Shown piece by piece: positions 1 through 64,000 of a stretch of DNA of 64,000 bases. The notes below the pieces were generated by a model. The model was given only the letters and a program-made list of their open reading frames with translations. It ran no database searches and had not been told where the DNA came from. Every line of letters starts with the position of its first letter. The first letter of the stretch is position 1. This DNA is from Adineta vaga (Eukaryota; Animalia; Rotifera), in the NCBI GenBank assembly GCA_021613535.1, contig CP075493.1:11594001-11658000 (forward strand). The letters run 5' to 3'. The translations under genes and the position numbers were made by a program.

Positions 1-903
1 ACTAATATGATTTGTACAAGATGTATAAGGTGGTGGCAAAAGTACATTAGTTCGTTTTGTATAACTCAATTTATGATTTCTTCCAGGCGAAAGTTGCATT
101 CCTGATAAAGCAGTCACAGGAAATTGAATATTATCATGAACTAGTACCATCATACCAACTCCTACAAATATATACTTCTATATAGAAAAATATTGACTCA
201 TAATCAGACAAATATATTTACCTTTAGTTATATATGGTACATATTGATGACGATGTACATAGAAAGTTAATTCAAATGTTCCTTCACCAGCATTATCTAA
301 TGTATATCTAATATGATTATCATTACTACTGGTATTTTTTGGTTTAGCATTAAATGTATAACAAGTGCCATAACGAAGTGATGCAAAACTTGTGAAATTA
401 ACTGATGAACATGCCATGTTATTATACGAACAACTCATTAACATTGATTCAAGTGGAAAAGAAAATTGACTTAAAGTTTCTTTACGATCGAGAGTGTCTC
501 TTAGAAAATCACGAACGTATAAACTTTCGGTTTCTGAAAATTGTGTTGCATTTGAATAATCAAGAAATGGATCAATAAATTTTGAATAAACAAATGGTGA
601 ATAATTACAGATTGTAACAGCTGGAAACGCTTGTGGCCATTCGGTAACAATTTCGACAGATATTTGAGAAGGATATTGAAAATAAACAATAATCGATGCT
701 ATAACAAGATAAAACATAATACCAATGAAAATGAAAAGTGAAATAGACCAAAATATACGATTCGATATACTTTGACTACTAGCAATACGAGGAATGCCAT
801 GAGTCGATGTATTTAAACTAAATTCTCTAATTATTGAACGACTTCTCTGTTGTCTTGCATTTAATTCCAATTTTTCAGTATTATTTTGATTGATATTCAA
901 CAT
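1..903 (-). CDS. DEG/ENaC (ASIC-like) amiloride-sensitive channel, 3' part runs off the window
   Basis: HG motif (TSTHGIPRI), TM1, FPAVTICN and YGTCYTFN. Intron 162-221 (GT..AG), then GVGMMVLVHDN...LPPPYTSC continues to base 1. Confidence 0.92.
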
Positions 904-1115
904 GAATCGTTCGATTTCGATTATATTTTATGAATATTATTCGTGTTTTATATTTATTAACGAAAAATAATATTTACTTTGCTCAAACCATATAAATCAT
1001 TCATATACTCTCAAGATTATTTTATACATACAGAAAATAGAACCGATTTTGTTCTATTTGATCCGAATGTATACTCGCTTACATTTACACTTTCAAGTTA
1101 TAAAGTACATCAATA

Positions 1116-1893
1116 TCAAAAAACATTCTTAGATTCATTGAAATTTACGTCAACATTATTTCGCTCACTATGTAAATCGTTTTCATAACGAATTAACTGT
1201 AAAAAAAAAGAATCATTCGGAAGTGCGATCGATCGTCGTTCAATTAAATGACCATATGCATCTTGGACATTATCATGATGAAATCTTAAATTAAAATAAG
1301 ATTTATGTATTCTAATGTCGAGATTGTGAATATAATTCTTACTTTAATAGATAAGCAAGAATGATAGAAGATGATCGTGATACACCTTTTCGACAGGTTA
1401 CAAGAACAGTGTGATTATTTCTTCTACAACGATGTAAAAATTCATTTGTTTGATCGAAATATTGACGAATATTAACATTGTTCAAATCTTCTACATTAAT
1501 CCAAAGAACTTCAAGTTTCTTAACAATATCTGATCTCAACCGAACATCCGAAATGTTAATAATATGTCGAATATTTAATTCTTGAAGTAAATTCATGTTC
1601 CTCGCATGTTCTATCGTTCCATGGTATAGAAAATTATCAATAATCATTGATGGATACAAAAAATTTGGTCGTTTAAATGAAATATCTTTTCGTATTAATT
1701 GAAATAAACGTAATTGTTTTAAATAATTAATTTCTTCATCTGTAGCTTGTATCAAATGTATTGCATCAGTATTGATTTGAAGTTCTAAAGTATCTTTATT
1801 CTTTGACATTTCATCGAAGTGAAGCACTTTTGAAATATATACTATAGAATTTAAACAAGAAAAATAATGACGTAATTTTCTACTCTTACACAA
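1116..1893 (-). CDS. Dual-specificity protein phosphatase (atypical DSP); 5' end uncertain
   Basis: PSMIIDNFLYHG, VEDL acid loop and VLVTCRKGVSRSSS (CX5R). After an intron at ~1285-1341 the last exon reads FHHDNVQDAYGHLIERRSIALPNDSFFLQLIRYE...stop at 1116. Confidence 0.85.
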
Positions 1894-1969
1894 TCTTTAT
1901 ACATTATTTCGAAATTTATAACACATTTATCATTATTTGCGAAGAGAATGTCATAGAATCATACTTTTA

Positions 1970-2060
1970 GTTAAGATCAAGTGTAAATTTCTATACGCGA
2001 TTATTTCCTCGATCAATAATTAAAAGATTATTTTGATGATCAAATACCGAACGTGAATGA
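1970..2060 (-). pseudogene. NHL-repeat C-terminal fragment
   Basis: Manual translation gives FDHQNNLLIIDRGNNRV*KF, an NHL consensus (D..NNRVQKF) with CAG>TAG. Confidence 0.5.
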
Positions 2061-2399
2061 TAATATAATTGATTTTTCATCGTTAGTTTTACGTTAAAAT
2101 GAAATAGTCTGATAGATTGGTTATTTTTTTATTTATTTCTAGATTAAAACTGCAATTGTAAAAATGATAAATGCAGATATATTGAAAGCAGAGTGTATTC
2201 ATTTATTCATAAATAAATCTTCTCATTAAATATTTTACATGTACAAACATCAGTTCGTAATAAAGATGGTATTTTATTTGAAAGCCATTCTTTTGTTAAT
2301 AATCCTATTTTAGGCCAAGTAGAACGACTTGAGTTTTGACATATATCAACAACTAAACTTGCTAGATAAACAAGACATAACTCTTTGATATGCAATTTG

Positions 2400-3704
2400 G
2401 ATTGAATATGTGATTTTTGACAAACATATCGAAAACTATGTTTTGTTTTGGTTGAATTGATGGAAATGCATCAGAAAATGTCAATGATATTAATCGAGGC
2501 AAAGCTTGGATAGTATTAACAAGTGTGATGAACGACGGAATATTTGTATTTGTATTTCTTTCTAATATGAGTGAAGTGACATTTGGAAAATAAGATGATT
2601 AACATAGTCGTTAAGGTAAAGAATAGATGATGTACATTGAGATGAGTGATAAAATTTTGAATATTTAATTTTATTCGGCGCACATCGAGGTACTATAAAA
2701 AATGAAATTGGTAAATCTTGATCATCATAAGCAACATGCCATCGTTTACTTTCCAACCAGAAATAAGAACGAAATGTATCAAGAATCTGTCGTACAGAAG
2801 TATCTTGTAAGGGATCACGAAGACGAAATCGAAAGATGAATATAACAAGTTATAAAATGAGTGTTTCCCAAATTTTCCATTTAGAAGATTGGTAGCAGCA
2901 GCTATATCAAGTTCAAAATGAATTAGACATGGTAGTTTAATCCAGAGCTGCTCAAGATCAATTATCGAAAGTGTTGGAGCTGTTATTTTATTGAAAATAG
3001 AAAGAAAAAGATTTTGTGCTTTAGAAATAAAAATAAAGAGTGTATATGTACCGATAGTATAGACTTCTAATCTTTTCAAAAATAATTCAGTTGAGGTGCT
3101 TGTTAAAGCATACGTTTATCCGGAAACTATCCAAGATTGATGTTCATTGAACGTAGATTAGGTATCGTTTTGAAAATATCTAATAGTGCGAAACTATTTA
3201 CACCAGCGATACGATGCATATGAGGCAATTCTTGATCAAAAACATATCGAAGATCGTGCACATAGAGTCGATTCAATTTTTGTAATTGAGGTACAGAATG
3301 AAATGAACCGGAGTAATCAACTGCTGAAGATACTAAGGTTTTTATATTATACATCCATTCAATTGCTTTCTCATTGAGTGTATCAATTTCAAGTGAACGT
3401 AAATTAATAAAATCAGCACTTTTATATCGGGAGAAAAACAGTTCACATTGCCCTGTTGTGCGATTACTATCGGATAGAATGAGGGCAATAACTTGCTTTG
3501 GTTGAATAAGAGAACATGTAAGATCAAATTGAGATTTTCGAACAGAACGAAAATCAATAATATATAGCGATTATAATTGGCTAGGACCAGATCGAGACGG
3601 ATGGACACATTTGAAAATACATAAAGAATTTCATGTGCACGAAGATAGACAAAAATATCATGAAGCAATTCGACTGACAATCGATCGAATTTGATTGACA
3701 TCAT
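2400..3704 (-). pseudogene. F-box-like/LRR-like protein, broken over several frames
   Basis: F-box-like start (FDRLSVELLHDIFVYL). Consecutive overlapping ORFs 3342-3704, 3127-3354, 2693-3079 and 2562-2756 carry LxxL repeats and a WHVAYD motif, with frameshifts not explained by splice sites. Confidence 0.65.
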
Positions 3705-4693
3705 GTGAAATGATTTCTTTTTCTTTTTTCAAGTTGGAAAGATTTTGTTTTCAGTCAGAAACAAGAGTACAGTAATACAAATAAAGAGAGAAAAAAAGGA
3801 ACATCATTAGAAGTTCATCCATGCGTTCTAAAGAAGAAGAAAACGGTGCTAATTTATCTTCAGAAACAGGAGCATGTAATGCAATAACAGGAGTATTTTT
3901 AAACGATTCAGTTGAATTTCGCTCTGCCCAGGATCCATCACGACACATAGGCATGCAATCACCAGTTAACTTCAGAACTTTTCCACAAACAGCAGTATTC
4001 AGAATAAATCTAACGAAGGAAATATAAGTATAAAGATTCTTCGGGTCTTATTAATCCAAATCTTTTTCTTTAAAACTTGATTATCGTATTATCTACAAGA
4101 GTATAGGAATGAAGAAACAATTACTTTCTTTTACAATCCTCTTCCTACATCCGATTATATTACAAAACTGTAATACATACTCACATCATCATTGAGAAGA
4201 TGAATACGATAAATAATCAAATAAAAGTTACATTCTTGTTTTTATTTACTTTACATTTACATTTCTCTTCAATCACTCAATTATTTTATACAGATAAAAT
4301 TTTATTCAAAATTTCACAAATTTGATTTGTTACTATTCGAAAAGTATAAAAATCAATTGGATTGAACTGGACGATGATAATAACAATGGAATCAATGAGG
4401 TACAGCTGATGTATATGTATAGTAAAGATTTCTAAAGGGGAAAATGATTGATACATATAAATACGAATGGTGAATGATATAGTTGAATATATCTAACAAA
4501 AAAATGGAGAAAACATGTACAATAAATTTGACAAGATATATTAGCACGTTTTAACAGCAGAAGTTCAACGACAAAGTGGTAACGTCGTTGTATTTGTTAC
4601 TTTTCAAATACAATTTATACGTATTAGATATATGACTATAAAGCTATACTAATGTTGCTTACATAAAAGCAAATTATTTTACAATATTAATAT

Positions 4694-6899
4694 TTACGAA
4701 GATAATGTTTTATTATACAAATGGTTCAAACGTTCAACAAGATCGATAGATTGTTGTCGTTGTGGATGATTTAGTGGCAATTTTGACTCACGAATACGTA
4801 ATGATCTGTATGCATATTCAAGAGCTACTGAATAATTATTCTCTTCAACATATAACTCGCTCAATTCACAACATGTCCGAGCAATTTGTGGATGATCGTT
4901 AGCTTGCAAAGCTTCTCGTATTTTTATAGATTCTTTGAAATAATAAATAGCTTCTTCTCGATTATTCAATGAACGTTGTACAAGTCCCATAATATGTAAT
5001 GTTTGCGCATGAGCTGGTGACTTTTCCGGCATTGTATCTTTAACAAATAGTAATGTGTTTTTTAGTAAGTTCGATGCAGATTCATACTGCTTAATTTGCC
5101 AATATACATTTGCAAGTCGATTTAAATGAAAACCAAATTCATAATGATTTTTTGGTAAAATTCCTCGATAGATAATCATTGCTTGTTCATATAAATTTTT
5201 CCCTCGTAATAGATCTCCTGATTCACAATAGACGTTACCTAAACAGGATAACATACGACCATAAATCATACTCGACTCTGGTAATAAACGTCGTTGTAAC
5301 AAAAGAGCAGCTCGAAGATATGTTATAGACTGTTGACTTTTTCCCATTGCACGATAAACGCGACCTAAACAATAATAGATGATATCCGGTCGATCTTCAT
5401 CATCCCATGATTTAGAACGCAATAAACGATGGAAATAACTTAGCGCCCCATGATAGTTACTAGATATTTCAGATGTAAAATGTCCAAATAGGATTACAGG
5501 TTTTGTTTCTATAAAACGACTTTGAACATGTTGACGATATTCTTGCATAAGTTTAGAAACTTCTGAAGATGAAGTCATTTGAATATGCCAAACACGTTGT
5601 ATTTCATCGTATTTAATATCAATAATAATAAAAGTAGTACCTAAATTGAAGAGCATCTCATTTTCGTCAGGCACCGCACTCTCATTGGATACATCGGCAA
5701 CGACAACATCAGGTGATTTGTTCAAATCAATATCGATTTGAAATAAAACATATTGAAATCGTTCATTGCGACCGCGACTCGGTGACATATCTACAGTCGA
5801 ACTAATACCAATAAAATTTTCAGCAGTATGCAAGTGTCTTGAACATGAAAAGAAACTGTTTGTTGCTACTAATGATCCAACTTCCAGCTTCTCGACTTCA
5901 TCTCGACGAAGTTTTGATCCTCGATAAACGCAAAATGGCGCTGTACAATTGATCTTTGTTAATGCCTTTTCTTCAAGACGTGTACATAAATCAACAATAA
6001 AAAACCGAAATTTATATAACATAAGATTATCTTCAGTACGTAGAGCTCTATTGATTATACGATATAGGAAACATGATTTTGTATACCAATAAATCGCATT
6101 CATTGGAGTATATGTATGTCTAAATTCATCAATTTTTCTCAAATCATGTGGATTAAAACAACAAGCGCGACATTCCGTTAACATATCTCGTTTGGCATCA
6201 TTTGAATTATATGGCATTGCACTCAAGATAACTAAAAGAACAGTGAATATTTAATGAAACGATACCGTAATATGTTTGTCATAATAAGACAATATTGATA
6301 CTAAAAATAAAAGTAGAAATAACCGACTAACCTCTATATGTTTGACTCCATATATATGGACCAAGTTCTTCACGGAGATTTCTCAATGCCTTTTCGGATT
6401 GATTTACAAAAGTAAATAAATCGTCATCTGAATCGTTAAGTTCGTTGATTTGTTGTTGCAATCGAATTTCTAATGACTTATAATCATAAAATACACCACC
6501 AATTTTATTAATTTCATTTCGTGTATAGACCGAAAGATCAGTATCAATACTTTCATGCTGTTCATTCGTCAGAGACACAATGAATATATGTTGTACTTGT
6601 TGATATTGGCATAGTTCAGCAATTTGACTAATATTGATCGAGTCGTTGATGATATTATAAAGAATAATTATATATTCATGTCTTTGTGCTCGTTTCAGAT
6701 ATTTAATGCATTTTAAATTATTCGTACAATGAAAAATATAACAATTATTAAGAGCACGTATATGATTATTTATTGTATCACTGTTGTTTGATACCAAATG
6801 AGGTTCTTCATGTAAAATAATAGTGATGCCAATACGTAATGATGATGGACGACGAAAAATCCGATCTCCACGATTTCGTTTCACATTCAGTTGAGACAT
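4694..6899 (-). CDS. ADP-ribosyltransferase (R-S-E type) + TPR repeat protein, 2 exons
   Basis: WYTKSCFLYRIINRALR, VYRG, FFSCSR and ENEMLF motifs followed by TPRs. Intron ~6232-6330 joins ORF 6327-6899 to ORF 4694-6226. Confidence 0.9.
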
Positions 6900-8101
6900 T
6901 GTTGAAAGTAATTAGTTGTATGAATTAATATATTCTGACATTTAATCATAATGATGTTTTAATAGTGAATTTCTTAAACTTGTAGAACCAGACAAGAGTT
7001 GATTGGAAGTAGAAAATGATTTATGCTACAATATATACCGAAAAAAACAAAGGTCACTATTACATTCTTGTTGAATAAAAGATTAGACAATTAGGATGAT
7101 CTACTCTTTCACAATACTGTCGAAAATTTATTTCTCTATGCTTTTTTTGGCTTAATGTCAAAAATGCTATACAGGTATGTCTTTTTCTATGTTCTTTTTA
7201 AGGTTGTAATTCTGCGAAAAGAGTAAAATTATTCTTATTTGCAGCGTTCTAATGTAATTAAATACGATTCACTTACTTTTATACGTCGTTCTGCATAAAA
7301 TTTGATTGATTTCAACTACTATATGCATTTCCTTTATATGATCATTTATATACATTGAAACAAAGTTTGAAAAGGTTTCTCGAATATTTTTGAAAGAAGC
7401 CGACGTATATAACACTAACTCGTAACGAACTATTTAAAAGGCACCATATTCATATACAGACACAATCTTGTTGCTGTATTCTCTTTTCTTGCTGTGGTAT
7501 ATTTCTTGGAGAATAACAAATAGTGAAATTGTTCTTTTGTGCGTTTTGCTATGTTCAATAGTATCGCGAATTCAATTCGAATATAGAATTTTTATTGATA
7601 TAACTTCATTTAACGTATATAACATTACTAATTTAGCTGAAAATAAAATTAATATGGTTGCTTTAAAAACACCGAGATTTTTCGATAACTAATTGCTGAG
7701 TTCAAGGCTTTTAATTGAGCTAAATTGTTTTAGTATTAGTTCAATTTCTACTTTAAATCGAATATGCCGCTACTACTTATTTATGAATTGATTCAGACCA
7801 ATTCGAGTTTCGAATGTCTGATAAATATATGTTTTCTTTTATAACAGATTTTTATTACGTATGACATCTACAATCGTTTGCATATCAGAATTTATAGTTT
7901 AAATGAAACTCATCGTATTAATAGTCTATACAGAAGAAAAATATTGAGTTGGAGACTGTATCATCAAGAGTTATTTCTTACATGATTATTACTTATTGTA
8001 TCAGAAAATGTGCCTGAATGAGACATGCCCAATGTTGGGCAATCCCATCAGATCCTACAACAGCAACCGACTAAATCCAATGCAATCCGACATAAACAGA
8101 C

Positions 8102-8631
8102 CAGTGGCGTAACCAGAAATCGTCGGGTGAATGGGCGTTGCCCTACCAGTTTTTCGAAAATCATATAAGTTGATGCACATATTTCGTCTATTTTTGTTGA
8201 GAACAAGTGGTTACTTATGTGATATTATTTTATTTTATAGGTTCATCGGGAAATAAATCATTGATAAAATCAAATCTATCAACTACGATTGGCTAAGTAT
8301 ATTCTCCTCTTTTTCAGCGGACGGAGGTCTTCCGAAAGTTGAAAAGTTCGAGATCGAGCGTTGGTTAATTTTGTGAAGTCTTTATCCAAAAGTTTAAACG
8401 ATATTTTTGAAAACTTTTACATTTTTTGCTAAACTGGTGAGCGAAAAAATGAAACTTGCCAGGACTCGGAAACATCGTAACCTGAGCAACTCTCTGATCA
8501 ATATATAATTTATGTTTTAGAAAATATTGTGTTCATTGCTTAGGCATACATTTTGTTCTAAAAGTGCACCTTTTACAAACTACCGGTGAGCGGGCGGGGC
8601 CCCCTCATGCCCTACCCTAGTTACGCCACTA
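8102..8631. mobile_element. Non-autonomous hAT-like DNA transposon (MITE), 530 bp
   Basis: TIRs CAGTGGCGTAAC (8102-8113) and GTTACGCCACTA (8620-8631). Perfect 8-bp TSD AAACAGAC at 8094-8101 and 8632-8639. No ORF. Confidence 0.9.
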
Positions 8632-9413
8632 AAACAGACCCAACCGACTCAAACCCAGCATCAAAACAGTCCAGGAAAACAGCTTCATAAAAGTCTATTC
8701 AATGCCACCTCCAGTTTGTCTTCACTTCGTGCATTGAAAGATCTAGCATTATATCAAACAAACCCCGAACAGTGACACATACCGAAGCCTTGTGGCATCT
8801 CTTCCACATATATAAATTCATTTTCGTACAGGATCCGATAGATCAAAGATACGATGATCAGATATATGAATTTGAAAAATCTATGGAATACACAGAAATT
8901 TGGCTATAAAGTCGTGAAATTCGAGAGCAGTACAAGGAGGTGTCGGGAAAATATCATTTTTATACATACTCAGCATAGTTATATTACATAGACTAGTTAC
9001 TCTTCCTTTGTTGTGAAAATTATTTTTTTCGATTTTTTCACCCAGACGGAGCTATAGGCGCTCTCTTCACTCATATATGAGAATAATATATATATATATA
9101 TATCGATTTCATGAATAATCAAATCGTAAATATGAAATGAAAAGTGCGTACTCTATAGTCGGATAAAAATTCAAGATAATGTGTTCTTTTCTCTCTCATA
9201 TATATCGAGTCTATAACCCTTTCTTACAGAAAAGGGAATCAAAAACAAACTAAATGTCAACTGAAAAGTGATGCTCTTATCCGTATGATAGGGACGAAAC
9301 GTGTGTTGACTTTTCGATATCAGTTGCAAAACAACTATAGAGGCATATAAAAAAAACGAATCGAATGGTAAATATATTTTTATATTCGAGTATCTATATT
9401 ACGAACGAATGCA

Positions 9414-11324
9414 ATGGCTTCATCTTCGATGCTAGCAGACTATGTTTCAAAACAAACAAACATTGATAATGTTCATGATTCACATAATAAACATACGATA
9501 TTTTCACGAAAAAAAAACAAGATTCTACGATGGATTATCTTTATAATGGTAGTTATTCTTGGTATAGTGACTACGGCAATTGTTACTTACTATATTACAA
9601 AGTCAACATACTGTAAGTCTATATATATAAATATATTATCAGTTATTGTACTTTACGGGTTGAAAATATGCATGTCATCTTGATGAGTGCAACAAAAATA
9701 AAATGATATTTACATCGAAAATTTCATGTTTATGAATGTTAAAAGATGAAATAAATAAGTAACTGTTTTAGACAATATGCCACAAACAAATACAACATCT
9801 CAAAATGAAGAAATTGTCACTGATTTTATAATTATTGGAGGTGGTACTGCAGGATGTGTTGTGGCTGCACGATTAGCTGAATATGGCTTTGAAACTCTTT
9901 TATTAACAAGTGGATCAAATGACACATTAAATCCAATGATGCGAGAAAAATCATCATATAGCAAATTAGAACAGGCACTCCATTTTAGGCATTACTTACC
10001 TGCAGAACCATCTCCATACTTGAATCAACGCATTCTCAATATTATTGTTCGAAATACTCTTGGAGGAAGTAGTATTAATGGTGCTGGTATGGAACGAATG
10101 ATGCAAAATGATTGGACATATTTTATCAATGCTACGAATGATCAATCCTATCATCATCAGTATATGTCTACTTATTATAAAATGGTAGAAAATTTTACGT
10201 CAACTGCAGCGAATTCAACGTCTCAAGATCATGGTCATAATGGTCCTATTATCATTACACAAGTTTATGATGCTATATTTTATGATGTATGGAAAAATGT
10301 TGCCAAAGAATTATCCGAAACATTTACTAATGATTTAGCAGGTCCGATCGACTATGGATTTTCCTTTGAACCTTCTGCATTTACGAATGGATTGAGAAGT
10401 TGGAGTGGTGATGCTTATTTAACTTCTAGAATGAGTAAATATCCGAATTTAAAAGTTATCACCGGTGCCACTGTGACTAAACTCGATGTTAATGAAAAGA
10501 CGAAACATATCGATAATGTTCTTTTTGTTTCTTCAAATGGTTTATTCAAAGGAAGAGCAAGAAAAGAATGTATTTTATCAGCTGGTGCAATCTATAGCCC
10601 ACATTTGTTGATGTTGTCTGGCATTGGTGATTCAGAAATTCTTCAACAAAATAATATCACAGTAAAACATGAATTAAAACAAGTAGGAAAAAATTTAATG
10701 GACAATGGTGTCATAACTCTTGAATATAGTACCAACAATTTCTCTATGGGTAACTCTATCCCAGTTGGTTTGATCAACAGTCAATCGCCTACAACCAATA
10801 CTAATCCTGATATATTTTTTATCCTAAAAATGAATCAATTAACAGAACATCTCTACGTAATTTTATTTAGCGCTTCACCAAAATCGTCTGGTAGTTATGT
10901 TTCATTGTATAATTCCAATCCATTGATACCACCAAAATTAAATTTAGCCTACTTCGAAAATCAAAATGATATAAAAATATTTGTTAATGGTATTAACTAT
11001 GTTCGAAAAGTGATGTCAACATCTTCAATAAAGCAACATGGTGAAATAAATGAAATCTTGCCAGGAATAGACGTAGTAAATTTGACTGCGTATGTTATCG
11101 AGAAAATATCGTCTACGAATCACTTTATGGGAACATGTTCCATGGGAAAAAATGAACAAAATTCTGTTGTCGATAGTGATTTCAAAGTTCATGGAATTGA
11201 CAACCTTCGAATAGTCGATGCATCAATATTTCCAGCTGGCTTCGCTTCGAAATCTGGACCTTGTTTAACTGTACATGCTTTAGCAGAAAAAGCGGCTCAT
11301 ATATTGCAGCAGAACTATTCATAA
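9414..11324 (+). CDS. GMC oxidoreductase with N-terminal membrane anchor, 2 exons
   Basis: DFIIIGGGTAGCVVAARL (FAD binding), LSAGAIYSPHLLMLSGIG, HFMGTCSMG and VHGIDNLRIVDASIFP. Intron 9613-9771 joins a TM-coding exon in frame. Confidence 0.93.
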
Positions 11325-12085
11325 ACTATATTTTTCTGTAATTGTTTTATAATAAAAAATCAGACTGTTTATATAAGAAGAATACGATACTCTGAAAGCA
11401 TTATTCAGTGGTTGAAATAATATTCGTGTCGAATCTTTTATCATTCATGAATTGAATGAAACTATAGTTATAAGAAAACAGATAACTCGACTTCATACTA
11501 ACAATTCTTCGAGAACACATTATACTAACCTGGAACACGATATTTACCTTGAATTAAGAATAAACACAATGTTACTATGAAAATATTATTAGACAAATAA
11601 AAGTACATTTGCGTCGTTTTATATATGTCCTATACGATAAAACAGGACAAAGTATTATTTAAAAGTGTGATTAAATATAATTTTTAAAAGAAGAACGCAA
11701 TTGAAAAGCAAATAAATCGGTCGAACCAACGAGTATTGACGTCAATGGTTTTCTCTCAATGTTTGCCATCGATAGTATATATTTGTTCGTCTTAATACTG
11801 ATAGCAACATGAAGATATTATTATTTCCAAGACAAGTCTTTATTTGAATGATAATTTAACAAAAAAAAGATTTCAATTTTGAGTTGTTTGTTTTTAAATT
11901 AGGAACTTTGTCTAGTATTCATTATAAAGTGAACAATATAATGAGCAAGCGAGAGAACCATATGAAAATGAATATTTTAAGTTCACTCTTTTTCTCTCAT
12001 TGTAATTGAACAGACGAACAGAGAAAAGAAACAATCGGATTTAGAATCCTATGTGGATTCACGAATAGTATTTTAATTGTTCACA

Positions 12086-15000
12086 ATGATATCGATTATT
12101 AGTTTATACTTATGGATTATTTTTGCGATCATTGGACAAATTTCAGGTAAATAATTCATTAATTAAATAAGATGAACATTCGTTTAGCTGATGAATCGAA
12201 CAAGTGTTTAGTTCATGATTATTACACATATTTCATTTGTTCCTTTTCTATTTTAGCTATTTCATATAATCAGCCGAAATTTTGTGCTAATGCAACATGG
12301 CATCCTCATGCAACTACTTTTTCTGATAGCAGTACTTCTGGTCAATATCAATGGGGACTTTTCATTAATACCAACAATACAATCTACATCGCTGATTTCT
12401 TTAATCATCGAATACAAATATGGCTTAATAATACTCATCAACCAACTCAAACTATTTCTGATAATCTATATCATCCATTTTTTGTTTTTGTTACGGACAA
12501 TGGTGATCTTTATATTGATAATGGTGAAGGGAATCATCGAGTTGATAAACGAACACTAAACTCAAATAGTAGTGTTCCTGTAATGTATGTTAATATCACA
12601 TGCTCGAATCTCTTTGTTGATATTAATAATACTCTTTACTGTTCAATGCTGAACTATCATAGAGTTGTCAAAAGATGGTTGAATAATACTTCAATGACAT
12701 CAACAATTGTTGCAGGTACAGGTGTCGCCGGAAATATGTCGAATCAGCTTAATGAGCCTACTGGTCTTTTTGTCAATAGCAAGTTTGATGTATATGTAGC
12801 GGATTGTAAAAATGATCGAATTCAACTCTTTCAATTAGAACAAACAAATGGAACGACAGTAGTAGGAAATGGATCAGTAAATATCACTATTACACTTAAC
12901 TGTCCAAGTGGAATCGCCGTAGATGCTGATAATTATTTCTTTATTGTTGATAAATTCAATCATCGTGTTGTGGGATCAGGTCCATATGGTTTTCGATGTT
13001 TAGTCGGATGTTCTCGTGTAAAAGGATCCGCAGCCAATCAGTTAGATACGCCTACCACTCCCAGTTTCGATAGTTACGGAAATCTGTTTGTTACAGATAC
13101 ATTCAATCATCGAATTCAAAAATTTACCTTCTTAACAAACTCATGTGGTACGTATAGAGACATTTCATTTTGAGAAAGACCAGTATTATAATGATTGATA
13201 TACATGTATATATATATATATCCTCCGATTTTTCCTTATATCGTAAACAAAGTGTCAACAGTAATGTCTACAACTATTGCTCCAAAAGTTACATCGATTC
13301 GAAAAGGTTGGTTATTGAAAATCATTGATAATAACAAAACTAGTTTTCTAGAGCAAACGACACCATCCATACAACAGGCAACATCAACAGAGAAAATTAC
13401 GACTGTGAAACCTGTAATAACTAATCAGAGTAAAAATGTTTTTCAAAAGAGATCAAATTTCAAATGAAAGCTTATCTATGTTTAGCATGTTTTCCTCCCA
13501 ATGTCATACTAATACCGAGTACAACAACACTATCATCACCAACTTCGTTTCGACGAAGTCAAGATTTTTATATCATTTCAATAATTGATATTAATTGTGA
13601 AACATCCATAACAATTAATACACGTTGGACAATCAAAAACTGCACTTCAATTTGTTCAAATGAAATTGAATTAGATGCAACAGTAGATACTACGTTAAGT
13701 GAATTGTATATTCCGGGACGAACGCTTCCATATGGAATATTTGAATTAACCTTAAAGGTAGCAATGGTTAATATGTCAAATTTAACTTCATCTTCATCTG
13801 CTTATGTTCGAATCACAGCATCAGGTATAACAGTAAATCTTTTTCAATATGGAACATCGATGATTACTCGTGGTAATCAACAAGATCTTCGAATAGGACC
13901 AGGAAGTTATTCTGTTGATCCTGATAGAGACTTTTTCAATAGTGATGTAAGTTTTTTTTTCAATAATCGGTATTTGTTTATCTATGAATTTTATTGAATA
14001 GGATTGGAAATATGTTTATTATTGTCGGATTTATGGTTTATATACATTCCCTAATATACAAGGTTCTCTATTACCAATAGATGATATGAGAAATGATTCA
14101 TCGAATCCATCATGTTTATCAAATCGAACAGGCTGGAAATATTCAGATTCAATTAGATCATCATTAACAATTCTTTCGAATTCTCTTCAACCAAATCGAA
14201 CATATCAATTCATGGTTTACTTACAAAATCGTCAAAATCCATCTAGTCAAGCAACTGGTTATGCACTTGTAAAGATTGATAATCAACAATCACAAATGAT
14301 TCTTATTGGGTAAACATCTTCATCTGATTTTACTTAGTATTAACATTCTCTTGTCTTTAGTTGTGTTATATGGACAATGTGTATTCCAAATTTAGAGTTT
14401 CAACTTGTCAATCCCACAACACAAGTTGCTTTATTTTCAGTTTGTACTGGAGATTGTTCAACATTACAAAATATCACATGGAATGTTTACTATAGTACGA
14501 ATGATTCATCTGCTAATGTAATTACATGGATTTTCTCTAATCAAACAATTACTCATCAAGATATTTGGTTTTTCGGTAGAAATACAAGTAATTTTACTGC
14601 TACAAGTCAATTATTCTTATCTAACCCGATGATAACTCTGTGGCGATTTGAAATTCTTTGTACATTTTCATCTGCAAAAAGTTTAAGTTCATTAAATTTT
14701 GTTATCAATCAACCACCAACGAATGGTTCATGTTCAATCAATCCTCTTAATGGGACAATAACTACTTTATTTGATATTTCATGTTCAAATTGGATGGATA
14801 AAGACGGAATCAAAGATTATGCTCTTTTTGGTATGTTAAGCGATGAGTTACTTTTTTTCTATACTATCAAAGTAACGTTGATGTTTATAGCTAGAATAGA
14901 TGATTCAAAGAAGAAAACAATTGTTGCCTATTCTGCCATCTCAAATTTTCAAGTTCGATTACCAGCTGGTGATAATCAAACATCATTACTTCATTTAACT

Positions 15001-18000
15001 ATTCATATCCGAGATACATTAGATTGTATAATAGTATTGAATATTTCAACTGTTCATGTTCAAGCAGATTTAGTTGAAATTACAAATTTAATTGATAATA
15101 TTAATAGTCAATCGAACACAAGAATGACAAATCCAATTGTTCAATCACTTGCAAGTGAAAATCAAAATATTGTTTCACAATTAATCAATTCACTTTCACA
15201 AGAATTTAATAAAATGAATAACGAAATTGTTAATCAAGCTACTTCAAGTAAATTTCAATAGAATTTTATTTTTGAACTTTTATTCTATGAATTTATAGAT
15301 GGTATTTCAACGGCAAGTATTTCAATTTCATCCTTAACAAGTCAAATTTTACAACCGGTAATTTACCTGATCAAACTATCATTTTCAAATGACTATTTAT
15401 CATTTTTTAGGTATTTTCCTCAAACAATCAATCAGCATTGAATGAATTTCAAAAAGAATTAAATCTTCACGCCAATGTTCGAGAGTATTTAATAAGTTTT
15501 ACAACAAAACTTGCTATAACAACACCGAATAGTATTCAATTACAAGCATCTGCATTAGCACAACTAACTCAAGCAACGAATCAATTAACAAGAACAACTC
15601 TAGTATTTGATTTCAATTATTTCGTTTTGATTTTCATAAGAAATCTTTGTTTCTATCCTAGACAATTGTTTCAAATAGATGCTATCAATTAACGATGGCA
15701 TTATATGCAATGTTAATCAAAATTCCATATGAAGATGTTCAAGCAGCTGCCTATGAACTTCTTCAATGTGCTGCTAATATCTTAAGTGTAAGATGACGTT
15801 TCATGATGTTGCTCTGTTTTATTTTGAATAAATTTAGGCGGTAAATGGACCATTACAAAAACGAACTGATCTTTTGAATTCGGACATTTCAGTTGCTACG
15901 AAATTTCCGGCGGATTATGATACTGATCTTGAATCGGAATGGTCAAATCTAAGTAAGCAGTTTTGATATTGTTCAGTTCAATATTTATCATTCATTTTCT
16001 CTGCATTAAGATTTATTTGTTGATGAAAATGATTTCTCAGTAGACGCAATTGGAAAAGGTCGAAATATTTATTATCAAAAACAATTAGCGAATCAAATAT
16101 TCAATCAAATGAATAAAATAATCCTTCTATTAACATCATTATTAAATACTCATTTGAATGTTGGACAAAATTCTGTTTTTGATACATCACAAATCTTTAT
16201 GTCGTTAGAAACGAAATCATCTGAATCACTTTCCAGTACATTCTTAAAAAAATTTGGTAATGCACAAATTCAACTTCCGGCAGATTTAATTCAACAATCA
16301 AAAGTTTCTATTCGAGTGAGTTTTTCTTTTATTATCTTTTTGAATGCTCATATTTGATCTCTTTAGACTCTAATGAGTCCACTTGCTATCTATGGCAATT
16401 CAACATTTCAATCTATTACCATTACAAATTGTTCAAGATTAATTTCATTTTCAATTCTTGATCAAAATGAACAAGAGATTCCTATTCAAACAAATACAAA
16501 TCATTCAATTGAATTAATCATTCCTCGTGATCCTAATTTATTGATTTCATCGATGAGTTTACAAAATGTAACAGCAATGAATTCGATGCCTCATGATCAA
16601 TTATTTCAGTTACACTATCGAAATCTGACAAGTCTCAAGTCAATTTCAATTCATTTTGAAATTGTTCCACTAAATACCAATATTTCGTATTTATTTATTT
16701 ATAAATTTGATGGCATACCACAACTGAATAGTTCAATCAATCAAATTGATGGATGGAAACTTTTCTGTTCATTTGATTTAATAAATGAAACAATTTATAA
16801 CTATTTTCTTGATAATCAAAAAACATCTGGTCATCAGTCAATTGTATTCGGTTTACGAGAATTAAATTTAACGGAAATCGATCATTTCTGTTCAAATGTA
16901 TCAATTATGAATCCTCCCATTAGAAACGAACGATTTTATTTTACATCAAATTATCAATTGAGAACTTATACATCCGGTTGTTATTATCTTGATAAGAATA
17001 ATCAATGGACATCTGATGGATTAATAGTTGGACCATTGACCAATCATTATCAAACACAATGTTTTGCGACTCATCTAACAAGTTTTGCTGGTGGTTTTCT
17101 TGTTCTACCGGAACCCGTCAACTGGAGTTATGTCTTTGCAAATGCTGATTTTCTCCGAAATAAAACCATCTATGTAACTGTCATTTGTGTTTCGATCATC
17201 TATATTCTCTTGATGATTTATGCCCGATGGAAAGATAAAAAAGATATGGAAAAACTCGGTGTTACACCTCTACCTGATAACCATAAGTCAGATGGATATT
17301 TTTATCAAATTATCGTCTTTACTGGTCAACGAGATCGGTTCAGGGACAAAATCAAATGTGCATTTTGTATTATATGGTAATAAAGATCAAACATCGATTC
17401 GTACTTTTGCTGATCCTCATCGTCGAATTCTTCAACGTGGTGGAATCGATGCATTTATCATGGCTGTTCCACATTCATTGGGATTATTGAATTGTATTCG
17501 TATTTGGCATGATAATAGTGGAAAAGATTCATCATCATCATGGTTTCTGAAATATATCATCATTCGTGATCTACAAACAATGGAAAAGTTTCATTTTATT
17601 AGTCAACGATGGTTTTCAGTGGAAAAAGACGATGGCAAAGTAAAGTATTCTTATGATCCTTGTTTGATTATTTTTGTGTTTGTATTTAATAGATTGAACG
17701 TGTCTTACCAGTGGCAAATGAATCCGAAAAACATGATTTTACATATTTAATCACAAAAGGTACATATCATAGTGTGTCCGATGGTCATTTATGGTTTTCA
17801 ATCTTTTCTCGTCCACCATCAAATCAATTCACACGTGTTCAACGATGTACATGCTGTTTTGTTCTCTTCTTCGTTTCGATGTTCTTGAATATCATGTACT
17901 ATGATTTATCAAATGAAACTGAAACAAATAATTCCACAAGTACAACGAAATTAGCATTTGGTTCTCTGTATATAACACGTGAACAAGTAGGATAACGAGG

Positions 18001-20601
18001 TTTTCTAACAAAAAAATGTACTTAGTGAAATTCATATTTTCAGATAGGTATTGGTATTATTGTGGAAGTCTTCGCTTTAATTCCAAGTCTTTTACTTGTA
18101 CAGTTATTTCGACGACTTCAGCCTCGTCGAAAACAACATTCCCCATTGCGTCAAGCTTTGTATAAAATTAAAGCAACTTCACAAATGTTTGTAGATAAAT
18201 CATATAACAATGAACTTGTTCGAAAGAAAACGAATAGAAAATCACGATTTATATTTCCATGGTGGTTTATATTTCTTGCATATGGATTGTGTGCAATATT
18301 CGTTGGTCTTTCGATTCTATTTATCATTGCACGTGGAATTGAATTTGGTGATTTGAAAAGTCAACAATGGTTAACATCCATTCTTAGTGGATTTTTTTCT
18401 TCAATTTTACTTACACAACCTATAAAGGTATTGTTTGAACGTTTTAAATTATGAAACAAATACAGTTTTTTTTTATTGAAGATCATCACATTAGCAATCA
18501 TTTTTGCTTGTTTTTGTCGAAAATCGAACGATGATAAAGAAGCTAATGAATTTCTTGATGATAATCAAGTTGATTTAAATAATGATGAAGAATATCTTCA
18601 TCAAAATCCATCTCTTTTTATTTATCAACGAACAATACAAACGAATCGTTTATGTGAAGAACAGATTGTGATACAACGTGATCAACGTATGAAAGAAATT
18701 TATATGTGGTCAATTATTCGAGAACTTCTTCTTTGTCTTTGTTTCTTATCATTTCTTTATACAATTACATATTCAATTCAACAATCGAATTCATTTCTTC
18801 AAGTTGATCATTTACGAAAATATTTTCTCAATTCGAGACAAATTGATTGTGATTATATTAAGGTTAGTGTGCTTTTAAACAGATGTTTCATCAACATGAA
18901 TACTTGTTTAGATTTCGACAATTGATCAATATTGGAATTGGTTAGAAAATAGTTTCGTAGAAAATCTTCGTGCACAACAATGGTATAATGATGAGCAACC
19001 AAAGAATCTCAATGGTTTTATTAATGATAAATCCAATCGATTGATTGGATGGGCAACAATGAGACAACTACGTATTCGATCTCAATCATGTCAGGTTCAA
19101 AAAGAACTAATATCAATATGTCATCATGATTATAGTTTATTCAATGAAGATAAAAATTCATATAAACCTCGCTGGTCAAATCAAACTTTACAAAACTATA
19201 GTGCAATAATTCGTCAATCATTTCAATATCGATCTAGTAAAGAACTAGATACGTATATGTATGTTGGAAATTATGGAAGCTATGTTGGTGGTGGTTATGT
19301 TTATGAATTTCGTGGTCGTTTATCGGATCTTCGAAGTAATCTTTCTCAACTTCAACAATTAGGATGGATTGATAGGCAAACACGAGCTGTGCTTATTGAA
19401 TTTACTCTTTACAATCCAAATGTACAATTATTTACTTCAGTGACCTTTCTTATAGAAATTTTATCAACAAATGGAGTTTACCCATCAGCACGTTTTGAAC
19501 CTGTTAATTTTTCTAGTAATGCCAGTTTTTTTTCTCGTTTGCTGATCATTAATCAAATGCTTTTTATTTAGCATTTACATCGATTCATCAATTGATCTGT
19601 ATTATTATTTATATGTTATTAATCATATATTTTATGTGGATAGAAATTCGATTGTTAATTGAATTAAAATGGAAGTATTTCCATCGATTTTGGTCGTATA
19701 TTGATAATGGAATAATTATTTGTTCGTGGACAAGTATTGGCATTTATATTTGGAGATATCACGAATATCAACGTATTAGTCAATTATTTGAACAAACAAA
19801 TGGATATATAAATATAAATCTACAATTCATTGTTTATATCAATGATATTCTTACATATTTATATGGTTTTTGTTGTTTTTTTGGTACAATTAAATTAATT
19901 CGTTTATGTCGTTTTAATCAACGTCTAAATTTATTTCTTCAAACATTGAAATATGCACGAAAACGATTATTATCATTTGGAATGATGTTTTCCATTGTAT
20001 TTCTTTCATTTGTTTGTTTATTTTATTTATTATTTATTTCAAAAATATCTTCAACAGCAACATTATTAAGTACGATACAAATATTATTTGAAATGACATT
20101 AATGAATTTTGATGCACAAGAATTAAGTGGAGCTGCTGCATTTCTTGGACCATTTTGCTTTTGTCTATATATTATTTTCGTTGTCTTTATTTGTATGAGT
20201 ATGTTTATTTCAATTATTTATGATAGTTATCAACATGCAAAAGAAAATTTTGATCATAATCAAGAAATAGTCACATTTATGACAAGACGCTGGCAACAAT
20301 GGACAGGTATACTGTAATTAGAAATGTCATTAATATAGTTCGTTTGTTTTGTTTTTTACTGTAGGTTTGAGAAAACTTGGTAAAGATGATATTCAAGAAG
20401 AAAAAGATGTCGTTATGCGTTCACAATACAATGATCCGATTGAATGTTTTCCTGAAAGAATGGATCGACTATTGGATGCACTCAATCGAGTATATACTTT
20501 TGAATTCATTTATGACTATATTTATTTTGATTTCTGCATTATAGATCTATGTAACACAAAGATCCAATGAATCAAAACTAAACCCAAATACTTTATCATA
20601 A
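12086..20601 (+). CDS. Polycystin-1-like (PKD1L/REJ) protein: signal peptide, NHL propeller, Thr-rich stalk, REJ, GAIN/GPS, TM, PLAT, polycystin channel; multi-exon, one apparent frameshift at ~17335
   Basis: Signal exon 12086-12146. NHL repeats (YVADCKNDRIQ), REJ (NQPPTNGSCSINP), GPS (CFATHLTSF), PLAT (IRIWHDNSG...SWFL), FTRVQRCTCC, MRQLRI and WIDRQTRAVLIEFTLYNPN. Last exon stops at 20601. Confidence 0.92.
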
Positions 20602-20938
20602 TACTTTTTAGTCTTGTAAAAATAAGCAATACTTTCAAATAAAATAAGATCATCAATTTAAGATGTTTAACGTCTAAAACTAAACTCCATCTTGCATAGG
20701 TAGTAATAATTTTTCGATGATCATAAAATATTATTATAAAGCAATAAACTAAACAGAAGGATTCAAGTGGTTTCTATTATAGTATACTGGGAAGTGATGC
20801 AAATACATGAAAAAGAATAATATTGCTCGAAAAGCTCTTCTAGTAAAAAAAAACTTCTTTTGTTCTATTGAATATTACACGAATCGAATGATAGAAGTAG
20901 TGTTCTTAATAATCAACGTCAATAATAGATATCTATTG

Positions 20939-20957
20939 ACACCCACACCCACCCTCA
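20939..20957 (-). repeat. Telomere-like tract TGAGGGTGGGTGTGGGTGT
   Basis: Plus strand reads acacccacacccaccctca; related copies occur at 21628, 21658, 25858 and 28975. Confidence 0.6.
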
Positions 20958-21106
20958 CTTTTCTCACAGCTATCAATTACTGATGTAATGTAGACAAGAA
21001 AGTCTTTATGGTCGCTTTATTTTATTTGTGAAGAAATTCATTAAAAAAGAGAAAAAACTCTTAGCATAATGTTTTGTGTTTGCTCTTCATGTTTGAAAAG
21101 CACCAA

Positions 21107-21449
21107 CTATTTTTTCACGGTAATAGTATCACCAGCATTCAAACCAGATCTATCTTTTTGATTCAATATGATACATCCCTTGCTGGCTGATCGATCACCT
21201 TTGCCATTATCACCATGAATTTCAAACTTATTTCGTTCAAACATATTGTTCGATGAATCTGGCACTAACTTGCACCTTTCACCACTTCCACTACAGCTGT
21301 TTTCAAGGACATACTTACCAACTGGAATCGGACCTGAATTCTTCTTCGTTTGATCTGTTTCGCCTTTGTATCCGCTATACGATTGTGTGACATTTGCCAG
21401 TATTACCATTACAAAATTCGCCTGTGGTTTGATTGTATGTGTGCGACAT
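21107..21449 (-). CDS. Tlde1/DUF2778 L,D-transpeptidase-fold protein (bacterial-type), one +1 frameshift near 21385
   Basis: MSHTYNQTTGEF, then after a 1-nt shift SYSGYKG...GPIPVGKY...RNKFEIHGDNGKGDRSASKGCII (H...SxGC catalytic motif). Intronless. Confidence 0.85.
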
Positions 21450-21627
21450 GTTTGCTTCTACAGAGATTTGTTTTGTATTTGTTGAATATTGGTCGAATTC
21501 TCTCTTTATATAGAAGTATGCGAATGTTGGAAATTTCTGAGTAACTTCTTTATGAGAAAAAAGAAAGAGAACGGAAGTATTTGTTAAGTACAATTTACTG
21601 TAGGTAAAAAGTTTATCTGAAGACATG

Positions 21628-21673
21628 TGAGGGTGCGGGTGTGAACGAAGTAGAGATACCCACACCCACACCC
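21628..21673. repeat. Head-to-head telomere-like tracts
   Basis: TGAGGGTGCGGGTGTG, a ~15-bp filler, then CCCACACCCACACCC. Confidence 0.6.
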
Positions 21674-22340
21674 TTCAATGTTTATATGATAATGTTGCTG
21701 GTGCTACTGAATCGATGAGCAATTTTTGGCGTTTGGTCGCAACAACTTTTAGATCGTACTCAAATGTCTTAGGGTAACAAGACTGTCTTTTCTTTCCTTT
21801 TGGGATCTATCTAATATATTTAGATATGAATTAATCAATGAACCATGGGCTTCAGATTGAAGGACCAGCTTTATTTGATTCAACATTGGTTTTTTAAATA
21901 TTATCTAGGAAGAAGAACTAATACTTTCCATTTTGTTTTTAGATTGGTATTCAACAGTTAGGTGGTTCATCATTTTTAACTGAATTTGGTGAATGTGATG
22001 GTTCATCTACATGTGATTAACAACTAGAATGGGGAATGACGAATGCAGACAAATATTTTCAATCATGGGCTTATTGGGGTACTATCTATAATGATATGGA
22101 TGCAACTAAACGAATAACTCGACCTTATGCTCGAGCTATTGCTGGTCAACCAAATACAATATGCATTATGAAACTGATACAAAAACCTTTCTTTTAACAT
22201 ACACGATTAATAAATCAGTTAAACAACCAACAGAAATTTTTATTCTATATCGTTAGTTTATCCGAAATCAAGTTATAATGTTAGTGTGAATGAATATATT
22301 AAATGGAAAGTTGATCCAATGAATTCAAATGTAATTTTGG
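21674..22340 (+). pseudogene. Endoglycoceramidase (GH5) pseudogene, 5'-truncated
   Basis: QCLYDNVAG...FWRLVATTF...VLG/YELINEPW (acid/base), SFLTEFG (nucleophile), QSWAYW, RITRPYARAIAGQP and PTEIF. In-frame TAA at ~22018, frameshifts and an internal deletion. Confidence 0.82.
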
Positions 22341-23049
22341 GGTCAATAAAAATAATACCAACTCATGTCTAATCATTTGACTTTCATTTAATTATAAATT
22401 TCAATTGATTTAAACTAAAATTTGTTGTTATATGATTCACATCATTTATCCTTCAGCTATAGTTTAACATAATTTTCATAATTGAAGATATTTTATTACT
22501 AATAAGATGTAACTATAGTCTATCTCAGCGACACCTATACTTTCAAAGATTCTGCACTATTATGACTGTATACCTCGATATAGTAGAAATTCAGTCATTT
22601 TTCATTTTCTTTTTTTGTTAAACAAGTAGCAAGAAGCGAAGCAGCGGATAGTTTTAGTCTTTTCTATCAGTATATATATGAACAGAAACGCAACGATAAG
22701 GATTAAACGTAAACATACTTTTTCTTTCTATATATAAACATGTGAATCATTACTCTTCAAGAGTTTATTTTTCGTCTGAAATGATCATTTTTCGATCGAT
22801 AAATTCGTTGTCGAGTTTGCATAATCGATTTTTAAAAATCTCTTCCGCCACTAATATCATGAATATCTTCAAAACGTAACGAATCTTACATTTATTTTCA
22901 CATCGTTATATAAAAAACTGATAGGTAAGATCTCACCAATAACTTCATCTTTTTATTTAGATCTAAGATCTTCAAACGAAGTAGTAAATTTTCGAAATTA
23001 CTTTCTTGTATTTATCTTTTGACTTTTCGATAATACAATAGCAACATCA

Positions 23050-24381
23050 ATGTCAAATCTTATTCACGGTAAACAAAAAATCGTACAAAATATAATTATT
23101 GTAACCTATCTGTTTTTCATAGGTGATAAAAACATTCAAAATTCATCAAATGCAGAGAATATTCAGAAAATGAGTATCGATCTTTCAAAGGTTTATCATT
23201 GTCAAACAGGAATTTTAACACCATTTGATCTTTTTGAACATGCACTCTACATTATTGGTATGTTCTCTGTTCAATTCGTCGATCTTTATGTACATTTATT
23301 CATTTCAGTACATCTCTCAAATGAAGATGATAGTAAGGTGATGGAAGCTTGTCGAAATCTGTCAGAGTTTCGAGAAAACCTTTCTCAAGCACATCAACCT
23401 TGCCGATTGGAAGCAACATTAGGTTTTGGATATTCAAAAACTCAACAATGGCTTTCTCGAGCAAACGTTCCTTTTCCGAAAGCTCTACTGGAATTTATAA
23501 GAAAACAAGGTCCAACAGGAAAAACAATGCCAAGTACAGGTAATAACAAAAACAAAATCAATTGAATTTCGAGATTGTTAATTAATGAACATTTTAGGAG
23601 GAGATCTACTTGTTCATATTCGAAGTAATCGAAAAGATCTTTGTTTTGAACTTGGTCGACAATTTTGTCAATCCATTCCTGATACATCCATTACTCAATT
23701 AGATGATACATTTGGATATGCATATATGAGTTCGAAAACAAATGGATTATCACAAGATTTCACAGGTTTCGAAGATGGAAATGAAAATCCAAAGAATGAC
23801 GAACAACGGGTATTAAATATGATTGTTATGATCTATTAAAAATGATATGATTTACTTTGAACAGGCCAAAGCTGCGTTGATTGGAGAAGATGAAGATGAA
23901 TCCATTCATGTTGGAGGTTCTTATGCATTAACTCAAAAATGGAAACATAATTTAATCAAATGGAATGAGTATGTTAATATATTCTATTGAGACACATTGA
24001 ATTTGACTTGAAATATTTAGATTGTCAGTAGATGAACAAGCCAATGTGTTTGGAAGAACTAAAGGAGAAGATAGTAAAAAGATACGACCAAAAATTCCAA
24101 CATCTCATATTTCGCGAACTGATTTAAAAGAGAATGAAAAGGATATTAAAGTCGTTCGTCAATCTCTTCCATATGGCGATATGAAAGAGCAAGGTTTATT
24201 TTTTATTTCTTATGCTTCGAATCCAAGAAAACATGAAAAACAACTGAATAGTATGCTTGGAATGGAAAATGGAATTTATGATCGACTGATGGACTTTTCA
24301 ACACCAATTACAGGAAACTATTGGTTTATTCCTTCGATTAATCTCCTTAGAAACATTTTTAAACTGACAACTAAGTTTTAA
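23050..24381 (+). CDS. Dye-decolorizing (DyP-type, YfeX-like) heme peroxidase with ~5 introns; start uncertain
   Basis: CQTGIL, GDLLVHIRSNRKDLCFEL, GFEDGNENP (GXXDG), LTQKWKHNL, FGRTK, SHISRT (proximal His), VVRQSLPYG (distal Arg), GLFFISY and TGNYWFIPS. Confidence 0.92.
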
Positions 24382-25857
24382 AAATTACATTTTCATACAT
24401 GAAAAACAATTCAAAACAAACGCAAAAAAATAAATATCTTATTTCAAAGAGGATGTGAGTATTAGTATACAGACAATCATATCTTTCCTTAACTGTCAAC
24501 AACATCTATGTGAAGAAACACATTTTCATATTATAGAAAGATAAATACAATGAGAAAATAATAAAGATTAAAGACACTACTTAAGATCTGTTTGCCAATA
24601 TTTTGTGATTGTTTAGAATATGAATATCTTCATTGTTCTCGTTTAGATTAGGATGACTCGAGGGGTTAAAGATTTTTTATGTATTGTTAAAATCTTTTTC
24701 GAGAGAGTTAATAAATGATGACAGGTCCTGTCTTCTCACACTATCATATATTGAAAAAAATGACTATTATGTTACAGGAAATAAAACTTCATCAAATACT
24801 TCTATGAAAATAGTCACTTGATCATAGATACATATATACTTCTTATTTTTCAATGATATCGGAGAATTCTTTGTATTCCCTATTGTAAAGAAAAAGTAGG
24901 ATAAAAGAATAAAACTAAATAAAGAACTTTTAATTAATAAGGATAAAGCATAATTGGTCTGATTTTCTAATTGTAATTACATAAAAAGAGATAATATTCG
25001 AGAAAGCAACTTTCAGGCTAACATTGGATGGTCATAAGCATATAGAAGAAAGAAAGAAAACAGAAAAAATGACCTTCGTGAGACTTGAATCCAATCGGGT
25101 AGATCTCCTAAGCTAGTTAGATCAGAAGGTTTATCAAAACGTCAGTTTAACGCCAACGTGAGTCATCACAGACCACAAGAAATGTATTTCTCCTCAACAT
25201 CGCAACATGACGCACTGGTACTTGAACCATAAGAAAATCCACAATATTTGAAATAATAATGAATCCTATCCTGCGAGGGTTTAAGTATGATTGACACATA
25301 TTCTACTCCTCAGACTCACACACTACACATATAATATTATTTATCCGGGCTATCTCCGGATTCGGTGTATAGTCACATCGTTTGCTTTTCTCTTTCGTTC
25401 TTTTTCTTTTCATTCCGTACGTGTCGCGTGTGAAGATGAACTTTATGCCTGAGTGATATCGAAGAGAGAAGTTTGTTTTTCTTTCCTTTGAGCTTCACTC
25501 TAACATTTGGATAGATATAATTGTGTATATCATAGTGCTCTGATACATATGAAGATAAAATAAATTTCTAACTAATTTATTTAAAAATATATTTAAAGAG
25601 AAATATAAAAAAATAATCTTGAATATGAGTAAATGAAAAATGAAGTTTCGATAATAAAATAAAATAACTAACTACAAAAAAAAACTTATAATGTCTTTTG
25701 ATCATGATGGCCACGATTTCCACCAGTTGTTGCTAAAAATACAAGTATAAAATACTATATTTCCGTATTGTACACTACTAGTAAGGAAAATTAATTACAT
25801 CACACTTGAAGTTGAAGGAAATACATTTGTATCAGTGTTGTATATTTATTCATCAAT

Positions 25858-25877
25858 CCCATCCACACCCACCCTCA
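25858..25877 (-). repeat. Telomere-like tract
   Basis: Plus strand reads cccatccacacccaccctca. Confidence 0.5.
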
Positions 25878-26060
25878 ATACAGAACGCTCATTATTATCT
25901 TTAATACATGTTAAATTGACGATACGGGTGAAAAATTTGACTTTTATTCACAACTATAGCAACGCTTTTGAATAAAATTTTTTAAAGTTACGATTTATTG
26001 TAAATAAATTATATAATAAAAACAAATTTCCCTGAAACAATTAAAGTTAGAACAAAAACA

Positions 26061-26396
26061 CTATAGCATCTTGCGATCTTTGCGACGACATTTGCATAGA
26101 CCAGCTTCACAAGATTCAGCTCCCACGGAACCACAAGCAGCACCTGCTCCAGCACCGATAACAGCTCCACCAATAGTACTAAGAGTAGCACCTCCCATTG
26201 CAATTAAAATACCAGTAGCACCGATGGGACCTAAAATGCTCACAAGAAACACAGAAACGCAGGCAAGAGCGCCTATACTTAAAGCGCCAGTTGCAGCACC
26301 TCTGCGAGCACCAGCACAAGCGCTGTGATCACGACATTTTCCACATTTTGGACAACGACGACCATCACACGTTAGTTTTTCGGTAGTTAATGGCAT
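26061..26396 (-). CDS. Small protein: Cys cluster, Gly/Ala-rich hydrophobic (glycine zipper) core, Cys cluster
   Basis: GC-elevated 111-aa ORF: CDGRRCPKCGKCRD...GxxxG repeats...CEAGLCKC. Confidence 0.75.
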   Translation of the reverse strand: MPLTTEKLTCDGRRCPKCGKCRDHSACAGARRGAATGALSIGALACVSVFLVSILGPIGATGILIAMGGATLSTIGGAVIGAGAGAACGSVGAESCEAGLCKCRRKDRKML

Positions 26397-27052
26397 CGAT
26401 GCTATTAATATTGATCGTTGATCTTCAAATAAACAGAGTGTATTATCAATAGAAAATGAATTAGTTTAGTAAATGAATTACTGTCATCGAAGATTATCAA
26501 ACAGTGAGCATTAAATACTTTCTATAGATAGATGATCAAAGATTCTCAGACGTCATCAAATGTAAGAACTCTCACATTGATTGTTATCATATGAGAAATT
26601 TTCAGTAGTACAATAAATAATTTAATGTACACTAGAAGCTCACCTATCTGGAATATGGAATAGAACAAATTGTACTACCATCCTTTTATCAGCATACTTT
26701 CTTATTCAATGCGAGAGCCATGTATTTGAATATGTAACACAAATTGTACATGTATTTTATAGAAGGTTAGAAGTTGTGAAAAAAATGATGTCACTTTTTA
26801 AATATTCATGCGCCTACTACACATTTTTTTTCTTCCTTCGTATTACTCATCACATTTCATTCGCATGAAGAACACATGTTCGATGCGATTTACTCATATG
26901 ACCTTATAAATATAATTACAATACAAACATGTTTGCAATCAATTAGTGACCTCACAGTTTGTAATGAAAAAATCATGATCAGAGAGAGACGTGTATCGCT
27001 AATATTCACGCCCTCAAAATTGTTCTGATACATAGAAATATTTTATCTATTT

Positions 27053-28276
27053 CTATTTGCGCAAATCAAAAATAATTTTCCGAGCTAACCGATTATCAAA
27101 AAGTTCATAGGCTTTAACAGCATCCGACAAGTTCATACGATGAGATATAAAATTCGTGAAAAGATGTTGTTTTTTAGAGAAGAGTTCGAGTGCTTCGGGA
27201 AAAAGACCTCGAACTGGACAACGTCCAAATTGTAAGCGTACATTCTTGTCATAAGCATCAGGACCTTTGAATGGAAAAGCATTTAACTGTACGCCAACAG
27301 AAGCAATAACACCCCATGGACGAATAAGATCGTAGGCTAATCGGAGTGCATCTGCATGTCCGACTATTTCCATGACAGCATCAGCTCCACGACCTTCAGT
27401 AGCTTTCTTAATGATACTGATTGGATCATTGTTAAGATTGATAGAAATAGCACCATGTTTCTTCGCTTCCTCTATGGCAAACAAATCGATTCAATTTAAA
27501 AAAATATATAAAGACGTATGACTTACCAAGACGTTCTTCCACACTGTCTATAGCATACACAATTGGGAAACGTTCACACGCTGCAGTAATGGCACATAAG
27601 CCAACGGGTCCACATCCTACAACTACTGCGGTCAGATTAGGATCGTCACGTTCCTTTTCACTCAATAAAGTCCAGGCATTCTTAGCAGCAAAATATCCCG
27701 TAGGAAATATGTCACCCATAAGAACCATTAAATCATCGGAAATATTCTTTGGAACTGGAAATGCTGTCGAATCTTAAGAGAAAGAATATCTTTATTGTTT
27801 ATTCACTTATAGGAAATCTTACCAGCAAAAGGAATTCGTACATATTCTGCTTGACCGCCATTAAGCAATGGTGATCCAAATAATTGAGACGTTTCACACC
27901 GTGAAGTAAGCGCTTTTCTACAATAGAAGCAAGTACCACACGATGTAGAAAACGGTACAACAATCCTATCTCCCATCTTGAATTGTTTTACATCTGATCC
28001 AACTTCAATAACTTCTCCAAAAAACTCATGACCCTAAAATTTACAAAATTGTTATCATAAATTAAAAACCAAACTAACTATTCTATTTACCATAATGAAA
28101 TCAGTTTCACTCGGTTCATGTCCTCGATAAACATGCAAATCAGAACCACATAAAGCAGTTATGTGAACTTTAATCACCACATCTGTAGAATCTTTACAAG
28201 TTGGGATAGGACGATCTTCAATGATGATTTCTCGCACACCCTTGAATACAACAGCTTGCATAGTAGAGGAAGACAT
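27053..28276 (-). CDS. Zn-dependent alcohol dehydrogenase (MDR, FDH-like, microbial type), 3 introns
   Basis: [25 protein letters not shown]...[30 protein letters not shown] and [12 protein letters not shown]. Introns ~28034-28090, 27773-27822 and 27472-27526. Confidence 0.93.
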
Positions 28277-28974
28277 TTGATTTTACGACCACAACGAAAA
28301 ACGAATGAATAAGTGAATTCGATACTAGTTTATCTTATTTATGCTTTTCGCAACAGTAGAAGAAGAAAAGAAAGACAAATTTCCTTTGTTCTTTGTCCCT
28401 ATACTCTAATGAAAATAGTTAGGTTGAGATTGATAAGAAGATAAAAAAAAAGTCGAGGGTGAAAGTTATCGGTAATGGGAAGCATCGAATTTGTAGTTAG
28501 GATTAAATTTAAGATCATATACAGAATCTGCCAGATTTTAGTATTATTTTATTCGCTGAATTCAAAAATAAGTAGTCGTGTCATGTCATTAGTTTTTGTA
28601 TAATTGATTTATTTGAAATGTGATGATATATTTCTCATACAAATGAGTTATATCCGATGCATATTATATTTACAAGTAGAATTGTCACGTTAGTATTCTC
28701 TTACTCGCACATGCGAAGCTGTTAACTTATATTCTAATCACGAAGGATCATAAATATAGTCCTAGATAGGACCATTCTCATGTGCTGACATCTATAGTTA
28801 AAATAACTGTATGTCTATGATCTCAATTTTGACTTGAGATTTTGCCCAAAAGTAGATCCTAGAGTCATTGGATCAACCAACAAGAATGTTTTCTTCATAC
28901 TATATTACGTGTTGGAGAAACTGATTTTACTATCTTTTTTCTTTGTTTATAGAATATTGAATCAATAATCTCAT

Positions 28975-28989
28975 CACACCCACCCCTCA
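28975..28989 (-). repeat. Telomere-like tract
   Basis: Plus strand reads cacacccacccctca. Confidence 0.4.
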
Positions 28990-29611
28990 GCGTGTGCAAG
29001 ATCTTTTTATTGTTATTCAAAATCGTAAACAAAGACCTACATATTGCTAAAAACATACGATACAACATTGTTTTAGCTGCTTATATAAAAGCACTACTAG
29101 TGAATGCTTGATTTGCTGAACGACATCTTCATAGTACAACGTTTAAAATGGCATCATGCCTTCGGTTTATACGTATCATCGAAATTAGTTGTCGATCGAA
29201 GCGCAGATATCCGAGATAAACAACATTTATGAGGTAATTACCCGTTATCAGAACGATAAGTTAGCGGATCTGGTATATAGTCTCTCTATATTTTGTTTTA
29301 AAAGTTTTTTGTTGTACTAGAATATACCGACAGTGCTGAATTCCTCATGAAATTGAACCGTGAACCTTTTGTGACAATATTTATTTGTCAATTGATCGTA
29401 CATAAAACAATCATCGTGAGAACGAGAGTATATTGATGAAAAATAGTTCAAATATTATTTTTAATATCGTTAATAAATGAATATAGATACTAAGAAGATT
29501 TTAATGAAAATACATAACATGACAATAGAAACAAAATTCGCAACAACTGGAATAAAATAATGTATATGAGAGAGTCTATCTTCAGTGTCATTTTGGTATT
29601 GATTGCCGTCA

Positions 29612-30696
29612 CTATTTTGTTGCTCTTCTGACAAAGAATCGATGATAGAAGTTGATAGATAGTTTTTTGGGTTCTTGTCGAAATATTTTAGCTGTCAATG
29701 TATAAATGTAAAAACCTGCACAATTGGGAACGTAAAATAAAATTAATACTATTTCAAAGTACAACGAGTCTCGAGTTTGTTGGATAACGTCTTTCGACCA
29801 ATCAGATGATATTACTCCATATACCTTTAAATAAATATTTCAAAATCTATTTATAGTTTAATTAGAACAGATCATACCTGATAAACTCCTGCAGGTAGAC
29901 TAAAAATAACATTGACTAGCACTTGAAAAAGTAACATATGTAGAATGTATCGATCTTTTCGATGAACATATCCACGACCTATTACTGGATGAATTTGTCT
30001 TTGTATTCTTCGAACATTGATAATCGTAAGCAAACCAAGAATGGCCATGAGAATTGGTGGTAAGAGATAATTAAGAATGATTGAATACAAACTCATGAAG
30101 ACTTTATAACCACTGTTTTCAATGTAACAAAAAGCATAATTAGCTTCTACTATGATAGTCGAACCAATTATAGCATGAATGGAAAAAATTGTCCAGAATA
30201 TGAATACAATAGCTACCAATCGATAAGCAAAATGTGTTTGACTCCATAGACGTGTTCTTGCGTTTAATGAACTTAACATTAATCGATCCAAGCAAGCCAA
30301 AAGAATAAAATTTGGTGTTAAAATACCCGTCACACATGCAACGTAGAATTTCAACTTGCAAAATATTAAGGATGTTGATGATGGATCAATATTATAACCT
30401 ATAGAATTGAAGTTCATGTATAAAATATTAATTATTATTTATAGAAATTTACCTAGAGCAAAATAGGTTAGAAGAATGGAACAATTAATGAAAATCAATC
30501 GTGTACATGAAGCAGCAAGAAAATAGATGACACAAGAATTTGTTCGAAATGTACGTCGAACGAAAATGATAATATTCAAAATTTCACCAATATTACCAAA
30601 AATTAATAAGATTGGTATTGTTATTTGAGCAAGAGAAACCTTAACCGACAGAATAGCTTGGATGCTAACATATATTTCAGTAGATGATGTTGCCAT
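29612..30696 (-). CDS. Orphan rhodopsin-like GPCR, 3 exons
   Basis: FGNIGEILN (TM1), FCKLKFY, LACLDR (TM3), YLLPP (TM5) and FSLP (TM6). Exon 3 has GFYIYTLTAKIFRQE and stops at 29612. Confidence 0.9.
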
Positions 30697-31827
30697 GAAG
30701 TAATTTGTCTTTTGTGCAAATAACTGCTATCCTGTGAATATGTTAAAAGTATGTTCGATACGTTCATTGATAAACTCGGTTTTATCTCGGAAGGTCTTGG
30801 TATCATTACATTTCATTACCGAACATGAAATTTTGTCATGCTATGTGATATAAATTAAATATTTATATCACTCTTTGCTATAAAGTCAATAAAAAATGCT
30901 TTTATATAATTCATCCTAGTTCAACTACATTAAAAACGCTACACGAATATAGATTTGTTTGCTTATAATGTGAAATACAGGCAATGCAAAAAGTCAAGGG
31001 AAATTGTAATTTTCGTTTTTCTTGCAAGATTTGAGAGTAGGTTGAGTTGTTGATTGTAAAGTATCTTCTACTACAAAAATGTTGATAGATCAATTTTGTA
31101 AATCTATCTAATTTTTTCGGGTAAATGATAGAGCTAAATATTCTATTTCATTTAACTCATTATATCTGGTTACATAAAAGACTACATCGTTTCTATTTTG
31201 ATTGATGTTCTGTGACGAGAAAAAGTTGCCTTTACTGCTACCATAGGAAAGAGAAGAAGGTCATTTACAGATAACATGAGTACATCTCACAATGAAAGCT
31301 AATGTGAACGTACTTTAAACCCTTGTTTTTAGAAAACTTAGATCATAATACTTTTTTATTTATGTAAAGATATTAATTGAAAATGTTGAAACATCTAAAA
31401 CGCCATCTTTCGTACGTTTTATCCTATGAAAAACATGTATGTCCATATTTTACTTCGATATACTGTCAGAAACTATGGAAATGCGTCATAATGGTATATT
31501 TTGTCTATAAAAAAAAAGCACATTCTCACAAAAAGGAAGAAACGAAAAGAATAATAACACATCATGTGTGTTTTCTATACAGTATCGAGTTGGGCTGAAT
31601 GGTTCATTAGTACTGTTTATGTAGTGTTGTCTTTTGCATTTTATGAATAATCATAGAAAAGATACTCTTAAATTAGCAGCATTAATAGAAATGAATAAAA
31701 AAAGAAAGTTTTATGATGTTCAACTAAGTGTATAGGAAGTCAGGCGGTTTTTTCTACATTACTATGCTTTTTTGATAGTCTTCTCGACTTTCTTCGTACT
31801 TTTTTTAGATTTGTTTTTCCAGACAGA

Positions 31828-32526
31828 ATGGCTCAAGCGGTAGCGCTGATCTGGTATTGGTCCTTAGTTATTTTACCATTCACAGCCATGATTACATTTA
31901 TTTCAACATTAATAGTATGTAGACAAGTCGTTCAGAATATTTGGTCTGAAACAAATCTACCCTACATCTCACAACTTGGAATTGGTCTAGCATATCCTTA
32001 TTTCGTATTTGGTTTTGTTATCTTATGTCTACAAATGGTATTGATTCTCATTGGTCGATTACAGTATCTTTTTCGATCTCAATCTGTTATTCATCGTGTT
32101 ACTCTGTGTACCATTCATGCTATTGCATTTATCTCGGCCATATTTCTTCTCATTATGACTATCGTTAGCTTAGATCATAATGTCTATCTTCATATCATCA
32201 GTGCATTTGGAATGTTTGGATTTATTTCATTGTATTGTTTGTTACATAGTATCGTTGTTTTTTATCTTTATTTACGAAGATCAATCGTTCCTCTCCATTC
32301 AAATATTCTTTGGCCTATATGGTTTTTTAGCTGCGGTGTATTGCTCACTATTTTTGCTAGTATTTGGATCTTTAAAGGTGCTGTCATTCCGCAGTATATT
32401 GCTGCTGGTATGCCTTTCCTCTATATTCTTGGATTTGTACCACAATTTTGGATGCAAGCAAAAACAAAGCTGAAACGAGACGATTCATACACACAAGTAC
32501 ATTACACAAATACAATGAACTTATAA
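31828..32526 (+). CDS. Frag1/DRAM/Sfk1 (TMEM150-like) multi-pass membrane protein
   Basis: About six hydrophobic segments, LPYISQLG motif and LHIISAFGMF. Confidence 0.75.
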   Translation: MAQAVALIWYWSLVILPFTAMITFISTLIVCRQVVQNIWSETNLPYISQLGIGLAYPYFVFGFVILCLQMVLILIGRLQYLFRSQSVIHRVTLCTIHAIAFISAIFLLIMTIVSLDHNVYLHIISAFGMFGFISLYCLLHSIVVFYLYLRRSIVPLHSNILWPIWFFSCGVLLTIFASIWIFKGAVIPQYIAAGMPFLYILGFVPQFWMQAKTKLKRDDSYTQVHYTNTMNL

Positions 32527-32868
32527 AGATCGTTTTTATTTTATTTATCTTCAAATAAACCTTCTCAAAGGTACTTAATATGAGACACTATCCTTAAGAT
32601 GATCTATATCGTGTTGTGTGTATATCGGACTATTTTCTTCTTCTTGTGAATTGAATTTCGAGATAAGAAAGAAAAAGGCAGAATTCTGATTGAATTTATA
32701 ACACTGTTTACTTGTTATTTTTACATTTTTATGAGATTGAAACAGCTATACGAAAATTCAATCAAGCGAAGTCCAATAAATAAATATATATTGTATTTTT
32801 GAATAAAGAATATATTTAAGCAATAAATCATTTTGCTCTGCTTTCATTCTTTAACAGAAGAAAGAGTA

Positions 32869-33896
32869 ATGAATATAGTTGAAGAAATTTCACTGAATTC
32901 TGGTTCCCTTGATTTTAACCATCGATCTACACCGGAAACTAGTGAATGTCAATCACCATATTTGTCCATTAGTAGTATTCATGAGAATCATTCTCCAACG
33001 GAAAATAATCAAATAACAAGGTAAGATATACTCATTGACATAGGCAAAAACTCTACTAGAAATTCCTAGTGATACACCTCCTAATCATAATCAATATTCG
33101 ACTTTAAAATTATCAACATTATTTCAAGGTTTAACTGTCGGTCTGCTAGTGGGTGGTTTGATTTTAGCTATTGTTCTTTCAATGTGGTTAACTTTACCAC
33201 AGGAAACTGTTTCGTCAAAAACATCACTTAGTAGATATATTTTATTATTTATTATGTTCTAAGAAGATCTGATTTGTTTATTTTATAGCTATTAAGTCAA
33301 CGGGTAAGTCTTTTATTGATATCTTTCATACTTTAAAAATACTTTTTTTTTGTCAGCGACAACAACAACTGGTGAGTATTGTTTTTGTTTAATATGATGA
33401 TTCATTTGTTTTTCTTTCTTGGTGAATAATAGCATTTCAATGTTTATCTCCTATCACTTCAATCTTGGAATCATATACAAAGACGAATTGTTTAAAGAAT
33501 AATTGGCATACATTTACAAAATATTTTTCAACTTCATATACAGGCATGCAAACACTCGTCTTTTCTTTCGTTAATATTAAACATGCTGAGATGTATTTAA
33601 CTAATATCAAAGTATACAACAATAGTAATGTTCAACTTTTAATTAATGGAGATTTTTCTTCATCATCGGGATTATTACCAACAAATTGGTTAAAATGTTC
33701 AGATTTTGGACAAGTTGCATCTATGTGTACTGTTAACGCATCTATTGCCTGTTATACAATATCAGTACAAGGTGGTACAATTTCACAATCATTTGCAGTA
33801 GTATTCGGTACAAATTATACCATGCAATTTGATCTCTATCACACTTCTACAACTGGTAATTCTGATCAAATCGCTTTAGATGTCTCTATTGTCTAA
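32869..33896 (+). CDS. Type II membrane protein with Thr-rich stalk and beta-sandwich (CBM-like) ectodomain, 5 exons
   Basis: Exons 32869-33020, 33070-33230, 33289-33303, 33357-33371 and 33433-33896 splice in frame. TM GLLVGGLILAIVLSMWL; LLINGDF and ISQSFAVVFGTNY. Confidence 0.75.
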
Positions 33897-34169
33897 AAAC
33901 AATTACTCGAAGAAACGTTTTGTTTTTCTACAATAACAATTATAACGGTACAGGGAAATGACATACCCATTTGTCAAACTGATGTTAACATTTAAAACCT
34001 GCAAAGCTTGTTCAAACCTTCCAGCATGTTTTCTGCATTTGTACTATAGTTAGATCTTTTGCATAGTTGTAATGAAATAAGTATCATCTTTGAAGATTTA
34101 TTATTAAGTGAAGAAAAAAATCGAAACAACGGTTAGATAAAATCGTCAAACATTGTATATAATCATTTT

Positions 34170-34458
34170 TCATGCATTACAAAGGTTCGTCGTGCAAGCA
34201 TGTACGGCCAGGAGGTGGGCTTGCACATGTAGCTCCTTTAGCACCAGCTTTCATCAAAATATTATTACCAATAGTCCATGACTATAACATAAGAAAAATT
34301 TCGATTGATTTAGTTATTACATTCACAGCAAATATACATACATAACAAGCATCAAAACCAGTTTTGACAAGATATGCATTAGGAACTCCAGCATAACAAT
34401 CGATACTTAAGGCAACAGTAGCTACCGCTATAGAAATAAGCAATGAAACAGTGAGCAT
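34170..34458 (-). CDS. Small secreted Ly6/three-finger-like peptide, 2 exons, apparent +1 frameshift near 34197
   Basis: Signal peptide, then IDCYAG...DACY; exon 2 reads ...ATCASPPPGRTC and, after a 1-nt shift, CTTNLCNA* (CCxxxxCN). Confidence 0.7.
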
Positions 34459-35226
34459 AGTATAAAAATCGTACGTAGATCTTACCAAGAACAATAGCAA
34501 TAATGAGAAGAAGTTTAGTCATGGTGGTATTTATATAAGTGTGAATAACCTAAAAATGAAACAAAGTAAAATATATAAGAAGACAATTGTCACAAAATTT
34601 CATGAATCGTATTTTACTTGCGAATTCGTATGGTATTCTTGTGAAGTATTTCAAAAAAATCAAAATATTTATAGCTGAAATATCGAATAAATATACGTCA
34701 TAAAAGAAAACGGACACAATAATGAAAAGCTTTCATGTCAATATGTGTTGCAAAACAAAAGTGTCAGGTAATATGAAGATAAATATAGAAATCGATAGCA
34801 TCGCTTTTTAGTCTGTTTCGAATGCGTAATCGAATTTTGAGCTTATACTGCAAAATGATATCAATATCAAAAAATGGAGGGTGTAACCAGAATTTAAATA
34901 AAAAGAAAACGAATCTAAAGTTACCGATGGACGTGAGTAAAGCTAATATGACTTAAGATCGGACTGGTTTGCATACATACTGAAATTATTTTGTTTTTCA
35001 ATATAAAACTAATATTAAATCGTGTCTTGAAAATAAATAGATGTCAATAAGATTGAGAGTCAATATCGACGTTTTCTTCGTTGCATAGTTATACATACTC
35101 ATATTCATCTTTCACAAGAAAAGAAAGAAAGTAATCCATTCAATCCCTTTCTCATTCTAAAACGTCATGATAGTAACATTAAAAAAATAAGTAAAAGTTA
35201 TACTCCATACTTTTGATACATTGACT

Positions 35227-35730
35227 ATGAATCGATGGATTTTTCTTTCAATTTTTTTTCGTAATGAGTTTATACCAATTGCATTGATTTATCGTGGTCC
35301 TGCTGCATGTAAAGGTTGTTCGGAGTCTGTATTCAACCCGGTGGTGGTGGTGGTGACCTTGATCCAAGTTAGCCAATGTTCGTCAATATGCATCATCGAT
35401 TCGTAAATATGTCAAGAAGGGACGAAGATATCTTGGTATATGTCTTGGTGGTTATTTGATTGGAACTGAGCCAGGTTTCGATCTTCTTCCAAGTTCAGGA
35501 CAAACAGATCAATATATTACGTCAAAAGCTGCTGTTATAAAAGACAGAAATTGATACTGTAGTTCCATTTCTTTAGCGAGAAAAACTATGATCTACGGAA
35601 AGATTGCTGCTGCTGCTGCTGCAGTACACCACGTTGGCAACGGACGCGTAGATATGGTTGGACCTCATCCAGAAGCTGATGAAGAATAGTTTGCAATGTA
35701 TAAACTCAAGAATCCTGATGGAAAAATGAG
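35227..35730 (+). pseudogene. BPL_N (biotin-protein-ligase N-terminal / class I GATase-like) secreted protein, microbial type, degraded
   Basis: ALIYRGPAACKGCSE, PGGGGDL, RYLGICLGGYL, GFDLLP..GQTDQYI and GNGRVDMVGPHPEA, with stops, frameshifts and deletions. Confidence 0.78.
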
Positions 35731-36097
35731 TTTCGATTTTTTTTTCTATAATCTTGTCGATATGTTAATGAAATAATCGTACATGACGTATAGATACAAA
35801 TAAATCACGAATACTTTTTTCTCTTTTTTCAAATCGAATATATGAGAATGGTTCATTTGATCGTGCATTTCTTAATGAATGCTACTGTTTATATATACCG
35901 ATTTGCCTATGAGAGATTTCGACACTCAATATCCAGTTCCTGCACGCTTACAAAGAAGTGGTGATATCGTATTACACTCGCATTCTTATTTTTGTAAGAC
36001 AGTTTGACCAATATTTACTTGTTCTTTTTGTGATCGAGATTACTCAATAAGTATGTAGCTTCATCTTCAATCAGACTTTGAAATAGTTTCATTTCCT

Positions 36098-36500
36098 ATG
36101 AAATTAAATGGTTTTTCATTAGAATTTATGCTTAATAAATTGATTTGTCGTCTAGTTTCTTCATATGCAGGCAGATTTCAAGCAGAAACACAGATTAATA
36201 TACTAAATAATCGTTGGTTTCATGTTACATTAACCTATTCTTCAAAATATCAGTTATATATCAATAGAAGTCTTCATCCATTTGTCGCCGTTGAGAAAAC
36301 ATTGAATAGAAATAAATGATATACATATTCATTTTATTTGATTGATAATGGATATGTGTATTTTACTCAGTCAAGCGAAGGTAAATTTTCATCTGTAGCT
36401 AGATTTGTTGATATTCGAATCTAGTCATATGCTTTATCTCTCTATGAAATTCATGGTATTATTAATCGAAAAAAATGTATAGAACATCTGAATATGGGTA
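36098..36500 (+). pseudogene. LamG/concanavalin-like domain fragment
   Basis: NNRWFHVTLTY...LYIN, followed later by DIRI*SYALSLYEI. Confidence 0.5.
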
Positions 36501-36775
36501 AATATTTAATCAATAAACGCATACGTAGATACTATATACTGACTTAGAAATAATCCGGTTGTATCTGAAAAAAAAATTCTATTCATACGTAAAAAATATA
36601 TAATCGGTTTGATTTCGATACTTCGATAAGCTTTTTAGCTAAAGGCTTTTCATTTTATAATTAATTACTATGTATACTATGAAAGGAGAAAAAAAGCCCT
36701 ATAAGTATCAATGAATAATCACAATGTTGTCTATAAAAGCCAGATACTAATATTGAAAGAAATATTGTCATCATC

Positions 36776-37074
36776 ATGTTTCCTGTCGTGATTCTTATCA
36801 TCTCTATGCTCACCATCAATCATGGTTATACAGCATTTTATGTATGTGATTGTTATTGTCCAAATAAACACACACTTATTGGACGAGCTACATCATTTTC
36901 ATGTTCTTCATCAGCTTGTTTAGTTGCATGTTTAGCTAAATATTCTGATTCTCGTGGATGTTCATCTGCAAAGACACTTTATGGGTAAACGCTAAAAGAA
37001 ATATAGAAAACAAAAACCCATGTATTTATAATTAAATTCATTTGTTTAGATCTTGTGGGAAAGGATTGGCATGA
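36776..37074 (+). CDS. Small secreted 8-Cys peptide, 2 exons
   Basis: Signal peptide and CDCYC...C....C...C....C. Intron ~36985-37049, then GSCGKGLA*. TATA-like ctataaaag at ~36731. Confidence 0.75.
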
Positions 37075-38026
37075 CAACATACTATAGTTTCATATTAATT
37101 TTAATCTTCAAAAAATTAAATCAACATATGTCTTTATTAATTTCGAATGAACTGTTTTTAGAAGTTGTGCTTTTCAAGGTTTTAAATTCACAATAAATAA
37201 AGATTGTTTCAAGCTGACATCTGTGTGGGAAAATTCCCAGTTCGATTTTTTATAAAAACTCGACATTGTGTACAATTGTTTTGATTGACAGCTGAAAACT
37301 TAATGAAATATTTATTTAGAAATAATTGCTTTCTTTTTTTTAAATAAATGATTTTTTCTTGCGTTTATATGTGATTACTGTTCTTCAATTTACTCATTTC
37401 TTTGCTTATACGACTTTTTACTGATCTTTTTAATATTTTTTCATATAAGTTGTAGATAGAACTTCAAAACTTGAGATTCCATTTTCAATCTTTTCGTGTA
37501 AAACTATCTGTCCAATTATTTGTGATTGTGAGCCTGTCTGCAAGGCTCTGGAGTGATGTTTATCAAAAAGAACAAGCAAACGAGAGAAAGAATGTTATCG
37601 AAGATAGCATTCTTTCTCGAAAAACAAAAGCGAAAGAGAAGCCTGGAACACTACATGAGTAGAAGAATAAAGAGGAATGTATCCAGACGTGATGTGATAG
37701 AGAGGAAGAGCGAAACAGTAGCGAGGACGCTCGTCATCGCTAACAGTGATTTCATGGAAAAAATCGTTAGGATCTGCTGTATGCACGTAAACAACATTGT
37801 CATTCTCACGATATCTGATAAGGATCGAAACGCGTCGTAGTTATCTCCATTTTTTATATTCAGTATAGCTGTATACTATCACATCGTATGAGAAAAGTGG
37901 GTAATTTATTTTCGTTTCGATAGTTTTTTCTATCTATATGAGAAGCGTCGACTGCAAAAGAAACATAATCTTTTGATTTTTTTTATAGTCGAACACATTT
38001 TCACAGAGCAATTAAAATTCTAACAA

Positions 38027-39748
38027 ATGGAGACAAACGATGAAACTTCTAGAGAAATATCAAGTTATCCTTCACGAAAACGAAGAACATCTCGCGATTC
38101 GCATTCATCTCTTGATCGATTTGAAACTCGAGCTGGTACTATGGATGAAGATCTTCAATCAATGGAACATAATTCGCGCAATATCTTTCGACAGTTAGAG
38201 TCAAAGAACCGAGAACTTGAAGCGCATATACATAGCATCTATGCAGATTTAAAGGCAATGAAATATGAAAATCAAAATCTGAAAGTACAAGTTGAGAATC
38301 TTCAGCAACAATATGACCGATCAGCAACACAGAACGGACATAGTCATCGTTTTAAACAATATTCTCAAGGAAAACAATCTGAGAAATCAGAGCTCGAGAA
38401 GTTCGTGAAAGACTTTGAAGAACGGTGCGATTTGGTGGAATCAAACAATCAAGAACTTACGGAGAGACTTGATAGTTGTCAACAAACCTTTGAGAGCCAA
38501 CTGACTAATCTTCAAGAATGCATGAGCAACTTCAAAATCAATGATAAGAATATACAACACAATGAAACAATCCTCTATCCACAACCCGTAGAAGATGCTG
38601 AGCACAAAAGCCCACTCAAAGGAATTAAAACTTATTTATCGGATGATATGAGTACTTCAAAAGGTATAGAAATTTATTATCACAAAGACCCAAAAAACAT
38701 TAATGATACTTCGTTATATATATATTTCTTTGTTTTAGAGCAATGTCATGAAGGCAAGGATAGTTGTGCTTTGATCGAAGAGACCTTGTGTGCACCTTGC
38801 GAAAAACAGATCCAGTTATCAACAGATGAAATTCAATATGGATTGTTTGATGTCTGTGATAAACATAATCTTATTTTGATGAAAGAAAAAGATAAGTTAA
38901 AACTATTTGATCATCAAGGACAAATAGATGAACGTCCATGGGGTGCATTTGGAAATGCTAATTTTGCGACTTGTATTCATTGGTGTTCGTTTCTTGATTG
39001 TTTCTTAATTTTATATAGATTTGGATTACATAAATTATTGTTAAAATTGAATTTAAAGACGTCGCAAACGAAATTTGATGACATTACTCCAATTAAATCC
39101 ATTCGAGCTTATTCTTTAAAACATGATACAGCAAATCGATGTAATAATACGTATGATTTATTACGTTTCATTACAACATCTCCCAATTTACCTGGTTATT
39201 TATATCTAAATCGTGGTTACCGTCGAATTGAATTGGTCAATACTAATTCTTGGAAAATGAACCGAGGATGGTCTAAACAAGATTTGAATTATAGTGATCG
39301 CGATGAAATACGATTGATAACATGTAGCTATGATGGTTCTTATTTAGCAATGAATATTAAATGGAATGATTGTGAGCGATTTGTTGACTTGAGAAAACGT
39401 GATGGTCAACTAACTTCAATAAAAAGGATTCGTATGGAAAAGGATACATCGTCATTGCTTCTTAGAATACAAGTTCCATTTGATCAAGAGAAATGGTTAA
39501 TTGTCGATGAGAATAACAATCAATGCTACAAGGTATCAGCAGATCCGGACGATGAAAAAATCATTCCAATGCGAACAGATCATATTCAAGCAATTGAAAA
39601 TGTTCCTATTCATTTGCGCTTCGTTTGTAATAATAAATACCTGCTCGTTGGTTCAGTCGTCGGTAGTGACACTCAAAAACAAGGTGTGTTCAAATTTTAC
39701 AAATTACCAACTCTATCCGATAAACTTACCTTGAAGGAATGCACGTGA
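38027..39748 (+). CDS. Coiled-coil + beta-propeller-like protein of unknown function
   Basis: 573-aa ORF with heptad-rich N-terminus and beta-rich C-terminus (CIHWCSFLDCFLIL). Probable in-frame intron 38664-38738. Confidence 0.8.
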   Translation: METNDETSREISSYPSRKRRTSRDSHSSLDRFETRAGTMDEDLQSMEHNSRNIFRQLESKNRELEAHIHSIYADLKAMKYENQNLKVQVENLQQQYDRSATQNGHSHRFKQYSQGKQSEKSELEKFVKDFEERCDLVESNNQELTERLDSCQQTFESQLTNLQECMSNFKINDKNIQHNETILYPQPVEDAEHKSPLKGIKTYLSDDMSTSKGIEIYYHKDPKNINDTSLYIYFFVLEQCHEGKDSCALIEETLCAPCEKQIQLSTDEIQYGLFDVCDKHNLILMKEKDKLKLFDHQGQIDERPWGAFGNANFATCIHWCSFLDCFLILYRFGLHKLLLKLNLKTSQTKFDDITPIKSIRAYSLKHDTANRCNNTYDLLRFITTSPNLPGYLYLNRGYRRIELVNTNSWKMNRGWSKQDLNYSDRDEIRLITCSYDGSYLAMNIKWNDCERFVDLRKRDGQLTSIKRIRMEKDTSSLLLRIQVPFDQEKWLIVDENNNQCYKVSADPDDEKIIPMRTDHIQAIENVPIHLRFVCNNKYLLVGSVVGSDTQKQGVFKFYKLPTLSDKLTLKECT

Positions 39749-40292
39749 AATTAATACACCATACTATTTTCTCATTCTTTGTTTTCAAATGTTCTCTATC
39801 CAATAATTTTACCTTATATTCAATAAATTATACGTGCCTTATATCAAAAATAACATGTACTCATAAGAAACGAACGTTTTCTTAATAAATATTTTGACAG
39901 TCGTGATAGCTAGAATCTGAATATAAAGATGTGCATGTGAGTATGTAAAATGAATAAAACATTGTTACTCAAACTCAAACTTTTACGGATACTTTCAACA
40001 TGCGTTTATATCAAACAGAATGTTCATGAACACTAAAATTAGAAAGAAACATAAGTGCATTTTTCATAAAGCAATATTTTTTAATATGCCACGACGCAAA
40101 TATCTCATATATTTGCATAAATTTTCATATTAAGAGCACTAAAAGAAAACTCCACTTGATTCTATTTATTCAAGCGATATATTATTGTTTATTGCAATAA
40201 TATATATATATATACAGTAGTCCTATACATTGATTTATTTAAACATATTATTCACTTTTAATCTCAAAACAGAATAGTGACAGCAAAAAAAT

Positions 40293-40658
40293 ATGGCTCG
40301 ATCACTTATTATTATCATTGCTATTATAATATGTGTAAAAGATACGGCTGCCGTTTTGTGCGACAAAAATTATCTTTCCTGCAGTGGTCGTTGTTATGAT
40401 CCATCACGTAACACCTGTTCTAGTGGGGTTCTTTGCGACAAAAACTATCTTTCCTGTAGTGGTCGTTGCTATGATACATCACGTAATACCTGTTCTAGTG
40501 GGGTTCTCTGTGACAAAAACTATCTTTCCTGTAGTGGTCGTTGCTATGATACATCACGTAATACCTGTTCTAGTGGGGTTCTCTGTGACAAAAACTATCT
40601 TTCATGCGATGGTCGTTGCTATGATCCATCACGTAATACCTGTTCTGGCCGTAAATAA
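40293..40658 (+). CDS. Secreted Cys-rich tandem-repeat protein, CBM52-like (fungal beta-1,3-glucan-binding module)
   Basis: Signal peptide plus 4 x 25-aa units VLCDKNYLSCSGRCYD(P/T)SRNTCSSG. Confidence 0.8.
   Translation: MARSLIIIIAIIICVKDTAAVLCDKNYLSCSGRCYDPSRNTCSSGVLCDKNYLSCSGRCYDTSRNTCSSGVLCDKNYLSCSGRCYDTSRNTCSSGVLCDKNYLSCDGRCYDPSRNTCSGRK
40353..40652 (+). repeat. Coding tandem repeat, 4 x 75 bp
   Basis: Near-identical units differing mostly at synonymous positions. Confidence 0.95.
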
Positions 40659-41941
40659 GATTTTAGGTAACTGAAACTTGTACTACATGCTGTGTGACTT
40701 TAATAAAGACGGCTAATATCTATACACTTTGATTCTATTGATTTACCGAGAAGCAATACACTTTGATATGATAAAAATAGAGTTAATGGGATAAGAAAAT
40801 TTAATGTGTGTGTTACTTTCTTTACATGTATTAAAATGGAATAAATTCTAGTCTTTTTTCTAGAGTTGAAGGGCAGAATTTGAGTAGAATATAATTTAGA
40901 GAAAAAATTGACAATAATATTAGATGCCGATGAGAAAAGCTTTCTTTTATCATCTGATAAACGTTTCGATTGTGTTCTGATGATAACGAGGAAATGTTTA
41001 ATGAATTGGTGAATAACTTTGAATCTAAATTAATACATGAAGAGAATTAGTACCTACTTGCAAATAATAAATTTGTTCTGTAATTCATTTTAATACAGAA
41101 GATAATTCACCGACATAAAATGAAAATGTATTGCAATATTCATTATTTATTGTCGATCAATTCAAAACAAACTTCAATTGAAGAAAATACCAATAAATCA
41201 CTTCTTTTCATCGTTTGACATATAAACAAGTTTAATTTCGAATCTTTCAATGGTATACGTGCACCCATTGCAAATCACAAATGGTTCTTGTTATAGTTGT
41301 ATATTATAATTTCTAACGTACAGGATATGATTCAACACGAGAAAAATAAACAAAATATGAGTGGATTATTATAGATATATGTATGCAAAAGACAACATTT
41401 CAAAGTAGATATTGTTATACGTAACTACGTCATTTACTTAATCTTTCGGAAAATGATTTATAATATAAAGTATCTTCAAAGTATGTGAACGAATGTCAAA
41501 AAAATTTAAAATGATTAACAAAATATATGAATTGTTTTTCATTCGATATAAATCATATTCTTCATCAGCTCATTATTTTCGATCAGTAGATATAACTTCG
41601 ATATATTTTGTTTGAGTTGTTTTTTTTTAGGGTGGATGCCATCTTCAACACACACTTTCACCAACAGCTCGCATCGATATCCACTAGAAATAATAAGAGA
41701 TATATGATACTGAAAGAAAAATGTATAGTTGACTGTTGTGTCATGTCTCTATGTGCAACATCTTACAATATATATAAAAGGGGAAGATGTGAACGCGAAT
41801 GGGACGATTTTTTTTAGTGATGAAATATAAATCAGTTGATTTCATCATATTTCTTTGTATTGTGGCTAGAAGTATTTTCAAGACGTAAATTTAATCGCTT
41901 TTTCTACTATACTTTATCTCGTCAGATGTTATATTTTCAAG

Positions 41942-42275
41942 ATCCGATATCGGTGCTAAACCATTCGAGGCATTCACTGTTTTAGACGATTTTGAAATGG
42001 TTAATGATCGTGCCATATTGGGCTCTCACATTAAATTCAGTAATCTTCGTGTTCCTGTAGAAAACATACTTTATAAACCAGGAACTGGTGCACAAGCCGT
42101 AGTAAGTTGTCGCTGATACTATGAAAGTTATTTGAATCGATAGTTATCGCATGGATTCTGGATTTGGACAATTAATAGGAAATGCTTTAGTATTGCCTAT
42201 TTTTGATGGAGGAAATATCGGTATTCAACGATGACAAGTACAGAAAATCTTCGAAAGTGAGCAATATAATCCACC
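41942..42275 (+). pseudogene. Nitroalkane oxidase-like (acyl-CoA dehydrogenase fold) remnant
   Basis: HIKFSNLRVPVENILYKPGTGAQAV and GNALVLPIFDGGNIGIQR*QVQKIF. The FDGGN motif is typical of NAO. CGA>TGA at 42232 and large deletions. Confidence 0.78.
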
Positions 42276-43252
42276 TACATTACTTGATTCTGTCATTCTG
42301 ATAAAATATCTTATGCTTTTTCAATAAACTTCATTTGTATATATCACTTTTGCCGATAGCACCGTACAAAGAGTCCTATTACTAAAGTATAAATTAGGAA
42401 CTATTTTTTAAAAACGTGTTTTTATAATCAAATAACTGACCTTATAAATGAACTTCATCTCGAATATTTATTTCCGGTACTATCGAAATTGTACATCAAT
42501 ACACTGAAAACTCAATGCTGGACTTCGTAATCATGATAATATAGAGCAGATCGAAAAACGTAACTTTTAGCTGTAATATTTTGCAAAGGTATTTTAGAAA
42601 TAGATAGACTAAGCTCTCCTGGAATAATTATTTTAAACAGATCCATCGACGCTGTTTTCACTACTATATTTTACTGTTTTTATAGAGAATTGACTCTGAA
42701 ACTACACTCTCAACACGTTTGTTGTAGATGGAATTTGATTTGAATCGACTAAGGTTTGCAGTTGTATTCAATACTTCATAAAATATAATCGTTGCTGGTC
42801 GTGTTGTACTAACAATAAGCATTCAAGAGGTGATAAAATGAGTATTTCAGTACAAAACTATTACTGACTTTTTTGTATTGTCATCAACCTCATAAGTTAA
42901 AAATTTATTACGAATGTTAACGACAAATAAACGAAGATTAACATCTCGATTGTATAATATTATAGTATTACCAGTGCAATGTCTTTTATCAAAATAACAA
43001 GGGTGAAGGATTATTAGATTGAAACGAGTAAGTGATAAAGAACAACATTGATCATTTGTTTCGATTCTCACGAAATAAATATTAGTCATTTTAATGATAG
43101 TGACTGAGTAAAATAAGAGTATCAAAATCATTGTATAATCATAGTGATAATGCAGATACTTTGAATAAAAATAAATTCACATCATCGAATACATAAATAC
43201 TAAAGCGAAGCAAAAAAGACGAATAATAAATACATTTGTTATCAGTAGAAAA

Positions 43253-43774
43253 ATGCTTCGATTGACTGTTTTTCTTTCATTTATTATCGTTTCAAGTTTT
43301 ATTTTCAATTTGATCAATGCGGATGAAAAACTTGGTAACGAAGATATAATTACTTCTATTGAAAATAGTATTAAACAATTATTTTCATTGTGGATATTAC
43401 CTTGTTCCGAATGGTTAAATGTATTTACTACTGATGCTGTATGGTATCATCCAAAATTTCCTGATGGTTTACAATACAATCAATTGCAGAAATTTTGTGA
43501 ACTCAATCAAGCAACAAAACCAGCATTATTTCGTCAAGATGGTGAAATTCGATTAACAATTAGCGGTAATTCATCAACATCATCTTTATACCATGTCATG
43601 GTTCCATATGTATATGGACAAATTGAACAAGGAAATAACGATTCGTTATTTATTAATAGTGGTTATGAATATGTTCAATTAGTTACTGATCAAAATAATG
43701 TCATCCGTATTAATATGGTTGTGGAATTTTTCAATCGGGCATCATTACCATTCGTTTGGCCAGACAATAATTAA
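43253..43774 (+). CDS. Secreted SnoaL/NTF2-like protein
   Basis: Signal peptide and WLNVFTTDAVWYHP motif. Intronless 173 aa. Confidence 0.7.
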   Translation: MLRLTVFLSFIIVSSFIFNLINADEKLGNEDIITSIENSIKQLFSLWILPCSEWLNVFTTDAVWYHPKFPDGLQYNQLQKFCELNQATKPALFRQDGEIRLTISGNSSTSSLYHVMVPYVYGQIEQGNNDSLFINSGYEYVQLVTDQNNVIRINMVVEFFNRASLPFVWPDNN

Positions 43775-43924
43775 GTTAGATCGTGTACTACTTGATTTCT
43801 TATTCACTTTGAAAAAAAATGATTTTATTTCATTTACAAAAACGTTTTCATTACATATAGATAGAATGAAAACAAGTATCGCAGGTATAATATAAAAGAA
43901 ATATAGAGAAACATAAAAAAGAAC

Positions 43925-44741
43925 TCAATTATTATCATTTTCATTCGATGAATGACGATTTTGATTATCGGAATCTTCTCGTGTTGATCCACTTGCAATC
44001 AAACTAAGTATAAAAATTAGAGTACTTAGTATAAGATGTGGAACTAATAACCATCGTGCTACTCTCTAAAAGATAGAAATAGTAGTTAGAAACAAAGAAT
44101 AACTTCATTTACTCCTTGTATACACCAACGATTGAATGTTTCGGTATCTGTTGTATAGTTTTTCAAATGACAATTGAAGGCTTCAAGTGTAAAATGACCA
44201 ATGTATTTGTTATTACTATCCGTCATACCATCGAAGAAAAAATCATTGCTATTATTGAATTGAACAAATGAAAATGCAATGGAAGCTGTATCGATACCGA
44301 TGCGAAGTAGACTTAGAACAGCAATAGTTGCATTGAAATAATCGAACACAAGTGTCTATCAAGAGTATTTCATCAAACATTCTTAAAAATTCAAAACAAA
44401 AAACTATATACCTTCGTGATAGATATGGGTGTACGTCTGATGATAAAGAATATGATAAGCAACGAGTCAAGAAGTCCTCCAAGGGCAGCAGCGAAGATAA
44501 TCCAATAACTACCAATATCTACTCTAGATGGTAGATATGCCAATGTTCTTTGAGATGTAACAGTACCATTGATCTGCCCATTTATATCATAAGTATTGTA
44601 AATATTGGTAAATGTTGCAGTATGTTGAGAAGCATCACCATTTACGTAAGCCAATGAATTACAGATAAATCCGAGAAGAATCACAGATAAAAGAAATAGT
44701 AAAATGGCTATTACTGAAATGGATAAACGAAGCAAGTTCAT
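43925..44741 (-). CDS. Four-TM membrane protein of unknown function, 3 exons
   Basis: ORFs 44391-44780 and 44086-44349 plus a last exon (RVARWLLVPHLILSTLIFILSLI...stop 43925), joined by GT-AG introns. Confidence 0.75.
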
Positions 44742-46671
44742 CGAGAAACTAAAAAGTATACAATGCAATATTTTCGACATTCAAAATACAAGGAACGAAA
44801 AATAACATAAAACACGTGTTTTTATTCTTCTTTCCTCTGTTACTCTCATAATGTGACGATAAAAACACAGCGAATTTTCTCGTTAGTTGAATAATACGAG
44901 TGCTTTCAATCGATCTATCTTATACTAAATATTTTTATGACTGAAATCCTTCAGATTGTAATATTCAACATAGAATAAGTAGATGTTTCGTTTCAACTTG
45001 TTTACTCGTACTTTTGTTTTCCGTTACCACCATCAAATCGATTTTTATTGAAGAACAGAGAGGACATTTAATTAAATACTCATGAATAACGACAGAAAAG
45101 AAGAAAAAAAATCTTTCTCAAATCAACACAATGTTAGCGTCAACAGATGACACCTGTTGCCGCTAATTTTATTTAGTATATATATATATATATATACTCT
45201 GTTCTTTTTATCTACAATACTTGGCGTATGGCTTATCTAATAGTTCAGCGAAAAATGTTCTTTATTCAGGCTTATAATTTTTCATCATTTATACATAGAG
45301 AACAATGGATACACTAGTTCTTTCTAAGAACATCTTTAGTTATCAAGGATTCAATTATTTCAGTAATGCACTCCAAAACAACAACAGGATAAGATACATG
45401 ATTTAGTCGCATTTGTCGTACATCACAGACGCTTGTTACTATCGATTTTCAAGCAAATCCATTCTCTCCGCTTAGTGAAATATCTATAAGCAATATGTTA
45501 CATAGGGACACAGTTAGTCATATTCTTTTATTTTTCAATCATATACTCATACTATTGTCATTTACTCAAAGTATTGACAGTATTTGAGCAATGTTTAGCA
45601 CCTTTTACATATTGAAATACAATGCCGACTGATAGACACTAAAAACGTTGGATTTAGCTGCAAAGAAAACTAGATTATTATTTTTATTTCATGCAGACTC
45701 TGTAAGGGAACTGCTCTCCCTGTTGGTTGCATTCACTCTACAATCATTTGGAATAGAAATTTGAAGAACTATTTATATCGAACAACAGAATTCGTATGGA
45801 AGGTTCACACTATTTAAGTAAAATGCGGTTGATTTCATTCTCTTTGTGTGTTCATCTTATTTTCATTTTCGTCATTGCATTAGATACTGACCGTGCTAGA
45901 TCTTCAACAAAATGGAATCGACCTAGAATCTATATGACTTGCATGCAATATATTACCGCATGACAGAGTAAAGCATATTGTTTGATCTCCAACTGAGAGT
46001 ACACAATCAATATATAATATAGAGACGCTCACGACAAAACATTCGGTGGAATTATAGAAACGTTATATGAAAATATCTCTATATCATAATTGATGTTTTA
46101 ATTATATTTATCGGAGACACTTTAGCTATAAGAAAATAATTGCTAGTAATCATTTTCAGTCACCTTGGGAGTGTGGCAGTCAAACAAGCATGTAATAAAA
46201 AGTCTCAAACTCTTTGTGTAGTTATGTTGGAAATTTTTTTTTCCTCTTTTCTTCAAAGAAAAAATGTGTCAACATATTTCCTTACATGAGTTTTTTTTCT
46301 GACTGCGAAGCACGCATTAAATAAATTGTATTTTGAATTTCTCTTTTCTATACTTCCCTGGAACTTTTTATGCGCTACATAGAATGCTTTACAATACGAA
46401 AAACCCAAAGTAAAAGAGAAAAAGTTTGTTTGAAAATTCGTGTCCACTTCATAGTTGAAACAGCCGTACTGTCAGAAAATTCGCCGAAAACATTTTGTTA
46501 TTATTTTCGCATCCTTACAATTCACTGTGACAACATTGACTGTCTTTTACTGCATCAAGGCTTGATCCACAATTCGAAAAACAAAGTTTTTTCGTGGCAT
46601 AAGATTTACGAACAAATTGGCATATAAAAGAAAGATTTCGTTCGTCATTCGTTAGAAAAATTCATTCTGGA

Positions 46672-48651
46672 ATGAGTCGAAAACCAACGAAGAGCAATAC
46701 CAGTTCAAACACAATAAAATCCAAAGCTTCAACTGTCGCCAAGCCGCCTCCAGCTGCCGTCACAGAAACCCTTGTAGAAAAGTTCAAAAATTCTTGTACA
46801 ACGCAACATTTTGCTTTAGTATGGCTCGATGAAAATTTCGACCAAAACAATCTCAATTGTCGCACATTGGTCGCACAGTTACAAACCATTATTAAAAAGC
46901 TCGATCTTTTTAATGATACGGATAATTGCATAGAATTCATCAATAGTATTCGAAACCTCGATGTTTATCTGATTATATCTAATCCAGAAGAAAAGATACT
47001 TCTTCGTTTTCATCGATTAGAACAAGTGAAAGCGATATTTGTTTTTGATGATACGAATTCATCGAAAGAATCCTGGATTGATCAATGGAAGAAAATTCGA
47101 GGTGCTTACACTAGTGTTGATGCACTATGTAAGTCTGTCAAGGAAACAGCCAAAGATTCCGATAATGAATTGAAGGAATTACATTTTATTTCTTCGAAAG
47201 ATATTGAAACTCGTGGTTTAGATGAACTCAATCAATCATTTATGTATACTCAATTAATTAAAGAAATTATTCTTGAATTGGACTATGGTAATGAATGTGT
47301 CCGAGAATTCGTTACCTATTCTATCGAAAATCGAGATAAATACAAACCTAAATTACAAGGTTTCGAAGAATTTCAACAAAATTACAAAAAACAGAAAACT
47401 CCAGTTTGGTGGTATACCAGAGACATCTTCGCTTATGAATTTGTCAATTGGGCACTGCGTAAACAAGAATTCGATGCGATCATTCGAGCAGGCTTCTTTA
47501 TTAATGATCTTCATCGTCATATTGCCGAATTACATGAAAATCAATTATTGAATGGCAAGACAGAATTGGTTGTCTATCGTGGTCAAGGTATGGATAAGGA
47601 AGATTTTACAGAGTTAAGAAATAGTAAAGGTGGTCTCTTAGCATTCAACAATTTTTTATCAACTAGTAGAGATCCGGCTGTTGCTCAGGGTTTTCTTTCA
47701 AGAGCATTGAAGAAGGGCTTTGCAGTTGGAATTGTTTTCATTATTACCCTTGATCCATCAATCTCATCAGCAGTTTATGCTGAGGTTGATGAGGTTAGTT
47801 GCTACGAGAAAGCAGAGGCAGAAATACTGTTCTCTTTAGCAACGGTCTTTCGTATTGGAAAAATACGACCAGTTCAACGTGATCCAGAAATCTGGGAAGT
47901 AGAACTTAGTTTAACCAGCAATGAAGATAGAGAACTTAATATTCTTATGGATCGTATACGAGTAGAAATCGAAGGATCAACACCTTTATATAAATTAGGT
48001 GCTTTGATGATTAAAGTCGGTCAATATAATAAAGCAGAAGAAATTTATTCTACGTTATTACAAGATACAAAAGATGAAGTAGAAAAAGCTAATCTTAACC
48101 ATCAGCTCGGTTTTATTAAGTATAAGCAAGGAAATCCAAGAAGAGCTTTACAGCTCTATGATGAAGTCTTAAAGGTTTATCAAAAAACTATTGGAGGTGA
48201 TCATAATAATGTTGCTGCGGTATACAACAATATGGGATTAGCCTACGATAGTCTGAAGGATTATTCACAAGCGTTAGTTCACTATCAAAAAGCCCAAAAA
48301 ATATATGAAAAAAATGCATCCACGAATGGACCAATTTTAGCTACATGTTACAATAACATAGCATCAATTTACGATCAAAAGCAAGATTATAAACAAGCAT
48401 TGTCCTACTTTGAAAAATCCTCTCAAATTTACGAAACTCAGTCTAGTGCAAATCATCCAGATTTGGCTACATTGAAGAATAACATTGGACTAGTTCATAT
48501 GAAAACAAATGACTACAAGAAAGCCTTAGAATGTTTTCAAACGGCTGTAAAAATTGGGACAAAAACATTACCTCAAGATCATGCAGATTTGCAGGCATAT
48601 AAAGAACATCTCAAGTTGGTGAATACAACATTAAATAATAAGTATAAATAA
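46672..48651 (+). CDS. ADP-ribosyltransferase (R-S-E type) + TPR repeat protein, intronless
   Basis: FALVWLD receiver-like N-terminus, SFMYTQLIKEI, PVWWYT, VYRGQ, FLSTSRD and EAEILF, then ~5 TPRs. Confidence 0.93.
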   Translation: MSRKPTKSNTSSNTIKSKASTVAKPPPAAVTETLVEKFKNSCTTQHFALVWLDENFDQNNLNCRTLVAQLQTIIKKLDLFNDTDNCIEFINSIRNLDVYLIISNPEEKILLRFHRLEQVKAIFVFDDTNSSKESWIDQWKKIRGAYTSVDALCKSVKETAKDSDNELKELHFISSKDIETRGLDELNQSFMYTQLIKEIILELDYGNECVREFVTYSIENRDKYKPKLQGFEEFQQNYKKQKTPVWWYTRDIFAYEFVNWALRKQEFDAIIRAGFFINDLHRHIAELHENQLLNGKTELVVYRGQGMDKEDFTELRNSKGGLLAFNNFLSTSRDPAVAQGFLSRALKKGFAVGIVFIITLDPSISSAVYAEVDEVSCYEKAEAEILFSLATVFRIGKIRPVQRDPEIWEVELSLTSNEDRELNILMDRIRVEIEGSTPLYKLGALMIKVGQYNKAEEIYSTLLQDTKDEVEKANLNHQLGFIKYKQGNPRRALQLYDEVLKVYQKTIGGDHNNVAAVYNNMGLAYDSLKDYSQALVHYQKAQKIYEKNASTNGPILATCYNNIASIYDQKQDYKQALSYFEKSSQIYETQSSANHPDLATLKNNIGLVHMKTNDYKKALECFQTAVKIGTKTLPQDHADLQAYKEHLKLVNTTLNNKYK

Positions 48652-50570
48652 AAACCAATGATCTTCCGATAAAACTAGAATTGTCTGACATAAAATTCTT
48701 GGGAATCTCGATTCTCCTACATTTCTTAGTGTATTGTTCGATCTTGTTTTCTTTTACGAATGCGTATCATATTTTCTCGACTACAATACTTTAATAAAAA
48801 AACTTTCTCAACCTGCCCCATTATACGAAATGAAAGATAAAGATATGACGGTGATCAGAACAATACGTCGGTACATGATGTTTGTTAAGGGTCATACTTT
48901 GAAAAAGATACTAATGATTAGTCGTTATGTATTTGGCTAAATAGTGAGTAAGTAAATAAGACATGTTCTATCATGTTTCTTTGTCATCATTAATAATGTC
49001 AATTTTTAGCGCACATAATATGATATCGTTTAGACAACATTCGTGAAGAAGTGTACCTGCATCATGTGAAATATATAAGATTTATTATGCTAATTTCTCA
49101 AGTATTTAAAACAAATATAAATTCAATCTCTATGTACATAAACAGAAACAATATATATATATATACTCAGTTGATAGAATGACTTGCTTGATTTTCGTTA
49201 AATATTACTAGAAACAAGATTATAAACGTCAGTTGCATGGCAAAGAATAGATGCTTAGTTAAATCTTCAAGTCAGATAATATTTCAGAAGTCAATGATTA
49301 ACAAACTACATATTGAGTCTCAAATAAAAAGCCTTTCTATCATTATAGTTTTCTTCAAATCATTTTAGAATGTTCTCCTACTTCATTTTGTTACTCATAT
49401 TCACTAATATTAATGGGTTAAACGAACATTTATTCAAAAACATAAATAATGATCAACATAGAACGAGATTGGCAATAAACAATCGTATGGTTCTTTACGC
49501 TGATAATATTTTGCAAGGATTTATAACTGTGAGAAAACCATTTTCATCTAATCCAAATACAGACGATATTGTTTACTCTACAATCATTCAGCAAAGTGGT
49601 TATAATATCTCCTCTCTCTATATACATAATATTGCTACAGGTGCTAAGCCGAACAACAATAGTTCTGTGTTTGCATTGGTAGGAGAAGATCAAAATAATG
49701 ATTTATATTTAATAGTGATGTTGATAGACGTTACTTCTCCTGTTGATATTCGTACTATTTGGAGAAACTTGACACAGCCAAATATTGCAACCGACATAGT
49801 TCTTGGTATAGATTCTGAAAGTGCACATATATATGTCGTTCAACTTTCTTTAACCCTTTACTTCGATGTCAATTCAGAAGAAAGTCGAGAATATTACAAT
49901 AGTGAACTCTGGGATCGTCGAAGATTCATTCGTGGTGAAGCACTTGCTGTTACGAATGATCATCGTCTTTTTTTACTCGCATATAGAATGTCAGGATTTA
50001 AAATACGAGAACACAGGCAGAGATATGATCTTTGCTTATATACCGTTGATCTATCTAATGTGTCTAAGCCAATACCATTGGAAATAGTCAATTGGCCTAT
50101 ATATTTTTCACCGAAATTTCTCTCGGATCATCGAGAATATTCAACCTTATCAATTGTTCTGGATGAAGAACTAGATATATTAATTGCAGGTATTCCATCG
50201 ATTGATACCGTTGTTATTTTATCTATCCGAGATAAATCACAGGGTCCAGTTATTATCAAAGAGCATATTTCATTACAGAAAGGTATATTATTCGGCAAAT
50301 CAGTTGCACTTCTCGATAATAATACATATGCTGTACTAGCTTATGCAATACCAAGTTTAACATGGTTTACTTCTCAAATACAGGTGAGTAATACTAGAAA
50401 ATCTTTAACTAAATTTTAGTTTTATGCTATTTTCCATAGGTTTATTCTCTTTATGATAGGAATAAAAATCAACAACCAAGTTTTGTTTTTCCAAATAATC
50501 AACAGCCACTTCCGAAATCGAATACATTACAAATACCTTATCGTATAGTTAAATTTGTACCATGGGATTC

Positions 50571-50705
50571 TGTTAGCTCGTATTCGAGCTGACGATGTTT
50601 ATTTATTTTGTCTGTCTCAAAAGTAGAAAATAACATAGCTTTATATAGAAAAGGAGAAGGAGAAAGAGAAGGAGAGAGAGAGATATGTATGAATCATCGC
50701 TAACA
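50571..50705 (-). repeat. 3' LTR (135 bp)
   Basis: TGTTAGC...GCTAACA termini. Identical to the other LTR except one GA unit. TATATAAA and AATAAA on the minus strand. Confidence 0.98.
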
Positions 50706-50720
50706 CATCCCCTCTCCCTT
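50706..50720 (-). promoter_or_regulatory. Polypurine tract
   Basis: AAGGGAGAGGGGATG immediately before the 3' LTR. Confidence 0.9.
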
Positions 50721-50839
50721 TAAACGTGTGTCCCCACACGAAGAGTTACAACACAAAGAAAATCGACAACAAGAAAATAAACAACACACCATGAAAATCA
50801 CAAAAAAATTTCATCATGTAGTGTATAAGTACATTAATG

Positions 50840-51317
50840 ATCAAGAATATAATAAAAAATTTGAAGTTTTTGTATTTAATTGCTCGATTTTCTGTCGATC
50901 TTGTTGATTCATAAATTGTAATTTTTCGAAATCTTTACGTAGAATTGATTCACGTTGTTTAATTTGTTTTTTCTCGGCAAGATCACTTTCGATTTGACGT
51001 CGATATTTCATGACTTGTTTTTCCTTGTAACATTCGATAATTGTAGGTAAATTTGATAGTTCTGGTACTGGTGATGATCATCATAATCATGCGATAAGTA
51101 GTATATTGTGTTGTTTGATTTGTTCACATGAATTTAATTCTTCTAATAATGTTTTATCATTATTCCAAACGTGGTTCAATATAATAATATGATGTGTATG
51201 AAGATTTTCGTGGTGATGAACATGTTCCGGTAGATCGAAGTATATGTGATGATGAATATAATGAATTCGATAAACGTAAATCTGGTGAGGATGAGCTAGA
51301 CCAATCAGAATGACCAA
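50840..51317 (-). pseudogene. Possible degraded coiled-coil ORF4 of the retrotransposon
   Basis: SSPVPELSNLPTIIECYKEKQVMKYRRQIESDLAEKKQIKQRESILRKDFEKLQF..., preceded by in-frame stops. Confidence 0.4.
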
Positions 51318-51491
51318 GAGTAATGAAGATGATGACCATGATTGTAATTTGATTTGTAGTTGTCGCTAAAATATTTTGATGTTTGATTTTCATTTGTTTG
51401 TTCATGTTCACTTGTTGTTTCTGTTCTTGTTTTGTTTGTTTTTGTTTGTTTTTGTTTTTGTTTTTTTTTTTTTTTTTTGTTTTTTGTTTTT

Positions 51492-53000
51492 TCATTTTCG
51501 TTGTTTTTTCCATCTAATTTCGAATTGTTTCTTACCAAAATAATCGATTTTCACGATTGATTTGGCTTTTTCTTGTTGTTCGACCGACCTAAATCCGATT
51601 GACACTGTGTCGTGTTTCTCGTTGATTCTGATGTCGTGGCTGTGGTAAACTTCGTCCTCGGCCAATTGGGCTCGAATTTTGTGATAATCATATTCGTCGT
51701 ATATCGGCCTTTTCATCTTCAGTTGAAATTGGGGAAGGTGTTGCTTCTTCCATTTGAGTTTATCATTTTTTCGCCGCTGTATTTCCTTCTTTCGTTGACG
51801 TTGTTCTTCTTCTGTTCGTCGAGGTGGTTGTTGTTGTTGTTTTGGACCTAATTTTGGTTTTAAAATTTCAATTAATTCATCTTCAGTAGCATTAATTATT
51901 TGATTGACATAATCGTTGATGATTTTAATTGTAGTCGGTGGTTCCGCTTCACGATCTAATTCATTTTCAAGATTATGTCCGATTTCAAGTTCGATTTCTG
52001 GTGGTGTTGGATAATCATTCGTTGTTGTTGGATAATTTTGAAAGTAAAGTTCGGCTACTGATGAACAATCATTGATGGCGTATTGTACCATTGATCTACG
52101 TTCTTGTTTTTCTTTGTGTTCATCATATCTACCTTCGCTGAACCTTCTACTTCGCCATGTTTCAAGACTAAGATCCAAACCACAGTTCCATTCATTCTTT
52201 GTGTATGATTTGTCTAAGAATTTGTTGAATTTTTCTGCCACGACCGTTTGTAAACCTAAAGGAGGATTCAATTTTTCTTTCTTTTTATAATTACCAAAAT
52301 TAGTATCGAAGTTCCAATCATCATCATCGACATAGAGGATGAGTTCTTCACCAGGTGTGTCGATTTTCATCGACGCATCGTCGGTTGTCTCACGCCTTTC
52401 CATTTCTGGATGCGTATCGTAAATTTGACTTGGATTACTGATATAAAATTGCAAGTTACATTCACGAATTGCATCTAAATGAATAAGATTTAAATGATGA
52501 AAAGAATCAAATTCTTGCTCGATTGGTCCCCATGTGATTATCTCGTTGTTGTTGCTGAAGATGGTGTCGCATAGTTGTTTGATTTTTTGGTATAATATCG
52601 ATTGTTTGTCCGGCAAATAACAGGTTTCGATCAAAACAACCGTTGAATCAATTGTTGAGTGGATCATTTGGATTTGGATGAGAGCTCCATTTGTTCGTGG
52701 TTCACCTTTCCGTAATAATTTCCATTGAGATTCTGTGTCGACAACGAATCTTCTCGTCTTTGTTGCTTTTTTGATTAAATCTTCAATTGATTGTATGGTC
52801 GATTGATGATGTACGTGGACGATTTCGAGATTTGCTGATGGACGATATTCGGGATGTAATCCTCGAAGTTCTTCATTCTTCTCCATCTGTCGTTGGTTTC
52901 TCATCCAGCTTGATTTTGGTGATTTTGTTGAGTGCATTCTACTATTAGAAAATAAATAAAGTAAATAAAGTGGTTTACTAGGTAGTCTGGCGGCGGTCAT
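51492..53000 (-). CDS. ORF3: DEDDy (RNase D-like) 3'-5' exonuclease with basic/coiled C-terminus
   Basis: VVDTES (ExoI), ALIQI, ITWG...E, LQTVVAEKFNKFLDKS...W and YAINDC (ExoIII). Confidence 0.88.
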   Translation of the reverse strand: MTAARLPSKPLYLLYLFSNSRMHSTKSPKSSWMRNQRQMEKNEELRGLHPEYRPSANLEIVHVHHQSTIQSIEDLIKKATKTRRFVVDTESQWKLLRKGEPRTNGALIQIQMIHSTIDSTVVLIETCYLPDKQSILYQKIKQLCDTIFSNNNEIITWGPIEQEFDSFHHLNLIHLDAIRECNLQFYISNPSQIYDTHPEMERRETTDDASMKIDTPGEELILYVDDDDWNFDTNFGNYKKKEKLNPPLGLQTVVAEKFNKFLDKSYTKNEWNCGLDLSLETWRSRRFSEGRYDEHKEKQERRSMVQYAINDCSSVAELYFQNYPTTTNDYPTPPEIELEIGHNLENELDREAEPPTTIKIINDYVNQIINATEDELIEILKPKLGPKQQQQPPRRTEEEQRQRKKEIQRRKNDKLKWKKQHLPQFQLKMKRPIYDEYDYHKIRAQLAEDEVYHSHDIRINEKHDTVSIGFRSVEQQEKAKSIVKIDYFGKKQFEIRWKKQRK

Positions 53001-53563
53001 TCCGGTGAAAGGTTATCCTTTCGTTCTGCTTTCTTCTGTTTTTCTTCGTAATTTTCCATGCTTTTGTTTTTCGTTTCCTAAAATTTTTCATTCCTTTGTT
53101 GTCCTTTTTCTTTCTTTCCTGTCCGTTATATATATATATATATATACTCGCGTCGTCATATACGCGTATAGATGAAAGTGGCATGACTATATGATCTTGT
53201 TTACATCTTTTTCTTTCCTGTTCTGTGATGTGGTGAGATCGACCGTGTCGTGTTCTTGTAAGGTAATCGGCTTCGTCCATATGGATCATCCGTCGTATCA
53301 TGTCGTCTGCACGTGATCGCCATGATATATCGATTAAATGTTCATATGAATAGAAAAAAAATAGATGTCGCTTATACATATATGACTATGTGATATATAT
53401 ATATATATCTTTGATAGCCCCATCTTATCAGTGAGAAGGGGAAACCTATCTCCCCGACATGATCTGCTAAATCAAATTCATGTATTTTATTCATATAAAT
53501 ATACATTTTAATGAAGTCAATTATGTTCACAGTCGATTTACACCTTTCCCTAGTGGGATGTGC

Positions 53564-56500
53564 TTAGTCATGTAAATTCCATCGTTCTACTAATGGAACG
53601 ATGACATCCATTGTAACTTGTTTTGTTAATGTTGTTTTCTTCACATGTTGTACAATGAATGTTTTTCTTCCTAATTGTTCGATAATTCGAAATGGACCTT
53701 CGTACCTAATATCGAATTTGTTTCGAAAACTTCTGGTTTTAATCAGGACTAAATCATTAATTTTGATCGATAATTCTTGTCGATGTTGATCATATCGAGT
53801 CTTATATTGTTGCTGAGATTTATGAATATTTTTCCGTGCATCATCTGTTAATTTTTCCAGGTAATTTCGAAGTTTTTCTCCATGTTCAGTGTCGTTTGTA
53901 AGTGAAATAAGTGTCCGTTGTTGATCGAATGGAAGACTAGCTTGTCGACCGTGCATCATTTCAAATGGTGTATGTTTTGTTGTTGCATGTATGGATGTAT
54001 TGTAATTAAATGTAACGAATTGCAATATTTCATCCCAATCTGTACGTTGATCATTGCATAATGATGCTATTTTTCCGTCCATTGTTGCATTAAAACGTTC
54101 AATTTGTCCATTTGTTTGTGGATGATAAGCTGTTGTATATAAATGAGTGACACCAAGTTTCTTAAGCAAATTGTTCGTTGTTTCTGCTGTGAAGTGAGTA
54201 CCATTATCAGTTAAAATGCATGTTGGTGTTCCATATTTCAAGATAACATCGTTGGTAATGAAATCAACTGTTGTTTTTGCTGAACAATCGCGAACTGCTT
54301 TTGTTATGACAAATTTTGATAAGACATCGGTTAACGATATAATGTATCGATTACCGCGTCGTGTTGTTGGATTTATTGGTCCATGGAAATCCATACTAAG
54401 TAATCTCCATATTCCATCAGGTGGTGGTATCGGTTGTAATTTTCCTGGTGGTTTTTGACGACGATGATTGTTCTGTGCACATGGTAAACAGGATTTAACA
54501 TGATTTTCAATATCTGCTATCATTGTTGGCCAGTAATATCGTTCTTGTATTTTTCGTATTGTTTTATCACGTCCAAAATGTGCACCATTACCAGGTGTAT
54601 CATGATAAATTTTTAAAATATCAGCACGCATTCTTCCCTGTGGAACAAATGGTACTGCTAAAATTGATGATTTTTGTCTTCGTAATAATAATCCGTCTTC
54701 TATTGTATATTGCTTTTGTTTGTTGATGTTGGTTTTAATTTGTTTCACGACATCATCTTGTTCCTGTGCTTCCCTGAGATTGTCCAAATCAAAGGGTATG
54801 ATCCGATTCGGATCATCCTCCGATTGAGTTTTCGCTTCTTTCCCTTGCGGGATGAGCTCATTCTGCTGTTGTAATTTTGCTTGAGCTCGTGTAATAGCTG
54901 TGATTATTCGTACAGGTGGATGTTCATGGTTGGACGTTGGTGATGATGTTTCTGTTTGTGTTGATTTCGTTTCATATTGGAGTTGGTCGTCGTTATCTTC
55001 ATGAGCTATTTCCACCGGTGATCTAGATAAATAATCTGCCATATTATTCTTCTTACCTTGTATATGCTTCACCTTGAATCGATATTCAGCTAGTCGTAAT
55101 CGCCAACGTTCACACCTTTTGTTCAGTTGTTCTTTGTTGTTGAAGTGGACTAATGGTTCATGATCTGTTTCTAAAATAAATTCCTGTCCACGAAGATATT
55201 TGTCCCATTTCTCCACAGCTTGAACGATTGCATAACATTCTTGTTCGATGGTAGGCCAGTTAATTTGTGTTTTGGTTAATTTCTTCGACATGTATGCTAG
55301 TGGTCGATCACCATTTGGTGTAATTTGTAATAGAACAGCACCAATTCCATCGACACTTGCATCCGTTTGTAATTTAAATTGCATATCATCATCAGGTAAA
55401 TTGAGGATAAGATCCGTTGTTAAGATGTGCTTCAGTTGATGAAATGCTGTTCGTGCTTCTTCTGTTAATTCGAATTTTATTTTCTTGTTATTCTTCTGCT
55501 GTTGTAATGTTGTTGGTGAATATTTGTGTAGTGGTGCTGCAATGATCGAGAATTTTGGAATGAATTTGCGATAATATTCCGCCGCTTTGACGAATCGGAA
55601 TGCCTCTTCTGCTGATGTTGGGTCACGAACAGCTGCTAAATCACGAATATTTTCTGGATCTGGTTGAATTGTACCTTGCTTGATGATGTGTCCGAGAAAT
55701 AATATTTCTGTACGTGCGATTTCACATTTTACTATATTTAACTTGAAATTTGCGTCATTCAGTAATGAACATACTTCTTCAATATGTCGTACATGTTCCA
55801 GAAATGTTCGTGAATATATTATAATATCATCGATGTATGCCAACATGTGCTTCCATCGATTCGGACCGAGTATTTGATTGACAATTCGTTGAAAAGTTGG
55901 TGGTCCATTTGTAAGTCCTTGTGGTAATACTTTGAATTGGAAATGACCATCTCTTGTAGAAAATGCTGTTTTTGGTCGATCGGCTTTGTCTAATGGTACT
56001 TGAAAATAACCTGCTTTGAAATCAAATTTGCTAAAATATGTTGCTTGGGTTAATTGATCATAAATATCATCAATTCGTGGTAATGGAAAAGCATCTTTAG
56101 TTGTAATTTGATTGAGTCGACGATAATCTACACAAAATCTTGTTGTTCCATCTTTCTTTTAACTAGTACTACAGGTGATGACCATGGAGACGTTGAATGT
56201 TCAATAATATCCTTTTTCAATAATTTTTGTGTTTCTTCACGTAATGTTTCTTGGTCTCTGTTGGATTTGCGATATGGTGGAGTATGTACTGGTCTATGAG
56301 TACCTGTATCGATTGCATTCTTCAAAATAATGTCAATCTTTGATGGTTGTCGAAGATCGAATAAATTTCCGTATCTCCATAGGACATTCGTGATCTTGTT
56401 TCGTTGCGTATCGTCGGAAATATGTGAAGTTAATTTTCCAATTTGTTCCCGTATTTCATCAGGATAACATTGTTCACGCAGGTGTTTGAATAAATCGTTC

Positions 56501-57459
56501 TTTGCGACGAATCGTTGTGAACAGTTTCGACATTTGTGCTCGGTGTTGTCTGTTGTTGTTGTCTGTCGATGTTCCGAACTGGCATTGCTAATTCCTTCAT
56601 TCGCTACTTTTCCTTTCGGAATGAGCTGTTCACACGCTTTTCCTTTCGGAATGCGTTCATCGGGATGGTTCGATGGTACTATAAGATTAACCGAATTTGC
56701 CATCTGTGTCACCATACCAATCCGTGTGCCTTCCGAAAGTGTTTGTCGTCGATTCGTTGCATTTATGATACTGATCGTTGCTTTTCCGTCGTTGATGTTA
56801 AGTAATGTACATGCCATAAATAATGCTTTACGTTGTAAATGAGGATTTGGTTCAAATAATGCATCGACTATCTTTTCTTGTTGCAGTTGAGCTTCTATAA
56901 TGTGTTCTGAAAAAGGAGAAAGTGTAATATAATTAACAAGTGTTGCTGGATAATTCAAAATTGGTGGTTTTATAAAAGGAGTTGATACTTCTCTACCTCG
57001 TTTTTTTATCATGATTCGCTTTTCTGGAGTTAATATGTACACACTGTTTGTTTGAATCCAATCACTACCAAGTATTAAATTTGTAACGAGATTTGTTGCA
57101 ACATCAGCAGTCACTTGCGTTGTAATTCCTTCGATGTTGATGAATAATGTTACTTCGCCGATAATGTTCACTGCTGAGCAACTGGCTGATAGATGATTCT
57201 TTGTTCGTGGTATAAATTGTTTGTGCGGGATCTTGTTCAATAGACGTTTGTGAATTATTGTGATGGCCGATCCTGTATCGATTAGTGCTTCTTGTGGAGT
57301 ATTATTGCATAAGATTTTGACAAAGATTGGATTGTATGTTTCAGTTGTTGTTGTAAGTGATGATGTTGATGTTGTTGTCGATGATGATGACTTTTGAACT
57401 CCCCAAGGATCGTCGCCATCAACCGATCCCTTTACTCGAAAAAATAACGTTGCGGACAA
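53564..57459 (-). CDS. pol: Pol polyprotein (protease, RT, RNase H, integrase); one 1-nt frameshift at ~56158
   Basis: ALIDTGS, SPWSSPVVLV, RFCVDYRRLN, YIDDII, LQTDAS, ETDH, HHCC zinc finger, MDFHGP/TDNG/IERFN and EGPF. Confidence 0.97.
57405..57444 (-). promoter_or_regulatory. -1 programmed ribosomal frameshift signal (gag-pol)
   Basis: Slippery T TTT TTC (57444-57438) in the gag frame, then hairpin AAGGGATC-G-GTTG-ATGG-CGAC-GATCCTT. pol lies in the -1 frame. Confidence 0.85.
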
Positions 57460-58445
57460 TCACGTATTCGATGATTTGACTGTCCACATCTAAAGCAACC
57501 ATCTTCCTTCTTATAGAAGCATTGCATCGTCGAATGGTTCGTTCGATTGCAGATTAAACATGGTTTCGACTGTTGAGTCGTGTTCCGTCGATTATTTGGT
57601 TGTTGTCGTACTGTACTTGAACGTCGTTCATATGGTTGATATTCCTGTTGATTTCCACCGGTATGTTGTTGTGCGTATCGGCGATGCGATGATGATTGTT
57701 GAATTGTTGCCGTCGGTAATGTTGATTCGAAATATGGTATTTGTGTTGCTGCTCGTGGTGGTGTATTGCGTTGTTGAATTCGTCGTTGTATATGTTCTTC
57801 TTCCCTTGCCATCAGCAGCCATTCTTCGGGTTTCGAGATATTAACTTCATTTCGAATTAATTGTTCCTTCAATGAATGTTTCACACCTGCTTGTAGTACC
57901 GTAATGATTTGTTTTTCAGTAACTAATCCACTTGCTTTTCGATATTTGCGCATAACCATATCGTAAAATGCTGTAGTTGATTGATCTTCTTCTTGTCGAA
58001 GCTGGAAGAATTCTTGTACTAATTGACCATCTGACGTGAATGTTTTGAATCGATCTCGTAATGCTTCTTCTGCTTCCTTCCAATCACCAAATGATGTTAA
58101 ATTTCCTTGATACCATCGTAATGCTGATCCGGTTAATTTTCCCATCGTCAACAATATTTTTGTTTCATCTTGTAATTGCATTAGCGAGAATAAATTAGTT
58201 AGATCATATAACCATTCATCAATATCCAATTCATTAGATTCTCCCGAATACTCATTAATTTTCTTCATGGCTTCCTGTTGACTGGAATGTAATTGTCGAA
58301 GTTCCATCGAGTTCACATCGGTCGAGGTATTTTTCGTTGCTCCCATCAGCATCGAGGTGTTTTTCGTCATCGTATCGTCCGAGTGCGTTTCGTTCGTCGA
58401 GGTATTGTTTAATGCGGTGTCTTTCGTCATGTTGTGTATAGACAA
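57432..58445 (-). CDS. gag: Gag with two CCHC zinc knuckles
   Basis: KLTGSALRWY, LRQEEDQS, CLICNRTNHSTMQC and CFRCGQSNHRIRDC. True start uncertain. Confidence 0.95.
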   Translation of the reverse strand: MSIHNMTKDTALNNTSTNETHSDDTMTKNTSMLMGATKNTSTDVNSMELRQLHSSQQEAMKKINEYSGESNELDIDEWLYDLTNLFSLMQLQDETKILLTMGKLTGSALRWYQGNLTSFGDWKEAEEALRDRFKTFTSDGQLVQEFFQLRQEEDQSTTAFYDMVMRKYRKASGLVTEKQIITVLQAGVKHSLKEQLIRNEVNISKPEEWLLMAREEEHIQRRIQQRNTPPRAATQIPYFESTLPTATIQQSSSHRRYAQQHTGGNQQEYQPYERRSSTVRQQPNNRRNTTQQSKPCLICNRTNHSTMQCFYKKEDGCFRCGQSNHRIRDCPQRYFFE

Positions 58446-58784
58446 ATTTTTCGTGTGTTTTGCCGACGTGTTTGTTTTGATGATTACGTTATTATTTCGT
58501 ATGGATAAAGGTTTGCACTTATTCTCTTTGTTCTTCTTCGAATGCCGTCAGCCGTGTTCGTATAGATATTTTCAAAGAATGAAAGCGAATCGTATATGTG
58601 AAGAATACTATACCTTCTTCGACTGAATAATTTCAGTAATTATAATTAATAATTTTGATTGATGAATTCACCTGACTCTCTTTCCGTCACGGATGAAATA
58701 ATAATCACTCTTTCCTGATGAAGGATGAGTTTATAAAGACCTGGTACTTGATTCTTTTTCGATGGAAAAAAATAGAAAAAGACC

Positions 58785-58797
58785 GGTCACGGCACCA
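58785..58797 (-). promoter_or_regulatory. Primer-binding site, tRNA-His type
   Basis: TGGTGCCGTGACC, 3 nt inside the 5' LTR, complementary to the 3' end of eukaryotic tRNA-His (…GTCACGGCA-CCA). Confidence 0.85.
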
Positions 58798-58800
58798 ATA

Positions 58801-58937
58801 TGTTAGCTCGTATTCGAGCTGACGATGTTTATTTATTTTGTCTGTCTCAAAAGTAGAAAATAACATAGCTTTATATAGAAAAGGAGAAGGAGAAAGAGAA
58901 GGAGAGAGAGAGAGATATGTATGAATCATCGCTAACA
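58801..58937 (-). repeat. 5' LTR (137 bp)
   Basis: Direct repeat of 50571-50705. Confidence 0.98.
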
Positions 58938-60725
58938 GATTCACATAATATCGGTATTTTACTTAATCCTCTCAATATTCTTCTTCTTCCTGCAAGTTCT
59001 CCAGGTTATTGTAGTAGTCTGATTAGCAGATACGATGATTCCGTATTTGCAATGTATAAGTCACAGCCGTGCATTTCCGGTACTCATAAACGAGACAAGA
59101 GCTTTGGTCCTTGTAGCATATGTCCAATGCATTCAAAAAATAATGGCAGCTTTGGAATTCATTGCGAAAAATGTTCTACAACAAATACATCTTTATGTTT
59201 TCCTGGTGCTGCAGGCGAAATCGATATCACTGAACTGGCAACATATGATCAAGCAAATCCTTATCCAATGTCACCTGAATCAACACAATTCGAAGATCTA
59301 CTGCTTCAAAATATTTTAGCATTTCCCATCATTACTACCCAATGTCTTTTTATTTCACCTGTTTTTTGGGCTTGTATACTTATTATCGTTTGTTTGATAT
59401 TCTTCATAGTAATCAAACTTATTCTATCTCGTTTGAAACATCAAAATGGGACAACAATTCTCAAGAATATTTTTATACGTATCGATTTCATCGGTGAAGG
59501 ACAATATTGGTTAGGTGGACTCATTTCACTTTCTCTTTTCGTTCTTGTTACGTTTGCTTGTAAGTTTAGTATTTCCTTTGCAAATCTATATCCATACGAA
59601 GAAACGTCAATATTCGAACGAATAAGTGCTACATGTGACAGTTCATTGATTAATGCCAAATTTAGTAGTTCATTACAGCTACTTTCAATACATAAACCCC
59701 AAGAAGAGAAACCAATTTTCGATTTACTCGATAATCAAAATATAAGTTTAGGCGTGCAATTTGTCAGTACAGCTTTTACTTGTGATAATCTAACGGTTCA
59801 ACAAATTAGAGATCATGGTTTAAACATTCCGACAACAATTTCTAATTGTTCTCAGAATAATAATATTCTTTATATTAAAACTATGTTACCGAAAAAAATT
59901 GGTACAATACAATTTGACTTAGTTGGTCCACATTTTGTTGGAGGACTTCGTCTCTGTCTTTCTGCTCCAGCCGTGTCTATTGATAACGATAGGTATACAG
60001 CTAGACAAATGGATTTTTGTCACTTCTTATACGTACCGAACCAAATTATAACATCAAATCCAAAAATTAATGTGAAAATGGTCAAAGTAATCAACCGAAC
60101 AGCAAGCATGATGTTCGACGATGATGTCATTTACAGTGGTCTGTGGTTGCCTACACTTACTTCGACTAGTCTAACAGATGAATCACTCTTTTTGCAAAAA
60201 GGAGAATTCTATCATTATTTACCGACGGAAACAATCGTCGTTATTGATATAACAGAATCGGAATTTTTTATGAAGAATACACAAGAACCAATAGCACGAA
60301 CGTATGAGATAACATTCAACACCATCCTATTCTCAAGTAAGATCGAAAGAGTTCTCAAAAATATATATCTAAGAATTGCTTTCAAAATATTTTTATTTTA
60401 GTGTTATGTTTAGATTTAGTTGGACTTCTCTTTATTGTATTTAAAATGGTTATTTATCCGGTGTTTATGTTGGTTCAAAAATATGTAACTGACAGAAAAC
60501 GGATAAATACTTGATGATGAAGAAGGACAAGAAAGTTCATGATCAACTCGACGCTTATTTCTGAAATTAAATTAATTGATTGAAGTTTTTTTTATAAATA
60601 TGATTGTATCTATCTGTCATGACATTTTTTACCATCTTGAGGATATATACGGAAAGGCGAAGAGAAACTAATAGAGGAAATATCGAGTTAGTCGAATTCA
60701 TTGTAATATTTTCTCAAAACTATGG

Positions 60726-61522
60726 TTACTGTTGTTGCTGTTGTTGTAAAACAGCCATCATTCGAGGTAAAACATCAATATGAGCTGCATTAAAACATTG
60801 CCAATCGTGATTTCCATCACATCCATAACCGATTGATTGTCCATTTCCATCATCATTGAAATAAACAGAGAAACTGAGTATTGTTAATAAGTCTCGTAAA
60901 CGATAACTATACTATATCACGTAATAATCCCACATGAGTAGTTGTACTTTGAGCAAACCATCCATTCGGATATAATTCAGCATAATGAATAGTACCAAAT
61001 CCACTCATTGAATCACCACCAATAGCGCGACCTTGTTTTTTTGTTATTGTTCGCAACTTAAAATCAATCCAAGGTACTAATTGTTTCATATGATATGTAC
61101 GCCAGTTTTGTGGTGCTAGCCTTTCTGGAATGATCCAATTCGTATAGAATCCAACTGCTTCACCATTAGGCATAACAGTAATTAAAGAAAGATTACTACA
61201 AATTTTTCCAGCGATGCCACCTGTCGTCCAGTCTGCTTCACTACCGCAGCTGTACCATGTAATAGATAAAGAACAGGATAACGACGGCTACAGGACTACT
61301 TGTTTCATAATCACTTGGAATAAATATTCGAATCTGTTGATCTCCAAGAACTTCTTGTATTGAAACAACTAATTCATAGAGTTGAGTAGTTAATTAAGAA
61401 GACGAACGTACCGTTATAGTCCAAAAGCGAATACAAAATGATCGAGGTACGTCACTAATAATATAAGTAATTAAATTGCATAAAACCAGAAATAATCCGA
61501 TGAGAAAATGATCTCTTTTCAT
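60726..61522 (-). pseudogene. Secreted alpha/beta-hydrolase esterase (antigen-85/putative esterase family, bacterial type), disrupted
   Basis: Signal peptide, RYPVLYLLHG, TVMPNG...GFYTNW, LVPWID, RAIGGDSMSGFG and GNHDWQCF. Frameshifts near 61250-61290 and a probable deletion after YP. Confidence 0.8.
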
Positions 61523-62274
61523 CCTATTATATCGAAAAACCAATTAGATTTTTTTTAATACGTTCGTTATGTATTCTATCTTTCATTGGTCGACAACTAG
61601 TTTTATATCATATCCATTCTATATTAGCTAGCATTGTTCTCACTAATATGATTCTCAATAATAATAATATAGTAGTACGAAAATCAATGATAATTATAAA
61701 GCAGTTTTGCTAGAAAAAAATCTTTGTATACCATGATGATATGATTAAAGAACGCAGTTCTTTATGAAAGCGCTTTTGGCATAATTAATGACTATGGAAA
61801 TACGTCATTATTTCTAAAATTATCATTAAAGAACTTCGACGTATGAAGTAATTGAACTTTTAATGAAAAAATATGATCTTTATCGTTTGATGTTTTTTTC
61901 TTTCTCTAATTGTGAGATAATTGAACCTTATAGCGTATAGCTAGTTTTAGCATATAATATCTTTTCTATAGGTCTGTCACTCTTCATTATTAAACGCCTG
62001 TTCATCATATAAAAGTAATAGAGAGAAGTACTCGACATGTTATCGAAAAGTTCTTACCTTCAAGACGTATAAGTACAACCGTCCCCTCATCTACACCTAA
62101 GGAAAAGGAAATCAGTTAAAGAAGGAAAACGCGGAATTATAGGAATATCTATAACATATAAAATGATTCTGTTTCTTTTTTCTTCTTTTATTTTTCTCAA
62201 ATTCAACTGAATAAAAAGTTTTAATGGTAATATCTTTCTAAAAGAAACATCAGTATTCTTTTGCGTCGTCAATA

Positions 62275-63317
62275 ATGCCACTCGAAATTCTTGCCTTGAC
62301 GAAACAACTCTCATTTTACAGTGGATGTATCCTATTTTTCTTGGGACTTATCGGTAATACAATTAATATTCTGGTTTTTACTCAAGTGAAATTGTTTCGC
62401 AACGATCGATCTGCTTTTTATCTAACCGTCGAAGCATTTTCAAATCTTCTCTATGAATTCATCAATATTACTTCGACTGTTTTAACATTAATCTATGGAA
62501 ATGATGGAACAGAACGTTTTCTTATTTGGTGTAAGTTAAGATATAGCTTGTCTCAATTATCCGTATTAACTACTTATTACATGATATCTTGTTGTGCTGG
62601 TGATCAATTCTTTTCAACAAATTATCACTTAAATGTACGATATATGTGTACGATGAGATTGGTTCGATATATTACTGTGATATTGATTTGTCTTTGGATT
62701 GTACATAGTATTGTATTTGGTGTGTTTTTCCAAATTCAACCAATGATTGGGTGTATCATAATCAATCAAATTTATCTTCAATATGCAACGTTCTTTATCT
62801 ATCCAGTGCTTGCTGGTCTTCTGCCTATTACACTCGCGATATTTTTTAGTTTTTTTGCGTATCGTAATGTTCGTCGTATAGTTCGCCGTCAAAGATCGAT
62901 TGCTCGCCAATTCAGTCGACAAATGACCGCCATGGTTCTCATACGTGTAATACTCTTCGTTTGTTTGGCATCTCCTTATAGTTTTTTTCGTATTTATATT
63001 ATTAATTATCCTATTTCACAAGAACAACGTACGAAATATGCCATTAGACAATTGCTTCAAATACTTTTCTTAATCTCTATTAATCTAAATTATACAGTAA
63101 TATAATTCTTGCTTTTTTTTAAATTGAATTGTTCATTTTTTTTTAAATTTCATTATAGATGAATTTCTATGTATTTATGATTACATCAGCTCGTTTTCGT
63201 CGACAAGTGAAATTTATTTTGGTGAAAAAGTGTTGGAAACGCTGGAAACATTGCTGTTGTTCAAAGACTAATCGAATTATTCCCAAAGATGTAGATCTAG
63301 ACGCTGGATATACTTAA
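62275..63317 (+). CDS. Orphan rhodopsin-like GPCR, 2 exons
   Basis: GLIGNTIN, WCKLRY, GDQF, GLLP and ASPY. Exon 2 has NFYVFMITSARFRRQVK and stops at 63317. Confidence 0.9.
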
Positions 63318-64000
63318 TTGTTTGGTTATTTAACAGAAACATTCACATTATATTGTTCACAATCCATCATGTGTACATGAGGAGAATAAAAGTATGAGAA
63401 AAGTTCTTTTCATTGTTATTGCCTGTTATAAATATATTTTGCAGAAATACGAAGAGCTTAATTTGATCATGCATTCTAACTGAAACAAGTTAAAGTTTTC
63501 TCTGAATTCGGAATGCTGTATTTTTCTGTTGTATGGTATGAATATATATCTATCGATTTTTTCAAGCTAATTCTCGTCTACGTACTCTTTATATCTATAA
63601 ATCACATCATATTCTAAAGAACAACATGGCATATGCAGAGTAATAATATCAAACGGGTCGCCGCAATCTGTTGGGTTATGAGAACATTGCGTCGTCAATA
63701 TTCATGCTTTTTCTGTCGAGAATAACGACAGTGTTGAGTTGACCCTTTAGATATCGAATGCCACTGACATAGTTCGTTCTCCAAAGAATAAAAATACTCA
63801 TATTCTATTCATGTCATCTTGCTCTTCGGACGACAAGATAAGCAAATTCATACAGGTGGGCTTAGACTATAAATTTTCGGTTTTTATCAGTATTGTAACA
63901 AACCGTGGTATTTCCGTCAAGTATTTATTATTGTTAACAAAGAAGAATGAATAATCAACAACAAGCATTAGAACAAGCACTCTACAAATATCATGTACTT

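Follow-up and report, generated by a model that had tools for sequence, protein, structure and literature searches.

A family of seven small RNA hairpins on the sense strand of a bdelloid rotifer LTR retrotransposon

Organization of the element

The stretch of Adineta vaga DNA analysed here (hereafter the window) covers 64,000 nucleotides, positions 11,594,001 to 11,658,000 of contig CP075493.1 (assembly GCA_021613535.1), and contains a complete LTR retrotransposon of the Ty3/gypsy type. The element is 8367 bp long, lies on the minus strand and is organized as follows (coordinates are those of the window; the hairpins are numbered s1 to s7 in the sense direction):

50571-58937 (-), the complete Ty3/gypsy-type LTR retrotransposon, 8367 bp
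58938-58942, target-site duplication GAATC, with the second copy at 50566-50570
58801-58937 (-), 5' LTR, 137 nt, from TGTTAGC to GCTAACA
58783-58797 (-), primer-binding site as read from the sequence alone, starting TGG, 3 nt after the 5' LTR
58707-58730 (-), hairpin s1, in the 5' leader 53 nt after the primer-binding site; loop of 5 nt
58677-58698 (-), hairpin s2, in the 5' leader; loop of 3 nt; the weakest copy
57432-58445 (-), gag, a single open reading frame with no interruption seen
53564-57459 (-), pol (PR, zinc finger, RT, RNase H, IN), broken once by a frameshift, with no in-frame stops
56634-56656 (-), hairpin s3, in the PR-RT linker; GAAA loop; no bulge
56603-56626 (-), hairpin s4, in the PR-RT linker 30 nt after s3; GAAA loop
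56467-56532 (-), zinc finger C-x2-C-x12-H-x4-C in the PR-RT linker, just after s3 and s4
54834-54857 (-), hairpin s5, in the RH-IN linker; GCAA loop
53541-53562 (-), hairpin s6, non-coding, starting 2 nt after the pol stop codon
51492-53000 (-), ORF3, resembling a DEDDy-type 3'-5' exonuclease
52392-52415 (-), hairpin s7, inside ORF3 in a different reading frame; GAAA loop
50708-50721 (-), polypurine tract, ending 2 nt before the 3' LTR
50571-50705 (-), 3' LTR, 135 nt

The two LTRs differ only by a 2-nt indel in a (TC) run. The Pfam domains occur in the order gag, PR, RT, RNase H, IN; within gag there are matches to Retrotrans_gag, to Ty3_capsid (27.1 bits, below its cut-off of 29.1) and to zf-CCHC, and the protein has two CCHC knuckles. 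Three full-length relatives each align over the whole of pol, as two stretches in two frames with 0 stops. The zinc finger of the PR-RT linker had no Pfam match at E up to 0.01, but it is conserved in the rows shown from all three clades of relatives. The ORF3 product scores 21.0 bits against Pfam DNA_pol_A_exo1 (cut-off 23.6), and 4 of its 68 homologues carry PF01612. The closest named proteins come from Rotaria and Adineta, and an Adineta vaga pol protein (UniRef A1YGS5) is 59% identical. The carrier is of the kind described as Vesta and Juno, LTR retrotransposons of the same bdelloid hosts with the same gene order and, judging from the sub-threshold Pfam score, probably the same DEDDy-type ORF3 (PMC5408684).

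Seven copies of one hairpin

The first-pass annotation had reported seven dispersed, co-varying copies of one hairpin on the sense strand of this element, and that observation is confirmed: all seven were read back letter for letter at their minus-strand positions. A simple descriptor (CAT, 3 nt, a loop of 3-5 nt, three Watson-Crick partners, then AAAG) gave 7 hits on the sense strand of the element, 0 on its antisense strand and 1 in 111,308 nt of flanking DNA (both strands). All 7 also have at least 3 further outer pairs, against a background chance of 0.083 per site. In 5000 dinucleotide shuffles of the sense strand the mean was 0.093 hits (maximum 3), and only 0.0088 when the outer stem was required. 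Since the motif had been defined after seeing the sites, we also scanned every 3-nt/4-nt flank signature around any 3-bp hairpin; this signature ranked first with 7 copies, the next best having 2, while the maximum was at most 4 in 300 shuffles (4 being reached in 6 of them) and in 12 host segments.

A covariance model built from four of the sites (s4-s7) recovered the three held-out sites, s3 at 28.9 bits, s1 at 15.9 bits and s2, more weakly, at 10.6 bits (E 2.5 in the window, 0.32 within the element), and found nothing else in the element on either strand. Of the 19 matches with E up to 10 in the window, 7 were these sites and 12 were in host DNA, only one of the latter scoring above 12.4 bits. 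In an alignment fitted to this model, 56 of 56 pair cells are standard pairs, against 78% after shuffling and at most 55% with slid partners, and 5 of the 8 pairs change on both sides.

The structural details given in the first-pass annotation also hold. The internal loop, with one A opposite two A, is closed by C-G and U-A pairs in 7 of 7 copies; the top pair of the stem occurs as all four Watson-Crick combinations (CG 4, AU 1, GC 1, UA 1); and 4 of the 7 loops are GNRA. Some corrections are nevertheless needed. The copies s3 and s4 are a 30-nt tandem pair sharing 17 identical bases, leaving 6 independent copies rather than 7. The statement that the copies lie in different reading frames is only partly right, since three of the four coding copies (s3, s4 and s5) share one frame and s7 uses another. 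Finally, for s6 and s7 the minimum-energy fold prefers a 1x3 loop over a 1x2 loop plus bulge.

As isolated structures the hairpins are weak, with fold energies of -3.5 to -7.9 kcal/mol (-5.4 for s1). In context folds the pair probabilities of s1 (0.65-0.91) and s6 (0.83-0.84) are high, but s2 (about 0.02), and s3 and s7 with flanks of 100-200 nt (0.00-0.09), are mostly not formed. A search of Rfam 15, which includes export and packaging elements, gave a single match at E up to 1, a snoRNA model on the opposite strand at 22.4 bits against a gathering score of 40, which we take as chance. Nor did literature searches find a description of this hairpin family, and the words hairpin, stem-loop, secondary structure and packaging do not occur in the paper on Vesta and Juno (PMC5408684). 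By reading, the motif is not a kink-turn, which has a three-base bulge followed by tandem sheared G.A pairs, because the internal loop holds only adenines and is closed by C-G and U-A in all seven copies.

Constraint on nucleotides in coding sequence

As had been claimed, the copies lie in tolerant places: the leader, the PR-RT and RH-IN linkers, just after the pol stop, and a variable insertion in ORF3. At the four coding copies, synonymous resampling keeps the hairpin in only 0.10-0.35% of trials (272, 211, 330 and 709 of 200,000 at s3, s4, s5 and s7 respectively), indicating a constraint on nucleotides rather than on the peptide.

Bdelloid relatives were compared as proteins only, and so the comparison covers the coding copies but not s1, s2 and s6. 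The positions are shared with relatives at 68-83% identity, and in bdelloid relatives the encoded peptides form conserved islands in variable linkers. Peptides compatible with the hairpin are found in 22 of 29, 23 of 29, 40 of 42 and 54 of 59 rows at s3, s4, s5 and s7, whereas the more distant pol proteins have 1 compatible window in the same frame in 93,013 residues. Free and fixed positions match the structure. The residue encoded by the loop varies freely; the codon holding the bulge at s5 reads only E, G, V or A (42 of 42, never D); and the s7 column that holds the last loop base and two stem bases reads M 37, R 13, T 7, K 1 and G 1, but never L, I or V. Covariation is visible even in the amino acids: in 100 rows we find P..G 81, S..E 8, S..G 4, P..E 0 and other 7, that is, C-G changing to U-A by way of U.G and never by way of C.A, as expected if the sense strand folds. 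These counts are not corrected for shared descent, and S..E, which arose at two sites and in at least two groups of relatives, reflects few events. Further paired variants are also present in the relatives.

The conditions named beforehand as capable of overturning the claim (antisense strand, host DNA, shuffled sequence and sister elements) all came out in its favor, the sister elements through their proteins alone.

Possible role of the hairpins

The interpretation offered in the first-pass annotation is partly supported. What the analysis establishes is that the sense strand carries one co-varying family of small hairpins, each with a 3-4 bp lower stem, the A/AA internal loop, a 4-bp upper stem and a mostly GNRA-like loop; that they are kept by selection on nucleotides; and that related bdelloid elements, so far as their proteins can show, keep them at the same places. 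Any function, including the suggested binding to Gag, the pol zinc finger or ORF3 and a role in packaging or export, is inferred from sequence alone. With respect to the zinc finger, one point counts mildly against it as the specific reader: it is conserved in all three clades of relatives, including the 78 listed relatives at 54-60% identity, which show at most 1 hairpin-compatible window in the same frame in the 93,013 residues mentioned above.

Our preferred, though tentative, explanation is that the hairpins are repeated binding sites for one RNA-binding protein made by the element, most likely the nucleocapsid part of Gag and, as a second candidate, the exonuclease-like ORF3 protein. Such a protein would recognize the unpaired adenines displayed on the helix, and several weak sites spread over 6.3 kb, two of them beside the primer-binding site, would together mark the full-length RNA as the element's own and favor its capture into particles or its coating by Gag. 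The support for this is indirect: s1 and s2 lie 53-120 nt after the primer-binding site, where retroviral packaging elements sit, and Gag has its two CCHC knuckles. Against it, there is no copy in gag or in the last 1.7 kb of the element; s6 and s7 lie after pol and would also be present on any shorter ORF3 transcript, so that they could not by themselves mark the full-length RNA; several of the hairpins are mostly not formed in context folds; and retroviral nucleocapsids favor unpaired G, whereas the invariant unpaired bases here are A.

The same logic underlies the dispersed packaging signals of single-stranded RNA viruses, the MS2 TR-like stem-loops, in which several individually weak stem-loops are spread along the genome, including its coding parts, and vary around a small shared motif that includes an unpaired A on the 5' side of the stem (PMC6281560). 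Those, however, are coat-protein sites of icosahedral viruses, demonstrated by binding and assembly work, whereas here the carrier is an LTR retrotransposon with a Gag protein, there are only seven copies, the shared motif is invariant in all of them and the binding is hypothetical; that paper only suggests that Gag-like proteins might work similarly. Retroviral leader packaging elements (Psi) likewise display unpaired purines close to the primer-binding site. A purine loop plus the primer-binding site is reported as critical for MMTV encapsidation (PMC8096270), and HIV-1 SL1 has an asymmetric purine internal loop. But Psi is one compact domain in the leader, between the primer-binding site and gag, a position shared by s1 and s2 only, while 5 of the 7 copies lie across pol, the pol-ORF3 spacer and ORF3, and all are the same module. 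The yeast ASH1 mRNA zipcodes E1, E2A, E2B and E3 are four dispersed small stem-loops, three of them inside the coding region, with a minimal shared motif read by one protein complex and with RNA structure superimposed on the coding sequence; they are, however, a host mRNA localization signal with no known sequence likeness to this hairpin. The constitutive transport element of simple retroviruses has repeated A-rich internal loops read by an export factor, but it has two loops in one element of about 150 nt near the 3' end.

How Ty3/gypsy-type retrotransposons recognize their own RNA is poorly known, and this element offers a clean, countable handle on the question: a 22-24 nt module, repeated seven times and kept in relatives even where it must be written through protein-coding sequence. 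The finding also shows that RNA structure can be read from protein alignments alone, since residues encoded by paired bases change together while those encoded by the loop and the bulge vary freely within one codon family. If a reader protein is found, the system would extend the dispersed packaging-signal idea from RNA viruses to retroelements and would provide a simple marker for sorting bdelloid retroelement lineages.

A less likely alternative is that the hairpins are read by a host protein, as repeated signals for nuclear export, translation, stability or localization of the transcript, in the manner of the constitutive transport element or mRNA zipcodes. The structural and conservation evidence fits this equally well, the presence of copies in every part of the transcript, including after pol, would suit a signal needed by all of the element's RNAs, and small GNRA hairpins with an A-rich internal loop are generic protein and RNA docking modules. 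However, the 78 listed relatives at 54-60% identity come from the same host genera and have just the one compatible window, so elements in these hosts do not generally need this signal; host DNA in the window has one weak match, and no export element was matched in Rfam.

It is unlikely, though possible, that the hairpins act RNA on RNA, the GNRA-type loop of one copy docking into the helix or A-rich internal loop of another, either within one RNA to compact it or between two RNAs to pair genomes. Besides the four GNRA loops, the loop-encoding residues of relatives could spell a purine-then-A ending in 84 of 100 rows at s3-s5, and at s7 the first loop base is G in 54 of 59 rows and the last is A in 58 of 59; moreover, the upper stems hold consecutive C-G pairs, which are GNRA docking sites. 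But three of the seven loops in the window are not GNRA and have 3, 4 or 5 nt, the invariant part is the internal rather than the apical loop, and the loops are not self-complementary and cannot form a kissing dimer. A role in reverse transcription, as pause, strand-transfer or internal plus-strand priming sites, also seems unlikely. The 3' arms are indeed purine runs of 7-12 nt, similar in composition to the polypurine tract, and the copies are spaced 1.1-2.0 kb apart along the template; yet priming from a purine tract needs no complementary 5' arm, whereas it is the pairing that is conserved, and an 8-bp hairpin is a weak obstacle to a polymerase.

Still less probable is that the motif is a peptide, I-P-x-G-K, serving as a protease processing site, with the pairing as a by-product. 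Three copies do share one frame and lie at the two junctions where retroelement polyproteins are cut, and I, P, G and K are highly conserved in relatives. As the sole explanation, however, this is contradicted: three copies are non-coding and one is in another frame, only 0.10-0.17% of synonymous codings of the peptide form the hairpin at s3-s5, and variation follows codon families and pairing rather than residue similarity, although a double use of the peptide is not excluded. Chance matches, or small mobile palindromes that happened to insert into the element, can be dismissed, despite the A-rich sense strand and the post-hoc motif, in view of the shuffles, the signature scan, the positions shared with relatives and the single weak match in host DNA.

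Perhaps, and this is a more speculative and less likely reading, the hairpin is a lineage-specific self-mark, a short modular RNA tag co-evolving with an element-encoded reader that would let one retroelement lineage capture its own RNA and ignore the RNAs of the many other retroelement families sharing a bdelloid genome. New copies would arise by small duplications, as with s3 and s4, and survive wherever the protein tolerates eight extra codons. The sister clade at 54-60% identity lacks this tag but shows another repeated peptide motif at the same two pol linkers, which could be the trace of a different tag.

The sense-strand hairpin family

All seven strings that the first-pass annotation had described as copies of a single RNA hairpin (referred to here as s1 to s7, in their order along the sense strand of the retrotransposon) were recovered on the minus strand at the coordinates it had given, and its observation is thus confirmed. 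To quantify the family we converted the description into a simple descriptor: CAT, three bases, a loop of 3-5 bases, three Watson-Crick partners and then AAAG. This descriptor hits 7 times on the sense strand of the element, 0 times on its antisense strand and once in 111,308 nt of flanking DNA, both strands being counted. Although the descriptor did not require it, all 7 hits also have at least 3 further outer pairs, for which the background chance in this strand is 0.083 per site. In 5000 dinucleotide-preserving shuffles of the sense strand the mean was 0.093 hits (maximum 3), and only 0.0088 when the outer stem was demanded as well. Since the descriptor was derived from the sites themselves, we also performed an unbiased scan, in which the 3 bases before and the 4 bases after every 3-bp hairpin with a 3-5 nt loop were taken as a signature and the copies of each signature were counted. 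The signature of this family has 7 copies and the next best has 2; the best signature never exceeded 4 in 300 shuffles (4 was reached in 6 of them), nor did it exceed 4 in 12 host segments of the same length.

A MAFFT alignment of all seven sites put the copies with 3-nt and 5-nt loops and the copy without a bulge out of register, and a covariance model was therefore built from the four sites that did align (s4-s7), the other three serving as held-out tests. The model found all three: s3 at 28.9 bits, s1 at 15.9 bits and s2 at 10.6 bits, the last being weak (E 2.5 in the window and 0.32 within the element). It detected no further copy in the element on either strand. Of 19 matches with E up to 10 in the window, 7 are these sites and 12 lie in host DNA, and only one of those 12 scores above 12.4 bits. 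This single match, which is also the lone host hit of the descriptor, lies at 26514-26537 on the minus strand (18.8 bits, E 0.0068 in the window); it is AT-rich, has no retroelement nearby and is probably due to chance. With the seven sites aligned to the model, a procedure that favours the pairing because the alignment is fitted to it, 56 of 56 pair cells are standard pairs, as against 78% after shuffling of the partners and at most 55% with partners slid by 1-3 columns; five of the 8 pairs change on both sides.

The structural details of the first-pass annotation hold: the two pairs closing the internal loop are C-G and U-A in 7 of 7 copies, the top pair occurs as all four Watson-Crick combinations (CG 4, AU 1, GC 1, UA 1) and four of the 7 loops are GNRA. 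Three corrections are nevertheless needed. The copies s3 and s4 are a tandem pair 30 nt apart sharing 17 identical bases, so there are six independent copies; three of the four coding copies share one reading frame, rather than lying in different frames; and for s6 and s7 the minimum-energy fold draws a 1x3 internal loop instead of a 1x2 loop plus bulge. The hairpins are also weak, at -3.5 to -7.9 kcal/mol, with z-scores of -0.6 to -3.8 when folded in isolation. Pair probabilities in context range from 0.00 to 0.93: only s1 and s6 are formed with high probability throughout, s3 and s7 are lost with longer flanks, and s2 is not formed, either in context or in the fold of the leader (z -1.05). 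Energy alone neither proves nor refutes the structures, and it is the comparative evidence that carries the case.

The carrier element and the placement of the copies

The hairpins lie in a complete LTR retrotransposon on the minus strand. The coordinates of the features of this element, and of others in the window, are as follows:

50571-58937, minus strand: the complete LTR retrotransposon
58801-58937: 5' LTR, 137 nt
50571-50705: 3' LTR, 135 nt
56467-56532, minus strand: classical-type zinc finger in the PR-RT linker, just after s3 and s4
51430-51500, minus strand: long A-rich low-complexity tract at the end of ORF3
About 53130-53150 and 53395-53410, minus strand: short (TA) runs in the pol-ORF3 spacer
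58917-60401, plus strand: ORF of 494 aa, without a Pfam match, that starts inside the 5' LTR and runs into the flank
4694-6226, minus strand: host ORF combining an NAD:arginine ADP-ribosyltransferase domain with TPR repeats
46672-48651: a second TPR protein of the host

The two LTRs differ only by a 2-nt indel in a (TC) run, so the insertion is very recent, although pol carries one frameshift. The sequence GAATC is duplicated on both sides, a primer-binding site starting TGG lies 3 nt after the 5' LTR and a polypurine tract ends 2 nt before the 3' LTR. Pfam finds a retrotransposon Gag with a CCHC knuckle (the Ty3 capsid model scores just below its cut-off), an aspartyl protease, RT, RNase H and integrase. 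The gag gene reads as one open frame, whereas pol is broken once, by the frameshift, with no in-frame stops; three full-length relatives each align to it as 2 stretches in 2 frames with 0 stops. ORF3 weakly resembles a 3'-5' exonuclease (21.0 bits against a cut-off of 23.6), the DEDDy type of ORF3 being that described for the Juno and Vesta families of bdelloid rotifers (PMC5408684). The closest proteins come from Rotaria and Adineta; the best hit is 83% identical, and an Adineta vaga pol protein is 59% identical. The element itself is an ordinary member of the bdelloid Vesta/Juno kind. The rest of the window holds ordinary host genes (TPR proteins, a GMC oxidoreductase and a 7TM receptor), and no other retroelement was seen in it.

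Within the element, s1 and s2 lie in the leader, 53-120 nt after the primer-binding site; s3 and s4 lie between the protease and the zinc finger that precedes RT; s5 lies between RNase H and the integrase zinc-binding domain; s6 starts 2 nt after the pol stop codon; and s7 lies in ORF3, after the exonuclease-like stretch. There is no copy in gag or in the last 1.7 kb.

Constraint on the RNA or on the peptide

The principal alternative to an RNA signal is a peptide signal, and it had to be considered seriously because s3, s4 and s5 share a frame and all encode I-P-x-G-K at the two junctions where a polyprotein is usually cut. To distinguish between the two we first kept each peptide fixed and redrew synonymous codons from the element's own codon usage. 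The hairpin descriptor was then satisfied in only 272, 211, 330 and 709 of 200,000 trials at s3, s4, s5 and s7 respectively, that is 0.10-0.35%. So the peptides do not produce the hairpins by themselves; the silent positions are set to pair.

The second line of evidence comes from relatives, compared as proteins only and hence at the four coding copies, leaving out the non-coding s1, s2 and s6. Of 1407 pol hits, the best 120 were examined; all 42 of these with at least 68% identity formed the near set and the other 78 the far set. In the near set, the peptides at s3, s4 and s5 are islands of conservation in linkers that otherwise vary and carry large indels. The same holds for s7 among 68 ORF3 homologues down to 37% identity, except that in the five most distant (P0184-P0188) the peptide matching 52392-52415 is missing while the flanking motif is kept, so that s7 looks like an insertion into the exonuclease-like protein. 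We then asked whether some choice of codons for each relative's peptide can form the hairpin, rows with a gap in the motif columns being dropped beforehand.

Compatibility of the peptides of relatives with the hairpin, by site.
s3: 22 of 29 rows compatible (14 of 43 rows dropped)
s4: 23 of 29 rows compatible (14 of 43 rows dropped)
s5: 40 of 42 rows compatible (1 of 43 rows dropped)
s7: 54 of 59 rows compatible (10 of 69 rows dropped)

The background rate is low, with 1 compatible window in the same frame in 93,013 residues of the 78 more distant pol proteins, 0-4 in the other frames, and 12 at most in 93,830 residues of a second, more diverse set.

The pattern of free and fixed residues follows the RNA model base by base. 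The residue spelled by loop bases varies widely. In contrast, the codon that starts with the paired G, holds the bulge in its middle and ends with a paired base reads only E 15, G 13, V 9 and A 5 at s5 (42 of 42 rows, never D), and G, V, A or E in 25 of 29 rows at s4; the next residue is A or V in 71 of 71 rows. At s7, which is in the other frame, the codon holding the last loop base and two stem bases reads M 37, R 13, T 7, K 1 and G 1, but never L, I or V, the replacements that protein chemistry would favour, and the codon holding the first loop base starts with G in 54 of 59 rows. Moreover, residues spelled by paired bases change together. Over 100 rows at s3-s5 the combinations are P..G 81, S..E 8, S..G 4, P..E 0 and other 7 (Fisher test, p = 2.7e-9, not corrected for shared descent), with S..E occurring at two different sites and in at least two groups of relatives. 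In terms of bases, this is C-G changing to U-A through the wobble U.G and never through C.A, as expected if the sense strand folds. Further paired variants (I-L-x-R-K, I-L-x-E-K and I-F-x-E-K) appear in single relatives. The protease-site reading is consequently rejected as the sole explanation.

Possible roles and comparison with described RNA elements

The hairpin family matches no Rfam model, a scan at E up to 1 having given nothing usable, and inspection of the bases ruled out a kink-turn, a tetraloop receptor and a kissing dimer. Searches of the full-text literature, which left out subscription papers and supplements (the latter, for PMC5408684, may hold family sequences or annotation bearing on this point), found no description of such hairpins in rotifer or other LTR retrotransposons, and the main paper on these elements (PMC5408684) does not use the words hairpin, stem-loop, secondary structure or packaging. 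By analogy, the hairpins would work like dispersed packaging signals, and partly like a retroviral leader element or mRNA zipcodes.

What the analysis establishes is a sense-strand hairpin family kept by selection on nucleotides across a clade of elements, whereas any function, including protein binding and the marking of RNA, is inferred. The interpretation offered by the first-pass annotation is therefore partly supported: its claim of selection on RNA is borne out by evidence that it did not have, while its functional reading is plausible on sequence grounds alone. Our preferred, though tentative, view is that the hairpins may be repeated binding sites for a protein of the element, the first candidate being the Gag nucleocapsid with its two CCHC knuckles and the second the exonuclease-like ORF3 protein. 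Such a protein would read the three unpaired adenines on the helix, and the summed weak sites would then mark the RNA as the element's own. In favour of this view, two copies lie beside the primer-binding site, where retroviral packaging elements lie, and the design matches published dispersed packaging signals, which are variable stem-loops with a small shared motif that includes an unpaired A (PMC6281560). However, s6 and s7 would also be present on any shorter ORF3 transcript, and nucleocapsids favour unpaired G.

Among the alternatives, a host reader acting in export, stability or localisation is rather unlikely but survives best. RNA-RNA docking through the GNRA-like loops is unlikely, and a role in reverse transcription slightly more so. 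A purely peptide motif is very unlikely, and chance, or mobile palindromes, can practically be dismissed.

The zinc finger in the PR-RT linker (C-x2-C-x12-H-x4-C, with the usual F and L) is a poorer candidate for the reader than Gag or ORF3. It had no Pfam match at E up to 0.01 and is conserved in the rows shown from all three clades of relatives, including clades without the hairpin, so there is no association between the two. The clade at 54-60% identity, which includes Adineta vaga A1YGS5 (relatives P0040-P0067 and similar, proteins only), lacks I-P-x-G-K but has another repeated peptide motif, roughly [EK]-R-N, then 6-7 residues, then [RQH]-S-C. This motif occurs once in the PR-RT linker and twice in the RH-IN linker, that is, at the same two places (matching 56600-56660 and 54830-54900), but reasoning on its codons by inspection alone gave no convincing stem for a second hairpin type. 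Finally, a third group (relatives P0068-P0120, proteins only) shows yet another short conserved island, S-D-S/P-L followed by E-E-N-R-I-I, in its otherwise variable RH-IN linker.
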